NCBI GenBank assembly: GCA_963825135.1
Contig: CAWGRW010000009.1
Coordinates: 2,528,001-2,592,000 of the forward strand
Reading direction: 5' to 3'
DNA: 64,000 nt
Source of the DNA: an uncultured bacterium
GTDB lineage: Bacteria; Desulfobacterota_D; UBA1144; Nemesobacterales; UBA2774
The position numbers were made by a program, and so were the translations under genes. Position 1 is the stretch's first letter. Every line of letters begins with the position of its first letter. Below the pieces are notes generated by a model. The model was not told the DNA's origin. It worked only from the letters and a program-made list of their open reading frames with translations, and made no database searches. Below are positions 1 to 64,000 of the stretch, in pieces.

Positions 1-634
1 CCAGCCTCTCGGCGGCGGGCTTCATGAGTATGCAGTGGAAGGGGGCGCTCACGTCGAGCGGCACGACCCTTTTCGCGCCTTTAATTTTAGCTTCCTCGGA
101 TGCCTTCATTACGGCTTCCCTGCTCCCCGAGATTACTGTCTGACCGGGGGCGTTGAGGTTCGCCGGGCTCGCGACCCCGGAACCGACGGACACCGCTTCG
201 CATATCTCCCGGATGGCTCCGATTTCAAGCCCGAGGATCGCCGTCATAGCCCCTTCTCCGACGGGCACCGCTTCCTGCATAAACTCACCCCTTTTTCTTA
301 CCACAAAAACGGCGTCTTTGAAAGCCATCGACCCGTTCGCGACAAGCGCCGAATACTCCCCGAGGCTGTGACCGGCGACGAAGTCGGGTTTGATGCCCGC
401 TTCGCCGTCGAGGACCCTGAGGGCCGCCGTAGAAGCGGTAAGTATAGCAGGCTGGGCGTTTGCGGTCAGTGAAAGCTCGCCGGGGTCGCCTTCGAAACAA
501 AGCCGCGCCATATCGAAGCCGAGAACGTCGCTCGCCTCTTCGAAGGTCCTCTTCGCGGAGGCGAACTCTTCGTAAAGCTCCTTGCACATTCCCGTATACT
601 GGGAGCCCTGGCCGGGGAACACGAAAGCAATCAT
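1..634 (-). CDS. fabD: Malonyl-CoA:ACP transacylase (3' end runs off the window)
   Basis: Not in the ORF track. Manual translation from ATG at 634 gives MIAFVFPGQGSQY...AGHSLGEYSAL...VSAPFH, with the PGQG and GHSLG motifs. Confidence 0.95.
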   Translation of the reverse strand, partial: MIAFVFPGQGSQYTGMCKELYEEFASAKRTFEEASDVLGFDMARLCFEGDPGELSLTANAQPAILTASTAALRVLDGEAGIKPDFVAGHSLGEYSALVANGSMAFKDAVFVVRKRGEFMQEAVPVGEGAMTAILGLEIGAIREICEAVSVGSGVASPANLNAPGQTVISGSREAVMKASEEAKIKGAKRVVPLDVSAPFHCILMKPAAERL

Positions 635-665
635 CGGATTATTTCCTTAATTGACGGAGAAAACC

Positions 666-857
666 TTATGAAAGCTCTTGCTGTTTTTCTTTTATGTATG
701 TCTTGCCCTTGTGAAACCCGCAGCTGGGGCACGCCCTGTGCTGCGGTCTGTGCTCGCCGCAGTTCTTGCAAACGGAAAGACCGGGCACCGCAACTTTATA
801 GTGGGTCCTGTTTTTCCTGGACCTGGACCTGGAATGTTTTCTTTTCGGAAGTCCCAT
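666..857 (-). CDS. rpmF: 50S ribosomal protein L32 (Zn-ribbon form)
   Basis: MGLPKRKHSRSRSRKNR...CKNCG...HRACPSCG; follows yceD. Confidence 0.96.
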   Translation of the reverse strand: MGLPKRKHSRSRSRKNRTHYKVAVPGLSVCKNCGEHRPQHRACPSCGFHKGKTYIKEKQQELS

Positions 858-887
858 TTTTCATTCTCCCTGTGTCTTCTTCGTAAT

Positions 888-1400
888 TTATAGTTTCAGT
901 TTCTTGAGCACGGCGAACCTGGGGTCTTCCCATTGCTTCTCGCAGTCGCAAGATTCTCTGTTCAAATTGGCCCCGCATTTCGGGCACAGACCCCTGCAGT
1001 CCTCGCCGCAGACGACCTTTACCGGCAGCGAAACGGCAATGAGCCCTCTTAAGTAATCATCGAGGTCGACCTCGTCCCCCCTGTAGGTCTCGTGATCGAT
1101 GTCACCGACGTCTTTGACCTTGTCGGCCGGTGAAAGCATGAGCCTTATCTCGGGCTTTATATCGAGCCTTACCGTATCAAGGCATCTGGAGCACGGGGCC
1201 TCTATGGAAAAAGAGAGATTCCCCAGCACCGTGACTTCCCTGAGCGCCTTGGTCAGCACCAGGTCCACATCTATATCGGATGCGAGCCTGGTGTTCTCCT
1301 CGCCCGACTGCAGCTCCGGAATATTATCGAGCCACCCGGGACTCATGCGCGTATGAATGTGGAGCCCCTCGTCCCTGATATCCGATACGCTGATTTTCAT
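888..1400 (-). CDS. yceD: YceD/DUF177 family protein
   Basis: CSRCL and CGEDCRGLCPKCGANLN...DPRFAVLK motifs; upstream of rpmF. Start taken at MKISV. Confidence 0.92.
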   Translation of the reverse strand: MKISVSDIRDEGLHIHTRMSPGWLDNIPELQSGEENTRLASDIDVDLVLTKALREVTVLGNLSFSIEAPCSRCLDTVRLDIKPEIRLMLSPADKVKDVGDIDHETYRGDEVDLDDYLRGLIAVSLPVKVVCGEDCRGLCPKCGANLNRESCDCEKQWEDPRFAVLKKLKL

Positions 1401-1497
1401 TGCCCCGACCCTTGTCAAATAACTATTTAAAATTAACGGGTCTAAATAATAATACAAGATGAGAGGTTTGCAAGTAAAACTTGAAAGCCGGGGGATG

Positions 1498-2466
1498 TCA
1501 GGCGAGATGGCAGGAGACCAGGTGTCCCCCTCCCGCGTCCCTGAGCTCGGGAGTGACGGAGCCGCACTTTTCGACCGCTATGGGGCAGCGGGGATGGAAG
1601 CTGCAGCCGGAGGGAGGGTTTATGGGGCTCGGCACATCCCCCTTGAGCACTGTCATTTTTCTCTTCTTTTCCGGGTCAGCTACCGGGACGGAGGATATAA
1701 GTATGCGGGTATAGGGGTGCAGCGGGTTCTTGTAGAGCTCTCCGCTCGGGGCGAACTCCACTATCTTCCCCAGGTACATGACCGCCACCCTGTCGCTTAT
1801 GTGACGCACCACCCGGAGGTCGTGGGATATAAAGAGGTAGGTGAGCCTGAATCTTTCCTGAAGCTCTATGAAAAGGTTGATAATCTGGGCCTGTACGGAG
1901 ACGTCGAGCGCCGATATGGGCTCGTCGCAGACGACGAACTCGGGGTTGAGCGCGAGCGCCCTCGCGATGGCTATCCTCTGCCTCTGCCCCCCGCTGAATT
2001 CGTGGGGGTAGCGCGACAGGACGTCTTCCCGGAGCCCGACCGTCCGCAGGAGCTCGCGGACAATGCCCCTTCTTTCGCCGGGCGAGGAGATGCCGTGTAT
2101 TACGAGCCCTTCCGCTACTATGCTCTCGACCTTCATCCTGGGGTTAAGCGAGCCGTAAGGGTCCTGGAAGACTATCTGCATCTTTTTTCTGTAAGCGCGC
2201 ATACCGGAGGGGGCGAGCTTGGTTATATTGTTCCCTTCAAAGAATATTTTGCCGTCCGTGGGCTCAAGGAGCTTGATTATCGTCTTTCCGAGCGTGGTCT
2301 TGCCGCATCCGCTCTCCCCGACGAGTCCGACCGTCTCGCCTTCGGATATCGTCATGTCCACGCCGTCGACGGCCTTGACGAAGTTGGTAACCCTCGAGAG
2401 GACCCCTGACTTCACGGGGAAGTATTTTTTTATTCCTTCCAGTTTAAGAATCTCTTTTAGCGGCAT
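1498..2466 (-). CDS. oppF: Oligopeptide/dipeptide ABC transporter ATPase (OppF/DppF-like)
   Basis: [20 protein letters not shown] and C-terminal [11 protein letters not shown]. Confidence 0.92.
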
Positions 2467-2473
2467 ATCGCAC

Positions 2474-3451
2474 CTAAATGGTAACCTCGTCCGCCCGCCA
2501 GCACGCGGAGTAGTGTTCCCGCGCGCGCTCCGCGAGCGGGGGCTCCTCTCTCCTGCATTTGTCTATTACGAGCGGACACCTGTCCTGGAACCTGCACCCG
2601 ACGGGGAAGCTGTCCGGGCTCGGCACAGTGCCGGGAATGGCGTCGAGCCTTGCCTTACTCTCCCTGAGATCGGGTATGGAGTTTAGGAGCCCGACCGTAT
2701 AAGGGTGCTTCGGATTCTTGAACAGCTCCATGGTAACCGCGTGCTCGACCACCTTCCCCGCGTACATCACGTACACGGTGTCGGCCACCTCTGCGATTAT
2801 CCCGAGGTCGTGAGTTATGAGGAGGACCGCCATCCCCATCTTGACCCTGATGTCGTCTATGAGCTCGAGGATCCCCGCCTGTATCGTGACGTCGAGAGCC
2901 GTCGTGGGCTCGTCCGCGATGAGCACTTCGGGGCCGCAGGCAAGAGCCATGGCTATCATGACCCTCTGCGACATCCCTCCCGACAGCTCGTGCGGGTAGT
3001 TTTTGACCCTGCTCTCGGGGTCCGGTATCCCCACGAGCCTGAGCAGTGCGACTACCCTTTCTTTCTCTTCCTTCCTTGAAATGTTTAAATGAGTCCTGAG
3101 CGCCTCCCCCACCTGGTCCCCTACGGTGAAGACCGGGTTAAGGGAGCTTATGGGCTCCTGGAATATCATGGAAATCCTGTTTCCCCGGAGCGCGCGCATG
3201 TCCCTCTCCGTGTAATCGAGTATATTGGCGCCGTCGAACAATATCTCGCCCCCATCTATCCTGCCCGGGGGCTCGGGGATGAGGCGCATTACCGAAAGCG
3301 CCGTGACGGTCTTGCCGCAGCCGCTCTCCCCGACGACGCCTACGATCTTGCCCTGCGGTATCCTGAGGGTCACGCCGCTTACGACCTCCACCCTCGTCCC
3401 CTCGCTTGCGAACGATACCCTCAAATCCTTTATCTCGAGCGCGTTATCCAT
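2474..3451 (-). CDS. oppD: Oligopeptide/dipeptide ABC transporter ATPase (OppD/DppD-like)
   Basis: [25 protein letters not shown] and GCRFQDRCP. Confidence 0.92.
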
Positions 3452-3475
3452 GTCCGTGTCTTCGTTCTCTTCCCG

Positions 3476-4480
3476 TCATTGGTTACCCGTAAATTTGGGG
3501 TCTATCGCGTTCCTGAAACCCTCTCCCAGGAGGTTGAAAGCGGTCACCGTTAGAAATATAGCCGCGCCCGGAAATAGGACAAGCCACCACGCGAAATCCA
3601 CGTACCTCTGGGACTGAGAGAGCACGTCCCCCCAGCTCGGGTCCGGAGGGGGCACGCCGAACCCCAGAAAGCTGAGCCCGGATTCGACAAGTATCGCCCC
3701 TGCAATCCCGAATGTAGAGTCCACGAGCACGGGGGCGAGCCCGTTCGGAAGCATGTGCTTCATCATGACCCTCAGGTCGCTGCCGCCTAACGCGACCGCC
3801 GCCTCGACGTATTCGTATTTCCGGAGCTTTAAGAACTCTCCCCTTATCAGACGCGCCACGCCCGTCCAGCTGGTGGCCCCTATCACTATCATTATGTTAT
3901 ATATGCTCGGGTCTCTGAAAGCGAGTATGGTCAGTATGAGGAAAAACACCGGGAACGTCATCATCACCTCGAAGAGGCGCGATACTATAAAATCTGTCGT
4001 CCCCCCGTAAAAACCTGCGATGCCGCCCAGTATTATTCCGATTACCGCCGATATGCCGACCGCTATGAACCCTATCGAGAGCGATATCCGCGCCCCGTAA
4101 ATCATCCTGGACAGAACGTCCCTCCCCCTGTCGTCCGTGCCGAAGAGGTGCTCGCCCGAGGGCGGGTCCAGTATGGCCATGAGGTTATTTTCCGTGGGGC
4201 TGTATCTGACCGGCGGGAACACTGCGAAGTCCCCGGGCGCGAGCTTTTTGTCGAGGTCCTTAAAATCCGTCTCGAAGAACTCACTGTAGCGAAAGAGCAC
4301 CGGGAAATAATAATGACCCTCGTACCTGAGCACTATGGGCTTGTTTCCGGCGAGAAAGCTCTCGAATACGGCTACGAATACCAATAGAAGTATAACGATA
4401 AGGGCTCCCAGCGCCATCCTGTCCCTTTTGAATTTCCTCCAGACGCTCCCCCAGTATCCGACGCTCTTTTTCTCCGTCAC
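3476..4480 (-). CDS. oppC: Peptide ABC transporter permease (OppC/DppC-like)
   Basis: HLFGTDDRGRDVLSR, EAA loop, multiple TM segments. Confidence 0.92.
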   Translation of the reverse strand: MTEKKSVGYWGSVWRKFKRDRMALGALIVILLLVFVAVFESFLAGNKPIVLRYEGHYYFPVLFRYSEFFETDFKDLDKKLAPGDFAVFPPVRYSPTENNLMAILDPPSGEHLFGTDDRGRDVLSRMIYGARISLSIGFIAVGISAVIGIILGGIAGFYGGTTDFIVSRLFEVMMTFPVFFLILTILAFRDPSIYNIMIVIGATSWTGVARLIRGEFLKLRKYEYVEAAVALGGSDLRVMMKHMLPNGLAPVLVDSTFGIAGAILVESGLSFLGFGVPPPDPSWGDVLSQSQRYVDFAWWLVLFPGAAIFLTVTAFNLLGEGFRNAIDPKFTGNQ

Positions 4481-5478
4481 CTTCTGCCCTCGAAGCTGAT
4501 CCTCGGGTCGATGAGCACGTAAACGAGGTCAGATATAAGGATTCCGATAAGGGTTAGGAAAGCGGATATGGTGGCGATAGCCATAATCATCGGATAGTCG
4601 CGGGCGAGCACGGACTCGAACCCGAGCTGCCCTATGCCGGGTATGGAGAAGATGGTCTCGATTATGACGCTCCCGCCTATCATGGCGGGGAGTATCCCGG
4701 CCAGTATCGTGATAATCGGTATGAGCGCGTTCCTGAGCGCGTGCTTGAGGAGCACCTTGGACCGCGGCAGCCCCTTGGCGGTGGCCGTCCTCACGAAATC
4801 CTCCCTGAGGACCTCCATCAGGCTCCCCTTCTGGAACCTCGAAAGGTAAGCGAGGCTCCCGTACGTGAGGCAGAACACGGGCAGCACTATGTGCCAGAGG
4901 AAATTCGCCGCTTTCTCTATGAATGGGTAGTTCTCCGCCCCCGGCGAGAGAATTCCGTAAACGGGGAAGACGTTCCAGTACTCGCCCCCGCCCAGAAAGA
5001 ATATAAGTATCATGGCCATCCAGAAGCTCGGGATCGAGTAGAGTATGAAGAGGAAGAACGTGCTCGCCCTTTCTCCGGGGCTCCCGTGCCTTACGGCGGA
5101 ATACACCCCTACCGGTATGGCGATTATATATATGAGGAAGATCGATATTACGTTGAGCGTAATCGTGATGGGCAGCCGCTCGGCAATTTTGTCTATGACG
5201 GGGCGGTGGTCCTTATACGACCGGCCGAAGTCAAGCGTGACAATCTGCTTGAGCCATATCCCGTAGCGGATGTATATCGGCTTGTCGAGGCCGTAGAGCT
5301 TCTTCGTCTCCTCGACTATCTCCTTCGTTATGGCCTCGGATTTTATCCCCTCGTCCAGCTGGAGCTTCCTTTCGACGGGGTTTCCGGGGGCGAGCTGTAT
5401 TATAAAGAAGGTGATTACCGTTATGCCCAGCATTGTGGGAATAAGGAGCAGGAGCCGCTTTATGATGTAGTCTCTCAT
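4477..5478 (-). CDS. oppB: Peptide ABC transporter permease (OppB/DppB-like)
   Basis: YIIKRLL...APGNP, KHALRNALIP, RDYP...IDPRI. Confidence 0.92.
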   Translation of the reverse strand: MRDYIIKRLLLLIPTMLGITVITFFIIQLAPGNPVERKLQLDEGIKSEAITKEIVEETKKLYGLDKPIYIRYGIWLKQIVTLDFGRSYKDHRPVIDKIAERLPITITLNVISIFLIYIIAIPVGVYSAVRHGSPGERASTFFLFILYSIPSFWMAMILIFFLGGGEYWNVFPVYGILSPGAENYPFIEKAANFLWHIVLPVFCLTYGSLAYLSRFQKGSLMEVLREDFVRTATAKGLPRSKVLLKHALRNALIPIITILAGILPAMIGGSVIIETIFSIPGIGQLGFESVLARDYPMIMAIATISAFLTLIGILISDLVYVLIDPRISFEGRR

Positions 5479-5633
5479 GTCCGGGTCAAAGGGAATTATA
5501 TGCGGTTATCGGGAAAATATTAAGCGCGGAATATAAAACGGCGCCCGAAGTCCCCGCCCGGCTTAAAATTATACGGGTATTCGGGAATGAATCTCCTCTC
5601 AACTGCAGGCGGTTCAGCAGTCCGTTCCCTGCG

Positions 5634-7307
5634 TCACTCCGTATATTTCTGAAGCCCTTGAGGCACGTACCATTCCAGGGGGTCTACGCCCAGGGGATAG
5701 ACTATGACGTTCTCGAACCGTTTGGCGACGGCGACGGTCGCCTTTCTGCAGAAGAGGAACGTATAGGGCTGCTCGTCGTTTACGATCTCCGAGAACTTTC
5801 TGTATAGCTCTATCCTCTTTCTGTCTGTCGAACTCCTGGCGCGCCTGCTCGATTAATCTGTCGGCCTCGGCGTTCTTGAACCCGACGAAGTTGGAGCCGC
5901 TCTCGGCCTGTGTCGAGCTCCATATCTGGTAGGGGTCCGACTCTACCCCCATCGACCAGGCGAGCGTCACGGCGTCGAACTTCCTTTCGTTTAACCTCAT
6001 CGTGAATACGGCCCACTCGGTCTTGCGTATGTCCATCGCTATCCCCACGTGGTCGAGCTCTTCCTTGAGAATTGTCGCTATCTTTTCTCCCGTCTCGGAG
6101 CCGCCGGGTATGAGGAATTCGAAAGCGAACTTTACGCCGTCCTTGTCCCTTATGCCGTCCCCGTCGTGGTCTGTCCATCCGGCCTCGTCGAGGAGTCTTT
6201 TGGCCTCCGCCGGGTCGTAGGAAATGGGCTTTATGTCCTTATCGTACTCCGGGCTGTTGATGTAAAAGGGGTTCGTCACGACGGCCCCCAGGTTAAACAT
6301 TATCTTCTCGAGGATGAGCTCCCGGTTTACCAGGTGCGTCATCGCGGTCCTTACGCGCTTGTCCGAGAAAAAGGGCCTCGCCGAATTCCAACCTATGTAG
6401 CTGTAGTTGGGAGTGTAATAACTATACTTGTCGAAGTGCTTTTCAAAATCAGGGGAGCTTGTCTGCTTCTCCCATTGTATGGGGGTGAGGCTCGCGATGT
6501 CGAGCTCCTGCCGTTTCAGCACCTGGAGCGCGACCGAAGGGTCCGTGATTATCCTGAACACGATCTTATCGAGGTGAGGCTTTTTTCCCCAGTAGTCGTT
6601 GTTCTTCTCGAGCACCACTTCCCTGCCCGTAGTCCACTTGACGAACCTGTACGGGCCCGTGCCCACCGGGGCCCTCCCCGCGGGATTGGTGTTGAAGTCC
6701 CCCTTCTCGAATATGTGCTTCGGCACTATGGGGATGCCGCCGCAGAATTCGAGCGCGAGGAAGTAGGGCCTCGCGTAAGTGAACTTGACCGTATGCTCGT
6801 TCAATCGGCCTCGACGTTCTTTATCTCCTGGTAGTAGCTCCTTAGCTGGGGGGCGTCGACCTTGGGGTCCATTATCGTCTTGTACGAGAACACTATGTCG
6901 TCAGCCGTGAAAGGGACGCCGTCCTGCCATTTTACGCCCTTTTTTATCGTGAACGTGTACGTGAGCTTGTCGTCCGATATGGTCCAGGACTCGGCCAGAA
7001 GCGGTTTCAATTCGAGGGATTTGTTGTCGCGCTTGACGAGGGTCTCGTAGATATTCCCGCCAGTGATTATCCCCTCGTACGCGTCCGTCGCCGTTATGGG
7101 GTTGAGCGTAGCGGGCTCCGCGCCCAGGTGGTAGATGAGCCAGTCGCCGTCGGCCGGCTCAGGCGCGGGGTTGTCCGGGGCTCCGGCGGATGTCTTTTTC
7201 TCCCCGGAGGCGGGTTCCGTCGCTTCATCCCGCGACTTGCACGAGATCAGAGCGGATATCAGGGCTATAGAAAGGACGGCGAAGAGGAAAGTTCTTTTCA
7301 ATTTCAT
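5634..7307 (-). pseudogene. oppA: Peptide ABC transporter substrate-binding lipoprotein (OppA/DppA-like) with two frameshift sites; probably sequencing indels
   Basis: Lipoprotein N-terminus (ORF 6801..7307) and family-5 SBP core (ORF 5614..6804, PVGTGPY). The natural C-terminus KRIELYRKFSEIVNDEQPYTFL...QKYTE* lies in another frame and ends at 5634. Confidence 0.85.
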
Positions 7308-7333
7308 CTCCTTATTTTGTACTCTTTCGTGAA

Positions 7334-8095
7334 TTAATCGTTGCCGGGTTTGTCGAGCTTCCTGAGAAGAGGTGTAATTAGGTCTATAGGAAGCGGGAAT
7401 ACTATCGTCGTGTTCTTTTCCGAGGACATTTCGAGCAGCGTCTGGAGATATCTCAGCTGTAAAGACATCGGATTACGGGACAGAATATCGGATGCGTCGG
7501 CGAGCCTGGTCGCGGCCTGGTATTCGCCCTCCGCGGAGATGACCTTGGCCCGCCTCTCCCTCTCCGCCTCCGCCTGCTTGGCCATGGCGCGCTGCATCTC
7601 CTGGGGGAGGTCGACATACTTAACCTCTACGAGAGTGACTTTTATTCCCCAGGGGTCGGTATGCTTGTCGAGCACCTCCTGGAGCTTCATGTTGAGGGTC
7701 TCCCTCTCGGCCAGGAGCTCGTCGAGCTCCACCTGCCCGAGTATGCTCCTTAGCGTGGTCTGCGCGAGCTGGGAGGTGGCGTAGAGGTAATTTTCAACCT
7801 GTATCACCGCCTTCACCGGGTCGACGACGCGGAAATATACGACGGCGTTCACCTTGACCGAGACGTTGTCCTTCGTGATTATGTCCTGGGGCGGCACGTC
7901 CATCGTGATCACCCGGAGGCTTATCTTTATCATTTTATCCACCATCGGGATTATCCACTTAAAGCCGGGCCCCTTGGGCTCTACTATCCTGCCCAGCCTG
8001 AATACCACGCCCCTCTCGTACTCGTTCAGTATTCTTACTCCGGACAGTATCAGCAGCACTAAAATTCCGACGAATATTATTAGCGGTGAAAACAT
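7334..8095 (-). CDS. SPFH/stomatin (slipin) family membrane protein
   Basis: [42 protein letters not shown]. Confidence 0.95.
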
Positions 8096-8118
8096 AATTA
8101 CCTCCTCGGCAAATTGAT

Positions 8119-9537
8119 TCAGATCTTTTTTACTTTAAGCTTGAACCCCGAAAGCGCTTCCGTGACCCTGACCCTGTCCCCCTTTTGCACCGGCTCGTCG
8201 CTTACGGCGTCCCAGTATTCGCCGTCGATGAAGACCTTGCCCGCGGCGTGAATTTCCGAAACCGCGCCGCCCTCTTTCCCTACGAGCCCCTCGTACCCCA
8301 TGCCGGGCGATAACCTCTGCGCCTTGATCAAATAGAATATCACATATGCGAAGAAGAGTCCGAAGGCGAGCGTAGAGGCGATCACGGAATCAAACCCGAC
8401 CCTCACATCGGACTCGGGGGTGTCGAAAAGAAGAAGAGCCCCGAGGGCGAAGCTTATGAGCCCGCCCAATATCAGCACGCCGTAGCTCGTGACGTAGATT
8501 TCGGCTATGAAGAGCGCTATGCCGAGGACGAGAAGCGCTATGCCCGCGTAGTTAAAAGGGAGTATCTGGAAAGAGACGAACCCCATGATCAGGCACACGG
8601 CCCCGGCGACTCCGGGGAAGACGAGGCCCGGGTGGTAGAATTCGAGGAGCAGGCCGAGCGAGCCCAGGGACAGGAGGAGGAACGCTATATCGGGAGTGCT
8701 CAGAATGTCGATGAGCCTCTGCTTGGCGTTCATCGGGATTCTCGATATTACGGCCCCTGTCGTGTGAAGCGTCTTTTCGGCGCCGGGCAGTTTCACCTCC
8801 CTTCCGTCTATATCTTTAACGAGGCCGTCGAGGTCGGGGGCGATCAAGTCGATGACGTGCATCCTGAGCGCCTCGGTCGATGTGATGGAGGAGCTTTTCC
8901 TCACGGCCTGCTCCGCCCACTTCACGTTCCTGCCCCTCTCCTCGGCGATGCTTTCGATAAAGGACGAGGCGTAGTTCTCGAGCTTCTCCCCCATGATGTC
9001 CTTCGCCGGACCATCGCCAGGCGGATTGCCTGCTCTTTTAACGGGCGTGTTATCCCCGCCGTTATTCCCTTCCTGTCCGTCCTTTCTGCCGGGCTCCTCT
9101 CCCGACGGTTCGAGCGAGACCGGGTGGGCCGCCCCTATGCTCGTGCCGGGGGCCATCGCGGCGATATTCGCCGAGAGCGTGATGAATACGCCCGCCGAGG
9201 TCGCGGAAGCCCCCTTGGGAGAGACGTAAACGACTACGGGGACGGGGGAGTTGAGTATGAGTTTCACGATCTCCTTCGTGGAGTTGAGCAGCCCTCCGGG
9301 GGTGTCGAGGAGGATTATCAGCGCCTCCGCGGATTTTCCCTCCGCCTCGTCTATTCCCGTCCGGATGTAATCGAGCGCTGCGGGGTTGATCATTCCGTTT
9401 ATTTCTATTACGACTATTCCGGGAGAGGGTTCTTTGCCCGCGGGCGCAGATTCGGCCAGCGGGTAGGCCTCATTAATGTTTATCGGCGACAGATAAAATG
9501 ACAGTGTTATTAATATTAAGGGGATTAGCCTGATCAT
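8119..9537 (-). CDS. nfeD: NfeD long-form membrane-bound serine protease
   Basis: [23 protein letters not shown] region, C-terminal OB fold (GEYWDA); adjacent to SPFH gene. Confidence 0.93.
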
Positions 9538-9673
9538 GCCCTCGCTCCCGGTTTAGTTTAGCCCCGCGGGCGGTAAACCGCAAGGAAAAGCCCCCGCCTG
9601 GGTGCGCGCCCGGGGCGGGGGGAAGGGTCGAAATAACCTTGTAATTCCGATACCTCTGATTATAATTCTCCCC

Positions 9674-10354
9674 ATGGCTACGAAAATTAAATACACGCGG
9701 AAAGAGCTCAAGGGCCCGGATAAGTTCAGCAGCACGGTCATCGCGGGCTTCGAATATTTTTCCGATCACTCGAAAAAAATAGTACTGGTGGTGGCGGCCG
9801 TGATCGTGGTGCTCGTCGCCGCTTACGCTATAAACCGTCACGGCGAAGGGAACCAGGACAAAGCGGCCATGATGTTCACGGGCGCGGTTGAAAAATATAA
9901 CGCGGGAGATCTAAACGGGGCGGTCTCGGAGTTCCTTTCGTTAAAGAGCGCATACCCTGACGCCAAAATAACGAAAATCGCGCTCTACTACGCGGGGCTT
10001 ATTAATTTCAAGCTCGGGAAATACGACGAGTCCATAAACGAGCTCGATGAATTTCTGAATTCCGGCGTCAAGGAAGACATGCTTAACCAGTCGGCGCTTC
10101 TGACCCAGGGGCTCGCGAGGTTCGAACAGGGCAACTGGCAGCAGGCGGTCGAGTTCCTTTCGCAATTCCAGAAAATGCCAGATGGACCTTTACGGGACCG
10201 GGCAAACGTCCATCTGGCCATGGCGTATGAAAAGATGGGGCAGCCGCAGAAGGCGAAAGAGATATACAGGGAGATGAATAAAGCCTCTTCCGGCATGAAC
10301 CGCGGCCTGCCGCCGGTCAGCGTCAACACCTCTTCGGCAAAAAAACAGAACTAG
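9674..10354 (+). CDS. Membrane-anchored tetratricopeptide repeat protein (YfgM-like)
   Basis: Basic N-terminus (TRKELKGPDKF), one TM segment, TPR-like helices. TATAAT lies at 9661, 7 nt before the ATG. Confidence 0.75.
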   Translation: MATKIKYTRKELKGPDKFSSTVIAGFEYFSDHSKKIVLVVAAVIVVLVAAYAINRHGEGNQDKAAMMFTGAVEKYNAGDLNGAVSEFLSLKSAYPDAKITKIALYYAGLINFKLGKYDESINELDEFLNSGVKEDMLNQSALLTQGLARFEQGNWQQAVEFLSQFQKMPDGPLRDRANVHLAMAYEKMGQPQKAKEIYREMNKASSGMNRGLPPVSVNTSSAKKQN

Positions 10355-10391
10355 TTTCGGCTATTGCGACACGGGGGAACAGGGGTGAGGA

Positions 10392-11720
10392 TTATTGGAC
10401 TTCCCTTACGACCTTCTCTGATATCCAGCCTTCTTTACCGTCTGACGCGACTATCTTTACCCACCTGCCCTTCTTTTCGCCGAGCCCCCTGAACACCTCT
10501 CCCTCTTTTACTATCGTAACGACTTCGCTGCCCATTCCGGGGCCGCTCCTGACGTTGGCCCCTACCCCGATGACCGTGTAATTTACGGAGGCTCCGGGCT
10601 GAGATGAAGCGGGTACGGTGGCGGGCTCTTTTGCCTGAGGAGGGATTGTAAAGGACTTATCCTTCACCGCGGCGGAGTCCGCGTCCGCAACTGTTTTCTC
10701 GTCTCCGGGCACGGCCGGCCGGATCAATTTAGAACTCTCTTTCGCTTTATCCCGGTCAGAATCGGCTGCTGCGGGGGCAGCCGGTTTTTCTTTCACCGCG
10801 GGAGGCGGAATCTTCGGCTTCGCGTTATTTAAGCTCACGGCGTTTGAAGATGTTTTTAAATCCACTACTGACACCTCCTCTACCCCCCACATTCTCATAA
10901 GCATATCGTAGAACAGCACCCCCACGATGATGCCGAGTATGAGGAGGCCCGCTCCCAGGATGTATGAATTCTTTATCTTCGCCTCTTTATCGGATTCTTC
11001 GGTAACGGCATTGGCAGTCGATTTTATCTCCGGCTTCGGCTTTGCGTCCTGCGCCTGCGCCGCGGGCCTCTGCGGCGGCTGCTTTTTCGGCTCGTCGGGT
11101 CCTATGTAATCGATATTCCTATCCCTGGGCTTCACCGTCTCAGTCTGATGCAGCGACGGCTTCACGTAATCGATCCTGGTTACGTCCCCCGGGGCTTCTC
11201 TTTCCTCGACGCTCGAGCCGTTTGATTCGGAAATGCGCGATATCTCCTTCTGAAGCTCCCTCAGCTTGAGGTCGAGGTCCGTCTGGGACGCGCCCAGCTG
11301 GAGGTTGTACACCGAATAGACGGAATCGAGCCTGCCGAGATATTCGTTCTTGTTTTTCTCAATCTCGGTGCTGATGTCGTCCAGGTAATCCCTTATCTCG
11401 CCTACTATGCCGGCCACGGAGGCGGGGCTGAGCTCGGTCTTTCCGGGAGGGGCGAAAAGGTCGTCAGGGCCCCTGACCGGGGCGGGCTCGCGGGACTTCC
11501 TCTCGATGTCGAGGAGCTTGATCGTAAAGCCGCTCAGGCCGAGTTTATATTTGTCGGTGAGGGCCTGAATAAACGTAATCTGCCCCTTGTAGAGCTCCTT
11601 TGACTGTGAAATAAGGTTAAGCGTCTTTATCAGGCGCAAGAGCTCAAGCTCAAAGTTGGCGGAAATCCTTTTAAGGCTCTCACGAGCTATACCGCTGTCA
11701 ATATCCCCTTTCATTTTCAC
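10392..11720 (-). CDS. Single-pass membrane protein with N-terminal coiled coil and C-terminal bacterial SH3 domain
   Basis: One TM segment (YILGAGLLILGIIVGVLFY), Pro/Ala/Lys linker, ANVRSGPG...WVKI...GKEGWIS. Confidence 0.75.
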   Translation of the reverse strand: MKMKGDIDSGIARESLKRISANFELELLRLIKTLNLISQSKELYKGQITFIQALTDKYKLGLSGFTIKLLDIERKSREPAPVRGPDDLFAPPGKTELSPASVAGIVGEIRDYLDDISTEIEKNKNEYLGRLDSVYSVYNLQLGASQTDLDLKLRELQKEISRISESNGSSVEEREAPGDVTRIDYVKPSLHQTETVKPRDRNIDYIGPDEPKKQPPQRPAAQAQDAKPKPEIKSTANAVTEESDKEAKIKNSYILGAGLLILGIIVGVLFYDMLMRMWGVEEVSVVDLKTSSNAVSLNNAKPKIPPPAVKEKPAAPAAADSDRDKAKESSKLIRPAVPGDEKTVADADSAAVKDKSFTIPPQAKEPATVPASSQPGASVNYTVIGVGANVRSGPGMGSEVVTIVKEGEVFRGLGEKKGRWVKIVASDGKEGWISEKVVREVQ

Positions 11721-11911
11721 CCGTTTGACGTTTTAATCATAGTATATATGCACAAAGAATGGAATTGTAAATAATTTTTTATCTCCCCCTGCTCCTCCGG
11801 AGGGTTTACCGGAGGGCGCGGGCTTCGCCGTATTAACAGCCGGGGAGCCGGCCACGCGCTGACTATCGCGGATAATTTATCGTTTAATAATGGGGTATTA
11901 ATAAGACCGGT

Positions 11912-12151
11912 TCAACAGGGTTTCATCTTCGATTTGAGAAGGACCTTGAGCCTGTTTCTTATCTCCGGGGTCACGAACGATCTGTCCCCGAGCTTCCCGG
12001 CGAGCTCGAGCATCCTTTTATACGTATCGACGAACGCCCTGCACTCGGGACACTCCCCGGCGTGCTTCTCGAGCTCTTCGAGGGTCTTCATGTCGAGCTC
12101 GTTATCGATGTAGCCCATGATATTCTCTACTAAGTCTTTACACATGAACAT
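11912..12151 (-). CDS. zf-HC2 (ZAS) zinc-finger anti-sigma-like small protein
   Basis: C...YIDNEL...HAGECPEC (HxxxCxxC). Start taken at MFMCK. Confidence 0.8.
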   Translation of the reverse strand: MFMCKDLVENIMGYIDNELDMKTLEELEKHAGECPECRAFVDTYKRMLELAGKLGDRSFVTPEIRNRLKVLLKSKMKPC

Positions 12152-12534
12152 GCTGTGATTGTCTCCCGCCCGCGGGCGGATTTCAGATCCGCGCCGCGTC
12201 CCGCGCAGGTCCCCCGGACCGGGCGGCAAACCCTGGACGCCGCCAAGGCTTCCCTCGGCGCCATACGACATCTTAGATGTAAACTGCCGCGACTCGATTC
12301 AGCGCGCGCTTTCGCGCCGCGCTGCCGCTGAACCCTGATTATATACCCTGCGGTATATCATTGAAAGCCCGGAGTATATGGAAGCAGGGGGCGCGGGCTT
12401 CTATCGTGCGTGGATTGCAATTATAATTTTCTGTGTAAACTTGTAATTCAGGGCCGCCGCGCCGGGAGCGTACCGGCGCCTGGGCCCCTCGATAGAACGG
12501 CAATAAAATACGCCTGCTCCGGAGGGAGAAAATA

Positions 12535-13932
12535 ATGTTCCAGAAACCCGCGACCATCGGGGAGCTCAAGGCGAGCGAGTACAGGGTCCTCTCCGTAAGG
12601 GAGGAGATGAGGAAGAACCTCATCAGGATGCTGAGGGGCGGCGAGACCCCGTTCCCTGGCATAATCGGATACGAAGAAACCGTTATCCCCCAGGTGGAGA
12701 CCGCCATACTCGCGGGGCACGACATCATCTTCATCGGGGAGAGGGGCCAGGCGAAATCCCGGCTCATCAGGGCCCTCACGAACCTCCTCGACGAGGAAGT
12801 GCCGATAATCAAGGGGGGCGAGCTCAACGACGACCCCTACGACCCGATCACCAGATGCTGCAGGGACCTCGTACGGAAGTACGGGGACGACACGGAGATC
12901 GAATGGGTGGGGAGGGAGCACAGGTACAGCGAAAAGCTCGCCACGCCCGACGTCTCGATCGCCGACCTCATTGGCGAGGTGGACCCTATCAAGGTCGCCG
13001 AGGGCAGGTACCTGTCCGACGAGCTCACGATACACTTCGGACTCATACCCAGGACCAACAGGGGCATATTCGCCATAAACGAGCTTCCCGACCTGGTCGA
13101 GAAGGTGCAGGTCGGGCTCTTCAACATCATGGAGGAGAAGGACATACAGGTAAAGGGCTACAAGGTCAGGCTCCCTCTCGACATATGCATCGTGGCTACG
13201 GCCAACCCGGAGGACTATACGAACAGGGGCAGGATAATCACCCCTCTCAAGGACAGGTTCCAGTCCCAGATAAGCACCCATTACCCGAAGACCCGGGAGA
13301 CCGAGATAATCATAATGGAGCAGGAAGCCTTCGTGCCCGATATAGACGGTATAACCCTCAGGGTGCCGAGGTTCATAAAGGAGATAATCGCCGAGATATC
13401 GTTTCAGGCGCGGGGTTCGGCGGACATCAACCAGCGCTCCGGCGTGAGCGTAAGGACGTCGATCGCGAACTACGAGAGCGTCATCGCGGCGGCGGAAAAG
13501 AGGGGGATAAGGCTCGGGGAGCGCGAGGTCGCGCCCAGGATAACTGACTTCCCGTCTATCGTGCAGTCTACGAGCGGCAAGATAGAGCTCGAATACCTGG
13601 GGGACGACTCTTCGGAGGCGGCCGTGGTGGAAAAACTGATAAGGCGCTCCATCAAGACCGTCTTCGACGGCTATTTCCCCTCCCTCGACTTCATGTCGGA
13701 ACTCATAAAGAGCTTCGAGCACGGCTACGTCGAGGTCGCCGACGTTATGCCGTCCGAGGACTACATGATGGGGTTAAGAGAGATAAAGGGCCTCCAGGGC
13801 TGCGTCGACTCGCTCGGCGTAGCGGAATCTCCCGCCGAGATCGCGGCCGCCGTGGAATTCACGCTCGAAGGGCTCCACCTGAACAACAAGCTCAACAAGG
13901 AAAACGTCCGGGGAAAGATAATCTACAAATGA
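12535..13932 (+). CDS. AAA+ ATPase (Mg-chelatase-like family)
   Basis: Walker A GERGQAKS, variant Walker B FAINELPD, ATANPEDYTNRG. Confidence 0.88.
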   Translation: MFQKPATIGELKASEYRVLSVREEMRKNLIRMLRGGETPFPGIIGYEETVIPQVETAILAGHDIIFIGERGQAKSRLIRALTNLLDEEVPIIKGGELNDDPYDPITRCCRDLVRKYGDDTEIEWVGREHRYSEKLATPDVSIADLIGEVDPIKVAEGRYLSDELTIHFGLIPRTNRGIFAINELPDLVEKVQVGLFNIMEEKDIQVKGYKVRLPLDICIVATANPEDYTNRGRIITPLKDRFQSQISTHYPKTRETEIIIMEQEAFVPDIDGITLRVPRFIKEIIAEISFQARGSADINQRSGVSVRTSIANYESVIAAAEKRGIRLGEREVAPRITDFPSIVQSTSGKIELEYLGDDSSEAAVVEKLIRRSIKTVFDGYFPSLDFMSELIKSFEHGYVEVADVMPSEDYMMGLREIKGLQGCVDSLGVAESPAEIAAAVEFTLEGLHLNNKLNKENVRGKIIYK

Positions 13933-15533
13933 CCACCTCGTACAGGTACAGGAAGTGGGACGGAAGTCAGTCCGGGTTCGACCCGGGGGTAGAGGACTTC
14001 TTCGGCGAATTCTCCGATTACCTGATGGAAGGGTGGACCCCTGACGAGGCATACGAATGGATACTCAAGCAGGGGATTAAGGGGCTCAGCGTGAGGGTGA
14101 TGGGCATAGACGACCTCCGCTCCGAGCTCGCGGCCTGGAGACAGAGGGCCTACGATAAATACAATTCCAGGACAGCGCTCGCCGGGATAAAGAACGAGCT
14201 TTCGGACATCGTCAACCGGGAGCTCGAACACATCATGCGCTCGCTCTCCCCGGATTCGGCGGACCTGAAAACGAGGGAAGCCTTGCTGAGAGGCCTCGAC
14301 GGCAAGCCGGGCGCGGCGATAGAAAGCCTGAGGGACTATGAGTTCCTCGACGAGGAAGCCGCTCAAAGGTTCCGCGCGCTTCTCGACAGGCTCGAGGACA
14401 TAAAGAAGGCCGAGAGGTTCATCAAGCGTTTCGGTGAAAGGTTCACGGGCGAGACCCCGATTGAGCTCGAGGGCCTCCTGGAATTGATAGAGAGGCTCGA
14501 GGAGCTCGAGCGGATGGAGAAGAGCCTGGTCTCGGGGAGCTTCCATGAAATAGACCCGGAGGGGATCGGCGGGGCGCTCAGCCCGGAGGGTTATAATTCT
14601 CTCCGCCTGTTAAAGAGCTTTAAGGCCGCGCTCGAGAACTCGGGCCTGATAAGGACGAGGGGGGAGCGCACGGAGCTCACCCCGAGGGGCATAAGGAAGC
14701 TCGGCGAGACGGCCGTCGCCGACATATTCTCGTCGCTCAAGCGGAACAGGGTCGCCGACCACGAGACGGAGTGGAGGGGGTCGGGATCGGCGAAGCCCGA
14801 GGAATCGAAGGAGTACGAGTTCGGGGACCCGTTTAACCTCGACATCGTAAGCACGCTCAAAAAGTCGCTCCTCAGGGAGCCGGGAGGCGGGAGGGTAAGG
14901 GTCGATCCGGGGGATTTCGAGGTATACGAGACGGAATACCATACGCACGCGACGACGGCGCTCCTGCTCGACCTCTCCTGGTCGATGAGTTTTCAGGGGA
15001 GGTTCCCGGCGGCGAAAAGGGTCGCGCTCGCTCTCGACCACCTGATAAGGACCAATTACCCGAAGGACGATTTCCACATCATAGGGTTTTCGACCGGGGC
15101 GAGGAAGCTCACGACGAAGGAGCTTGCCGTGACGACGTGGGACTCGAACGACCCGTTCACGAACATACAGGAGGCCCTATCCGTCGCGGCAAAGACGATC
15201 TCCAGGTCGAGGAACACGAATAAGCAGATAATCCTCATCACGGACGGCCAGCCCACGGCCTATTATCTCGACGGCTATCTGCAGGTAGAGCTCCCGATGT
15301 TCTTCGGCGGGCTCTCCCCGAGGGCCACTCTGGAGACGCTTAAGGAAGTGAAGCGCGTAACCTCCATGGGCATACGCATAAATACCTTCATGCTCGACGA
15401 CAGCCCTTCTCTGAGACGCTTCGTCGACGAGATGACCCGCATCAACAAGGGACGCGCCTTCTTTACCACGCCCGAGCACCTGGGGAAGTACCTCTTCGTC
15501 GATTATCTCAGGAGAAAGAGGAAGGTGCTGTGA
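13929..15533 (+). CDS. VWA-domain protein, partner of the AAA+ ATPase
   Basis: YRKWDGSQ N-terminus, MIDAS DLSWS, TNIQ, ITDGQPTA; ATGA overlap with the upstream gene. Confidence 0.88.
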   Translation: MTTSYRYRKWDGSQSGFDPGVEDFFGEFSDYLMEGWTPDEAYEWILKQGIKGLSVRVMGIDDLRSELAAWRQRAYDKYNSRTALAGIKNELSDIVNRELEHIMRSLSPDSADLKTREALLRGLDGKPGAAIESLRDYEFLDEEAAQRFRALLDRLEDIKKAERFIKRFGERFTGETPIELEGLLELIERLEELERMEKSLVSGSFHEIDPEGIGGALSPEGYNSLRLLKSFKAALENSGLIRTRGERTELTPRGIRKLGETAVADIFSSLKRNRVADHETEWRGSGSAKPEESKEYEFGDPFNLDIVSTLKKSLLREPGGGRVRVDPGDFEVYETEYHTHATTALLLDLSWSMSFQGRFPAAKRVALALDHLIRTNYPKDDFHIIGFSTGARKLTTKELAVTTWDSNDPFTNIQEALSVAAKTISRSRNTNKQIILITDGQPTAYYLDGYLQVELPMFFGGLSPRATLETLKEVKRVTSMGIRINTFMLDDSPSLRRFVDEMTRINKGRAFFTTPEHLGKYLFVDYLRRKRKVL

Positions 15534-16063
15534 CACACGAAGTGTGCTCTTTCGAATAGACAAGACTAAGGAAGGACAAGACAAAGGCTTTTTTTTATCT
15601 TTCTTTTCCTTGATGAACACACGTAGTGTGCTCTTTCGAAAAGACAAAGAAAAACAAAGGCAATATTATTTCTTCTTTGTCTGGATACAAAGAAGCAAAA
15701 ATCATCCGACTACAGAATTGTGCTAAAAATCTCATGTACTCGCTAAATCTTCCGATTCTACCCCATCGGAGCAATAGTTTAGCGATGTCCGTGGCTAACT
15801 AACGTCGTGCGGATAGGAGAGGGTGTCCGAATGCGCGCTCGCTTGCATTCGTTCCCGTGGAAGATTTTTAACGCTCGTACAATCGATTTTCTTAACGCAA
15901 ATTCTCTAATGTCGGGGAGAGAAAAAGAAATATAAGGTACACCCTCACCCTATCCCTCTCCCCTCAAGGGAGAGGGAATTAAAGAAAGGGTGAACGGTTT
16001 GGCTACGTCGCCGGTTTGAGCTTAGGGGGCCGGGAAGGGATCGTAGAACACACTATGTGTGCG
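15534..16063. repeat. Intergenic mosaic of REP-like repeats
   Basis: CACAC-N3-GTGTG units at 15534 and 15618; long hairpin element about 15670-15915, near-identical to 19560-19720; CCCTCACC...CCCTC/GAGGG palindrome 15941-15980; stop-anchored 70-mer 15991-16063. Confidence 0.85.
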
Positions 16064-16981
16064 TCAGTCGCACTTATAGGGCTTTGAGAGCGTGAAGACC
16101 TTGTCGAGGCCGGGGGTGTAGAAATAGCGCTCGTGGTTACGCGATCTTATAAGCACCTTGTCCGTGCCGCAGGCGAACGTGAGCACCCTCGATTCGGGCT
16201 CCTTCATGCCTCCGAGGTCGGGACGTATGGAGGATATCTCGACGAAGACCGTGCCGTTCAGGTCTTTCTGCTTGACTATGGTGTCTATCATCTCCTGGGG
16301 TATGTGGAGGTGTCCCGAGAGCCATAGATCGACCTTGTATTTCCTGAGCACCTCTCTGAACCTCTTGGAGTCCGTTATCTGTCTCGCGGCTATGGACGAG
16401 AACATTATGCCGCTCCCCTGAAGGGGCGCGTGCGTAGTAACGACAATTATCTTGTCCTGGTTGTCGATCACCAGATTTTTCCACCACTCGAAGGTCTCGT
16501 CCGTTATGACGGTCGCCTTGCCCGTGTCTTCGTTCGACATGAAGATGAAGAGGATGTTCCCCTTCTCGACCGTATAGTTGACGTCCCCTCCCCCCCTTAA
16601 TTTTTTCCTGAATATATTCCCCTTGTCGGTTTTGTAATCGTGGTTCCCGATTATCTCGTGCCATTCCTTGATGTATGACCCGTCTCTCGTCCTGATGTAC
16701 AGGTCGTAGCTCTCCGCGGTCGGGAAATTCACGACGTCGCCCGCGTTGATGGCCATATCGACGTCCGTGACGTTGTCGTTCATGTCCTCGACCGCGTTCC
16801 TGAAGGGTTTTATGTGCGCCTCGTCCGTGATATGGGTATCGGATAGAGCCCAAACGGTGAGTGTTTCTTCCGGGACGTACCAGTTCTCGGCCGTGAGCTC
16901 CTTGCCCGAGGAATAACCGGTCTGGCACGACGTCAGCGTGAGGAATACGAGGATTAATAAAAGCGGGGCGCGTATTTTCAT
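16064..16981 (-). CDS. Calcineurin-like metallophosphoesterase, probable lipoprotein
   Basis: Lipobox LTSC, SDTH, GD, GNHD, SGHLH. Start taken at MKIRAP. Confidence 0.88.
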   Translation of the reverse strand: MKIRAPLLLILVFLTLTSCQTGYSSGKELTAENWYVPEETLTVWALSDTHITDEAHIKPFRNAVEDMNDNVTDVDMAINAGDVVNFPTAESYDLYIRTRDGSYIKEWHEIIGNHDYKTDKGNIFRKKLRGGGDVNYTVEKGNILFIFMSNEDTGKATVITDETFEWWKNLVIDNQDKIIVVTTHAPLQGSGIMFSSIAARQITDSKRFREVLRKYKVDLWLSGHLHIPQEMIDTIVKQKDLNGTVFVEISSIRPDLGGMKEPESRVLTFACGTDKVLIRSRNHERYFYTPGLDKVFTLSKPYKCD

Positions 16982-17001
16982 TCTCGATAGATAATACGGG
17001 A

Positions 17002-18300
17002 TCAGGCGATGTCCCGGATCGGGGCGCCGAGCGCTTCTTCGCCCGAAACCCCTGTGATCGTGACCGTTATTTCGTCGCCCTGCGCGTGCGCTCCGCCCGT
17101 AATCCGCACCGGTATGTAGTTGGGCGTTGTACCCTTCCCCCCGGCCTCGACGAGTATCGGGAGGCTCCGTCCGATAAAGCCCCTGTGGAATTCGGCCTTC
17201 TTTCTCGTGCCGAGCTCCCGCAGGAGCGCCGCGCGACGCTTGATAGTGTCCGGGTGCACCTGCCCGGGCATGGAGGCGGCGGGGGTGGCCCTCCGCTTCG
17301 AATAAGGGAATACGTGGAAGTACGTGAGCGCCGAGTTCCCGGCCGTCTCGTATGTGTTCCCGAACTCCTCCTCCGTCTCTCCGGGGAAGCCCACCATTAT
17401 GTCCGAGCCTATGGCCGCGTCGGGAATGCTCTCGCGTATGAGGCTCGTGAGCTTTACGAACCTCTCCGGGGCGTATCGCCTCCTCATTCTCTTGAGCACG
17501 CCGGCGTCTCCGCTCTGAAGGGCGACGTGGAACTGCGGGCATATGGTCTCTGCGCCGGCGATAAAGCCTATGAGATCCTCGTCTATGTCGGCCGGGTCGA
17601 GCGATGTGAGGCGCACGCGTTTTACTATCCTCTCCCGCTCGATGCTCTTTAAGAGCTCGGGGAAGCTCGTGCCGATGTCCCTGCCGTAGCTCGCGATATG
17701 CACCCCCGTGAGCACTATCTCTTTATATCCGGCAAGGGCCAGCTTCTCCATGCGCTCGAGTATGTCGGCTGCGGGGAGGCTCCTCGACCTTCCCCTGGCG
17801 CGCGGTATGATGCAGAACGTGCAGGCGTAATTGCACCCGTCCTGGACCTTTAAAAACGCGCGCGTCCTTCCTGGGAAGTACTCAATGCCGGGCGTCTCGA
17901 AGACCTTTTTCTTCTCGCTGAATATGTCCGAGATGAAGAGCCTGGGCTCGCTCTGCAGGGTTCCTTCCCTGATTATTTTAAGCAGTTCGGAGAACTTGTG
18001 CGAGTTGCCGATGACGTAATCGACGTCCCCGATCTGCCTGAGCTCTTCGGGCGAGACCTGGGCGTAGCAGCCCGTGACGATGACGACGCCCTCGGGGTTA
18101 GCGCGCCTGGCCCTGTGTATGTAGTGGCGGGCCTCGGCGTCCGCCTTGTGGGTCACCGTGCAGGTGTCTATGACGTACACGTCGGCCTTCTCGGGGAAAG
18201 GGACCCGGACGTACCTGCTTTTGGGCAGGCGGTTCAGTATGGCGGCCGTATCGTACTGGTTTACCTTGCACCCGAGGGTCACGACTGAAACGCTCTTCAT
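17002..18300 (-). CDS. mtaB: tRNA t6A37 methylthiotransferase
   Basis: TLGCKVNQYD, DTCTVT, TGCYAQ, KVQDGCNYACTFC, HVFPYS. Confidence 0.93.
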   Translation of the reverse strand: MKSVSVVTLGCKVNQYDTAAILNRLPKSRYVRVPFPEKADVYVIDTCTVTHKADAEARHYIHRARRANPEGVVIVTGCYAQVSPEELRQIGDVDYVIGNSHKFSELLKIIREGTLQSEPRLFISDIFSEKKKVFETPGIEYFPGRTRAFLKVQDGCNYACTFCIIPRARGRSRSLPAADILERMEKLALAGYKEIVLTGVHIASYGRDIGTSFPELLKSIERERIVKRVRLTSLDPADIDEDLIGFIAGAETICPQFHVALQSGDAGVLKRMRRRYAPERFVKLTSLIRESIPDAAIGSDIMVGFPGETEEEFGNTYETAGNSALTYFHVFPYSKRRATPAASMPGQVHPDTIKRRAALLRELGTRKKAEFHRGFIGRSLPILVEAGGKGTTPNYIPVRITGGAHAQGDEITVTITGVSGEEALGAPIRDIA

Positions 18301-19388
18301 TGCGGGAGCACCTCTTTTATCCACCCCCCGCCGAGCACCGTGTCGCCGCTATAGAACACGACCGCCTGGCCGGGCGTGATCGCCCTCTGGGGGCTCCCGA
18401 ATTCGAGGGTGCCCTCCGTGCGGCTCCACAACTTCAACTCCGCGTCGCTCTCGGGGTGCCTGTATCTGACCTTGGCCTTAACTTTAACTGTGCTATTTAT
18501 CATATCGTCAATATTAGTGTTATCGACCCACGTAATGTCCTCCGCCACGAGCCGCGTCCTGTATAGCTCTCCCTCCCCTCCGACGAATACGCGGTTGGAC
18601 GAGGGCTCTATGCGGGTCACGTACATGGGCTTTCCGGCGGCTATGCCCAGGCCCCGCCTCTGCCCCACGGTGAAGGAGAAGACGCCCCTGTGAGCGCCGA
18701 GCACGTCGCCCGCCGAGCTTACTATCTCGCCGTTTGAAGGCGTGAACGCGGAGCGGGCCTCCAGGTAATCCCTGTAATTCCCGCCGGGTACGAAGCACAC
18801 CCCGGTGCTGTCGGGCTTCTCCGCCTGTCTTAAGCCGAAGCCCTTCGCTATCTCCCTGACCTCGTCCTTCGTCATGTCTCCGAGCGGGAACATCAGGCGG
18901 CCGAGCTCCTTCTGAGTGAGAGTGTGGAGGAAATAGGTCTGGTCCTTGGACGCGTCTTCCGCCTTCCTGAGCGCGAGCCGTCCGTGCACGGGGTCCCGCT
19001 CTATCCTCGCGTAGTGTCCGGTCGCAAGGTAATCCGCCCCGAGCTCGAGGGCCTTTTGCAGGAGCAGGTCGAATTTGATGTGCTTGTTGCAGAGCACGCA
19101 CGGTATCGGGGTCTTCCCCGACATGTACTTGTCCACGTAGTCGGTCAGGACGTATTTGCTGAACTCCCCGGTGAAATTTACGACGTAGTGGGGAAAGCCG
19201 AGCTCCGCGGCCGCCCTCCTCGCGTCAACTACCTGGTCGAGAGAACAGCACCCCCCTTCGGCGTCCCCGTAATCGAGGAGCTGCATCGTAATGCCTATAA
19301 CCTCGCATCCTTCCTTCTTCAGCAGGGCCGCCACGGTCGTGCTGTCTACGCCTCCGCTCATGGCCACTACTACGCGCTTTCCGTTCAT
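18297..19388 (-). CDS. mnmA: tRNA 2-thiouridylase
   Basis: AMSGGVDS, GKTPIPCVLCN, ATGHYAR, KDQTYFL, TVGQRRGLG, ITPGQA. Confidence 0.96.
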   Translation of the reverse strand: MNGKRVVVAMSGGVDSTTVAALLKKEGCEVIGITMQLLDYGDAEGGCCSLDQVVDARRAAAELGFPHYVVNFTGEFSKYVLTDYVDKYMSGKTPIPCVLCNKHIKFDLLLQKALELGADYLATGHYARIERDPVHGRLALRKAEDASKDQTYFLHTLTQKELGRLMFPLGDMTKDEVREIAKGFGLRQAEKPDSTGVCFVPGGNYRDYLEARSAFTPSNGEIVSSAGDVLGAHRGVFSFTVGQRRGLGIAAGKPMYVTRIEPSSNRVFVGGEGELYRTRLVAEDITWVDNTNIDDMINSTVKVKAKVRYRHPESDAELKLWSRTEGTLEFGSPQRAITPGQAVVFYSGDTVLGGGWIKEVLPQ

Positions 19389-19462
19389 AATCAAGGTAGA
19401 AAGATTACACTAGCCGTTAAAATGAGACAAATCGGGGCGGGGCGGACGATAGGCGGCCAAAA

Positions 19463-19850
19463 CCGTTTGTCCTGAGTCTGTCGAAGGATTGAACGGGTTT
19501 GGCTGTGCCGCCGGTTTAGCCTGAGGAGTTTGGGAGTGTCGTAGAGGCACACACAGTGTTTTCTTCTTTTCCTTGATGAAAAGAAGCAAAAATCATCCGA
19601 CTACAGAATTGTGCTAAAAATCTCATGTACTCGCTAAATCTTCCAATTCAACCCCACCCCGTGGAAGATTCTTAACGCTCGTACAATCGATTTTCTTAAC
19701 GCAAATTCCGTAATGTCGGTAGCGTGCTTCGACTAGCTCAGCACGAACGGGTTGGGCTACGTTGCCGGTTTGAGCGTGAGAGTTTCGGAAGGATTATAAA
19801 ACACACATTGTGTGTGCCCGCCGCAAATTTTGTAATGTCGGGAAAAGAGA
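19463..19850. repeat. Intergenic mosaic of REP-like repeats
   Basis: GTCCTGAG..GTCGAAGGA-type units at 19463 and 19722 (inverted); two 70-mers (19491-19560, 19745-19817); long hairpin element 19560-19720 plus a 3' fragment at 19821. Confidence 0.85.
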
Positions 19851-19919
19851 AAGGCAAAAGATGGATTTCACGTTTTGGATTGTGCAGATTGTGCGCGGCT
19901 AACCCGGTGAAGCGGCGCT

Positions 19920-21155
19920 TTAGACTACGCCTTCTTCGACTCCGACGATGGAGTAATAGGGTTCGTTCCCGAGCTTGAGCTCCCGGGCGTCCACGTATTC
20001 CTTCACGATACCGTAGACGTCTGCCGACACTATGACCCTCCAGACGGGGGCTATGGTGCTGATTTTTCTGGCCATGTCCGTGATCTGCTTTACGCCGTGC
20101 GGCATGCCGGAGTCTTCGTACACGGGGATGGACTTCATGCCTATTCCGATCTTCCCGCTTATGGGGGCCTTGCCCTCTATCTTTCTTTCCTTCGTAATGC
20201 TCGCAAGGAGCTGGAGCACCTCGACGGCCGAGCATACGGCCTTTAGTTCGGGATTCACCTGCTCGTCAGGGGCGTTGAAAAACGCCACGATCTCGTCCTT
20301 CAGGAGCGCCTCGATCACCCCTCCGTAGTTGGATATTATCGCCGACGCGGCTTTCCGGTAATCGGCCAGGAACGAGTTGAACTCGGACGGCTTGAGCGTG
20401 TTGGAAAGCTCCTGGAAGTCGGCTATCTTGGCGACGATGACGGTCACGTTACGGGGCCTGGACGTTGTCTCTTCCTCCTCCTCGTCCTCGTCGGAGGCAA
20501 TGAGAGTCGGCTGGAACGGGGGTATCTCCTCCTCCATGTCCTCCCTCTTCCTCATTCTATCGACCATCTGGTTAAACGTCTCGTAGGCCCTGATTGTGGA
20601 AACGTCGTCGGAAGCTTCCGGGTCGAGCCTTGCGCCCGTGAGGTCCCCGCGGGAGACGCTCTTCATGGCGGATATCAGCTTTTCTATCGCGTCGTTACGG
20701 CCCGAGGAGAAGAGCGACAGTATGAATATGACTATCACGGAGACCGCGACGCCTATGAGGACGCTCCACATGAGGGAGGAAAGGACGAGGCTCTTGAAGT
20801 CCCTCCCGGTGACCCCGAGCACAATCGTGTTGTTCTCGGGCGTGGTAATTGGGACGATCTCGAGATTCTCCGTGTCATCCCCTCCGAAGCTCTCGAGCAT
20901 AACGCCGTCCGGGTTGAGGAGCTTTATATAAACTATGTCGTGTCTGGAGTTCAGTATCTCTTTAGAAGTGTCTGCGAAGGTCTTGCCCGGGGCGTTGAAG
21001 AGCTGGGCCAGCTCCTGGCCCCTTTGTTCCGTAATCGTGGTCGTGAAATAGTAGGAGTTAAATAGAGAGACGAGGACGGAGACGAGGATGAATATCAGGG
21101 CGAGAACAAGACTGTTTCCCGAATATATGTTCCCTAACCTGGACTTGAATCCCAT
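19920..21155 (-). CDS. Membrane sensor with HAMP domain and degenerate class III nucleotidyl cyclase domain
   Basis: Two TM segments, HAMP-like segment (MKSVSRGDL...FNQMVDRM), cyclase-like VTVIVAKIADF...YGGVI...DEIVAFFNAP. Confidence 0.75.
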   Translation of the reverse strand: MGFKSRLGNIYSGNSLVLALIFILVSVLVSLFNSYYFTTTITEQRGQELAQLFNAPGKTFADTSKEILNSRHDIVYIKLLNPDGVMLESFGGDDTENLEIVPITTPENNTIVLGVTGRDFKSLVLSSLMWSVLIGVAVSVIVIFILSLFSSGRNDAIEKLISAMKSVSRGDLTGARLDPEASDDVSTIRAYETFNQMVDRMRKREDMEEEIPPFQPTLIASDEDEEEEETTSRPRNVTVIVAKIADFQELSNTLKPSEFNSFLADYRKAASAIISNYGGVIEALLKDEIVAFFNAPDEQVNPELKAVCSAVEVLQLLASITKERKIEGKAPISGKIGIGMKSIPVYEDSGMPHGVKQITDMARKISTIAPVWRVIVSADVYGIVKEYVDARELKLGNEPYYSIVGVEEGVV

Positions 21156-21462
21156 GTATCTCGTTTCTCCGGCAGTTCGAACGCGCCGCGGTCAACAGCC
21201 GCCCGCGTTCATTTAAAGTGAAGACTTCGCATAGAAAAAGCTACCTTATAATACTGAGTAAAATTTAACTAGTAAAGATTAATTTTAACAGAGTGTTAAC
21301 AAAATCGCGGGCTCGTTCGGGGCCGCCCTGCGGAATGAATAATTATCCGTGTTGATTGCTTATGGCTGAATGGCCGCCGTCCGGGCCGTCGTTTCCCGCC
21401 GGGAGCCGGGGGAGCCGCTCCGGGCTCCCGGCACGGCTGAAATTCCGGATATTGGTCCCGGC

Positions 21463-21729
21463 CTAAGCCTGTGCCTGAACCGGCTGGATATTGATCTTTG
21501 TCTTGTTTTTCCTGAACGGCTGAAACTCCACCACGCCGTCCTTAAGCGCGAAGAGCGTGTGGTCGCGTCCCATGCCCACGTTGAGTCCCGGGTGGAACGT
21601 CGTGCCCCTCTGCCTCGCGAGGATGTTGCCGGCCTTTACGACCTCCCCGCCGAATTTCTTGACCCCGAGCCTGCGGCCCCTGGAGTCCCTGCCGTTTCTG
21701 GTGCTGCCGCCGCCTTTTTTTGTTGCCAC
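21463..21729 (-). CDS. rpmA: 50S ribosomal protein L27
   Basis: [13 protein letters not shown]...RQRGT...GRDHTLFAL. Confidence 0.98.
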
Positions 21730-21748
21730 TTTGGGTTACCTCCCTGCC

Positions 21749-22060
21749 TTACTTTGAAATTTCCGTTATCTCGACCGAAGTGAACTTCTGGCGGTGCCCT
21801 GTCTTCTTCCTGAAGTCTTTCCTTCTCCTGAACTTGAAGATGATGAGCTTCTCGCCCTTCTTCGTGCCGATTATCTTCGCCTTGACTACGGCGCTGTCTA
21901 AGACAGGCGAGCCTATGGCGGTCCCGCCCTCGTCCGCGACAAGCAGTACGTCCTTGAATTCGACGTCGTCGCCCGGGTTCCCCTTGAGGAGCTCCACGTC
22001 GATTACGTCGCCTTTGTTTACGATGTACTGTTTTCCGCCGGTTTTAATTACCGCCTGCAT
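21749..22060 (-). CDS. rplU: 50S ribosomal protein L21
   Basis: [10 protein letters not shown]...KKTGHRQ. Start taken at MQAVIK. Confidence 0.97.
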
Positions 22061-22203
22061 GATGTACTCCTCCCGCTTCTGTGAAAGGGTAAAATTATTC
22101 ATATTTATGGCGTGTTGTCAAATATTTGAATATTAGGGAAGCGGAATTCCAATGAGCCTGACCTTCTTCAGGCGCGCGTGTTTTTTTACGCGCATTTTTT
22201 TAC

Positions 22204-22413
22204 TGTGTATTCATTCATTGTGTATTACTTATATGTGTATTCCTTAGGGGGCAAAAATTGACCCCCGGGGGGTCATTATTTGAGGGGTGGGGCTTCATAT
22301 TTTGAAGGGGTGGGTGACAATTCCTTCACCCTCCCTCTTACCGCATTTAGACAATGGGACCAATGGGACATACGAGCGGGGAATATACCCTGATGATGTG
22401 TCCCGTCTGTCCC
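22204..22413. repeat. Iteron-like repeat cluster, possible orphan replication-origin remnant
   Basis: TGTGTATT x3 at 15-nt spacing (22204, 22219, 22234); four roughly 21-22-nt G-flanked quasi-palindromes (22246-22331); GGGAC x2 facing GTCCC x2 (22354-22413). Confidence 0.5.
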
Positions 22414-22464
22414 GCGACTGCCGGAGCGATTCTCCGGCTTTTCCGGCATACGCTATCGCATGAA

Positions 22465-23598
22465 TCAGAGGCCGAACCAGCGGGCGCGCCTGCTCGAACC
22501 GAAATGCTCCTTTGCGGTCCGCATGGCGACTGAAGGCTCGTGGTATATACCCGTGGGCGAAGGCCCCGAGAAGAAATCCACGTCTACCCGGCCGATCTTC
22601 CCGGCGCCGAACTCGATGTAGCAGGAACCCGCGCCGGTGTAAGCCCCTGACTGCCCGCCCCCGCGTATGCGCGCGATAAGCGAATCCGCGACGGCGCGGG
22701 CCGCGGCCTCGGCAAACACGCCCGCCTTGGGCGTTCCGGTATTCGCGATGTCCCCGATTGCGTAGACCCCGTCGAATCGTGTCTCGAGCGTCCGCGGATT
22801 GACGGGCACCCAGCCGTTCTCGGCCATGCCGCTTTCCTCGACAACCTTCGGCGCACAGTGCCTGGGCACGCCCAGGTATAAGTCGTAGGGCAGCTCGCTG
22901 CCGTCGTCCAGCACCGCCACGCGGCGGCCGGGGTCGAGCGAAGCCACGCGGCGGCCGGGGACAAACTTGATGCCGCGCTCAGAAAAGGCGGCGACGAGCG
23001 CCCTGGAAGTGTCGGGCGACGGCGGCACCGGGCTCCCAAACGGCAGCACCAGCGTAATTTCGCATCGGCCGCGGACGCCCTTTGTCCTCAGGTAGTCGTG
23101 CAGCAGAAGCGCGCATTCGCTCGGCGCCGGCGGGCACTTGTACGGCGCCGCGGAAACGCCGATGACGGCCGGGCCCTTTGAGAAATTTTGAAGCATCCCG
23201 CGCAGCCGCTCCGCCCCGGCCGCGGAATAAAACTCGCAGCCCTCCTCGGCAAGCCCCGGCGTGGCGTCGAGGTCGTAGTCGGCGCCCAGCGCGACTACCA
23301 GGACATCTGACTCGAAGCCGCCGGCATCGGTAGTGACGCGCCGCGCTTCCGGATCAATCGCGGTAATCGTCTCCCGCACAAAGCGCACTCCCGTTTTTAC
23401 AAAGTTACGGTACGGCAGACGGACCGCGTCAAACACCGTTCGGCCGAACATTACGTCGAGCTTCGAGTAGCCGAAAATAAAGTGGTCGTTCTTGTCGATG
23501 AGGGTCACATCGACCTCATCGCTGAGCGCCTCCGACAACAGGGTGCTGAGCTCGAGGCCTCCGAAACCCGCTCCGAGAACCAGGACGCGCGTCTTCAT
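22465..23598 (-). CDS. FAD-dependent oxidoreductase, sulfide:quinone oxidoreductase-like
   Basis: GAGFGG, YKCPPAPSE, YAIGD, PKAGVFA, GSCYIEFG. Start taken at MKTRV. Confidence 0.8.
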   Translation of the reverse strand: MKTRVLVLGAGFGGLELSTLLSEALSDEVDVTLIDKNDHFIFGYSKLDVMFGRTVFDAVRLPYRNFVKTGVRFVRETITAIDPEARRVTTDAGGFESDVLVVALGADYDLDATPGLAEEGCEFYSAAGAERLRGMLQNFSKGPAVIGVSAAPYKCPPAPSECALLLHDYLRTKGVRGRCEITLVLPFGSPVPPSPDTSRALVAAFSERGIKFVPGRRVASLDPGRRVAVLDDGSELPYDLYLGVPRHCAPKVVEESGMAENGWVPVNPRTLETRFDGVYAIGDIANTGTPKAGVFAEAAARAVADSLIARIRGGGQSGAYTGAGSCYIEFGAGKIGRVDVDFFSGPSPTGIYHEPSVAMRTAKEHFGSSRRARWFGL

Positions 23599-23654
23599 GG
23601 AGATATCCTCCCAAAAAAAGAATTGTCGATGCTCTCGCGGCGGGCAGCGCATTG

Positions 23655-23824
23655 CGATCGCAATGACATCTATTATTCTGTCATCGCGAGAACTGCTCTG
23701 ATGAATAAGAAGAGCAGGTCGCCATTGGCTGAATACTGTGCTCTTATATGCTAAGGCACATAGAATATTAATCCAAAACGGAGCGACTGTGGCGATCTCG
23801 CTTTATTCATGAGATTACCGCGGT
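23655..23824. repeat. GTCAT(T/C)GCGAG-type REP-like unit interrupted by an approximately 88-nt insert
   Basis: CGCAATGACA, then TGTCATCGCGAG [23691-23778] CGGAGCGACTGTGGCGATCTC...GAGATT. Confidence 0.6.
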
Positions 23825-23834
23825 ATAAGAATTC

Positions 23835-24857
23835 CTACTTATACGCTATGGCGGCGCTCGAAGGGCCAATGAGGTGTATCACCTCGAACTTCCTGAACCC
23901 GGCCTCCGCGCACCACTCCGCGAAATCGGCGCCCGTGTAGTCAAACCCCTCGCCCGTCTCGATCAGCATGTTGAGGGACATCAGGAGACCGAACGTGTTC
24001 TCCCTGCGCTCGTCGTCGATAAGCTGCTCAATCACTATGAACGCCCCTTTTTCAGGAAGGGCATCGTACGCCGCCCTTATCAGGGCCTTTTTCTTATCGA
24101 GGCTCCAGTCGTGGAGTATCATCCCCATCGTAATCACCTCCGCTTTCGGAAGAGGGTCGCGGAAGAAGTCTCCTGAGGCGGTGGATATCCGGTCCGAGAG
24201 GCCCGCGCGCTCGATAGACCTTTTCGCGATGGGCTCGACCTCCGGGAGGTCGAAGGACGTGCATTTGAGGTTCCTGTGTTTTTCCGAGACCGCTATGGAG
24301 AGCACCCCCGCCGCCCCGCCCACGTCGCAGAGCGTCCTGTACCGGGAGAAGTCGAACTTCTGGGCGAGCGCGACGAAATTATGCCGCGATATGCCGGCCA
24401 TCGCCCCCATGAACTGCTCGAGGCGCGGTATGTCCGAGTATAGCTCCTCGAAGAGGGACTTCCGGCTGTGCTTTATCTCGTTCTGCGCCATTCCGGTCTT
24501 AAGCGCGTCGCCGAGGTCGTCCCAGTATTTATAGAGCCGCTTGTTGAGCATTTCGAGAATGCCGCCCAGGTACGAAGGGCTCTCCCTGTCGAGATACGCG
24601 CGTGTGGCCTCGGTGTTGGAGTAGAGCGCTCCGGGACCGTCCCCTTCCCTGCCGAGGAATCCCATGGAGAGGAGCGCGTCGAGGAAGTCCCGGACGCCTC
24701 TCGGGTGCAGCGACAGCTTCTCCCCAATCTCTCCCGCGGTCATGGATTTGTCGCCGAGCTCGGTGAACAGGCCGAACTCGACAGCCGTAAGCAGTACCTT
24801 GGATTCCCAGAATCCGAATCCTGTGCGCATTATCGAGAATGGGTCTTTCATGGGCAT
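23835..24857 (-). CDS. SAM-dependent O-methyltransferase family 2 (with dimerisation domain)
   Basis: SKVLLTAVEFGLF, CDVGGAAG, GDFF, MILHDW, LMSLNML. Confidence 0.88.
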   Translation of the reverse strand: MPMKDPFSIMRTGFGFWESKVLLTAVEFGLFTELGDKSMTAGEIGEKLSLHPRGVRDFLDALLSMGFLGREGDGPGALYSNTEATRAYLDRESPSYLGGILEMLNKRLYKYWDDLGDALKTGMAQNEIKHSRKSLFEELYSDIPRLEQFMGAMAGISRHNFVALAQKFDFSRYRTLCDVGGAAGVLSIAVSEKHRNLKCTSFDLPEVEPIAKRSIERAGLSDRISTASGDFFRDPLPKAEVITMGMILHDWSLDKKKALIRAAYDALPEKGAFIVIEQLIDDERRENTFGLLMSLNMLIETGEGFDYTGADFAEWCAEAGFRKFEVIHLIGPSSAAIAYK

Positions 24858-24944
24858 TAATATACCCGCTATAAGTAAACTTTTTTCCTTAATGGAAAAA
24901 ACAAAGATACCACACGTAATACGGCACACAATGTTTGTTTTATG

Positions 24945-25358
24945 AAAAGGCAAAGGAAGGAAATATTATTTCTTCTTTTCCTCCTCAAATTGCAGGAGCG
25001 GCTTCCAGCCGCGATCCGTTATTTTGAAAGGACTGGATTCCCGATAAAGGAATTCGGGAATGACAAATCATTTCCCCCCTTAGGAAAAGGGGAACAGTTC
25101 CGAACGTGTGAGGAATTGGTCGGAGTTGATTAAAAGCAAAGAAGTCCCATAATCGAAGTGACATGGTATTTGAAACCAGATTCAGGGGGATTTAGTCTTT
25201 GATGATGACTGTTGAGGGATTAACGAAAAGGCAAACGGAAAATCCTCCCTAACCCTCCTTTTCCTAAGGAGGGAATTAACTATGCAAGGCGAACTTGCTG
25301 CAGTTGCTGGATTGAGCTGAAGAGTCTGGACAGAATCATAAAACACACGTTGTGTGTG
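24945..25358. repeat. Intergenic mosaic of REP-like repeats
   Basis: GTAG-type-like TGCAGGAGCGGCTTCCAGCCGCGA (24991); CTGGATTCCCG..CGGGAATGAC (25033); CCCCCT/AGGGG unit with 87-nt insert (25071-25194); CCCTCCTT/AAGGAGGG (25239-25277); stop-anchored 70-mer (25290-25358). Confidence 0.8.
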
Positions 25359-27233
25359 TCAGCCCTCGAGCACGAGGTTGAACACGGAGGAGTCTACGTG
25401 CACCTTGTCGCGGAGCTTCTCGTTCACCGCTATGTATATCCTGTCCCCGTATCTCGACAGGCGGTTGATGAGCGTGTGCAGGTGATGGCGCTCGGCCTCG
25501 TGTATCTCCTCGATATTGAGCGTGACCGAGGAGGACGAGCTCTGGAGCACGTTTTCTATGTGCGTGCCCATGCGCTCGAAGAATTCCCCGCCGAGCACCC
25601 CTTTCATGGATATGGAGAGGTTGTGCGCCGCGTTCCTTACCCTATCGAGGGATACTTCGAGCACGCCCTTTTTGAGATAGCGCTCGAAGGTTTCCTCGAA
25701 CGCCGCGAGGTGGTTCCTGGCGAGGCTGCCCTCTTCTTCCGTTACCCTTATGAAATGACGGTCGATGTAATTCCTCATCGAGATGCCTATGATCCAGTCC
25801 TGCACGACGAGCGGAACCATGCCCGGGTTCGTGAACGGGAACGTCCTTAAGACATGATACGCCCTCGAAAACCCGCCCGGTATTATGCCGTTCACGATGA
25901 AGTTCTTAAGCGAGCGTATCTGGTCCCCGATGCCGTACGTGCTCCTGAAAATGGGGTTCTTCATGTATTTCATTTTATTCCCTATCCTCTCGGCTATGGT
26001 CGCGTCGTCAAGGAGCCTGTAGTAGAGCTCCCGGTAGCCGCTCACCATCTCGTCGTAGGACATCTGTTTCGGTATGAGGTTCGTGCCGAGCTTGGTGTTG
26101 TCGGTCCCGCTCGCTTCCTTGAGCAGGCGGCCGTCTTTCTCCAGACGCTCGTAAAGAGGCGTCTTGGGCACGGCCGTGAGGAGGCCTATCATCGCCGCCT
26201 GAATGCCGGAGCTCTGTATGAAATTGTACTGGAGGTCGAACGTGCGGACGGTATCGTTATCGAACCCGATTATGAAGCCCGCGAGCACCTCTATGCCGTA
26301 TGAATAAACGTGCCTTATGGAGCTGAGTATGTCGCCCCTCGTGTTCTGGAACTTGAGCGTTTCCTTCAAGCTCCCCTCGTCCGGGGACTCTATGCCTATG
26401 AACACCCAGCCGAAGTTCGCCTTCGTGAAGAGCTCCAGAAGCTCGTCGTCTTGCGCGATGTTGAGAGACGCCTCGGTCCCGAAGAGGAATTTGTAGTCGT
26501 GCTCCTTCTGATAATCCGTCAGGTAAGCCATGAGCTTCTTGGCGACGGGCTTGTTTCCGATCAGGTTGTCGTCGACGAAGAATACGTTCGTGACGTTTAA
26601 TTTCCTAAGCTCGTCGAGCTCCCTCCCCACCTGCTCGAACGCCTTGACCCTGGGCTTCCGCCCGAACATTACTATTATGTCGCAGAACTCGCACCGGTAC
26701 GGGCACCCCCTGGAGAACTGGAGGCTCACCGCCTGGTACTTGTCGAGCTTGAGCAGGTCGAACCGGGGCGTCGGGGAGTCCTCGAGCGAGACCTCTTCGC
26801 ATTCCTTATAGAGCTTCGCCGGGGAGCCGCTGTCAAAATCGGCGCAGAACCTCTTCCATATGTATTCGGCTTCGCCCGCGACCACGGTGTCGGCTATCGT
26901 CTGATAGTACTCCGGGCACAGGGAGGCGTAACTCCCGCCGGCGACGACGTAGTACCCCCTGTTCCTGTAAAACCTGAGAAGCTCCTTCTGTCTCAGGAAC
27001 TGCACCCCCATCCCGCAGACGCCTATGACGTCGGCCACGGGGTTGAGCGGTATGGTCTCGATGTTTTCGTCTATTATTTCGATTTCCCACTCGGACGGGC
27101 TCAGGGCCGCGAGCGTCGCCAGCCCCAGGGGCGGGTTTATGGTCCTTATGTCCCGGGGCATGATGTTGTCGACCGCCCATTTGAAGCTCCAGAAGCTCTC
27201 CGGGAATCTCGGGTTAATGAGTAAAAGTTTCAT
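25359..27233 (-). CDS. Cobalamin-binding radical SAM enzyme (HpnP/DUF4070-like) with C-terminal extension
   Basis: NPRFPESFWSF, PPLGLATLAA, GEAE, RGCPYRCEFCDI, DDN, GFIIGFDND. Confidence 0.88.
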   Translation of the reverse strand: MKLLLINPRFPESFWSFKWAVDNIMPRDIRTINPPLGLATLAALSPSEWEIEIIDENIETIPLNPVADVIGVCGMGVQFLRQKELLRFYRNRGYYVVAGGSYASLCPEYYQTIADTVVAGEAEYIWKRFCADFDSGSPAKLYKECEEVSLEDSPTPRFDLLKLDKYQAVSLQFSRGCPYRCEFCDIIVMFGRKPRVKAFEQVGRELDELRKLNVTNVFFVDDNLIGNKPVAKKLMAYLTDYQKEHDYKFLFGTEASLNIAQDDELLELFTKANFGWVFIGIESPDEGSLKETLKFQNTRGDILSSIRHVYSYGIEVLAGFIIGFDNDTVRTFDLQYNFIQSSGIQAAMIGLLTAVPKTPLYERLEKDGRLLKEASGTDNTKLGTNLIPKQMSYDEMVSGYRELYYRLLDDATIAERIGNKMKYMKNPIFRSTYGIGDQIRSLKNFIVNGIIPGGFSRAYHVLRTFPFTNPGMVPLVVQDWIIGISMRNYIDRHFIRVTEEEGSLARNHLAAFEETFERYLKKGVLEVSLDRVRNAAHNLSISMKGVLGGEFFERMGTHIENVLQSSSSSVTLNIEEIHEAERHHLHTLINRLSRYGDRIYIAVNEKLRDKVHVDSSVFNLVLEG

Positions 27234-27399
27234 CGCGCCTCCGCTCTGGCCTCGATCATCATCGCGTGATATGGATTAATGGTGATGGGTCCTTTCTGTC
27301 TCCATTGTAGATTATATTCCAAGGTTAATCAATAGATTTTAACGGCAGGAGTGGCATCGTCTTTCACGAGTTGCGTTCTCGCCCGATTTATAAGATTGC

Positions 27400-27460
27400 C
27401 GCGGTTACTGGTTTAGGCAAGGTAGTTCCGGTAGAATCGTAAGAACACACATTGCGTGCG
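27400..27460 (-). repeat. Stop-codon-anchored ~70-nt repeat
   Basis: TGA then CGCACGCAATGTGTGTTCTTACGATTC..., homologous to the copies at 16063, 25358 and 31708. Confidence 0.7.
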
Positions 27461-27952
27461 TCACCCGCCAGGCATCCTGAGAGCCTGCGGGGACACTATG
27501 ATCCCCGTGCCGTCGGCGTAGACGTACTCTCCGGGCAGGAATGTTACCCCCGCGAAGGTCACGGCGACGCCCGTCTCTCCAGCTCCGTTCCTCTCGGTCT
27601 TGAGCGGTATCGAAGCGAGCGCCCTGATGCCGAGGTCGAGGCCCTTTAGAGCGTCCGCGTCCCTCACGGCGCCGTAAATGACGAGCCCCTCCCAACCGTT
27701 CTTCATTGCCGACTCGGCAATGAGGTCCCCCATAAGGGCCTTTCTCACCGAGCCTCCTCCGTCGACGACCATAACCTTGCCGCGCCCGGGCCTGCCGGCA
27801 ATTTCCTTCACGAACGAATTGTCCTCGAAGCACCTGACGGTGACGACCTCGCCCCCGAACGAGCGCCTGCCGCCGAAATCCCTGAATACGGGCTCGGCGA
27901 TACGGACGAGCGCGGGATAGAGGTCACAGAGGTCCGGGGTCGAGTATTCCAT
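27461..27952 (-). CDS. rraA: RraA family protein (HMG aldolase/oxaloacetate decarboxylase-like)
   Basis: TPDLCD, CFEDNS, VVDGGGS..ALMGD, GAVRD. Confidence 0.9.
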
Positions 27953-28000
27953 GCGGGTTTATCCTGATACCGGGAATTTATACAGCCGGGGTGAGAAATT

Positions 28001-28513
28001 TCAAGCCTGTCCCCAAAGCTTCTTCGGGTATTGGAAGTCGAGGAGCTTGCCTTTGCTCTTCCCGACGTCCTTCCATTTTTCTGCCCTGAATTCGAGGAGC
28101 ACGACGCCGCATGTGGGGACGTTGTCTATCCCCGCGTCCGAGAGCTCGTTCACTGCGGCGGTGACGGCGGGGTTGTGGCCGACGATCATCACGGTGCCGT
28201 ACTTGTCGTCGAGCCCCTTTATCACGTCAATAAGGCCGCCCCCATCGAACGTGTAGAGCCCCTCGTCGACGAGCACGTCCGATTTCTGAAACCCGAGCTC
28301 TTTAGCAATCTTCTCGGCCGTCTTGAGAGCGCGCACTGCCGGGCTCGACGTGACGAGATCAGGCCTCAGCTTGTAATCAGCCAGGTGCTTGCCCATTTTA
28401 GGCGCTTCTTCCTTGCCCCTCCGGTTAAGTGGCCTCTGCCTGTCGTCGAGCCCGGCGTCGTCCCAGCTCGATTTTGCGTGGCGGACGATGAAGAGTGTTT
28501 TTGATTTCGGCAT
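28001..28513 (-). CDS. sixA: SixA-like phosphohistidine phosphatase
   Basis: RHAKSSW, RPLN.RG, SSPAVRA, VGHNP, VPTCG. Confidence 0.85.
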   Translation of the reverse strand: MPKSKTLFIVRHAKSSWDDAGLDDRQRPLNRRGKEEAPKMGKHLADYKLRPDLVTSSPAVRALKTAEKIAKELGFQKSDVLVDEGLYTFDGGGLIDVIKGLDDKYGTVMIVGHNPAVTAAVNELSDAGIDNVPTCGVVLLEFRAEKWKDVGKSKGKLLDFQYPKKLWGQA

Positions 28514-28624
28514 CGCGGATCTCCTCTCTCTAAAGGCTAACATCCGCGAGAGGTATGGCAAGGCGATTAGCAGTCCGGTCATTCCCGGGTTGGATTATAA
28601 CCGGGAGACCGGCGCGGTACTCTA

Positions 28625-28653
28625 TTGTTAATTCCCCCGATTTATTGTAAAAT
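28625..28653 (+). promoter_or_regulatory. Putative sigma-70 promoter of the first IPTL-CTERM gene
   Basis: TTGTTA-N17-TAAAAT, conserved at 29395-29423; AGGAGG RBS downstream. Confidence 0.55.
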
Positions 28654-28688
28654 TGACAAATTGTACAAATTTACAGGAGGATAAATAT

Positions 28689-29222
28689 ATGAATATATAC
28701 ACCCATAAAGCATTACCGTTTTACGTTTTCGCGCTGTCCGTATTGGGACTTTTGCTCATTCCGTCTTTTAGTAACACCGCCCACGCGCAGTGCGCGGTTA
28801 TAATCTGCAAGAGCGCGCCTGAATTACCGGTAGTCGATTTCAAGGTCGCTGAGCTTGTCTTTCCTTTCACCGTGTCGCAGGGCGGTGACTCCGATACGTT
28901 CGAGCTGGTTCCAAACAGCGAATGCTTCGTCTCAGCTTTCAGCGGTGATAACTACGAAGTCGTCGAAGAACCCCTCCCCGGTTGGGTGCTGGACAACGTC
29001 GAGTGCAGCGATTCGACGCTTGTCGACGTGACGTTCATCAGAAACGGGATCAGCCTCGACTGTCTCGGAGGAACGGAGATAACGTGCACGTTCACGAACG
29101 TAACTGGACACGTGTCGAACATTCCGACACTTTCCGAATGGGGGATGATCGCAGCTGCGGCCGGACTCGCGCTCGTCGGCGTGTTCTTCGCTGTGAGGCG
29201 CAGGAAGGCAGGTGTGGTTTAA
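28689..29222 (+). CDS. IPTL-CTERM sorting-domain surface protein
   Basis: Signal peptide (AHA), 6-Cys domain ending CTFTN, C-terminal IPTLSEWG-TM-RRRK. Confidence 0.9.
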   Translation: MNIYTHKALPFYVFALSVLGLLLIPSFSNTAHAQCAVIICKSAPELPVVDFKVAELVFPFTVSQGGDSDTFELVPNSECFVSAFSGDNYEVVEEPLPGWVLDNVECSDSTLVDVTFIRNGISLDCLGGTEITCTFTNVTGHVSNIPTLSEWGMIAAAAGLALVGVFFAVRRRKAGVV

Positions 29223-29284
29223 GAAGGGATCAACAGAGTAAAAGATGAGACCCTGAAACGAGTTCAGGGTGACGAAAGAGTTGG

Positions 29285-29323
29285 AAGCCTCTTCCTCCCG
29301 AGCGGGGGAAGGGGCTTTTTTTT
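29285..29323 (+). terminator. Rho-independent terminator
   Basis: AGCCTCTTCCTCC/GGGGGAAGGGGCT hairpin plus T-run; duplicated at 30048. Confidence 0.8.
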
Positions 29324-29394
29324 GGAAACGGTTCCGTAATGACTTGAAATGTCAAAGTGTGCCGCTGTCCCGGCCGGAAATGACGGACGTTCTA

Positions 29395-29423
29395 TTGTTA
29401 ATCCCCCCGGTTTATTGTAAAAT
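29395..29423 (+). promoter_or_regulatory. Putative sigma-70 promoter of the second IPTL-CTERM gene
   Basis: TTGTTA-N17-TAAAAT, duplicate of 28625-28653. Confidence 0.55.
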
Positions 29424-29455
29424 GGACATATTTAAGCAACTTAAAGGAGGAATAT

Positions 29456-29992
29456 ATGAATTCGAACATGCGCGGGGGATTGCCCTTTTACCTTTTTGCA
29501 CTGTCTTTATTGGGACTTTTGCTGATTCCGTCGTTCTATGACACCGCACTGGCACAGCCGGACTGCGGCATAACAATCTGTAAAAGCGCGCCCCAGCTGC
29601 CGGTGCCTCAATCCGAAGAAGAGTCGGTCTTCTTCCCGTTCTCCGAAATACGCGGACAGTCCGTTAACGACTTTTCCGTGGCAGCCAACGGAAGTTGTAC
29701 AGGGGGCGGCCTCGGTACCGGTGAGAGCGACGAGATTATCGAGGATCCCTTCGAAGGGTGGGAACTCGTAGATATCAATTGCGAGGGAGACCCGGGCATA
29801 GTTGTTACGCTCATCGAGAACGGCGTGAGCGCCCGTTGTGAGTCTCAAGGATTCACCACCTGCACATTCACGAACAGGAGACTTCCGGCGGTACCGACTC
29901 TCTCCGAATGGGGGATGATCGCGGCTGCGGGCGGACTCGCGCTCGTCGGCGTGTTCTTCGCGGTGAGGCGCAGGAGAGCGCAATCGGCGTAA
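29456..29992 (+). CDS. IPTL-CTERM sorting-domain surface protein (tandem paralog)
   Basis: Signal peptide, same 6-Cys pattern, VPTLSEWG-TM-RRRR. Confidence 0.9.
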   Translation: MNSNMRGGLPFYLFALSLLGLLLIPSFYDTALAQPDCGITICKSAPQLPVPQSEEESVFFPFSEIRGQSVNDFSVAANGSCTGGGLGTGESDEIIEDPFEGWELVDINCEGDPGIVVTLIENGVSARCESQGFTTCTFTNRRLPAVPTLSEWGMIAAAGGLALVGVFFAVRRRRAQSA

Positions 29993-30047
29993 TTGGTGAA
30001 TTAAAAGATGAGATCCTGAAATAAATTCAGAATGATTGAAAATTTGG

Positions 30048-30082
30048 AGCCTCTTCCTCCGAGCGGGGGAAGAGGCTTTTTT
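30048..30082 (+). terminator. Rho-independent terminator
   Basis: AGCCTCTTCCTCC/GGGGGAAGAGGCT hairpin plus T-run. Confidence 0.8.
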
Positions 30083-30083
30083 G

Positions 30084-30572
30084 TTACGACCAGGGCTCCC
30101 TGTAGTAGTAAACGAAGTTGGCGACCGACGGCCTCTCCGTCCAGCCGAGCTTCTTGTAGAAACCGGTCTTGTACGAGAGCTTCTCCCTGCCGTTCGTGAG
30201 CATGAGCCTCATGCAGCCCCTCCTATTACCCTCCTCCATGACGCGCTCGACGAGGGCCTTCCCGACCCCCATGCCGCCCGAGGCGGGGCTTACGAACACG
30301 TCCGAGACGTACCCCTCGAGGCTCCCGAGCATTATGAACGGGACCCAGTGGACGTTCAGAAAGCCTATGACGCTGTCATTCTCATCGGCGGCGACTATTA
30401 TAGAATGCCCCTCCCTGTCCCTCTCGCAGTGCTCGATGAGTTTTTCGATCGGCCCCGCGACCTCGTCCGGAGGAAGGGCGTTTCTCTTCTCCGACCACCC
30501 GATCTCCCTCAGTATCTCCGCCATGCGGACCGCGTCTTTAGTTCTTGCTTCACGGATTTTTACGTCTGGCAT
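30084..30572 (-). CDS. GNAT family N-acetyltransferase
   Basis: IREA...D, FVSPASGGMGVGKALV, FYKKLGW. Confidence 0.88.
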   Translation of the reverse strand: MPDVKIREARTKDAVRMAEILREIGWSEKRNALPPDEVAGPIEKLIEHCERDREGHSIIVAADENDSVIGFLNVHWVPFIMLGSLEGYVSDVFVSPASGGMGVGKALVERVMEEGNRRGCMRLMLTNGREKLSYKTGFYKKLGWTERPSVANFVYYYREPWS

Positions 30573-30712
30573 TTGCGTCTCCGGTCCCGGGTATTTTTGA
30601 TTTATATTAACATTAAAAATATGGAAGGGCGGGGATCGTGTGGTATTCTTGAATCATCCGCTCTGCCGGACCATCTAATCAATTACCGAATAGCATCCAG
30701 GAGGTATTACAT

Positions 30713-31327
30713 ATGAGAATCGCAAAAGGCATTTCGGCGCTGCTTGTCGCCGTAATCATGCTCACGCTCGCGGGCGTTAGGGAAACGCGCGCCGAGGCCG
30801 TGACATACGTGATCGACCCCGATCACTCGCAGGTCATATTCAAGGTCAAGCACATGGGGATAAGCACGGTCACAGGCAGGTTCGACCTGATGGAAGGCTC
30901 GTACACGTTCGACGACAAGGACATTAGTAAATCGAGCGTAGAGACGACTATCACCACGGCGAGCATCAATACGAACAAGCAGAAGAGGGACGACCACCTG
31001 AAATCCCCCGACTTCCTCGACGTCTCGAAGTACCCCGCTATCACGTTCAAGAGCAAGGAAGTGAAGAAAGGTAACGGGGACGAATTCACTATAATCGGAG
31101 ACCTCACTATAAACGGCGTTACGAAGCAGGTGGAGCTTGCGGCGGAGTACGGCGGCAAGGCCAAGGACCCGATGGGGAACGAGCGCACCGCGTTCACGGC
31201 GAAGACGAAAATAGACAGGAAGGACTACGGGATTACCTGGAACAAGACGCTCGACTCCGGAGGACTCGTAGTCGGGGACGACGTGAACATCGAGCTTGAT
31301 GTCGAGGGGATCAGGAAGAAGGGGTAG
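30713..31327 (+). CDS. yceI: YceI family periplasmic lipid/polyisoprenoid-binding protein
   Basis: Signal peptide, IDPDHS, KRDDHLKSPDF, GDLTINGVTK, IDRKDYG. Confidence 0.93.
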   Translation: MRIAKGISALLVAVIMLTLAGVRETRAEAVTYVIDPDHSQVIFKVKHMGISTVTGRFDLMEGSYTFDDKDISKSSVETTITTASINTNKQKRDDHLKSPDFLDVSKYPAITFKSKEVKKGNGDEFTIIGDLTINGVTKQVELAAEYGGKAKDPMGNERTAFTAKTKIDRKDYGITWNKTLDSGGLVVGDDVNIELDVEGIRKKG

Positions 31328-31361
31328 TAATAAATTTTAACTCCTAAGAATTTTAGACATC

Positions 31362-31708
31362 TGTAGGAGCGGGTTCCCGGGTCAAGTCCGGGACGGGCCA
31401 GCAGCGATTGATTTCGGAATCTGCCGCAGGAAGCCTGGAAAGCTAAATCCCCCTAAATCCCCTTTTTCCAAAGGGGGAAAATGTTTTAGTTCCCTCCTTA
31501 GAAAAAGGAGGGTTAGGGAGGATTTAAAAAATCACGCATACAATGAACGGGTGGTGAGTCACCGTGGACGTGCGGGCGTATAGCTCGTTCAATCCTTCGA
31601 CCCTCCGACAAGCTCAGGACAGGCGAGCTCAGGATAAACGGGCTGGCTTCTTTCGTTGGCGAAAGCAGAGGAGGATCGGAGAAATCGCGGAACACAATAT
31701 GTGTGTGC
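31362..31708. repeat. Intergenic mosaic of REP-like repeats
   Basis: TGTAGGAGCGGG unit containing a TCCCGGGTCAAGTCCGGGA hairpin; paired CCCCT/AGGGG and CCCTCCTT/AAGGAGGG units (31445-31525); nested TCCTTCGAC..GCTCAGGA units (31586-31641); stop-anchored 70-mer. Confidence 0.8.
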
Positions 31709-32449
31709 CTACTCGACCTTTATTTCCTCGTCCGTCCGGTCCTTGATTTCGGTTTCGGTTATGACGGCCGAGCCGGTCTCGCAGATTCCTTCGGGCTCAG
31801 GCGCGTTCCGTTTGACCTCGACCGCGGTTTCCTTAACCGAAATCTTTTCGAGGGCGAGCGAGGATTCGAGCTTCACGAGGTCTTCCGTGATGCATGTCCC
31901 GGCCCCTTCCCCGATCTTCCATTCGGTGCACTTCTCGCCGCCTACTGTCTTCTCCCCTACCCGCTTCGCGCCCATGTTGGTCATGAACTCCTCGGTGAAC
32001 TCCCTGGGGTCCTTGCCCTTGATGCGTTTGTAGATTTCGGGGAACATCGGGTTCCTGACCTTCGTCCCCGTGTTGTCGTCCAGGTTGATTTTGACGATCC
32101 ACTGCTCCCCGCCCGCGATGCTGGTTATCACCTTCTCGTTAATCTTTAGCGGGGGGCCGCCCGGAACCCTGACCTCGGAAACCTCGACCCAGCAGAGCTT
32201 CTTTCCCCAATCGCCCGAATATTCGGTCTTCTCGCCCGCGCTATTCCCCTCTATCCTGTATTTGACGGTGTAGCTCTCGAGCGGGTGGTACTTCTGCTCC
32301 TGGGCGTGGGAACCAGGAGCAGCCGAAAGGAGAAAAATTAAGGTAGAGATGTGGAAAATATATTTAATGTCATAGTTTAGAAATACATGACAACTATCTG
32401 TGTTTACTGTTAAATGAGGTAATAGATGTGATCTTCTTGTTGCTCTCAT
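31709..32449 (-). CDS. Hypothetical secreted protein (start uncertain, probably near 32373)
   Basis: Signal-peptide-like IKYIFHISTLIFLLSAAPGSHA followed by a beta-rich domain (GEKTVGGEKCTEW). The nearest ATG (32373) is out of frame, so an indel or non-ATG start is possible. Confidence 0.7.
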   Translation of the reverse strand: MRATRRSHLLPHLTVNTDSCHVFLNYDIKYIFHISTLIFLLSAAPGSHAQEQKYHPLESYTVKYRIEGNSAGEKTEYSGDWGKKLCWVEVSEVRVPGGPPLKINEKVITSIAGGEQWIVKINLDDNTGTKVRNPMFPEIYKRIKGKDPREFTEEFMTNMGAKRVGEKTVGGEKCTEWKIGEGAGTCITEDLVKLESSLALEKISVKETAVEVKRNAPEPEGICETGSAVITETEIKDRTDEEIKVE

Positions 32450-32461
32450 TCCATTCTTTGT

Positions 32462-32632
32462 TAAATCCCCCTTAATCTGGTTTCAAATACCCTGTCGCTT
32501 CGATCAAGGGATTTCTTTGCTTTTAATCATCTCCGACCAATTCCTCCGATTTGTCGGAATTGTTCCCCTTTTCCAAAGGGGGAAAGTAATTTTTGATTCC
32601 CTCCTTAGAAAAAGGAGGGGCAGGGAGGATTT
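32462..32632. repeat. CCCCT/AGGGG-type REP doublet carrying an 88-nt insert
   Basis: Matches the uninterrupted doublet at 31445-31525 except for insert 32477-32564; inverted homolog at 25071-25194. Confidence 0.85.
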
Positions 32633-32655
32633 TTATTTATATTTTTCTAGGCTAT

Positions 32656-33312
32656 TCAAAATTTCCTTATTTCGAGTGTGTTTATTTTATCGGTAATGTC
32701 GAGGAAGGCGTAGGAGCGCGTGCCGAGGGGGCCGGGATTGACGATTTTGGTCTCTCCAAGCGTATCGATTCCGGGGGCCTCGTGTATGTGTCCCGTGAAG
32801 CATACGAGAGGCTTGTGACGTTCTATGAATTCCCTCACAGTCCTGCTGCCCACGTGGGACCCGTTCGTGAGCGTGTCGCTGAGCGTGCCGTATGGCGGCT
32901 GGTGAGAGACAAGTATCCGGGGCGCCCCGTCCCCGGAACCGTCGAGCGAACCCTCGAATATCTCCGCGTATTCCTCCTCCGTGTAAACGTTCGGGGTCGG
33001 GCTCGGGCATGGGAGCGAGCCCCCCGCCCCGGTGATGGAAAGTCCCTTAATATCTACGGTCCTTCCGTGTATGTTAAGGCCCCTTGCGGAGAGGTATTCG
33101 TCCACCCCTTTCGTGTCGCAGTTCCCGGTTACGGCGAGTATGTTTCTATTATATTTCGCGACCGAGGATATAACATCTTCGGCGTCCCTGCCGTCCCCGA
33201 AATGGGTGAGGTCCCCGGAGATAATGACGAGGTCCACCGGGCAGAGCGCCGCGCCCAGGCCGTCTATCGGCGTCAGGTTCCCGTGTATGTCCACTATGTT
33301 GATAATCTTCAT
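32656..33312 (-). CDS. Calcineurin-like (Icc-related) metallophosphoesterase, cytoplasmic
   Basis: DIHG, SGDLT, GNCD, HQPP, GHIHE, NPG. Confidence 0.9.
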   Translation of the reverse strand: MKIINIVDIHGNLTPIDGLGAALCPVDLVIISGDLTHFGDGRDAEDVISSVAKYNRNILAVTGNCDTKGVDEYLSARGLNIHGRTVDIKGLSITGAGGSLPCPSPTPNVYTEEEYAEIFEGSLDGSGDGAPRILVSHQPPYGTLSDTLTNGSHVGSRTVREFIERHKPLVCFTGHIHEAPGIDTLGETKIVNPGPLGTRSYAFLDITDKINTLEIRKF

Positions 33313-33323
33313 TACTCGTGCAA

Positions 33324-33929
33324 TCAGTTACGGGTGATGACCCCTTCTTCGGTGATAGCTTCGCCTACAAGCTGTTCGTTGAACTGGGCGCCGTACTGCC
33401 TCAGCATCCAGAGCTCGGGGATTATCTCACCGACTATGCCTCCGTTGTCGAACACCCGCACCATCGAGCTCTCGGAGACGACCACGGCTACGGCGCTCGT
33501 TGTCTTCGTTATGGACGCAGCGGCCATGTGCCTGCTCCCGAGGCCGAGCGGCAGGTCGAGCCCTTCCGACGTGGCGTCTATGTATCGGCATGCGGAAAGC
33601 ACTACGCCGCTGTCGGTAATTATGAACGCGCCGTCTAACTGGGCGAGCTCCTTTAAGGTCTCGCGCATTCCGGGGTCGTCGATCCGCTTCGCGGTATCGG
33701 GATGGCCGTATAGCGGGTCGAGTATCATGGGGCGGGAGCGTTTGAGCGTGGAATCGGTGTCCGCTATTACGAACATGGTCCCTATCTTTCTGCCTTCCCT
33801 CCCCTCCCTGGCTATCTCCATTGCCAGGTTGAGCACGCTTTTCAAATTCTCGGGATCGACCTTGCGCTCCGGGCAGCATATGCCCGAAACGAGCCTTCTG
33901 TGAGCTTCTATCCTCTTCACGATGTCCAT
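33324..33929 (-). CDS. Stand-alone diadenylate cyclase (DAC/DisA_N domain, DacZ-like)
   Basis: EIAREGREG, LDGAFII, GLGSRHMAA, VVSES. Confidence 0.88.
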   Translation of the reverse strand: MDIVKRIEAHRRLVSGICCPERKVDPENLKSVLNLAMEIAREGREGRKIGTMFVIADTDSTLKRSRPMILDPLYGHPDTAKRIDDPGMRETLKELAQLDGAFIITDSGVVLSACRYIDATSEGLDLPLGLGSRHMAAASITKTTSAVAVVVSESSMVRVFDNGGIVGEIIPELWMLRQYGAQFNEQLVGEAITEEGVITRN

Positions 33930-34059
33930 GTGTTTACGCCTCTCGTTCTATCTAGATTAATATAACCGATAATGGATTCACGCGCCCGTGCGCACGGACA
34001 ATGTCCGCCGATAATCGATACTTCCGTTACCCGCGCGCCAGGCTGACAAACATAGCCCG

Positions 34060-34218
34060 ACCCGTTCGTCCTGAGCCCACCTGTCCTCGGGCGCAGAACC
34101 TGCGCTCGTATACGGTCCCTTTGTTGCTCTTCGGCTTTAGTCAGATAAAGGAGCCAGGTTTATCCTGAACTGCACGCCTGTCCTGAGCTTGTCGATGGGG
34201 TCGAAGGATTGAACGGGT
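34060..34218. repeat. Nested GTCCTGAGC..GTCGAAGGA REP-like units
   Basis: CCCGTTCGTCCTGAGC...TTTATCCTGAAC...CTGTCCTGAGCTTGTCGATGGGGTCGAAGGATTGAACGGG; homologous to 19463 and 31586. Confidence 0.75.
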
Positions 34219-34349
34219 CATATTCCCGTATGTCAGCGGCGACTCGCCGTTTTTGGTGTTATGTTTTAATGTGCGGATCCCGGCCGTGAACTCTGGCGTG
34301 TTCCGGCTTCGAGGAGCTGCTAATCAAGATACACCGGAGATAAAAACAT

Positions 34350-36044
34350 ATGAGCGCGGACAATCACGTTACCGTAGGGTCGTACGTTGCGTCGAGGCTT
34401 TCGGAGGCGGGAGTAAGACATTACTTCGCCGTACCGGGAGACTATAACCTCATACTACTCGACGAGTTTTTGAAGAACGGGGATTTGAGGATGATAAGCT
34501 GCTGCAACGAGCTCAACGCCGGGTACGCCGCAGACGGGTACGCGAGGGCAAACGGAGTCGCGGCGCAGGTGGTCACTTTCTCGGTGGGAGGCCTGAGCGC
34601 CCTGAACGCGATCGCGGGGGCTTACGCCGAGGACCTGTCCGTGCTCATCATATCGGGCGGCCCGAACACGAATTCCGAAATGGAGAACCAGATATTACAC
34701 CACACCTGCGGCGAGGTGCACTACGGGTATCAGAGGGACATATTCTCCCATACCACGGCCATGTCGGTTATAGTGAGGCACCTGGGGGACGCGCCTTATC
34801 TGATAGACAAGGCGATAGAGGAGTGCGTCTTCAGGAAAAAGCCCGTGTACCTCGAGATTCCCTGCAACCTGGCCGGGCTCATGGTCCCCCCTCCCAACAG
34901 AAAGTATTTCGCCAAAGACCCCGTTAGCCATCCGGAGGCGCTCGAGGAGGCCGTAGAGAGGACCGCAGGGCTGCTTGGCTCGGCCGCGAAGACCGTGCTC
35001 GTGGCCGGGGCGAAGCTCCGCGCTTTCGGTGCGGCTGACGCTTTCAGAAAGCTCGTGGACGCGTCTCGCTGCGCGGTCGCCTCGATGCCCGAGGCAAAGG
35101 GAATAGTCCCCGAGGGACACCCCTGCTATATCGGCACGTACTGGGGACCCGTGAGCAGCCCGGGTACGGCGGAGATAGTGGAATCCGCGAACATGTACCT
35201 CTTCGCGGGGCCCGTGTTTACCGACTATACGACGTGCGGGTTCTCGGCGCTGATTAAACCGGAGAAGCTCATACACGCGGGGCCCGATTTCGTAAAGCTC
35301 CCCGGCGTCACGTACAACGATATAGCGCTTTCGGATTTCCTCGAGGCGCTCGCAAAGAAGATAAAGCCCAACGACGCCTCCCTCGCTGCCTATAAACGCA
35401 TACGTGTCGAGCTCGCGCCCGAGCCGCCCCTGAAGAAGGAAGCCCCTATAACGACGAGGAGGCTATTCTCCCGCGTTCAGGAGGTCCTCACACCCGGCAG
35501 CGCGGTTATAGCCGAGACGGGGGACTCCTGGTTTAACGCCATAAAGCTCAGGCTCCCCGAGGGGTGCGGCTTCGAGATACAGATGCAGTACGGCTCTATC
35601 GGATGGTCTCTGGGAGCGACCCTCGGCTATGCCCTTGGGAGCCCGGACAAAAAGCGCGTCCTCACGTTCGTCGGCGACGGCTCGTTCCAGCTCACGGCCC
35701 AGGAGCTATCGACGATGATACGCTACGGGCTCAACCCCATAATATTTCTCATCAACAACGGCGGCTACACGATAGAGGTCGAGATACACGACGGCCCCTA
35801 CAACAATATCAAGAACTGGGACTATGCGGGGCTGGTTGACGTATTCAACGCCGGGGAAGGGAACGGGTTCGGCGTGAGGGTCAGGACAGAGGGTGAGCTC
35901 GATGAGGCGGTAAAGAAGGCCCTCTCCCACGACGGGCTCTCTCTCATAGAGGTAATCATAGACAGGGACGACTGCAGTAAGGAATTGCTCGAATGGGGGA
36001 GCAGGGTCTCCGCGAACAACGGACGCCCCCCGATGTGCGGGTGA
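34350..36044 (+). CDS. pdc: Pyruvate decarboxylase (ThDP-dependent 2-oxo acid decarboxylase)
   Basis: [30 protein letters not shown]...[25 protein letters not shown]-terminal [14 protein letters not shown]. Confidence 0.88.
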
Positions 36045-36115
36045 TGTTCTTGTTTTTCTTCGCGCCGGTATGGCGCTTCTATTGATATTAGATATATTAC
36101 GAATAGAGAACATCT

Positions 36116-36850
36116 ATGTCTGAAAAGGTTGCTCTTATAACGGGCGGGGCGAAGGGGATAGGGAGGGAGATCGCCCTTGCCCTTGCGGATAGAGGATGGT
36201 CCGTCGCCGTCTGTTACAGGAAGAGCAAAAAAGAAGCAACCGAAACAGTGAAGGACATAGAGTCCCGCGGGGCAAGGGGCATGCATTATAAAACGGACGT
36301 GTCTAACCCGGCGTCCGCCGTTGACCTCGTGAGGAAGGTCGAGGCCGAGTTCGGGAGGATAGACGCGCTCATCAACTGCGCCGGCCCCTATCACCGTATT
36401 AACTTGCTGAAGGAATCCGTCGAGGGCTGGCACGAGATGTTCGACAACAACCTCCACCCGGTGTTCTACCTCTCCCGCACCGTCGCGGAAGGTATGAAGA
36501 CCCGCGGCTGGGGGCGCATAATCAACTTCGGCATGGCGAACGCCGATAAGCTGAGCGCCCAGACCGAGATAACGGCGCATTACATTGCAAAGGCGGGGGT
36601 GCTGATACTCACCCGATCCCTCGCACGTCTCCTCGCGCCCCACGGCATTACCGTGAACTCCATATCCCCGGGGTTCATCGAGTCGGGCAGCGCCACCATG
36701 GAAGAGCTTCAAAATATGGTAAAGACGATCCCCGCCGGATACATAGGGAGCACAAAGGACGCGGTCGATGCCGCGTTGTTCCTCCTGTCCGACGAGGCCC
36801 GTTACGTGAACGGCGCGAACATACACCTGAGCGGCGGGTGGGGGCTCTGA
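36116..36850 (+). CDS. SDR oxidoreductase (pteridine reductase/TmpR-like)
   Basis: TGGAKGIG, YIAK (YxxxK), NSISPG, LSGGW. Confidence 0.85.
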   Translation: MSEKVALITGGAKGIGREIALALADRGWSVAVCYRKSKKEATETVKDIESRGARGMHYKTDVSNPASAVDLVRKVEAEFGRIDALINCAGPYHRINLLKESVEGWHEMFDNNLHPVFYLSRTVAEGMKTRGWGRIINFGMANADKLSAQTEITAHYIAKAGVLILTRSLARLLAPHGITVNSISPGFIESGSATMEELQNMVKTIPAGYIGSTKDAVDAALFLLSDEARYVNGANIHLSGGWGL

Positions 36851-36925
36851 GCCGCGTTCCGTCATTTTAACGCACTCCGCGCAGGCTGGATTTACGCGCG
36901 GCGTTAGTTATAATCAATTCACCCC

Positions 36926-37948
36926 ATGGATACCGGATTACTTAAGAAACTCTGCGAAGCTCCCGGGCTGCCGGGACACGAAGGACCAGTCAAGGAAATC
37001 ATAAAAGAGCTGTTCTCCGAATTCACGGACGAGATCAAAGAGGACGCGCTGGGCAACATCATAGCCCACGTGCCCGGCAAGGGGCCGAGGCTCGTCATCG
37101 ACGCCCATACGGACGAAGTCGGGTTCATGGTGAGCCATATAGACGGCAAGGGGTTCCTCCATGTGATCCCGTTAGGCGGCATGGACCCCAGGGTCTTTTA
37201 CGCGCAGAGGATAACCGTGTGGGGACGGAGGGCCGTCACCGGCACTGTAGCCGCGATACCCCCTCACGTAAGCAGGAACGCGAACAACAAGGAAGCGCCC
37301 GAGGTCGAGGACTGCGTCGTCGATCTGGGCCTATCAGCAGAGAAGGTGAAGGATATCGTCAGGGTCGGGGACGTGGCCTCGTTCTGCTACCCCTTCGAGG
37401 AGACTGAAGACGCGTTTATATCCAAGGCGATAGACGACAGGGTTGGCTTATTTGTAATGGTAGAAGCCCTCAGAAGAAAGCCAAGGCAGTCCTGCGACCT
37501 CTATCTCACCGCTTCGTGTCAGGAGGAGGTGGGACTCAGGGGCGCGCACGTGATAGTGCCCGCAATCGAGCCCGATTTCGCGATCGCCATAGAAGGGACG
37601 GTCGCCATGGACGTGCCGGGGATACCGGATTACAAGACCCTCGCCAACACCGGGAAGGGGCCCGAGGTCAGGCTCTCGGACAGGTTCCTCGTAGCCCACA
37701 GGCCCTTCAGCGACTTTATCATGAAAACGGCCGAGGAGGCGAAGATCCCTTACCAGATCACGGTGAAGAAGGCCGGGTCCACTAACGCCACGGCGATGCA
37801 GGTCACGGGAAAGGGCACCCGCGCCGCGTCCGTATCCGTGCCCGTAAGATACCTCCACAGCCCGAGCTGCCTCGCGTTTAAATCCGACATCGGGCACACT
37901 ATCGACCTCATCCGCGCGGTCATCGAAAATATCGGGCATTTTGGGTAG
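36926..37948 (+). CDS. M42 family metallo-aminopeptidase
   Basis: AHTDEVG, KAIDDRVG, QEEVGLRGA, RYLHSP. Confidence 0.92.
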   Translation: MDTGLLKKLCEAPGLPGHEGPVKEIIKELFSEFTDEIKEDALGNIIAHVPGKGPRLVIDAHTDEVGFMVSHIDGKGFLHVIPLGGMDPRVFYAQRITVWGRRAVTGTVAAIPPHVSRNANNKEAPEVEDCVVDLGLSAEKVKDIVRVGDVASFCYPFEETEDAFISKAIDDRVGLFVMVEALRRKPRQSCDLYLTASCQEEVGLRGAHVIVPAIEPDFAIAIEGTVAMDVPGIPDYKTLANTGKGPEVRLSDRFLVAHRPFSDFIMKTAEEAKIPYQITVKKAGSTNATAMQVTGKGTRAASVSVPVRYLHSPSCLAFKSDIGHTIDLIRAVIENIGHFG

Positions 37949-37977
37949 TCCCCCTCTCTCTGATACACTTATTCCGA

Positions 37978-38829
37978 ATGATGCCGAATAAGACCGTTTT
38001 CGTGACGGCCCTGATCCTTCTCTGCCTCGCTCTGCTGTTCCCCGCCCGGGACGGTATGTGCGGAGACTCGTCCTTAAACGCGTCCGCCGATACCTCCGCG
38101 GGCGAAGGCGTGACGGACCCGCTCGCGCGGGCCAGAGAGGCGTTCGGCTCCTATAACGCGGACCCGGACAACATAGACAAGGCCATCGCCCTCACCGAGG
38201 AGGATTTGAAGCGGGACCCCTCGAACGTCCCGGCGCTCCTGCTCCTCTCGAGGGAATGGCTTACGTACGGATACGTGAAGGCGCGGACCAGGGAAGACTT
38301 TATAAGGGTATTCGAGAACGGCAAGAACGCCGCCGGAAAGGCCATAGAAATCGACCCCCGAAACGCGGACGCCCATTTCTTCTACGTCGCCAACCTCGCG
38401 TCGCTTGGGGACGCGAAGGGGCTCTTCAATTCCCTCTTCATGCTCCCTGAGGTCAGGAGGGAGCTCGAAACGGTGCTCGATCTCGATCCTAATCACGCGA
38501 ACGGGCTCGCCATGACGGGCGCGCTCTATCTGTACCTCCCGTCCATACTCGGAGGGGACCTCCACATCTCGGAGGTATATCTGAAGAGGTCCGTATCGAT
38601 CGACCCGCACGTATCCTCGGCCGGGCTATATCTGGCGGCCAACCTCAAGAGGCAAAAGAAATACGACGAGGCTCTAGAGGTCCTCTACGGCATACTCGAC
38701 GACAGGAACCCGTCCTTCTATCCCGACTGGGTCGAGAACAGGAAGTACGCTTATATGATGATCAGGGGGATAAGGCGGGAAATGGGCGGGGAGACCGCCA
38801 GAAAGGATGAGGGCAGCACGCTCAATTGA
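37978..38829 (+). CDS. Secreted TPR-like protein
   Basis: Signal peptide; TPR-like KAIEIDPRNADAHF and VLDLDPNHANG. Confidence 0.7.
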   Translation: MMPNKTVFVTALILLCLALLFPARDGMCGDSSLNASADTSAGEGVTDPLARAREAFGSYNADPDNIDKAIALTEEDLKRDPSNVPALLLLSREWLTYGYVKARTREDFIRVFENGKNAAGKAIEIDPRNADAHFFYVANLASLGDAKGLFNSLFMLPEVRRELETVLDLDPNHANGLAMTGALYLYLPSILGGDLHISEVYLKRSVSIDPHVSSAGLYLAANLKRQKKYDEALEVLYGILDDRNPSFYPDWVENRKYAYMMIRGIRREMGGETARKDEGSTLN

Positions 38830-38864
38830 AATTGCGATACACATAAATTGGGTTTGAGGGACGC

Positions 38865-39224
38865 ATGTACATAGAAGAGTTGATAACACTATTCGAAACG
38901 GCGGCAGCGGAGGGCTTCCCCGCGCTTAAATCCGAACGCGTGAGGGAGGCGCTCAGGCGAGGGATCGAGTCGAGGAAATACGACCTCCAGGACGGGGCGC
39001 TGATCGAGGCGATTCTCAAGCAGGACAGCCGGGACCTCGTAGAGTCCTTTACGCAGGCGTTCGAATCTGTGTTAAGCGGTTTTGACGGGGAAGATGCGAG
39101 GAATGAATTTCTCGACGGGGACGGCGCCGGGAAAGAAGCGATACGTATATATATCGCCTCCCTTGAGCATCTGATTAATTACTACCATACGAGCCTTATA
39201 GGCAAGCACTTCTCGAGCACATAG
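38865..39224 (+). CDS. Hypothetical protein
   Basis: 119-aa ORF with host-like codon usage and GAGG upstream; no recognised motif. Confidence 0.65.
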   Translation: MYIEELITLFETAAAEGFPALKSERVREALRRGIESRKYDLQDGALIEAILKQDSRDLVESFTQAFESVLSGFDGEDARNEFLDGDGAGKEAIRIYIASLEHLINYYHTSLIGKHFSST

Positions 39225-39331
39225 CCGGCGGGGGGGGAGCCAAAGCCCATTGCCCTCAATCGCTGCCCGCCTCTTCGCCGCGGCCGGAAGCCGCTGCCGA
39301 GGTACATACCGGCAGTTATGCCTGCGCCTGA

Positions 39332-40636
39332 TTAAGCCTTCTTCTTTTTGCCCCTTTCGGACATCGGAACGTACTTGCGGTCCATCTCTCCCAGGTAAAC
39401 CTGCCTCGGGCGGGCGATCCTTCTCTCCGGGTCCTCAAGGAGCTCTATCCACTGGGCGAGCCATCCGGGGTTACGCCCTATGGCGAAGAGCACCGTGAAC
39501 ATATCGGTGGGTATGCCCATGCTCTGGTATATGAGGCCCGAGTAAAAGTCCACGTTCGGGTAGAGCTTGCGCTTTACGAAGTAGTCGTCCTCGAGCGCTA
39601 TCTTCTCGAGCTCGAGCGCTATGTCGAGGAGCGGGTTCTTCCCCGAGACATCGAAGACGTCGTACGCGATTTTCTTTATTATCTTGGCCCTCGGGTCGTA
39701 AGACTTGTAGACCCTGTGGCCGAAGCCCATGAGCCTGAATTCGCCGGTCTTGGCCTTCTTGATGTATTCGGGGATGTTCTTGACGGAGCCTATCTCCCTG
39801 AGCATCTGGAGCACGCCCTCGTTGGCTCCTCCGTGGAGCGGGCCGTAGAGAGCCGCTATCGCCGCGGCCGTCGCGGAATACGGGTCGGGGAGAGAGCTTC
39901 CGACGTTACGCATCGCGCTCGCGCTGCAGTTCTGCTCGTGGTCCGCGTGGAGTATGAACAGCACGTCTATGGCCTTTTCTATCGCGGGGTTCGGCTTGTA
40001 TTTGAGCTCGGTCATTTTAAATAACATGTTGAGGAAATTCCCGGCGTAGGAGAGGTCGTTATCGGGATACACGTAGGGCATGCCCATCGAATGGCGGTAC
40101 GCGAAGGCCGCCATGGTCGGCATCTTTGCGATCAGCCTGTGCACCTGTATATCGCGTATTTCCTTGTTGAATATGTCTTTCGCCTCCGGGTAGAAGGTCG
40201 AAAGGGCCCCGACGGTTCCCAAAAGCATCCCCATGGGGTGCGCGTCGTAGCGGAACCCGTCCATGAATCTCTTTATATTCTCATGCACAATCGTATGGTG
40301 AATGATGTTGTGCACCCACTGGTCGTACTCGGCCTTCGTGGGCAGCTCGCCGTGCAGCAGAAGGTACGCGACCTCGAGGAAGTTGCTCTTCTCCGCGAGC
40401 TCCTCTATGGGGTATCCCCTGTACTGGAGTATGCCGTTGTCCCCGTCGATGTAGGTTATCTTGCTTATACAGGCGGCCGTGTTCCCGAAAGCGGGGTCAT
40501 AGCTCATCATTCCGAAATCGTCGTCCTTGACCTTTATCTGCTTTAAGTCGTTGGCCCTGATGGTGTCGTTCTCTATGGGTATCTCGTAACTCTTCCCCGT
40601 CCTGTTGTCTGTGATCGATAATGTGTCCTTCGCCAC
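39332..40636 (-). CDS. gltA: Citrate synthase
   Basis: YRGYPIE, LHADHEQN, GPLHGGANE, MGFGHRVYK, YPNVDFYSG. Confidence 0.97.
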   Translation of the reverse strand: MAKDTLSITDNRTGKSYEIPIENDTIRANDLKQIKVKDDDFGMMSYDPAFGNTAACISKITYIDGDNGILQYRGYPIEELAEKSNFLEVAYLLLHGELPTKAEYDQWVHNIIHHTIVHENIKRFMDGFRYDAHPMGMLLGTVGALSTFYPEAKDIFNKEIRDIQVHRLIAKMPTMAAFAYRHSMGMPYVYPDNDLSYAGNFLNMLFKMTELKYKPNPAIEKAIDVLFILHADHEQNCSASAMRNVGSSLPDPYSATAAAIAALYGPLHGGANEGVLQMLREIGSVKNIPEYIKKAKTGEFRLMGFGHRVYKSYDPRAKIIKKIAYDVFDVSGKNPLLDIALELEKIALEDDYFVKRKLYPNVDFYSGLIYQSMGIPTDMFTVLFAIGRNPGWLAQWIELLEDPERRIARPRQVYLGEMDRKYVPMSERGKKKKA

Positions 40637-40869
40637 GGTGATTCCTCCTTCTACTGTATTTCCTGCGAGGTTTTTTGTTTTTTTGTAATAGCCGATTTAA
40701 TTTTTAAGGATTTGTGTCCGAAATACGAGTGTTCGCGGACAACTAAACTTACCCTAACTCCTGAAATTTTCAATATTCATAAAAAATTTCGGCAAATGGA
40801 ATCATCACGCACCGGTCCGGGCGTCCGGGACCCCCGGCGCGGCCTTCGCCCCGCAGGCGGGAGCGCCGC

Positions 40870-41775
40870 CTACGACAGCTTGATCGGGACCGGCGAAATG
40901 CACCCTATAAATATCAAAAGGGCAATGAATCCGAGTATTTTCCTGCTGTAGTCGAGCTCCCCCTCGTCGTGAATCGTAGGGGGGTGCTTGGTCCCCATGA
41001 GCGTAAGCAGCACGGCCCACAAGACCCACCCGGGCCAGCCCTCGAATTGCGGGATGCGGTTAAGGAATTCGGGCAGGACGCCGCCCGCGAGTTTTTGATA
41101 CTGCGTTAAGAGGGATTCGGTCCCTATGCCGAATATTACGAGCAGGGCTATCATGACTATGGACGTTATCCTGTGTGTCTTCTTCGAGAAAAGCGAATAT
41201 ACGATGTGCCCGCCGTCGAGCTGCCCCGACGGGATGAGGTTCAGGGCGGTCACGAAAAGCCCCACCCATCCTGCGAACGCGACCGGGTGGAGAAAGATGT
41301 CTTTCCCTTCGGGAATCTTCCCTATGATTATCCCCGAGAAGAAGGTGAATATGAGGGGCGAGCCCAGCGTGAGCCCCTGCCCTCCCGCCTTGTCCGCTAC
41401 GTCCACTATCGTCGAGAGCTTGAGGCCTATTATCAATACCGGGATGCTGGCTATGATACCCGCGAGCGGCCCCGCGATCCCTATATCGAACAGCGCTTTT
41501 TTGGTCGATATGGGAGACTTGATTTTGATGAACGCGCCGAAGGTCCCTATGGGTGATATGATGGGAGGCGCCGGGATGAAGTACGGGGGGGTGATGTCGA
41601 CCCCGTATTTCCTTCCGTAGAGATAGTGTCCCATCTCGTGAGAGCCGAGTATGAAGAGCAGCGCGCCCGAGAAGGCGAGAGCGCTCAGAATCGTCCCTCC
41701 GGACAATATCCCCGTGGAGAAAGTGGTGATGACCGTGAGCACAAAAAGGATGATGTGTATTTTTCCGACTTTCAT
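40870..41775 (-). CDS. Site-2 protease (peptidase M50)
   Basis: HEMGH, IAGPLAG, LNLIPSGQLDGGH; polytopic membrane protein. Confidence 0.92.
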   Translation of the reverse strand: MKVGKIHIILFVLTVITTFSTGILSGGTILSALAFSGALLFILGSHEMGHYLYGRKYGVDITPPYFIPAPPIISPIGTFGAFIKIKSPISTKKALFDIGIAGPLAGIIASIPVLIIGLKLSTIVDVADKAGGQGLTLGSPLIFTFFSGIIIGKIPEGKDIFLHPVAFAGWVGLFVTALNLIPSGQLDGGHIVYSLFSKKTHRITSIVMIALLVIFGIGTESLLTQYQKLAGGVLPEFLNRIPQFEGWPGWVLWAVLLTLMGTKHPPTIHDEGELDYSRKILGFIALLIFIGCISPVPIKLS

Positions 41776-41836
41776 TCGCAGGGAGAAAAAATACCTCAGT
41801 AATAGGAAATTGAAAGCGGTTATCTCAAGAGCCGGT

Positions 41837-44140
41837 CTATTCGATCTCTATGAGGGCCGGGTCGATGGCCTCGAGTGCTTCGATCAGGTATCTCTCAATA
41901 TCGGACGTCTTCGTGATATCGAGTATGTCCCGTTTCACGGCCCCGAGCTTGTATTTGTCGAGCTTCTTGCAGAGGTACCTGATGTACGGGACGTGCGAGG
42001 GGGAAATGCTCAACTGCCTGTATCCGAGGGCGATAAGCCCGAGCGCCCCCGACGGCGTGCCCGCGAGCTCTCCGCAGACGGAAACTTCCATGCCCGAATG
42101 CCTGGTCTTCTGGTATATATCGTCGAGAACGCGGAGAACGGCCGGGTGGAACCCGGAGTAAAGGTGCCCGACGACGTTCGAGTTCCTGTCCACGGCGAGT
42201 ATGTACTGAATGAGGTCGTTCGTGCCCACGGACATGAAATCGATCATCTCCCTGTAGTCGTCGATCTGATAGAGGATCGCGGGGACCTCCATCATTATTC
42301 CGAGCTCCGGTCTGTCCCGGGCAGGTATGCCCATCTCGCCCGCCGTCTGCTCTACGATCTCTTTGGCGGTCTCCACTTCCCAGAGGTTCGTTATCATCGG
42401 AAGGAGTATCCTGAACCTGTGCCCCTTCTTGAGCGAGATCAATATGGCCCTCAGCTGGTTTTTGAAGAGGTCGAGGTACTCCATCGAAAACCTTATCGCC
42501 CGGAGCCCGAGGAGCGGGTTCTCCTCCTTCGGAAACTCGAAGTAGGGAAGGAGCTTGTCGGCCCCGATGTCGAGGGTCCTTACGGTGACATAGCCCTCGA
42601 ATTCCCCGGCGAGGTCGTCGTATATCTTTACCTGCTCTTTTATGCTCGGCCATTTCGAGTACTGGCTGAAAGCGAATTCCGTGCGGAAAAGTCCGACGTC
42701 GGTAATGCCGTAATGCTTCGCGAGCTGTATGTCTATCGGGAAGCCGATATTGGCCGTTATCTTCACCCCGAGCCCGTTGTGATCGGTATCCTCCTTCCCC
42801 GCCTCCTCTATGACCTCCCTCACCTTCATGAGCTTTATGTATGTGTTCTGGTACTCGGCGATGAGGCTGTCGTCCGGGTTCGAGAATATGAACCCGGTCT
42901 TGCCGTCCACTATGACCTTCTCGCCTGATTTCAGGAGGCTGCAGATGTTGTCTATGCCCACCACGGCGGGGATGCCGAGCGATTTCGCTATGATGACCAC
43001 GTGGGAGGTCTCGCCCCCCCTCTCTATCACGACAGCGGAGACCTTGTTCTTAAAGAGCATCGAAACGAACGAAGGCCCTATGTCGTAGGCGACAAGAACG
43101 GAGCCTTCGCGGGGCTCGGCCACAACGCTCCGCCCTTTCTTGAGCTTGACTAAGTCCTGCAAGATCCTCTCGCCTATATCGCGGAAGTCCTGCGCCTTCT
43201 CCCTCAGGTATTTATCGCTCAGCTCTTCGAACTGCTGCGCGATGGATTCGATGCCCTCTATGACCGCGAGCTCGGCGGGGATCTTCTTTTCCTTTATTTT
43301 CTTTACTATGACGCCCCTCAAGGTGGAGCCCTCGAGTATCATCAGGTGCGCCCTGAATATGTCTATTTCGGCCTTGGATAAGAGCGCCTCCGTATCGAGC
43401 TGCTTGATGAGGTCCCGGAGGTCTTCCTCCACTCCCCTGAGCGCCTTCTTCAGTCGTTCCTTTTCAACCTTGGGGTTGGACGGCGTGAGCTTGTCCGCGC
43501 TCATCTGCCGGAAGAGCCCCCTGAATATGAACACGCTGCCTATCGCGACGCCCGAGGAGACCCCTTTTCCCTGATACGTCCGGGTCTCGTGCTTGATAAT
43601 GGACGGGGTCCTCAGGCGCTCGAGCCTGTCCGCGACCTCCAGGAGCCCCGCGAGCCTTGAGGCGATAATCTGAAAGAGCGTCTCCTCGGCAGGGTTTATG
43701 AGTCTCTTGTCCTTCGTCTGCCCGACCAGGACGCCGATGCACCTGTTCTGGAGGATTATGGGGACGCCTATGTAGCTCTCGTACTCCTCTTCCCCGATCT
43801 CGGGGAAGTACCTGTACCTGGGGTGCTCGGACGCGGGCATCACCGTTATCGCCCGCGAGCTCTCGAACACGAGCCCTGTGAGGCCCTCCTCCGGGCTGAG
43901 CGTGATGGGGTTCCTGAGGGGATCGACGTTCAAGCCCTTCGTCGAGCGGAGTCTGAGGACATTCCTGTCCTTGTCCCAGAGGTATACGGATACGACGTCG
44001 AAGTGAAGCGAGCCCGCGATCTTGCTCACCACCTTTTTCAAGATGGTGTTTAGGCCGGTGGATTTATTCACCAGGTCGCTTATTTCCTGGACTATCTTTA
44101 AATGAAAATCGGCTCTGTCTACTGTTTTCTTGGTAATCAT
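41837..44140 (-). CDS. ptsP: GAF-containing PEP-protein phosphotransferase (EI-Ntr)
   Basis: N-terminal GAF domain, phospho-His motif GETSHV, GLFRTE, RTLDIGADK, SVGTNDL, VCGE. Confidence 0.92.
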   Translation of the reverse strand: MITKKTVDRADFHLKIVQEISDLVNKSTGLNTILKKVVSKIAGSLHFDVVSVYLWDKDRNVLRLRSTKGLNVDPLRNPITLSPEEGLTGLVFESSRAITVMPASEHPRYRYFPEIGEEEYESYIGVPIILQNRCIGVLVGQTKDKRLINPAEETLFQIIASRLAGLLEVADRLERLRTPSIIKHETRTYQGKGVSSGVAIGSVFIFRGLFRQMSADKLTPSNPKVEKERLKKALRGVEEDLRDLIKQLDTEALLSKAEIDIFRAHLMILEGSTLRGVIVKKIKEKKIPAELAVIEGIESIAQQFEELSDKYLREKAQDFRDIGERILQDLVKLKKGRSVVAEPREGSVLVAYDIGPSFVSMLFKNKVSAVVIERGGETSHVVIIAKSLGIPAVVGIDNICSLLKSGEKVIVDGKTGFIFSNPDDSLIAEYQNTYIKLMKVREVIEEAGKEDTDHNGLGVKITANIGFPIDIQLAKHYGITDVGLFRTEFAFSQYSKWPSIKEQVKIYDDLAGEFEGYVTVRTLDIGADKLLPYFEFPKEENPLLGLRAIRFSMEYLDLFKNQLRAILISLKKGHRFRILLPMITNLWEVETAKEIVEQTAGEMGIPARDRPELGIMMEVPAILYQIDDYREMIDFMSVGTNDLIQYILAVDRNSNVVGHLYSGFHPAVLRVLDDIYQKTRHSGMEVSVCGELAGTPSGALGLIALGYRQLSISPSHVPYIRYLCKKLDKYKLGAVKRDILDITKTSDIERYLIEALEAIDPALIEIE

Positions 44141-44468
44141 AAAAGATTCCAGGTCCGGACTCTCTTATTCACAATCTGACCGGTTACCAGTCATCGTCAA
44201 GCCCGTTCCGTATAATTGTTAAACAGGTCTTAATACCGGAAGGCCTGACGTCTGTTTATTCCGATCAGGCGCCGGATTATTCGCGATAAATACACTGGGC
44301 GGGATTTTTTGGTATATTTATCGACTGATTTATAATACTCGTTAATAGCCCGGATTCATAATTCCAGAATAAAAATATAATTCCGATAGCGAACGGGTCA
44401 ATAATAAATCGGAGCCGGGCTGAAAACCCGGATAGGGCTCCCGGTACAACGATAAAAGGAAAACGATA

Positions 44469-45902
44469 ATGGAAACCGGTCAGGACGCGAAGAAAAGGAT
44501 AAGGGCGGCGATAATAGGGTCGGGACCCGCGGGTTTTTATACCGCGGAGCACATGCTGAAGAGAGCGGACGTCGAATTCGAGGTGGACATGTTCGACAGG
44601 CTCCCCACGCCGCACGGACTCGTGAGGTCGGGCGTGGCGCCCGATCACCAGAAGATCAAATCCGTCACGAAGGTGTACGACAAGATAGCCTCCCACCCGA
44701 GGTTCAGGTTCTTCGGTCTGGTCGAGTTCGGAAAGCACATCACGCTGGAGGACCTAAAGAGGCATTACCCCGTGATAGTGTTCACGACAGGGGCGCAGAC
44801 CGACAGGAAGCTCGGGGTACCGGGAGAGGACCTCAAGGGCAGCCACACTGCGACCGAGTTCGTCGCCTGGTATAACGGCCACCCCGACTACAGGCATCTG
44901 CACTTCGACCTCTCGCAGGAGAGGGTGGCGATAATAGGCGTGGGGAACGTGGCGATAGACGTGGCGAGGATACTCTGCCGCACACCGGAGGAGCTCAGTG
45001 AGACGGACATCGCGGATTACGCGCTAGAGGCGTTAGGCGGGAGCAGGGTTACCGACGTGTACCTGCTCGGACGGCGGGGCCCTCTTCAGGCCGCTTTCAC
45101 GAACCCGGAGGTAAGGGAGCTCGGGAAGCTCCCGGGCGCCCACGCGGTAACGCTCCCGCACGAGGTCGCGCCCGACGAGTTTACGATTGAGGCGATCGAA
45201 ACGAACAAAGACCAGACCGCAATCAACAAGCTCGAGCTGCTGAAATCGTTCTCAGACCCCGCCCGGCACACGAAGGACAGGAGACTCCACATCAGGTTCC
45301 TCGTGTCCCCTGTCGAGATACTGGGGGACGAGCGGGGGCGGGTATCAGGGGTCAGGCTCGTCAGGAACGAGCTCTACAGGGCCGAGGACGGCAGCGTGCG
45401 CTCGCGCTCCACGGGGCAATACGAGGAGCTCAGGGCAGGCCTCGTGTTCCGCTCGATAGGGTATCAGGGGGTCCCTCTTCCCGGCGTGCCGTTTCACGAG
45501 GAGTGGGGCGTGATACATAACGAGAAGGGCCGCGTGACGGACCCCGGCACGGGCGATCCGGTAGCCGGCCTATACGCGGCCGGGTGGATCAAGCGGGGAC
45601 CTACGGGCGTTATAGGGACAAACAAGCAGGATTCGGGTGAGACGGTCGAGTGCATAATCGAGGACGTTGGCAGCGGGTGCGTGAATGATCCGGCCTTACC
45701 CGATAGAGAAAGCGCGGAAAAAATGATATCTGAAGCGCAGCCCGACTTTGTCACGTATCAGGACTGGCTCAGACTCGACGAGCTCGAGGTGGAAAGGGGG
45801 AAGGCCCACGGGAGGCCCCGGATCAAATATACGAGCGTCGAGGAGATGCTGGAGGCCTTACATAGACGCAACAAGGGTTCTCTTATACCGGATAAAACCT
45901 GA
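44469..45902 (+). CDS. Ferredoxin-NADP+ reductase (FprA/adrenodoxin reductase-like)
   Basis: GSGPAG, GLVRSGVAPDH, FVAWYNGHP, GVGNVAIDVAR, GWIKRGPTGVIGTN. Confidence 0.92.
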   Translation: METGQDAKKRIRAAIIGSGPAGFYTAEHMLKRADVEFEVDMFDRLPTPHGLVRSGVAPDHQKIKSVTKVYDKIASHPRFRFFGLVEFGKHITLEDLKRHYPVIVFTTGAQTDRKLGVPGEDLKGSHTATEFVAWYNGHPDYRHLHFDLSQERVAIIGVGNVAIDVARILCRTPEELSETDIADYALEALGGSRVTDVYLLGRRGPLQAAFTNPEVRELGKLPGAHAVTLPHEVAPDEFTIEAIETNKDQTAINKLELLKSFSDPARHTKDRRLHIRFLVSPVEILGDERGRVSGVRLVRNELYRAEDGSVRSRSTGQYEELRAGLVFRSIGYQGVPLPGVPFHEEWGVIHNEKGRVTDPGTGDPVAGLYAAGWIKRGPTGVIGTNKQDSGETVECIIEDVGSGCVNDPALPDRESAEKMISEAQPDFVTYQDWLRLDELEVERGKAHGRPRIKYTSVEEMLEALHRRNKGSLIPDKT

Positions 45903-45938
45903 CACCGGAATTACAATTTACTTTATATATGATTTATA

Positions 45939-47948
45939 TCAGACTGTGCTTAATGATAATATCTTCCTCAGCGGATCGACTTTCCTGACCCGGAGCTTAA
46001 TCCTGGCCCCCTCTTCGGGAACCCTGTCCGAGCCCAGGCTTACCGGGGTTTCGAACAGGTAATCGGGCAGGTACACGCTTACCCTCGTGTCAGTGGAAGA
46101 GCTTACGACCCCTTCTACCTCCCCGCCTTCGAGCGACCTCAGGTGTTTATAGAGCCAGTACCTCTCCCTCTGCCTTTCTATCGTTCTTTTGTCGCGTATG
46201 CCTACCTCTATGCGCGGGTACAGGTTCTCGAGCTCTTCCTCCGAGTACACGGCCTCGCCGTAAACGAGCTCGGACACGATCTGCCTCTGCATTATGATAT
46301 CGGGATATCTCCTTATGGGGGATGTTACCTGGGTATAAACGTCGATGCCGAGGGACATATGCGGCTCCGGGCTTAGTCCCACCCTCGGCGCTCTCAGGAA
46401 CTTCACCACGCGTACGGGATATAGCGGATCGCTCTCGTCGAGCGACCTCACGTCGTCAGGGACCGGTTCCGACTGGGACCTGTAGATAGCGGGAACCTTG
46501 TTTTCCCTGAGGAACCTCCCGGCCATCCTGTTCATGAGTATCATCATCTCCGCCACGACGACGTGGGCCACGGAGTTCATGAAGTTCTTTTCTATGCTGA
46601 TGCGCCCTCCGCCGTTTATCCTGATTTTTAGCTGTGGGAGCTGGACTATGAGCGCCCCGGCCTCGAGCCTTTTAATCCTGAGCGCCCCGGCTATCTTTTT
46701 CAGTCTCTCCCCGACGGGGTCATTGAGAAAGAACTCGCTTCCTTCAGAGTAGCTGATGTTTTTCCTGACCTTTATTACCGCGTTCGTGAACCTCTGGCTT
46801 ATAATATTGTTGCTTTCGTCGAAAACCATGAGCAGGGACAATGAGAGCCTCTCCGTGCCCTCCACCAGGCTCAGCCTTTCCTTGATGAGCCTGAGCGGGA
46901 ACATGTGTATGCGCTTTTCAGGCAGGTAGATCGTCTCCCCCCTCCTTCCGGCCTCCGCGTCCGCCTCGCTCCATTTGGGTATGAGCGCGGCCACGTTCGA
47001 GATATGTACCCCGACCTCGGTCCCGGCGGGGACCTCCCTGACCGATATGGCGTCGTCGATGTCCTCGGTGCTTACGTCGTCGATCGAGAAGACGTCGAGA
47101 CCCGTCAAATCCTCGAAGCCGTCTGCGGGGAGGATATCGTCTATCACCCTGTCGGTCTCGATCTCGACCCCCTCCGGGAAATCGTCCCTGATCGAGAACC
47201 TCTTCAGCATCGGGTCTTCGTCCTCTCCCCACGCGCCCGCTTTAATGAGGAATTCCGTCGCGCCCTCGACGTCCCTTATCCCTATCTCGGAAAGAAACGA
47301 TTTCGCCTCCGAGGCGCGGCCGAATTTGTCGAGATAGGTTACGTACCCCTTCAGGAGGTCTACGTAACCGGACACTCCCGCAAGCCCGCCCTCTGCCGGC
47401 GTATTCCCCAGCAGCACTCCTTTGGCCCAGTAGAGGGCGTTCTCTCTCTCCTCCTTTTTTTTCTCCTCGGTTTCCTTCTTCTTTATTATTTCGGCGGCGT
47501 CCTCGGGGCTCCTGGGCGAATACCCCTCCTCGCCTCTCGTGAAATAAATGTCGTCCTTATCCACGGCCCAGAAAAGAGAGAGTTTTTCCCTGTCCGAAAC
47601 ACCCTTTTCTCCGAAGTAGAGGCCCGAAAGCTCCGCGAACGGTATCTCCTCACCGCCTCCCTCGTAGCACCCCCATACGGTCACGAGGTCTATGCCCTCC
47701 CTCGCCTCGTCGAGGTCCCTCCTCAGATCCCTGAGCTTCAATTTCTTCTCCGATGCGGTGAATTCGCCTTCGATCCTGAGGCCGCTTAGAAATGCGATCT
47801 TCTCCGGGTCGACGTCCACCTCCCTGCCCTCTTCCGAAAAAAGGGTGTACTTGTCCCCGAGTGCGCGGACGAATATTCCGAGCGAGGGCTCTCTCCGTTT
47901 TCTGAACAGGACTACTTCATTGTGCGAGGGGAATCTGGAGCGGGTCAT
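45939..47948 (-). CDS. RNB-domain exoribonuclease (RNase II/R family)
   Basis: SIDDVSTEDIDDAIS, VAEMMIL.N, TSPIRRYPD, C-terminal S1-like domain. Confidence 0.9.
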   Translation of the reverse strand: MTRSRFPSHNEVVLFRKRREPSLGIFVRALGDKYTLFSEEGREVDVDPEKIAFLSGLRIEGEFTASEKKLKLRDLRRDLDEAREGIDLVTVWGCYEGGGEEIPFAELSGLYFGEKGVSDREKLSLFWAVDKDDIYFTRGEEGYSPRSPEDAAEIIKKKETEEKKKEERENALYWAKGVLLGNTPAEGGLAGVSGYVDLLKGYVTYLDKFGRASEAKSFLSEIGIRDVEGATEFLIKAGAWGEDEDPMLKRFSIRDDFPEGVEIETDRVIDDILPADGFEDLTGLDVFSIDDVSTEDIDDAISVREVPAGTEVGVHISNVAALIPKWSEADAEAGRRGETIYLPEKRIHMFPLRLIKERLSLVEGTERLSLSLLMVFDESNNIISQRFTNAVIKVRKNISYSEGSEFFLNDPVGERLKKIAGALRIKRLEAGALIVQLPQLKIRINGGGRISIEKNFMNSVAHVVVAEMMILMNRMAGRFLRENKVPAIYRSQSEPVPDDVRSLDESDPLYPVRVVKFLRAPRVGLSPEPHMSLGIDVYTQVTSPIRRYPDIIMQRQIVSELVYGEAVYSEEELENLYPRIEVGIRDKRTIERQRERYWLYKHLRSLEGGEVEGVVSSSTDTRVSVYLPDYLFETPVSLGSDRVPEEGARIKLRVRKVDPLRKILSLSTV

Positions 47949-48053
47949 GGGGGTAGTATTCTAATTAAGGGAGTGGGTTTTACAAAAAATCGGAGAAAAT
48001 TCAGTGCTGGCAGCTCGTTCGAGAAGCCGGGGCAGCAGGGACGGGAATCAAAT

Positions 48054-48419
48054 TCAGTGGTTTTCCCTGTATTTCCCGAGCTCCCTCAAGAGCCAGTCGG
48101 AGGTCTTTTCGGGCTCTTTGCCGGGGCAGATGACGAGATAGTACTTGCCGCTCATCATACTCTTGGTGGCGGCGTACTCGATGAAGGTCTCGGTCGAAGT
48201 GATCTTGCCGCTGAAGTACTCGTATTTCTCCTTGATATGCCCGTACGCCTTCTCGCCGTCGTAGAGCTTGCCGTTCCTTTCGAACCGGCATGGGGAGCCC
48301 TTCACGAGCCCGAGCAGGTATTCTACCTCGGGCTTCTCGGCTGGGGGGACGTCGGCGCTCGCGGGATTCAGATACGGCACTGATACCGAGAATATTATTG
48401 TCAGCAGCAGGAGAATCAT
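48054..48419 (-). CDS. Secreted DUF5329-like protein
   Basis: Signal peptide, CRFERNG...H...KY...FIEYAATKSMMSGKYY..C...WL. Start uncertain (48419 or 48491). Confidence 0.75.
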   Translation of the reverse strand: MILLLLTIIFSVSVPYLNPASADVPPAEKPEVEYLLGLVKGSPCRFERNGKLYDGEKAYGHIKEKYEYFSGKITSTETFIEYAATKSMMSGKYYLVICPGKEPEKTSDWLLRELGKYRENH

Positions 48420-48573
48420 GGATTTAAGGAGCTGCCTCCGAAGCCCGCACTCGGGAAAAAGCTTTTTAACGGCTTCATCATGCCGGTTCATTGAGATAAA
48501 TTATACACGAAATGAGGCATGAGTCGTTGGGTCGAACAGAAGGAGTTACGCCGGCTAATAATGTGATTCGAAT

Positions 48574-50187
<1,614 letters not shown>

Positions 50188-50356
50188 TTAATGCTGACCT
50201 CAGAGAGAACGATTTCGATAAATTTAAGGCGGGACCGTCTAGGTCTTTATTAATATATTCAAAAGCGGGAAATCTTGCAAGACCCGGACATACAAATATT
50301 TTTGAGTCTTTTGGAACGACAAGATTGCGTGTAGGTTAAACGGGAAGGGGTCGTGC

Positions 50357-51136
50357 ATGAGCGGCGATAGAGAAAAGATACATCTGACGAAGATACTCGA
50401 CCAGTTCTCAAAACAGGCGGTCCCGTTCGCCGAGTTGCATATCCACATGGACGCGATGGATCTGCTCCTGGAGGTGTCCGGAGTCAATAACGGCGATACG
50501 GTCCTCGACGTGGCGTGCGGGCCCGGTCTCGTAGCCTGTGAATTCGCCCGGACGGCCTCCCGCGTTACGGGCATGGACATCACGGATGCAATGCTCGGGA
50601 AGGCCCGGGATCTGCAGAAGGAAAAGGGGCTCCGGAACGTTGAATGGGTACACGGAAACGCGAGTCCCCTCCCCTTCGGCAACGAGACCTTTTCTCTCGT
50701 CATAACCCGTTACAGCTTCCACCATTTCCTCGATCCCGAGGAGGCCCTCCGGGAAATGGTCCGGGTCTGCGGGCCCGGCGGTCGAGTCATGGTCGCGGAC
50801 GTCTGCGTCCGGGCGGAGCACTCGGAGGAGTACGACCGCATGGAAAAGATGCGGGACGATTCCCACGTGCACGCTTTGACGGAGCCTGAGCTCACGGGAA
50901 TGTTCGCGCGCTCGGGCCTCACGGAGCTGAAAAGGAGCGGATACGGGCTCCACACGGACGCGGAATCCCTGCTGAACGCGTCGTCGCACACGCCTCAAGA
51001 AAGACGGCGAATCCTGGAAATGATTACTTCCGATATATGTGTTGGTAATATCGGGATCAATGCGCGTATCGAAGGGGAAAAACTGACGTTTACATTCCCT
51101 ATCGCGGTATACGCGGGCACGAAAAGCATAGATTGA
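50357..51136 (+). CDS. Class I SAM-dependent methyltransferase
   Basis: VLDVACGPG, LPF, RYSFHHF, EMVRVCGPGG, RDDSH. Confidence 0.88.
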   Translation: MSGDREKIHLTKILDQFSKQAVPFAELHIHMDAMDLLLEVSGVNNGDTVLDVACGPGLVACEFARTASRVTGMDITDAMLGKARDLQKEKGLRNVEWVHGNASPLPFGNETFSLVITRYSFHHFLDPEEALREMVRVCGPGGRVMVADVCVRAEHSEEYDRMEKMRDDSHVHALTEPELTGMFARSGLTELKRSGYGLHTDAESLLNASSHTPQERRRILEMITSDICVGNIGINARIEGEKLTFTFPIAVYAGTKSID

Positions 51137-51171
51137 GCGGACCCGCCGGAGGTAATGCCGGTTGAGAAGCA

Positions 51172-51765
51172 CTAATCCGATATTTCCCGAAGGCGTCTGA
51201 TCAGGGAATCAGCGGCGCGGGCCCTGTGGCTTATCTTGTTCTTGAGCTCAGCCGGTATCTCCGCCATTGTCTTATTATATTCGGGCAGAAAAAAAACAGG
51301 GTCGTATCCGAACCCGCCACCCCCGCGGGGCTCCATCATAATGACCCCTTCGCGCCTCCCCTCCGCGGTTATCTCTTTCCCCTCCGGAGTGACGAGCGCG
51401 AGAAAGCATACGAACCTCGCCCTCCTGTTATCCGCGCCCTCGAGTTCCGACAGCAGTTTCGTTATATTATCGCCGTCGGTCGCGCCCTCCCCCGCGTACC
51501 TTGCAGAATAGACCCCCGGCCTTCCGCCGAGGGCATCGACCTCCAGCCCCGAATCGTCCGCGAGCGCGGGAATGCCCGAATAAGAGGCTATGGCGCGGGC
51601 CTTCTTGACGGCGTTTTCACGGAACGTTTCGCCGTCTTCTATGACCCCAGGCGGGGACGCCAGGTCGTTAAGGGACACTATGTTCCCGAATACGCCCCCG
51701 AGGAGCCCTTCAAACTCCCTGACCTTCCCCTTATTGGCGGTAGCGAGCACTATCTTCTCTATCAT
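51172..51765 (-). CDS. rdgB: Non-canonical purine NTP pyrophosphatase (RdgB/HAM1)
   Basis: ATANKGKVRE, ADDSGL, PGVYSARY, GFGYDP, KNKISHR. Confidence 0.96.
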   Translation of the reverse strand: MIEKIVLATANKGKVREFEGLLGGVFGNIVSLNDLASPPGVIEDGETFRENAVKKARAIASYSGIPALADDSGLEVDALGGRPGVYSARYAGEGATDGDNITKLLSELEGADNRRARFVCFLALVTPEGKEITAEGRREGVIMMEPRGGGGFGYDPVFFLPEYNKTMAEIPAELKNKISHRARAADSLIRRLREISD

Positions 51766-51784
51766 GGCTCCGTGCTTGTGAACA

Positions 51785-52507
51785 TCATTCGGCGAGGATT
51801 TCTTTTTGCCTGTCTATGAGCTCTTTTATTCCCTTTTCCGCCATCTTAATGAGCGAACCGAGCTCATTCTTCGAAAACGGCTTCCCTTCGGCGGTCCCCT
51901 GCACCTCGACGAGAAGCCCCGACCCGGTCATGGCGACATTCATGTCGACCTCGGCCTTCGAGTCCTCCTCGTAGTCGAGGTCGAGCGCGAGCCTGCCACC
52001 GACGATGCCGACGCTTACTGCGGCGATGAAGTCGGCAACGGGGTTATCTTCGAGCACTCCTTCCCTGATGAGGTTGAGCACGGCGTCCGAGAGCGCCACG
52101 AACGCACCCGTGATGGAGGCCGTCCTCGTCCCGCCGTCGGCCTGAAGCACGTCGCAGTCTATCGTGATAGACCTTTCGCCGAGCCTGTCGAGGTCTATCA
52201 CGGACCTGAGCGCCCTGCCTATTATCCTCTGTATCTCGTGGGACCTGCCCCCTATCCTCCCCCTCACGCTGTCCCTCGTTATCCTTTCCTTGGTCGAGCG
52301 CGGGAGCATGGAATACTCCGCGGTGACCCATCCCCTGCCCGTGTCCTTGAGAAAAGGGGGGAACTTCTCCTCGAAGGTCGCCGTGCACAGCACCTTCGTC
52401 TCCCCGGTTTCGATCAGCGCCGACCCCTCCGCGTATTTCATGATGCCTCTCGTTATCTTGACCGGCCTTAGCTGGTCCCATTGCCTTCCGTCATGCCGCA
52501 CGTTCAT
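51785..52507 (-). CDS. rph: Ribonuclease PH
   Basis: [41 protein letters not shown]. Confidence 0.97.
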
Positions 52508-52681
52508 ATGAATCTCCGTCGCGTTCCTTTCATAAAATAGGAACTCACGAAATTTTAACATATGACAATGTTCCGACGTTAACGGCTGAATAAAAAAAAG
52601 AAGGCCGTCGTCGCCTCCGGAAATAAAAAGTATTAAAAAAGTGAAATTAACATTTACAGAGTTTCGGAAAAAAACCGAAAT

Positions 52682-52821
52682 TGTCCGTTTTCAAACACAC
52701 CATACTGTCCGGAACGGAACAAATCGTCACTTTTTTCTTTTTAATACTCCAAACCGATATGAGAGTAACCGGCATTTCATTGGCGATATCGCGGATTCGT
52801 TATAGGTGGCACGGCGCTTGC
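52682..52821 (+). promoter_or_regulatory. Sigma-54 promoter with two upstream TGT-N10-ACA enhancer-like boxes
   Basis: TGGCACGGCGCTTGC at 52807-52821 matches the -24/-12 consensus; TGT-N10-ACA at 52682-52697 and 52706-52721. Confidence 0.75.
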
Positions 52822-52863
52822 CAATCACAACCGCAAAATCCCCGGACAAAAGAGGCACTCAAA

Positions 52864-53973
52864 ATGAATCGAAGAACCATTGCTGGTTTTATATGCGTTC
52901 TGCTTACATCTCTGCTCGTTATTATTCCTCTTTCCACTGATGAAGCTCTATCTTATCATCGCTCAAATACACACAGGCCGCCAAGTAGTCCAACTCCCAC
53001 GCCGGTGCCGACGCCCGTACCGACCCCCAAGCCGACGCCCGTACCCACACCGGTACCGACGCCGGCTCCAAAGCCCGTTACGACGATTATAAAGGCCGGA
53101 GACAAGGTTGTGGAACGCGGTCAGTCCATACAATCGGCCATCGGCGCTGCGTCAAGCGGACAGACCGTGTGGGTTAAATCCGGCACCTGGACCCTTAACG
53201 CACAGCTTACGATGAAATACGGGGTAAGCGTTAAAGCCTATCCGGGAATGGAGGCATACGATTGGGATACCGACACCATTAATCCGTCCCACCCGTACAT
53301 CATTCCGGGCGCCTGTAATTCATGCGGCATAAGGTGGGGGAAAAATCAGGGAAATAATGAGTTCTCGGGGTTTGAAGTTGCCGGAGGGTACGGCGGTATA
53401 GATATCCATGCCAATAACGTGATCGTGAGCGACAACTGGATTCACGATACCGACTATACGAGTATATTCATAGCGAGCTCGAGTAATATTCTGATCGAGC
53501 ACAATAAGACTGAGCGTGACGGACAGTACTGCTACGGATGGACGAATCCAAATGACGGCACCCTGATAAGCCCGCGTCACTGCCATTCCGTTTACTTGAG
53601 CAACATCCCCGGTTACTGCGGCATGACGAATGTTACGGTCAGGGAAAATTACCTGTCGGATTCGGGGGGCAGCGCGGTGAATTTTAACGGCGATGACTGC
53701 GCCAAAGCCGGCGGTCAGCTCATATCGAATACCCTGATCGAGCTCAATAAGATAGTGGATGTGAATTTAGGGCCTTCTCTCTGGCACGGCACCACGGGGA
53801 CCGTAATAAGGGGTAATAAAATCACGATCCAGCACCCGTATACGCCGCCTGGTTCTATTAACGATATGTCCCTCGGCCTGAAATGCGGGATCGCCGCCTG
53901 GGATGAAACCCCGGCAATGTCGGGCAATACCTTTGACCTCAGGGCCGATTATAAACAGACCTGTCTGTATTAA
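52864..53973 (+). CDS. Secreted right-handed beta-helix (pectin-lyase-like fold) protein with Pro/Thr linker
   Basis: Signal peptide, PTPV repeats (52991-53077), SIQSAI...VWVKSGT, repeated NV.V.DN.I strands. Confidence 0.75.
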   Translation: MNRRTIAGFICVLLTSLLVIIPLSTDEALSYHRSNTHRPPSSPTPTPVPTPVPTPKPTPVPTPVPTPAPKPVTTIIKAGDKVVERGQSIQSAIGAASSGQTVWVKSGTWTLNAQLTMKYGVSVKAYPGMEAYDWDTDTINPSHPYIIPGACNSCGIRWGKNQGNNEFSGFEVAGGYGGIDIHANNVIVSDNWIHDTDYTSIFIASSSNILIEHNKTERDGQYCYGWTNPNDGTLISPRHCHSVYLSNIPGYCGMTNVTVRENYLSDSGGSAVNFNGDDCAKAGGQLISNTLIELNKIVDVNLGPSLWHGTTGTVIRGNKITIQHPYTPPGSINDMSLGLKCGIAAWDETPAMSGNTFDLRADYKQTCLY

Positions 53974-54044
53974 TTCTTGTTTTGGCGGGGTCTATATAAT
54001 CGCCGGCCCGGCTATGTAGTCTTCCGGTAGATACCTGGAGGCAG

Positions 54045-54295
54045 GGTATATTGATCGTTGTCAGCTTTAAGGACCCATCCGTGCCTAAAACGGACGCGCC
54101 CGTCGATTATTTCAAGACGTTCACGAACCTCGCGAATAACCTTGCATACAGGTGGGGGCGGAATCCCTGAGCGCGCTCATGGGAGGGTTCCTCGCCGAGA
54201 TGCTTATTCCACTGCCTTTATTAACCCACGGGATAGTCGCCGTAGCGGGCGGATTGCTCCTTATCACGTACAGGAAGCCCCTGGCCCTCGATTAG
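54045..54295 (+). pseudogene. Possible remnant of a membrane transporter gene (MFS-like fragments)
   Basis: Manual translation gives ILIVVSFKDP...YFKTFTNLA in one frame and QVGAESLSALMGGFLAEMLIPLPLLTHGIVAVAGGLLLITYRK in another. Confidence 0.3.
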
Positions 54296-54358
54296 CCACT
54301 CCCGTTCGGGTCGTTATTGCCGCCGTCTTCCCGGGGCGGAGGCTGACCTCAAAATAAC

Positions 54359-54403
54359 ACTTAGGCATTGACATAAGTATTCGGCCATTGTATATTCAGG
54401 TAA
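54359..54403 (+). promoter_or_regulatory. Sigma-70 promoter with overlapping palindromic operator for the ArsR-SRPBCC pair
   Basis: TTGACA(54368)-N17-TATATT(54391); imperfect palindrome ACTTAGG-N6-CATAAGT over the -35 box. Confidence 0.6.
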
Positions 54404-54739
54404 ATGCCTAACAATCATGTGCAGCTCGATCGCGTTTTTTATGCCCTGTCGGACCCGACCCGTCGCGCCGTTTTGACACGGCTCAGCGACGGCCCCGCTC
54501 CCGTGAGCGAATTGGCGCGACCCTTCGACATGGCGCTGCCCTCATTCACCCAGCATTTGGGAGTTCTCGAGGAGTGCGGGCTGGTCCGCTCGCAAAAACG
54601 GGGACGGGTGCGTACCTATGTGTTGACGCCGGAACCGTTGAAAACAGCGGAACACTGGATCGAGAAGCGGCGCGTGCTTTGGGAGCTGCGCCTGGATCAA
54701 TTGGACAATTTCCTGATATCGTTAAAGGAGAAAAAGTGA
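54404..54739 (+). CDS. ArsR/SmtB family transcriptional regulator
   Basis: [14 protein letters not shown]...SELA.PF.M..PSFTQHL.VLE..GLV...KRGRVR. Confidence 0.92.
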
Positions 54740-55239
54740 TGACTCATACAAAATTCAAACCCGATCCCGGGCTCGATCTCGTATTGGAGCGCATCGTCGA
54801 TGTGCCGAGAGAGCTCGTCTGGAAGGCGTGGACGACACCGGAATACCTGATGAAATGGTTCACGCCCGCACCCTGGATGACGGTCGAATGCGAGATCGAT
54901 CTCCGCCCCGGCGGGCTATTCCGCACGGTTATGCGTTCGCCGGAGGGGAAAGATCATCCGAATACCGGCTGTTACCTCGAAGTCGTCGAGAACGAGAAGC
55001 TCGTCTGGACCGATGCGCTCGAAGGCGGCTACAGGCCTTCCCAGAAGCCGAGCGACTGCCTCGCAGGATTCTTCTTTACCGCGAAAATCATTCTGGAGCC
55101 GCATAAAGACGGGACGAAATACACAGTTATTGCCCTTCACAGCAATGAAGAAGGGCGCAGAAAACACGAAGAGATGGGATTTCACGACGGATGGGGCACA
55201 GCCCTCGATCAGCTAGTTGCCTTTGTAAAAACACTGTAG
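54739..55239 (+). CDS. SRPBCC/AHSA1 (CalC-like) domain protein
   Basis: [35 protein letters not shown]; coupled to the ArsR gene. Confidence 0.9.
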
Positions 55240-55370
55240 AGATCAAAGTAGGCCGCCGATCAGCCGCTTTCATCTTCTTCGGTTTTATCCCCTTCCCTTA
55301 CGACCGACGGCACGAACGGGACCGGCCGGGGTACGGCGGACATGCTATTTTATCCGCGCATGACATGTTT

Positions 55371-56939
55371 TTATAAATCATTTCCGGAATAAGACAAATT
55401 GAAACTTTTATTAATCAGGGGGAAATCGGGTACCACATTCCCCTTCCCCGCGTGACCCAATATGGTCCAGTTTATAAACGATGGGTCGCGCACGTCTACC
55501 CTGCTTATCTCACCGGCCGCATCCGTCGCTACAAAATAAACGATATCGCCCCGCCATCCTTCCGTCACTCCGACGCCGTAGCTGCTGCTCCTCAATACCA
55601 TTTTTTCGCCGGATTTTAGTTCGTTGTTCAAAGGAATGCTCCCGAGCGCCTGCTCTATAATATCCATGGAAGTATGCACTTCCTTGATACGCACGGACCA
55701 TCTGGCCCGCACATCCCCTTCTTCTTCCAGGACGATCTCAAATTTTAATTTGTCGTATGCCGCGTAGGGGTATTCAGCGCGCGCATCGTGCGCGATCCCG
55801 GTTGCCCTGGCGGCTACGCCGATAACACCGTGGTCGAGGGCTATCTGACGGTCGAGCTTGCCGGTGCCCGAAAGGCGGTTCAGGAGAGAGAAGCTGCTTT
55901 CGGCAATTTCAATCACTTCGTGAAAATCACGGTGTACTTTTTTTAGATCGCTTAATAGTCCACCGCTCATCTCGCTCGTGATATCCCGCGTCACCCCGCC
56001 GATCGTATTTATGCCCCGTAAGAAACGGTTTCCTGCAAGACGCTCACAGCATTGCATAATGATTTCGCGAAGACGCGCACCGTTACTGCCGCCGAAATTA
56101 TAGCCGGCGTCCAGCATAACGAGACCGATATCGCTCAAGTGGTTTGCCAGTCTCTCCAACTCGGAAAAAACAACTCTCAGATACTTTGCCCTTTCCGGAA
56201 TCTTAATGCCGGACAGGTTTTCCACGGCCTGACAAAATGCCAGCGAATGAGTGAACGAAGTGTCTCCCGAAACCCTCTCGGATAATCTGATCTTGTCTCC
56301 CATCGTTAAAACCTCGAAGAGTTTTTCGGCGCCTTTGTGTGTATATCCAAGCTTCGGCTCGAGCGACGCTATTTCCTCTCCGACGACGTTGAATCGGAAG
56401 TGCCCGGGTTCAATGATGCCGGCGTGCACGGGCCCTACGGGAATTTCATAAATTCCCATTCCTTCGACCTTGTGGAATTCATACGATGCGTGCGCCTGCG
56501 GCGGACGGTCCCGCCAGTTAAAATCTTTTCTCAGCGGGAAAACCGTATCAGGCCAATTTTCGTGAAGAATGATCGGCCGCGGATGGGGGTGCTTTGTCGG
56601 TTTTAAACCGAAAAAGGTCTCGATCTTCCTTTCGTAACCGGAAGCCTCGTGAATAGCTCTGGTGATTGAGGGAAAATTTCCATGGTCCGTGAGGGTTATG
56701 TAGGGGACGAGAAAAACATTCTCCTTCGGCACGCCAAACACATAATAGATCTTGAAACCTCCGTCTTCACTCCGTTCGTCCGCCGCGGTTATCGTTTTGA
56801 GCTGTAACGCGTGAGCGAAATAGAGCCGGTTGGCGATCTCCGGTATTTCATCAACAGGAACATTATAGGCAGCGACGTTGCCCTCTTTTCTCATCTCATA
56901 TTTAGCGGGAATATATTTTTCTATTATTTCTCGTTTCAT
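55371..56939 (-). CDS. Ehr/HyfG-like large subunit (NuoC-NuoD fusion) lacking NiFe-binding cysteines
   Basis: FPLRKD, VGPVHAGIIEPGHFRF, ERVSGD (replaces RxCGxC), EGWRG, KSFNLSYSGNDL (replaces DPCxxC). Confidence 0.9.
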   Translation of the reverse strand: MKREIIEKYIPAKYEMRKEGNVAAYNVPVDEIPEIANRLYFAHALQLKTITAADERSEDGGFKIYYVFGVPKENVFLVPYITLTDHGNFPSITRAIHEASGYERKIETFFGLKPTKHPHPRPIILHENWPDTVFPLRKDFNWRDRPPQAHASYEFHKVEGMGIYEIPVGPVHAGIIEPGHFRFNVVGEEIASLEPKLGYTHKGAEKLFEVLTMGDKIRLSERVSGDTSFTHSLAFCQAVENLSGIKIPERAKYLRVVFSELERLANHLSDIGLVMLDAGYNFGGSNGARLREIIMQCCERLAGNRFLRGINTIGGVTRDITSEMSGGLLSDLKKVHRDFHEVIEIAESSFSLLNRLSGTGKLDRQIALDHGVIGVAARATGIAHDARAEYPYAAYDKLKFEIVLEEEGDVRARWSVRIKEVHTSMDIIEQALGSIPLNNELKSGEKMVLRSSSYGVGVTEGWRGDIVYFVATDAAGEISRVDVRDPSFINWTILGHAGKGNVVPDFPLINKSFNLSYSGNDL

Positions 56940-56943
56940 GGTA

Positions 56944-58389
56944 TTAGTAATTTATTGTCGCTGAATGTAACAACGTCCGCATACCCTCCGGGATGAAAAT
57001 GCTGAAAATGATTAAAAGAGTGGCCAGAAGCATAATGGGGACGATTGTATCCAATCCGCTCTCGCCCTTTGCCATGGGTATGTCGCTGTTTCCAAACGTG
57101 ATCGAGACGACGTGCCGCAAAAAACCGACAAATACCAGGGCCAGCACCGATAAAGTAATGATCACGGTTGCCGGATGCGTATTAATGCCCGCCGACAATA
57201 TTGAAAATTCGGTTAAAAAAGTCCCGAACGGAGGAACGCCGGTGATCGCCAAAAATCCGATAAAAAACAGTATGCCGGTCACAGGCAGGACCGTAAGAAC
57301 GCCTTTCACATTTCTTATTTTTGTGGAACCGTATTTCACTAATATATTGCCCGCCGATAAGAATAGAACCGATTTTGTCAGCGCGTGGTAGATCATATGG
57401 AGCAGAGCCGCGAATGCCCCCGCGCCACCGAACCCGAACCCCAGGGCGACGATCCCCATGTGCTCAATGCTGGAATACGCCAGCAGCCGTTTATAGCTCT
57501 TTTGACTAAAGATGATAAAAGCCGCGACGGATATCGAGATGACGCCGAAAAATACGAGCAGCTCCCGGGAAAAATACGGGCCTATAGCTACATCGACAAC
57601 GGATTTGAACCGCAGAAGTGCGAGAAAAGCGACATTAAGCAATACGCCTGAAAGCAGGCTGCTGATCGGTGCCGGGGCTTTACTGTGGGCATCCGGCAGC
57701 CATGTATGCATGGGAACCAGACCGACTTTTGTGCCGTATCCGATTAAAATAAAAATGAATGCCATCTTGGCTATAAACGGATCAAGCGCTGAAGCATGGG
57801 ATAACATGTCGTGCCAACTGATCAATCCCGGAGAACCGGCATGTATGGACGGATAGAGGAAAAGGAAGGTGCCGAAAAATCCCAACAATAGTCCGACCGA
57901 ATTAATCATCAAATATTTCCAGGCTGCTTCAATCGCAGACGGCTTGTTGTAGAAGCTGATAAGGAACGCTGTGGAGAGCGTGGTCGCTTCAATCGCAATC
58001 CAGGTCAAAATGGGGCTCGTGGACATAACTGCAAAAAACATCGCCAGGAGGAATAAGTGCAACAGAATAAAATATTGCCGTACCCTGCTGAATCCTATGA
58101 TCCTTTTCGCCACCTCAAGTTTTAGATAGCCGGTCGAGTACCATGACGCCATGGCGCCTACGACTGCGACAAGCATGATTATGACCGCCCCCAGCGGGTC
58201 GACGAAGAAATAGCCGTTTAAGCGATATAAGCCGCTGCTCACGACCGAGGCGACCGTTACCAGCGTCGCCGCCAATTCCAGGAAAGAGGCGGAGACAGCG
58301 ATAAAGCTCAACACCCGCATATCTTTCTTCACAAAGAAAGATGCGACGGAGGCGATAATCGGTATGATGATAATTAAAAATAAGGCCAA
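56944..58389 (-). CDS. hyfF: HyfF-like antiporter-type membrane subunit
   Basis: EATTL, EAAWKY, GYGTKVGLVPMHTWLPDAHS, KRLLAYSSIEHMG. Confidence 0.88.
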   Translation of the reverse strand: MALFLIIIIPIIASVASFFVKKDMRVLSFIAVSASFLELAATLVTVASVVSSGLYRLNGYFFVDPLGAVIIMLVAVVGAMASWYSTGYLKLEVAKRIIGFSRVRQYFILLHLFLLAMFFAVMSTSPILTWIAIEATTLSTAFLISFYNKPSAIEAAWKYLMINSVGLLLGFFGTFLFLYPSIHAGSPGLISWHDMLSHASALDPFIAKMAFIFILIGYGTKVGLVPMHTWLPDAHSKAPAPISSLLSGVLLNVAFLALLRFKSVVDVAIGPYFSRELLVFFGVISISVAAFIIFSQKSYKRLLAYSSIEHMGIVALGFGFGGAGAFAALLHMIYHALTKSVLFLSAGNILVKYGSTKIRNVKGVLTVLPVTGILFFIGFLAITGVPPFGTFLTEFSILSAGINTHPATVIITLSVLALVFVGFLRHVVSITFGNSDIPMAKGESGLDTIVPIMLLATLLIIFSIFIPEGMRTLLHSATINY

Positions 58390-58393
58390 CGAA

Positions 58394-59053
58394 TTATTCC
58401 TCTTTTAAATGTTTTAGCACACTCACATTAAGCGAGCCGAAGTGCCGGTATATCATTGACGCAAAAACGGTCGCGATAACGACCCAGATAAAAATATCGA
58501 ACAGAATGCCCACTTGCAGCCCGGCAGTCGTCTCAAGCCCGGCCACGTACGCGAATGAAACGATGGCATTTTCCAATGACAAAATACCGACCATCTGGGA
58601 CAGTGCCCCTTTGCGGTTAATAATTAAAAAAATTGATATGAGCACCATCGCTATGGCGAGAGATAAAGCGTTTTCCTTGCCCGGAGCGAGAATAGTCAAC
58701 GGACCGAAAAAGTGCGAGTAGGAAAGCGCGGTTAATAACGCCAGGGCGACCAGCGTCATAGGAGTGTTCAAATAAGTGCTGACGGAAAATTGCAGCCGGT
58801 GTTTTTTAATGAGCCCCGAAAAGAAATACGGGACGATTATCACTTTGACCAAAAAAGTCGCCGCAGCCGCTATCACAAGCAGAAGTGAGTACTCAGTGAG
58901 GGATGAATTGAACAAAACGATAGCAATGATCAATGACTGTGCCGCATAAAGAAGTATTACCCCCGAATTTTTCTTGGCGATGTGCATAAAAACGACCGAT
59001 ACAAACAGCATCGTCTCAAGAAAAAACAATATTTGCGGTGTAATAGAAATCAT
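58394..59053 (-). CDS. hyfE: HyfE-like membrane subunit
   Basis: Multiple TM segments, VKVIIVP, SQMVGILSLENA, GILFD, C-terminal LKEE; operon position. Confidence 0.8.
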   Translation of the reverse strand: MISITPQILFFLETMLFVSVVFMHIAKKNSGVILLYAAQSLIIAIVLFNSSLTEYSLLLVIAAAATFLVKVIIVPYFFSGLIKKHRLQFSVSTYLNTPMTLVALALLTALSYSHFFGPLTILAPGKENALSLAIAMVLISIFLIINRKGALSQMVGILSLENAIVSFAYVAGLETTAGLQVGILFDIFIWVVIATVFASMIYRHFGSLNVSVLKHLKEE

Positions 59054-59057
59054 GGTT

Positions 59058-59984
59058 TTAGATAGTCAAACTCATAGCAATGATGCTTAAAATAAACGAT
59101 GTGAACAATAAATCCGGCAGTCTGAAAAACCTGAATTTGACGATAGTGGACTCCAGGACGGCAACGAATACGCTGAACGCAAGAATTTTTGCAAGAAACA
59201 AAATTAAGGCAAGCGGAACATCCCCGAGACGTCCCGATGACGACATCCCCCAGGGGAAGAATATATTTGCTCCCAATGCGAGGAAGATAAAAAACTTATT
59301 TGCCGCCGCCCATTCGATAAGCGCCAGTCTCTTTCCCGAATATTCCAGGACCATTGCTTCGTGGATCATGGTAAGCTCCAGGTGGGTAGCCGGATTATCG
59401 AAGGGGAAGCGCCCCGTTTCGGCAAGCATGGCGATTATAAACGCGGCGAGCGCGAGAGTTATCGGGGCAAAAGCGAAAAACGAAAACGAGGCGACAGCGC
59501 CGGAGATTGTAAAAAGATTCGTGGAATGAGCCGAGAACGCCGGGACGAGAATGGAGAACATCAAACCGCCCTCCGTTAAAGCGGCAACCGTCATTTCACG
59601 GCTTGATCCGAACCCCCCGAAAGCGCTTCCCACATCCATGCCGGCCAGGGCGAGAAAGAAAGTTCCAAGCGCAATCAGATATATTACGACCAGCAGGTCA
59701 CCGAGGACATTGATGGAAAAGATCGTGGTAAAGAGCGGAATGCTCGCTCCTATAATCACGGTGGTCGAAAAAATGAGATAGGGAGCGCATTTGAAAATCC
59801 AGGAAGCGTCCCCGCTTATCACCTCATCCTTATGGAGTAACTTCCACAAGTCCCTATACGGCTGAAATACGCTCGCGCCGACTCTGTTTTGGAATCTCGC
59901 TTTTATCTTTCTGACGACACCTATACACAGAGGCGACACGGCCGGCACGAGTGCTAATTGAATTGTCCAAATTATAATTGACAT
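59058..59984 (-). CDS. hyfC: HyfC/NuoH-like membrane subunit
   Basis: KIKARFQNRVG, QPYRDL.KL, GSSRE, AETGRFPFDNPATHLELTMIHEAMVLEYSG. Confidence 0.9.
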   Translation of the reverse strand: MSIIIWTIQLALVPAVSPLCIGVVRKIKARFQNRVGASVFQPYRDLWKLLHKDEVISGDASWIFKCAPYLIFSTTVIIGASIPLFTTIFSINVLGDLLVVIYLIALGTFFLALAGMDVGSAFGGFGSSREMTVAALTEGGLMFSILVPAFSAHSTNLFTISGAVASFSFFAFAPITLALAAFIIAMLAETGRFPFDNPATHLELTMIHEAMVLEYSGKRLALIEWAAANKFFIFLALGANIFFPWGMSSSGRLGDVPLALILFLAKILAFSVFVAVLESTIVKFRFFRLPDLLFTSFILSIIAMSLTI

Positions 59985-59991
59985 AGTATTT

Positions 59992-62037
59992 CTACATACC
60001 CGAAGCGAACAGCAGGGCAATGAGTATCGCCAATATGTACAGTACGTACATATTGATATTGCCGCTCTGGATTCTTTTCACGTACTCGGAAGCTTTGATG
60101 GTCAGCATATGCACCGGCTGATAAAAATACCTGTTGTAAATATCCTGAATCCCAAGTTCAATAGTGCTTGATTTTTGAAAATAACGCATATCCTCGTCCC
60201 GATACTCGATGCTCGTTTGTTTAGTCGGCTTGAGCGCCCCGCGGAAAATAGTAACGATAGAGTTGGAGAATCCCGTGGCTGTGATTTCCATTCTCGGGCT
60301 AAGAGTTGTTCCGCAATCCCATGTGCGGCCGATTTTCGTTTTTCTGTTGCGTGAGACGAGATACACGGCAAAAAACGTCAATGCCATGGTTACAATAAGA
60401 CTTGCCAGGATAAGCGGCATTGAAATTGAAGCGAAGCCGTTCCGCATTCCGGCCGTTTGGATGGTTGAAAAGAATGCCGGTTCGGAAGCATTAAAGGCGC
60501 TCAAATCGCTCACAACGCCTGATACTGCATTTGTGATACCGCCCGCCGTAAATCCTATGACCAGAGTAAGAGCCGCGAGAACGGCCATTCCGGCACGAAG
60601 CGCGAAACCCGACTCTCTTGCGCGCCGGACATTCTCACTCCTTGGTCTCGCCAGGAATGTAATTCCGAACGCTCTCACAAAACACATTGCCGCAAGCCCC
60701 CCCGTAAACGCAAGCGATCCCGCCGCCAGCACAAATACCCAGCGCACCGAGATATTCGATGCCATGATTCCGCTAAAAAGAGCCTGAAACGTCATCCATT
60801 CGCTGAAAAAACCGTTCATAGGAGGCAGCGCCGATATCGCCATCGAGCCGGCGAGAAAGAAAAGCGCAGTTTGCGGCATATATTTTATTAAGCCGCCGTA
60901 TTCTTCCATATTTCTGGTATGGGTTTGGGAAATAACGGAACCGGCGCCCAGGAATAATAATGCTTTGAATATCGCATGGTTGAGAGTATGAAAAAGCGCC
61001 GCTACCAGGCTAAGGACGGCCAGCGGCTTCATGTCCAGCGACCAAAACACAAGCGAGCTGCCGAGTCCCAGCAGAATGATCCCGATATTCTCGATGCTGC
61101 TGTAAGCCAGGAGTCTTTTGATATTGTATTCGGTGAGTGCATACAAAACCCCTAACAGCGATGATATAGCGCCCAGTATTAAAATAACGACTCCCCACCA
61201 GAGCGGCGCGTCCGGCAGCATGTCCATGAACATCCGGATAAACATATAGATGCCGGTCTTGATCATCACGCCCGACATCAGGGCGGAGACATGGGACGGG
61301 GCGGCGGGGTGAGCGTTAGGCAGCCAGATGTGAAAAGGGATTATGCCCGCTTTTGTTCCAAACCCTATAAGCGCAAGAATGAAAACCGTATCGGTTATGA
61401 GCGGCGGACTATTTCCGATAGTTTCTTTTATTACGCCAAAGTCCAAAGACCCGGTAGAACGGTACAGGAGTAAAAAAGCCAGCGTTATAAACGCCGTCCC
61501 GACGTGGGTCATAATGAAATAAAGCGATCCCGCTTGCACATTTTCTTTTTCCTTGTTTTCATAAATAACCAGGAAATACGACGCAAGTGACATTATTTCC
61601 CACACGATGAGAAAAAAAAGGGCATTGTGCGCGCTGACCACCATAACCATGCCGACCAGAAAAATATTATAAAAAAAGCCGAGCGCGCCGATGTTATACC
61701 TTTTGTAATAATGCTTTACATATCCCAATGCATAGATTGAAGCGAGTAAAGCGATGAGCGAAATAAGGAAGATGAAAAATGCGGATAATTTATCTACGCT
61801 GAAAGATAACGATAACAGAGGCAGCGTGGAGTCGATGTTAAAAGAAAATGTCGGCCCGACGATCAGCACCGACAGAGAGAACAATAATCCGACACAGGAT
61901 CCGAGAATCGCAAAAGAATTTCCCCACCAGTTTGCCAGGCGGTCATTTTTGCTCAAGGCCAAAGCCCCGACAGCCCCTGCTAACCATAATAGGAGTGACA
62001 GAAAGAATATATTCGATGAGATAAGCGTGTTAAACAT
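59992..62037 (-). CDS. hyfB: HyfB-like antiporter-type membrane subunit
   Basis: WEIMSL, GFGTKAG..PFHIWLP.AHPAAPSHVSALMSG, KRLLAYSSIEN, NHAIFK, WDCG. Confidence 0.9.
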   Translation of the reverse strand: MFNTLISSNIFFLSLLLWLAGAVGALALSKNDRLANWWGNSFAILGSCVGLLFSLSVLIVGPTFSFNIDSTLPLLSLSFSVDKLSAFFIFLISLIALLASIYALGYVKHYYKRYNIGALGFFYNIFLVGMVMVVSAHNALFFLIVWEIMSLASYFLVIYENKEKENVQAGSLYFIMTHVGTAFITLAFLLLYRSTGSLDFGVIKETIGNSPPLITDTVFILALIGFGTKAGIIPFHIWLPNAHPAAPSHVSALMSGVMIKTGIYMFIRMFMDMLPDAPLWWGVVILILGAISSLLGVLYALTEYNIKRLLAYSSIENIGIILLGLGSSLVFWSLDMKPLAVLSLVAALFHTLNHAIFKALLFLGAGSVISQTHTRNMEEYGGLIKYMPQTALFFLAGSMAISALPPMNGFFSEWMTFQALFSGIMASNISVRWVFVLAAGSLAFTGGLAAMCFVRAFGITFLARPRSENVRRARESGFALRAGMAVLAALTLVIGFTAGGITNAVSGVVSDLSAFNASEPAFFSTIQTAGMRNGFASISMPLILASLIVTMALTFFAVYLVSRNRKTKIGRTWDCGTTLSPRMEITATGFSNSIVTIFRGALKPTKQTSIEYRDEDMRYFQKSSTIELGIQDIYNRYFYQPVHMLTIKASEYVKRIQSGNINMYVLYILAILIALLFASGM

Positions 62038-62039
62038 AT

Positions 62040-62579
62040 TTATTGGGCGGCCTTGGCGCGGGAATCGAACATTTCAAGGATTTGCAGCAAGCTGCAAAGT
62101 ATTACTCTTGGAGACGGCGGGTCTCCGGGAATATTAAAATCTACAGGAATGACATTGTGCACTCCGTCCAAAACTCCGTAAGAACCTTTAAAAATGCCTC
62201 CGTCTATCGCGTCATCTCCGACTGCCACGACAATCTTCGGATCAGGAACGGCTTCGTATGTCCTTACCAGCGCTTCTTCCATGTTTCTGGTAACGGGGCC
62301 CGTAACCATCAGCATGTCCGCGTGCCTTGGCGAAGCTACAAAATGGATTCCGAATCTTTCAATGTCGTAATAAGCGTTGCCGAGCGCCGTAAGCTCCTGC
62401 TCGCATGCGTTGGTCGATCCGGCATCTACGGCCCGGATAGCGAGCGAGCCGTGAAATGACCGCCGTACTGCGGCTTCCAGCGTTTTCCCTATAATGTTAA
62501 TGTCCGCATCGCACCCGAGCGACCGAACGTCTATGACCGTCTTCGGTGTCGAAAAAATTTTGTAATAAAGTCTGAACAT
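62040..62579 (-). CDS. EhrS/HyfI/NuoB-like small subunit with three of four Fe-S cysteines substituted
   Basis: DAGSTNACEQE, SPRHADML.VTGPVT.NM, VGDDAIDGG, IPGDPPSP. Confidence 0.9.
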   Translation of the reverse strand: MFRLYYKIFSTPKTVIDVRSLGCDADINIIGKTLEAAVRRSFHGSLAIRAVDAGSTNACEQELTALGNAYYDIERFGIHFVASPRHADMLMVTGPVTRNMEEALVRTYEAVPDPKIVVAVGDDAIDGGIFKGSYGVLDGVHNVIPVDFNIPGDPPSPRVILCSLLQILEMFDSRAKAAQ

Positions 62580-62853
62580 TTTCTTACTTGATTAAATCAT
62601 CAGCGCCGACGTCAAAACGCTTTTGCGATTTGTGAAGGGTTTCAATAGTTGTATACGGCATAGTCTTCTGCAGGCTGTACCGTACTGGCGGATCAAATGC
62701 TTTCGTAAGAACGTTCATGGGTGTTAACGCGCGGTTTCCTGATGATTGTTCAGTAAATAAGGTAGTTGTCAAGAGAAACGAAGGAAAATTCACACCGGAA
62801 ACGGATATGCGCGCATGAAATAACCGTGAGCGAAACCGGCTCCCTGCTATTAC

Positions 62854-63681
62854 TCATACGGACGGAATTTGCGTCTGACGACGGAAGAGCCAGGCGGCTG
62901 TCGGCATAGCGGCGAGGGTTATTGCGACGCACCAGACGACCGAGAGCCATCCGGCGTTTCCTATAGGCGTCCCGACTAGCCAGGCGCGCATTGCCTGAAT
63001 CACTATGGTAAACGGCTGGTTCTCTGCGAAGACGCGTAGAGGGGCGGGCATGCCGTCCGTCGGGACGAAGGCGCTCGAAGCGAAGGTCAGGGGCATGATG
63101 ACGATGTAGCTCACCCACTGTGCCGCCTCAATGCTCTTCACGATAAGCCCGAGAATGGCGCAGAACCACGACATGGCGAACGTAAAGAGGAGCAGGAGAC
63201 CGAACACCGCGAGCCATTCGGCAGGCCCCGCCGTCGGACGGAAGCCGACCGCGAAGCCCGCTATGAGCATTATGAGACCCGAGATGGTGTTGCGGAAGAG
63301 GTCTGCGACAACATGACCCGTAAGGAGAGCGGAGCTGTTCATGGGGAGAGAGCGGAACCTGTCCACTATGCCGCGCTTGAGGTCGAGCACGATGTTGACC
63401 GTGGTGTTGCTCGAGCCGAACGCGAGGGTCTCGACGAGTATGCCTGCCAGAAGGAAATTGGGGTAAGAGGTGTCGCCCGTATCGATAGCGCCTCCGAAGA
63501 CGTAGCGGAACAGGATCAGAAACATGACGGGCATGAGGATGAGCGACAGCAGCTGGTCGAGGTTCCTGGTGATGTGCTTGATGCTGCGTTTGGTAAGCAC
63601 CCACGAATCGCTCAGAACCCAATAGATAGCCGGGCGGCGTTCGGGTTCTACCTTCGTAAGTATGGAGGAAATCCGGTCCAT
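62854..63681 (-). CDS. ABC-2 exporter permease (DrrB-like)
   Basis: FRYVFGGAI, GIVDRFRSLP, PLTFASSAFVP, FAENQP. Confidence 0.9.
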   Translation of the reverse strand: MDRISSILTKVEPERRPAIYWVLSDSWVLTKRSIKHITRNLDQLLSLILMPVMFLILFRYVFGGAIDTGDTSYPNFLLAGILVETLAFGSSNTTVNIVLDLKRGIVDRFRSLPMNSSALLTGHVVADLFRNTISGLIMLIAGFAVGFRPTAGPAEWLAVFGLLLLFTFAMSWFCAILGLIVKSIEAAQWVSYIVIMPLTFASSAFVPTDGMPAPLRVFAENQPFTIVIQAMRAWLVGTPIGNAGWLSVVWCVAITLAAMPTAAWLFRRQTQIPSV

Positions 63682-63685
63682 GGCT

Positions 63686-64000
63686 TCACCTTATCTCCTT
63701 TTCCGTATGACCCTGGTTGGTTTCCGTCGTTGCGGCGTGTCCGGTGAGGGCTAAAAAAACGTCGTCCAGCGTGGGGCGGTGAAGAGATACGCTCTCGACC
63801 TCGACCCCTGCATTCTCGAGACAGTCCAGGATTTCCCTGAGGTCCCGGACGCCGTTTTTGGTCGCGACGCTTATGCTCCGGCGCGGGAGGTCTATGTATA
63901 GCTCATCGGACGTGAAGACTTTCTTCGCGGCCTCGAAATCGCTTGTTCCCGCGATGACGAACTCCAGGTATTCGGACCCCACCCGCGCTTTCAGCTCCGA
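63686..64000 (-). CDS. ABC exporter ATP-binding protein (DrrA-like), C-terminal part only
   Basis: Frame open to the window edge: ELKARVG...RPTLDDVFLALTG; directly upstream of the permease. Confidence 0.85.
   Translation of the reverse strand, partial: SELKARVGSEYLEFVIAGTSDFEAAKKVFTSDELYIDLPRRSISVATKNGVRDLREILDCLENAGVEVESVSLHRPTLDDVFLALTGHAATTETNQGHTEKEIR

Follow-up and report, generated by a model that had tools for sequence, protein, structure and literature searches.

A conserved Ehr/Hyq-type operon without the canonical NiFe and [4Fe-4S] cysteine ligand sets

The operon described here belongs to the Ehr/Hyq branch of complex-I-like membrane complexes and has lost the canonical ligand sets of both redox cofactors, a loss shared by all sampled loci of a large clade that is under purifying selection. 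It is located in a 64,000-nt stretch of DNA (the window) from an uncultured bacterium. The preferred explanation, which has about an even chance of being correct and is drawn from sequence comparison, is that the operon encodes an FeS-less Ehr/Hyq member with no redox cofactor that would act as a redox-independent cation or proton translocator.

Gene assignment was performed with Pfam and NCBIfam profile searches. These agree with the original prediction of an intact six-gene operon: the minus strand of window positions 55371-62579 contains six intact, tandem open reading frames in the order S-B-C-E-F-L, with gaps of 2-4 nt except for a 29-nt overlap between B and C. The features of the locus are listed below.

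62580..62772, minus strand: promoter-like site (TTGACA-16-AACAAT at 62772-62745) and leader of ~165 nt
62040..62579, minus strand: small subunit S (EhrS/HyfI/NuoB-like), 179 aa; Oxidored_q6 PF01058, E 6.8e-26
59992..62037, minus strand: HyfB/NuoL-like antiporter-like subunit B, 681 aa; NF005086, hydrogenase 4 subunit B
59058..60020, minus strand: HyfC/NuoH-like subunit C, 320 aa; NADHdh PF00146, E 1.7e-46
58394..59053, minus strand: HyfE-like membrane subunit E, 219 aa; NF008556
56944..58389, minus strand: HyfF/NuoM-N-like antiporter-like subunit F, 481 aa; PF00361, E 3.3e-51; hydrogenase-4 subunit F
55371..56939, minus strand: large subunit L (fused NuoC-NuoD/HyfG-like), 522 aa; Complex1_30kDa PF00329 and Complex1_49kDa PF00346
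56268-56270, 56259-56261, 55392-55394 and 55383-55385, minus strand: S224, T227, S516 and G519 of L, the replacements of the NiFe cysteines

Subunit B scores above the NCBIfam cut-off for NF005086 (698.8 bits against 667), and subunit E scores under that for NF008556, the NCBIfam hydrogenase-4 membrane subunit (66 bits against 136). The TTG start of subunit C lies inside B, within the 29 shared nt, and an alternative in-frame ATG is present 12 codons downstream. An ABC-2 permease and a DrrA-like ATPase are encoded upstream of the operon, and ArsR and an AHSA1/SRPBCC protein downstream. Pfam annotation of the window upholds the earlier claim that no ferredoxin-like, maturase or electron-input gene adjoins the operon, and a NuoI/HyfH-like subunit was not found in the operon or window by Pfam or by homology search with E. 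coli Hyf. Alignable homology to genus relatives starts exactly at the -35-like hexamer, with identities of 0.29-0.38 upstream and 0.81-0.95 downstream of it, and the number of promoter-like sites returned by the consensus scan is not above that in shuffles. An Rfam search of the leader gave no family, and its fold has a z-score of -0.78.

The [4Fe-4S] ligand columns of the small subunit were located by aligning S with E. coli HyfI and 150 representatives at 50% identity, ~110 of which carry C,C,x,C,C at these columns. The window protein has T56, C59, D123 and D153 at the four ligand positions, encoded by ACC (62412-62414), TGC (62403-62405), GAC (62211-62213) and GAC (62121-62123), and contains the motifs GSTNACE, VGDDAIDGG and IPGDPP. 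The original prediction had read these codons correctly, the ACC and both GAC codons each being two substitutions from TGY. D122, the first D of GDDA, represents no ligand change, as many relatives that do have the Cys likewise carry D there (GDCA; 68/80 sister loci). Among the best 120 protein matches to S, GSTNACE is found in 105 and IPGDPP in 118. In a set of 80 species-level loci that form the clade, the canonical ligand set occurs in none and no locus has more than one Cys at the four positions, so the substitutions extend beyond this assembly. Because the ligand loss is common to the 80 loci and dN/dS is 0.06-0.18 for all six genes (calculated against four genus relatives), assembly error is ruled out. 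The same values provide the purifying selection that had been named beforehand as a check.

The character of the former cluster pocket is indicated by which residues are retained across the 80 loci. D122 (77), D123 (74) and D153 (77) are near-constant; position 56 is T in 40, D in 32 and S in 8; and position 59 is Cys in 63 but E, A or P in 17. Given this variability at positions 56 and 59, the Cys/Asp/Asp metal site of the original prediction is not supported; the replacement of Cys59 makes a defined site of this kind unlikely, and judged from these residue patterns a carboxylate-rich pocket would be the better fit. The predicted model of S has the NuoB fold (pLDDT 87), with HycG (7z0s_G) and MbhJ (6cfw_J) as its best matches, and the region of the former cluster pocket is modelled at pLDDT 85-90. 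A search of S and L for an alternative conserved Cys/His set returned no second set, the only conserved residues of this kind being C59 of S and C236 of L (55/59). Together these two cysteines leave some chance that part of the clade has an atypical metal site.

In the large subunit, alignment with E. coli HyfG places C243, C246, C517 and C520 at S224, T227, S516 and G519 of L. All four NiFe cysteines are therefore gone, which bears out the reported loss of both CxxC motifs. Conserved polar residues persist at the old NiFe site (SGD[TS]S and NLSYSGNDL), and the C-terminal DFPLINKSFNLSYSGNDL is nearly invariant. When aligned with the host's own NuoD, L carries G and I at the positions that we take to be the quinone-headgroup Tyr and His.

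The membrane subunits retain the residues associated with ion translocation, which were placed by the numbering of E. coli NuoL/M/N and confirmed on their sequences. In subunit B, E147, K229, K260, H350, H354, K358 and E413 are invariant in 61/61 family members. Subunit F has E134 and K221 in 54/54 members, with position 394 being E in 32 and K in 22. The MrpA/MrpD-type set of TM5 Glu, TM7 Lys and TM12 Lys/Glu is thus found in the operon's antiporter-like subunits. Subunit C has 25 charged residues that are at least 97% conserved (59 sequences), and K70 and E161 are the only invariant charged residues of subunit E. S is the most conserved of all subunits, with 0.28 of its columns at least 97% identical versus 0.05-0.23 in the other five.

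The order S-B-C-E-F-L is found in 62/80 loci, the other 18 run off a contig edge within the cluster, and no other order occurs. Flanking genes differ between the loci, and no redox partner is nearby. In 16/80 loci, although not in the window, the four ORFs closest to the cluster include F-ATPase genes, and in one locus (L061) the cluster sits between atpG and atpD. CPR names are attached to 39/80 loci; respiring bacteria with a normal complex I also keep the operon, sometimes in several copies. The host itself is a respiring, non-CPR bacterium (genome 3.1 Mb, 94% complete) with homologues of all 14 complex I subunits elsewhere in the genome, including a normal four-Cys NuoB, and three CPA-type Na+/H+ exchangers. 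Genome-wide searches of this 94%-complete assembly did not find HypD (PF01924, the sole Hyp family searched; the control search matched 4/14 genomes), MrpF (PF04066, the only Mrp small subunit searched) or Pro_CA_2, which is also absent from the window. Within the host's genus the operon is patchy, and it is nested among CPR copies; in the host it is probably an accessory unit obtained by lateral acquisition.

The mechanism proposed for the translocator is argued from the missing cofactor ligands and the pattern of conservation. A six-subunit complex-I-like membrane complex descended from group-4 [NiFe] hydrogenases would have lost the NiFe site first, a state common to Hyq/Ehr, and then the cysteines of the small subunit that bind its one [4Fe-4S] cluster. 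A mechanism with no cofactor and no redox chemistry is preferred because no known electron route remains. The original prediction had offered either a new metal site or no redox cofactor; the latter option, with ion flux independent of redox chemistry, is the better one, whereas the defined metal site is not supported, and no result obtained here relates to the fluoride or acid tolerance that the prediction had named for assay. The most likely form would be a secondary cation/proton antiporter or ion-gradient converter resembling Mrp, which works without redox chemistry and without a peripheral cap. The conserved small-large subunit cap may have been retained as a cytoplasmic vestibule or coupling gate, and the former cluster pocket may have become a carboxylate cluster (D122, D123, D153 and often D56, plus E60 and E62) that could bind a cation or relay protons. 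Several observations count against the translocator: Mrp-specific small subunits are missing, the host already possesses three exchangers of the CPA type, and adjacency to ATP synthase genes is limited to the 16 loci noted above. Moreover, whereas Mrp has no cap, the cap is the most conserved part here; it may therefore do more than plug the complex, for instance bind a substrate or a metal. It is possible, though doubtful, that the cap is a working non-redox active site or an ion-sensing gate, and that binding or chemistry in the carboxylate pocket would drive or gate the coupling machinery; in some lineages such a cap could act with a carbonic-anhydrase-like partner or ATP synthase.

Other explanations assign a different role to the same residues. 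A new metal centre in the old cluster pocket (mononuclear Fe, Zn or Mn, or an unusual Asp-ligated Fe-S centre), with redox or metal catalysis at the small-large interface driving pumping, is unlikely. The three near-constant aspartates, the frequent Cys59, the well-modelled pocket, the high conservation of S relative to the other subunits and the polar residues that persist in L would all suit such a centre, but positions 56 and 59 vary. Sister lineages carry S/N-E-D-G-D, and therefore no single ligand set extends beyond two or three Asp; in addition, no electron donor or acceptor module is nearby. We know of no Fe-S cluster held by one Cys or fewer. Coupling of ion flux to a non-redox reaction with a soluble partner, for example vectorial CO2 hydration or bicarbonate handling as in DAB or cyanobacterial NDH-1MS, is more unlikely still. 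It is suggested by a gene for a putative carbonic anhydrase (Pro_CA_2) adjoining the cluster in 2/80 loci (L023 and L044), by SulP-family transporters adjoining two others (L015 and L052) and by a family with invariant C-x-D, H, H-x-P-C-G and H-x-D that adjoins five (L040, L045, L072, L080 and L082) and whose nearest Atlas cluster, at a score of 0.94, has Pro_CA_2 in 15% of its members. However, hhalign comparison of this family with the Pro_CA_2 protein of L023 indicates no relation (probability 0.3), a Pfam search of the family gave no match, such neighbours occur in at most 9/80 loci, and the host genome and window yielded no Pro_CA_2 gene.

It is very improbable that the operon encodes a classical Ehr/Hyq-type oxidoreductase passing electrons from an unlinked partner to quinone or protons. 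The six-subunit composition is the same as that given for Hyq/Ehr in the available portions of the sources (PMC7894505, PMC3357923), and quinone-based respiration, with genes for complex I, is present in the host. The cluster ligand set is nevertheless missing from S, as is a NuoI/HyfH-like subunit from the operon and window, L has G and I in place of the presumed quinone-binding residues, and 39 of the 80 loci, close to half, come from CPR-named genomes. A hydrogenase operon that is decaying or no longer functional would account for the disappearance of both catalytic cofactor sites, but this is scarcely credible given six intact frames, dN/dS values that contradict decay, a gene order fixed in 62/62 complete loci and key residues that are invariant across phyla.

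How energy is transferred from the small-large interface to distant ion channels in complex I and its hydrogenase relatives is still debated. In this clade the redox centres are lost, yet strong selection across hundreds of genomes has preserved the interface together with the NuoH-like channel and the antiporter-like subunits. If active, the complex would present ion movement and coupling free of electron transfer, and would offer a simple six-subunit system for studying the role of the cap. Should the cap be a non-redox active site or gate, this would be the first complex-I-type machine not run by redox chemistry. The operon is relevant, too, to the energetics of CPR bacteria, which are without a respiratory chain and often carry it beside or inside ATP synthase genes. 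The window adds that the FeS-less operon also occurs in respiring bacteria owning a normal complex I.

Among known systems, E. coli Hyf and formate hydrogenlyase (PDB 7Z0S) provide the best named homologues, with identities of 39% to HyfB, 34% to HyfC, 26% to HyfE (tblastn), 42% to HyfF, 32% to HyfG and 43% to HyfI, and the model of S matches HycG. Unlike these enzymes, the window operon has no NiFe cysteines, no FeS cysteine set, and no HyfA, HyfD, HyfH or HyfJ; in the absence of the four NiFe cysteines, and of HypD from the genome, it falls outside the group 4 [NiFe] hydrogenases. It resembles complex I in its NuoB-, NuoC/D-, NuoH-, NuoL- and NuoM/N-like subunits and NuoB fold, but is without the N2 ligand set, the N/Q module partners and separate NuoA, NuoI, NuoJ and NuoK. 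The operon shares with Mrp a pair of PF00361 antiporter-like subunits in which the Glu/Lys set is complete. This likeness is one of possible working, not of membership, since NuoH-, NuoB- and NuoD-like subunits do not occur in Mrp and Pfam identifies no MrpB, C, E, F or G in the operon. Unlike DAB and NDH-1MS, the window encodes no carbonic-anhydrase-like partner.

The nearest Cys-bearing relatives are alphaproteobacterial Hyq/Ehr operons, represented by a sister set of 80 loci (Bradyrhizobium, Methylocapsa, Sphingobium and others) that was linked to hyq by gene order, taxa and published residue pattern. These loci have the same six subunit types, and a HyfA/HyfH-like ferredoxin subunit sought in them gave no match. 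Their large subunit likewise lacks both CxxC motifs, with S,S,S,G in 72-73/74 loci, so that the replacements in the two groups are alike (S, S/T, S, G). The groups differ in the small subunit, which has four cluster cysteines in 80/80 sister loci and 0/80 loci of the window clade, and in gene order, which is B-C-E-F-L-S in Hyq/Ehr. A long branch lies between them, and identity to the window operon is only 53-69% in S and 21-47% in the remaining five subunits.

According to the available portions of the published accounts, the HyqG/HyqI residue pattern of Azorhizobium caulinodans hyqRBCEFGI agrees with that of the sister loci, and HyqI has four Cys for an N2-type [4Fe-4S] cluster (PMC3357923). 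Genetic evidence of H2 recycling is claimed there for Hyq despite the absence of NiFe cysteines (PMC2650096, PMC3357923), and caution is therefore appropriate in reading function from ligands alone. The Geobacter sulfurreducens Ehr (GSU0739-45), compared here by its described subunits only, comprises a NuoL-like EhrA, a HyfE-like EhrC, EhrL and EhrS and is abundant in formate-grown cells, as stated in the accessible text (PMC7894505). Jaffe et al. (2020) reported monophyletic CPR Ehr large subunits without metal-binding Cys; in the part of that paper available, small subunits are treated for group 3b only and ligand loss in the Ehr small subunit is not discussed (PMC7304191). That clade is likened to the present one by its description and by the CPR names in the set, the window genome itself being non-CPR. 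In the searchable literature, no account was found of a small subunit of this kind that has lost its cluster ligands. The term 'undescribed system' was nonetheless too strong, as the operon represents a derived offshoot of the established Ehr/Hyq group and its CPR branch is known from the large subunit (PMC7304191, as far as available). A four-Cys small subunit is not part of the original Ehr definition, and the operon is therefore filed as a variant within Ehr. Because sister Hyq/Ehr complexes without NiFe cysteines keep the four cluster cysteines, the clade is placed as a further-derived, FeS-less Ehr, and the successive steps of loss are still visible in extant relatives: from Hyf, through Hyq/Ehr without NiFe, to the window clade with neither NiFe nor FeS.

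The operon comprises six open reading frames arranged head to tail on the minus strand of the window (55371-62579), with junctions of 2-4 nt except at B/C, where the frames overlap by 29 nt.

Operon subunits and immediate surroundings
62040-62579, minus strand: S, small subunit, 179 aa, NuoB / hydrogenase small subunit family (PF01058)
59992-62037, minus strand: B, HyfB-like, 681 aa, hydrogenase-4 subunit B (698.8 bits, cut-off 667)
59058-60020, minus strand: C, HyfC-like, 320 aa, NuoH family
58394-59053, minus strand: E, HyfE-like, 219 aa, weak HyfE match (66 bits, under its cut-off)
56944-58389, minus strand: F, HyfF-like, 481 aa, hydrogenase-4 subunit F
55371-56939, minus strand: L, large subunit, 522 aa, fused 30-kDa (NuoC) and 49-kDa (NuoD/HyfG) domains
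54404-55239, plus strand: ArsR-family regulator and AHSA1/SRPBCC protein, downstream of the operon and convergent with it
Upstream of the operon, same strand: ABC-2 permease and DrrA-like ATPase

Identities to the E. coli K-12 Hyf proteins are 39% (HyfB), 34% (HyfC), 26% (HyfE), 42% (HyfF), 32% (HyfG) and 43% (HyfI). Of the other E. coli K-12 Hyf proteins, HyfA and HyfJ had no match anywhere in the host genome, and the sole match to HyfH was the NuoI locus of complex I. A 430-aa protein (52681-53973, plus strand), flanked by the ArsR pair and RNase PH, has a signal-like N-terminus, a Pro/Thr-rich linker (PTPVPTP) and a right-handed beta-helix domain.

The operon encodes a conserved, intact Ehr/Hyq-type complex without the canonical ligand set for either cofactor. 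The S motifs read GSTNACE, VGDDAIDGG and IPGDPP, with ACC (62412-62414), TGC (62403-62405), GAC (62211-62213) and GAC (62121-62123) at the ligand positions; the codons named in the original prediction match exactly. S was aligned with E. coli HyfI and with 150 representatives, the best of 5851 matches (E<=0.001) in a database of 1.84 billion proteins. The four cluster-ligand columns are occupied by T56, C59, D123 and D153, and about 110 of the 150 representatives have C,C,x,C,C at the ligand columns. D122 does not count as a ligand change, since Cys-bearing relatives often read GDCA. In L, residues S224, T227, S516 and G519 align with the NiFe cysteines C243, C246, C517 and C520 of HyfG. The predicted loss of both the NiFe and the [4Fe-4S] ligand sets is thus borne out in full by the alignments of S and L. 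Alignment with the host's own NuoD places G and I of L at the residues that we take to be the quinone-binding Tyr and His. Neither S nor L has a second conserved set of Cys/His residues.

A word-indexed protein search returned at least 8000 matches, and among the best 120 of these (69-100% identity) GSTNACE is kept in 105 and IPGDPP in 118. When each species was represented by a single genome, 173 loci were found to encode a relative, and 80 of these were kept for counts. Across these, position 56 is T in 40, D in 32 and S in 8; position 59 is C in 63, E in 8, A in 8 and P in 1; position 122 is D in 77 and N in 3; position 123 is D in 74 and G in 6; and position 153 is D in 77 and N in 3. Every locus has at most one Cys across the four ligand positions, so that the substitutions are not confined to this assembly (0/80 with more). 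At 62 loci the full set of six genes is present, arranged S-B-C-E-F-L; the remaining 18 end at a contig edge within the cluster, with an alternative order in none. Compared with four relatives of the same genus, each of the six genes has a dN/dS of 0.06-0.18, indicating purifying selection. As had been proposed from the codons, the altered ligand positions are neither sequencing error nor decay. The share of near-invariant columns is highest in S (0.28, versus 0.05-0.23 in the other subunits). The S family model (mean pLDDT 87, pTM 0.83) finds its best structural matches in HycG of formate hydrogenlyase (7z0s_G), MbhJ (6cfw_J; rmsd 2.0 over 137 columns) and the PSST/NuoB chains of complex I.

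The closest Cys-bearing small subunits are 54-60% identical to S and led to 80 sister loci with gene order B-C-E-F-L-S, mostly from Alphaproteobacteria (Bradyrhizobium, Methylocapsa, Sphingobium, Xanthobacteraceae and others). In 72-73 of 74 sequences the large subunit of these loci carries S,S,S,G in place of the NiFe cysteines, and all four cluster Cys are present in 80/80 small subunits. In the portions of the literature available, the same residue pattern is published for Azorhizobium hyqRBCEFGI, where HyqG is without both CxxC motifs and HyqI retains Cys55, Cys58, Cys112 and Cys152 (PMC3357923; the operon is also treated in PMC2650096), and the same subunit composition is named for Geobacter Ehr (PMC7894505). 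Because the large subunits of both groups carry the same replacements, loss of the NiFe site came first and loss of the cluster ligands followed in the window's clade. In a small-subunit tree of 150 rows (quick IQ-TREE search), 24 Cys-less rows including the window's family are set apart by a branch with SH-aLRT 94 and are nested among Cys-bearing rows of the GDCA type. Further Cys-less rows are placed elsewhere, which implies more than one ligand loss in the wider family; one Cys-less S cluster is from Chloroflexota. At a locus from a Lentisphaerae MAG (L012:3567-17996), a FeS-less S-B-C-E-F-L cluster (S without canonical [4Fe-4S] ligands) lies inside a second, classical Ehr-type cluster, with B'-C'-E'-F'-L' upstream (L' without NiFe CxxC motifs) and, directly downstream, a small subunit that keeps all four cluster Cys and is fused to a 2x[4Fe-4S] ferredoxin domain. 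The FeS-less and classical types thus coexist in one genome.

A FastTree of concatenated S, C, F and L (52 rows, 1497 columns, rooted on six Hyq-type loci) groups the window with four genus-level loci, followed by copies from Lentisphaerota, Uhrbacteria and Magasanikbacteria. CPR and non-CPR labels are interleaved, and the starred branches require at least nine changes. A search with S (E<=1e-20) detected the operon in 4 of the 10 host-genus species and in 0 of 15 other genomes of the host family; two weaker matches, from outside that family, are NuoB-type proteins of another kind. Relative to the window, the operon in genus relatives lies on the opposite side of the ArsR-AHSA1 pair, which is there upstream and divergent (L003:8559-9406, for example); the pair is possibly an operon regulator or merely a travelling neighbour. 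An accessory unit that moves laterally is suggested by the patchy distribution, the altered position and the placement within CPR copies. GC content was considered as a sign of transfer (operon 0.487, genome 0.532), but with a GC3 of 0.54-0.60 it is too weak. One genus relative (G009) carries three operon copies (L004, L006 and L007) with 91-92% small-subunit identity, each near the same MFS transporter and near ArsR/AHSA1 genes; these represent either a segmental triplication or mixed strains (bin contamination 7%).

The host genome (3.13 Mb, 17 contigs, 94% complete) has a Dadabacteria MAG as its closest named relative. Each of the 14 complex I subunits has a homologue elsewhere in this genome, and the NuoB among them has normal cysteines. 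On contig C9 the complex I genes occupy at least eight separate loci instead of a single nuo operon: nuoABCD at ~847 kb, nuoN at 854 kb, nuoM at 302 kb, nuoJKL at 1338 kb, nuoGH at 1527 kb, nuoI at 1076 kb, nuoF at 409 kb and nuoE at 546 kb. HypD had no match in the host genome.

The leader upstream of S is conserved from a -35-like box to the start codon (window 62580-62853, compared with the upstream regions of the genus-level loci L003-L007). Homology to the genus relatives starts exactly at the -35-like TTGACA, 193 nt 5' of the start codon, with identity rising from 0.29-0.38 on its 5' side to 0.81-0.95 beyond it; the window leader has a 139-nt deletion. Among the upstream regions searched with nhmmer, only the five genus-level loci match, and the one match in the host genome is the leader itself. 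A known RNA or riboswitch was rejected, as the whole window has no Rfam match at gathering score and 62400-63000 has chance-level matches only; the fold z-score of -0.78 likewise gave no stable fold. An upstream ORF (69 aa in the window, 105-110 aa in relatives) lacks any Pfam match at E<=1, is disrupted in frame by single-base indels and the 139-nt deletion, and is probably non-coding.

The membrane subunits retain the residues expected of an ion-translocating machine. In B, residues E147, K229, K260, H350, H354, K358 and E413 are invariant in 61/61 sequences and align with key Glu, Lys and His residues of E. coli NuoL and NuoM, whose numbering agrees with their database sequences. In F, E134 and K221 are invariant in 54/54, and position 394 is E or K. 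Charged residues conserved at >=97% number 25 in the NuoH-like subunit C and 43 in L. The host genome has three CPA-type exchangers and no match to MrpF.

From these residue patterns we infer a complex without a redox centre: the single remaining Cys of S is dispensable in 17 of the 80 loci, no electron wire or partner is encoded, and every known Fe-S cluster has, to our knowledge, more than one Cys ligand. With the ion-translocating residues intact, the most economical function would be redox-independent ion movement, for example Mrp-like cation/proton exchange, in which the cap (the small-large subunit pair) may be retained as a vestibule or gate with a carboxylate pocket at the former cluster site; we give this reading about an even chance. 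What calls most for caution is the cap: no other part is as conserved, and a plain antiporter would not need it. A second caution about the ion-movement reading lies in the H2-linked phenotypes claimed for Hyq, in the text available, despite absent NiFe cysteines (PMC2650096, PMC3357923). A new metal site could make use of the conserved Asp residues and is unlikely, given the replacements at position 59. Decay, suggested by the lost ligands themselves, is scarcely credible alongside purifying selection in all six genes. A classical redox function is very improbable with at most one ligand-position Cys per locus.

Coupling to a non-redox reaction (CO2 hydration, for instance) draws on the gene neighbours, which differ from locus to locus. 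A Pro_CA_2 gene adjoins the cluster at 2/80 loci, a SulP transporter at 2/80 and a Na+/H+ exchanger at 1/80. A small Cys/His/Asp family adjoins it at 5/80 (L040:7480-8196, L045:9266-9859, L072:17511-18095, L080:8426-9169 and L082:9189-9797). Its members have ~200 aa, invariant C-x-D, H, H, H-x-P-C-G and H-x-D and no Pfam match, in a pattern that we take to resemble a beta-carbonic-anhydrase-type zinc site. Kinship with Pro_CA_2 is supported neither by hhalign (probability 0.3) nor by Pfam, leaving as the lead the nearest Atlas protein cluster, in which 15% of members carry Pro_CA_2. F-type ATPase genes are within the four nearest ORFs at 16/80 loci; at L061 the cluster is flanked by atpG and atpD, and at L072 the Cys/His/Asp gene lies between the cluster and atpC. 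None of these five kinds of neighbour occurs within the window, Pro_CA_2 has no match in the host genome, and such coupling is quite unlikely. A looser pattern search found five ATP synthase c-subunit ORFs (L013, L045, L061, L065 and L080) where a stricter pattern gave none; all have Glu then Ala and no Ser/Thr. Against what we assume to be the Na+ motif they look H+-type, a weak pointer to the coupling ion.

Ehr complexes, their NiFe loss and a CPR clade of Ehr large subunits are known, and Ehr function is called unknown throughout the available text of these reports (PMC7304191, PMC6349859, PMC10284858, 10.1101/765248, PMC4758237); the small-subunit statements in the accessible part of PMC7304191 concern group 3b only. 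A full-text literature search, which lay outside the founding Ehr papers and the supplements of Jaffe et al., returned no report of small-subunit cluster-ligand loss or a cofactor-free Ehr. To the known systems the window adds a non-CPR, respiring host, a comparison with the Hyq sister family that orders the NiFe and cluster-ligand losses, the variability of the retained S Cys and a pattern of transfer.
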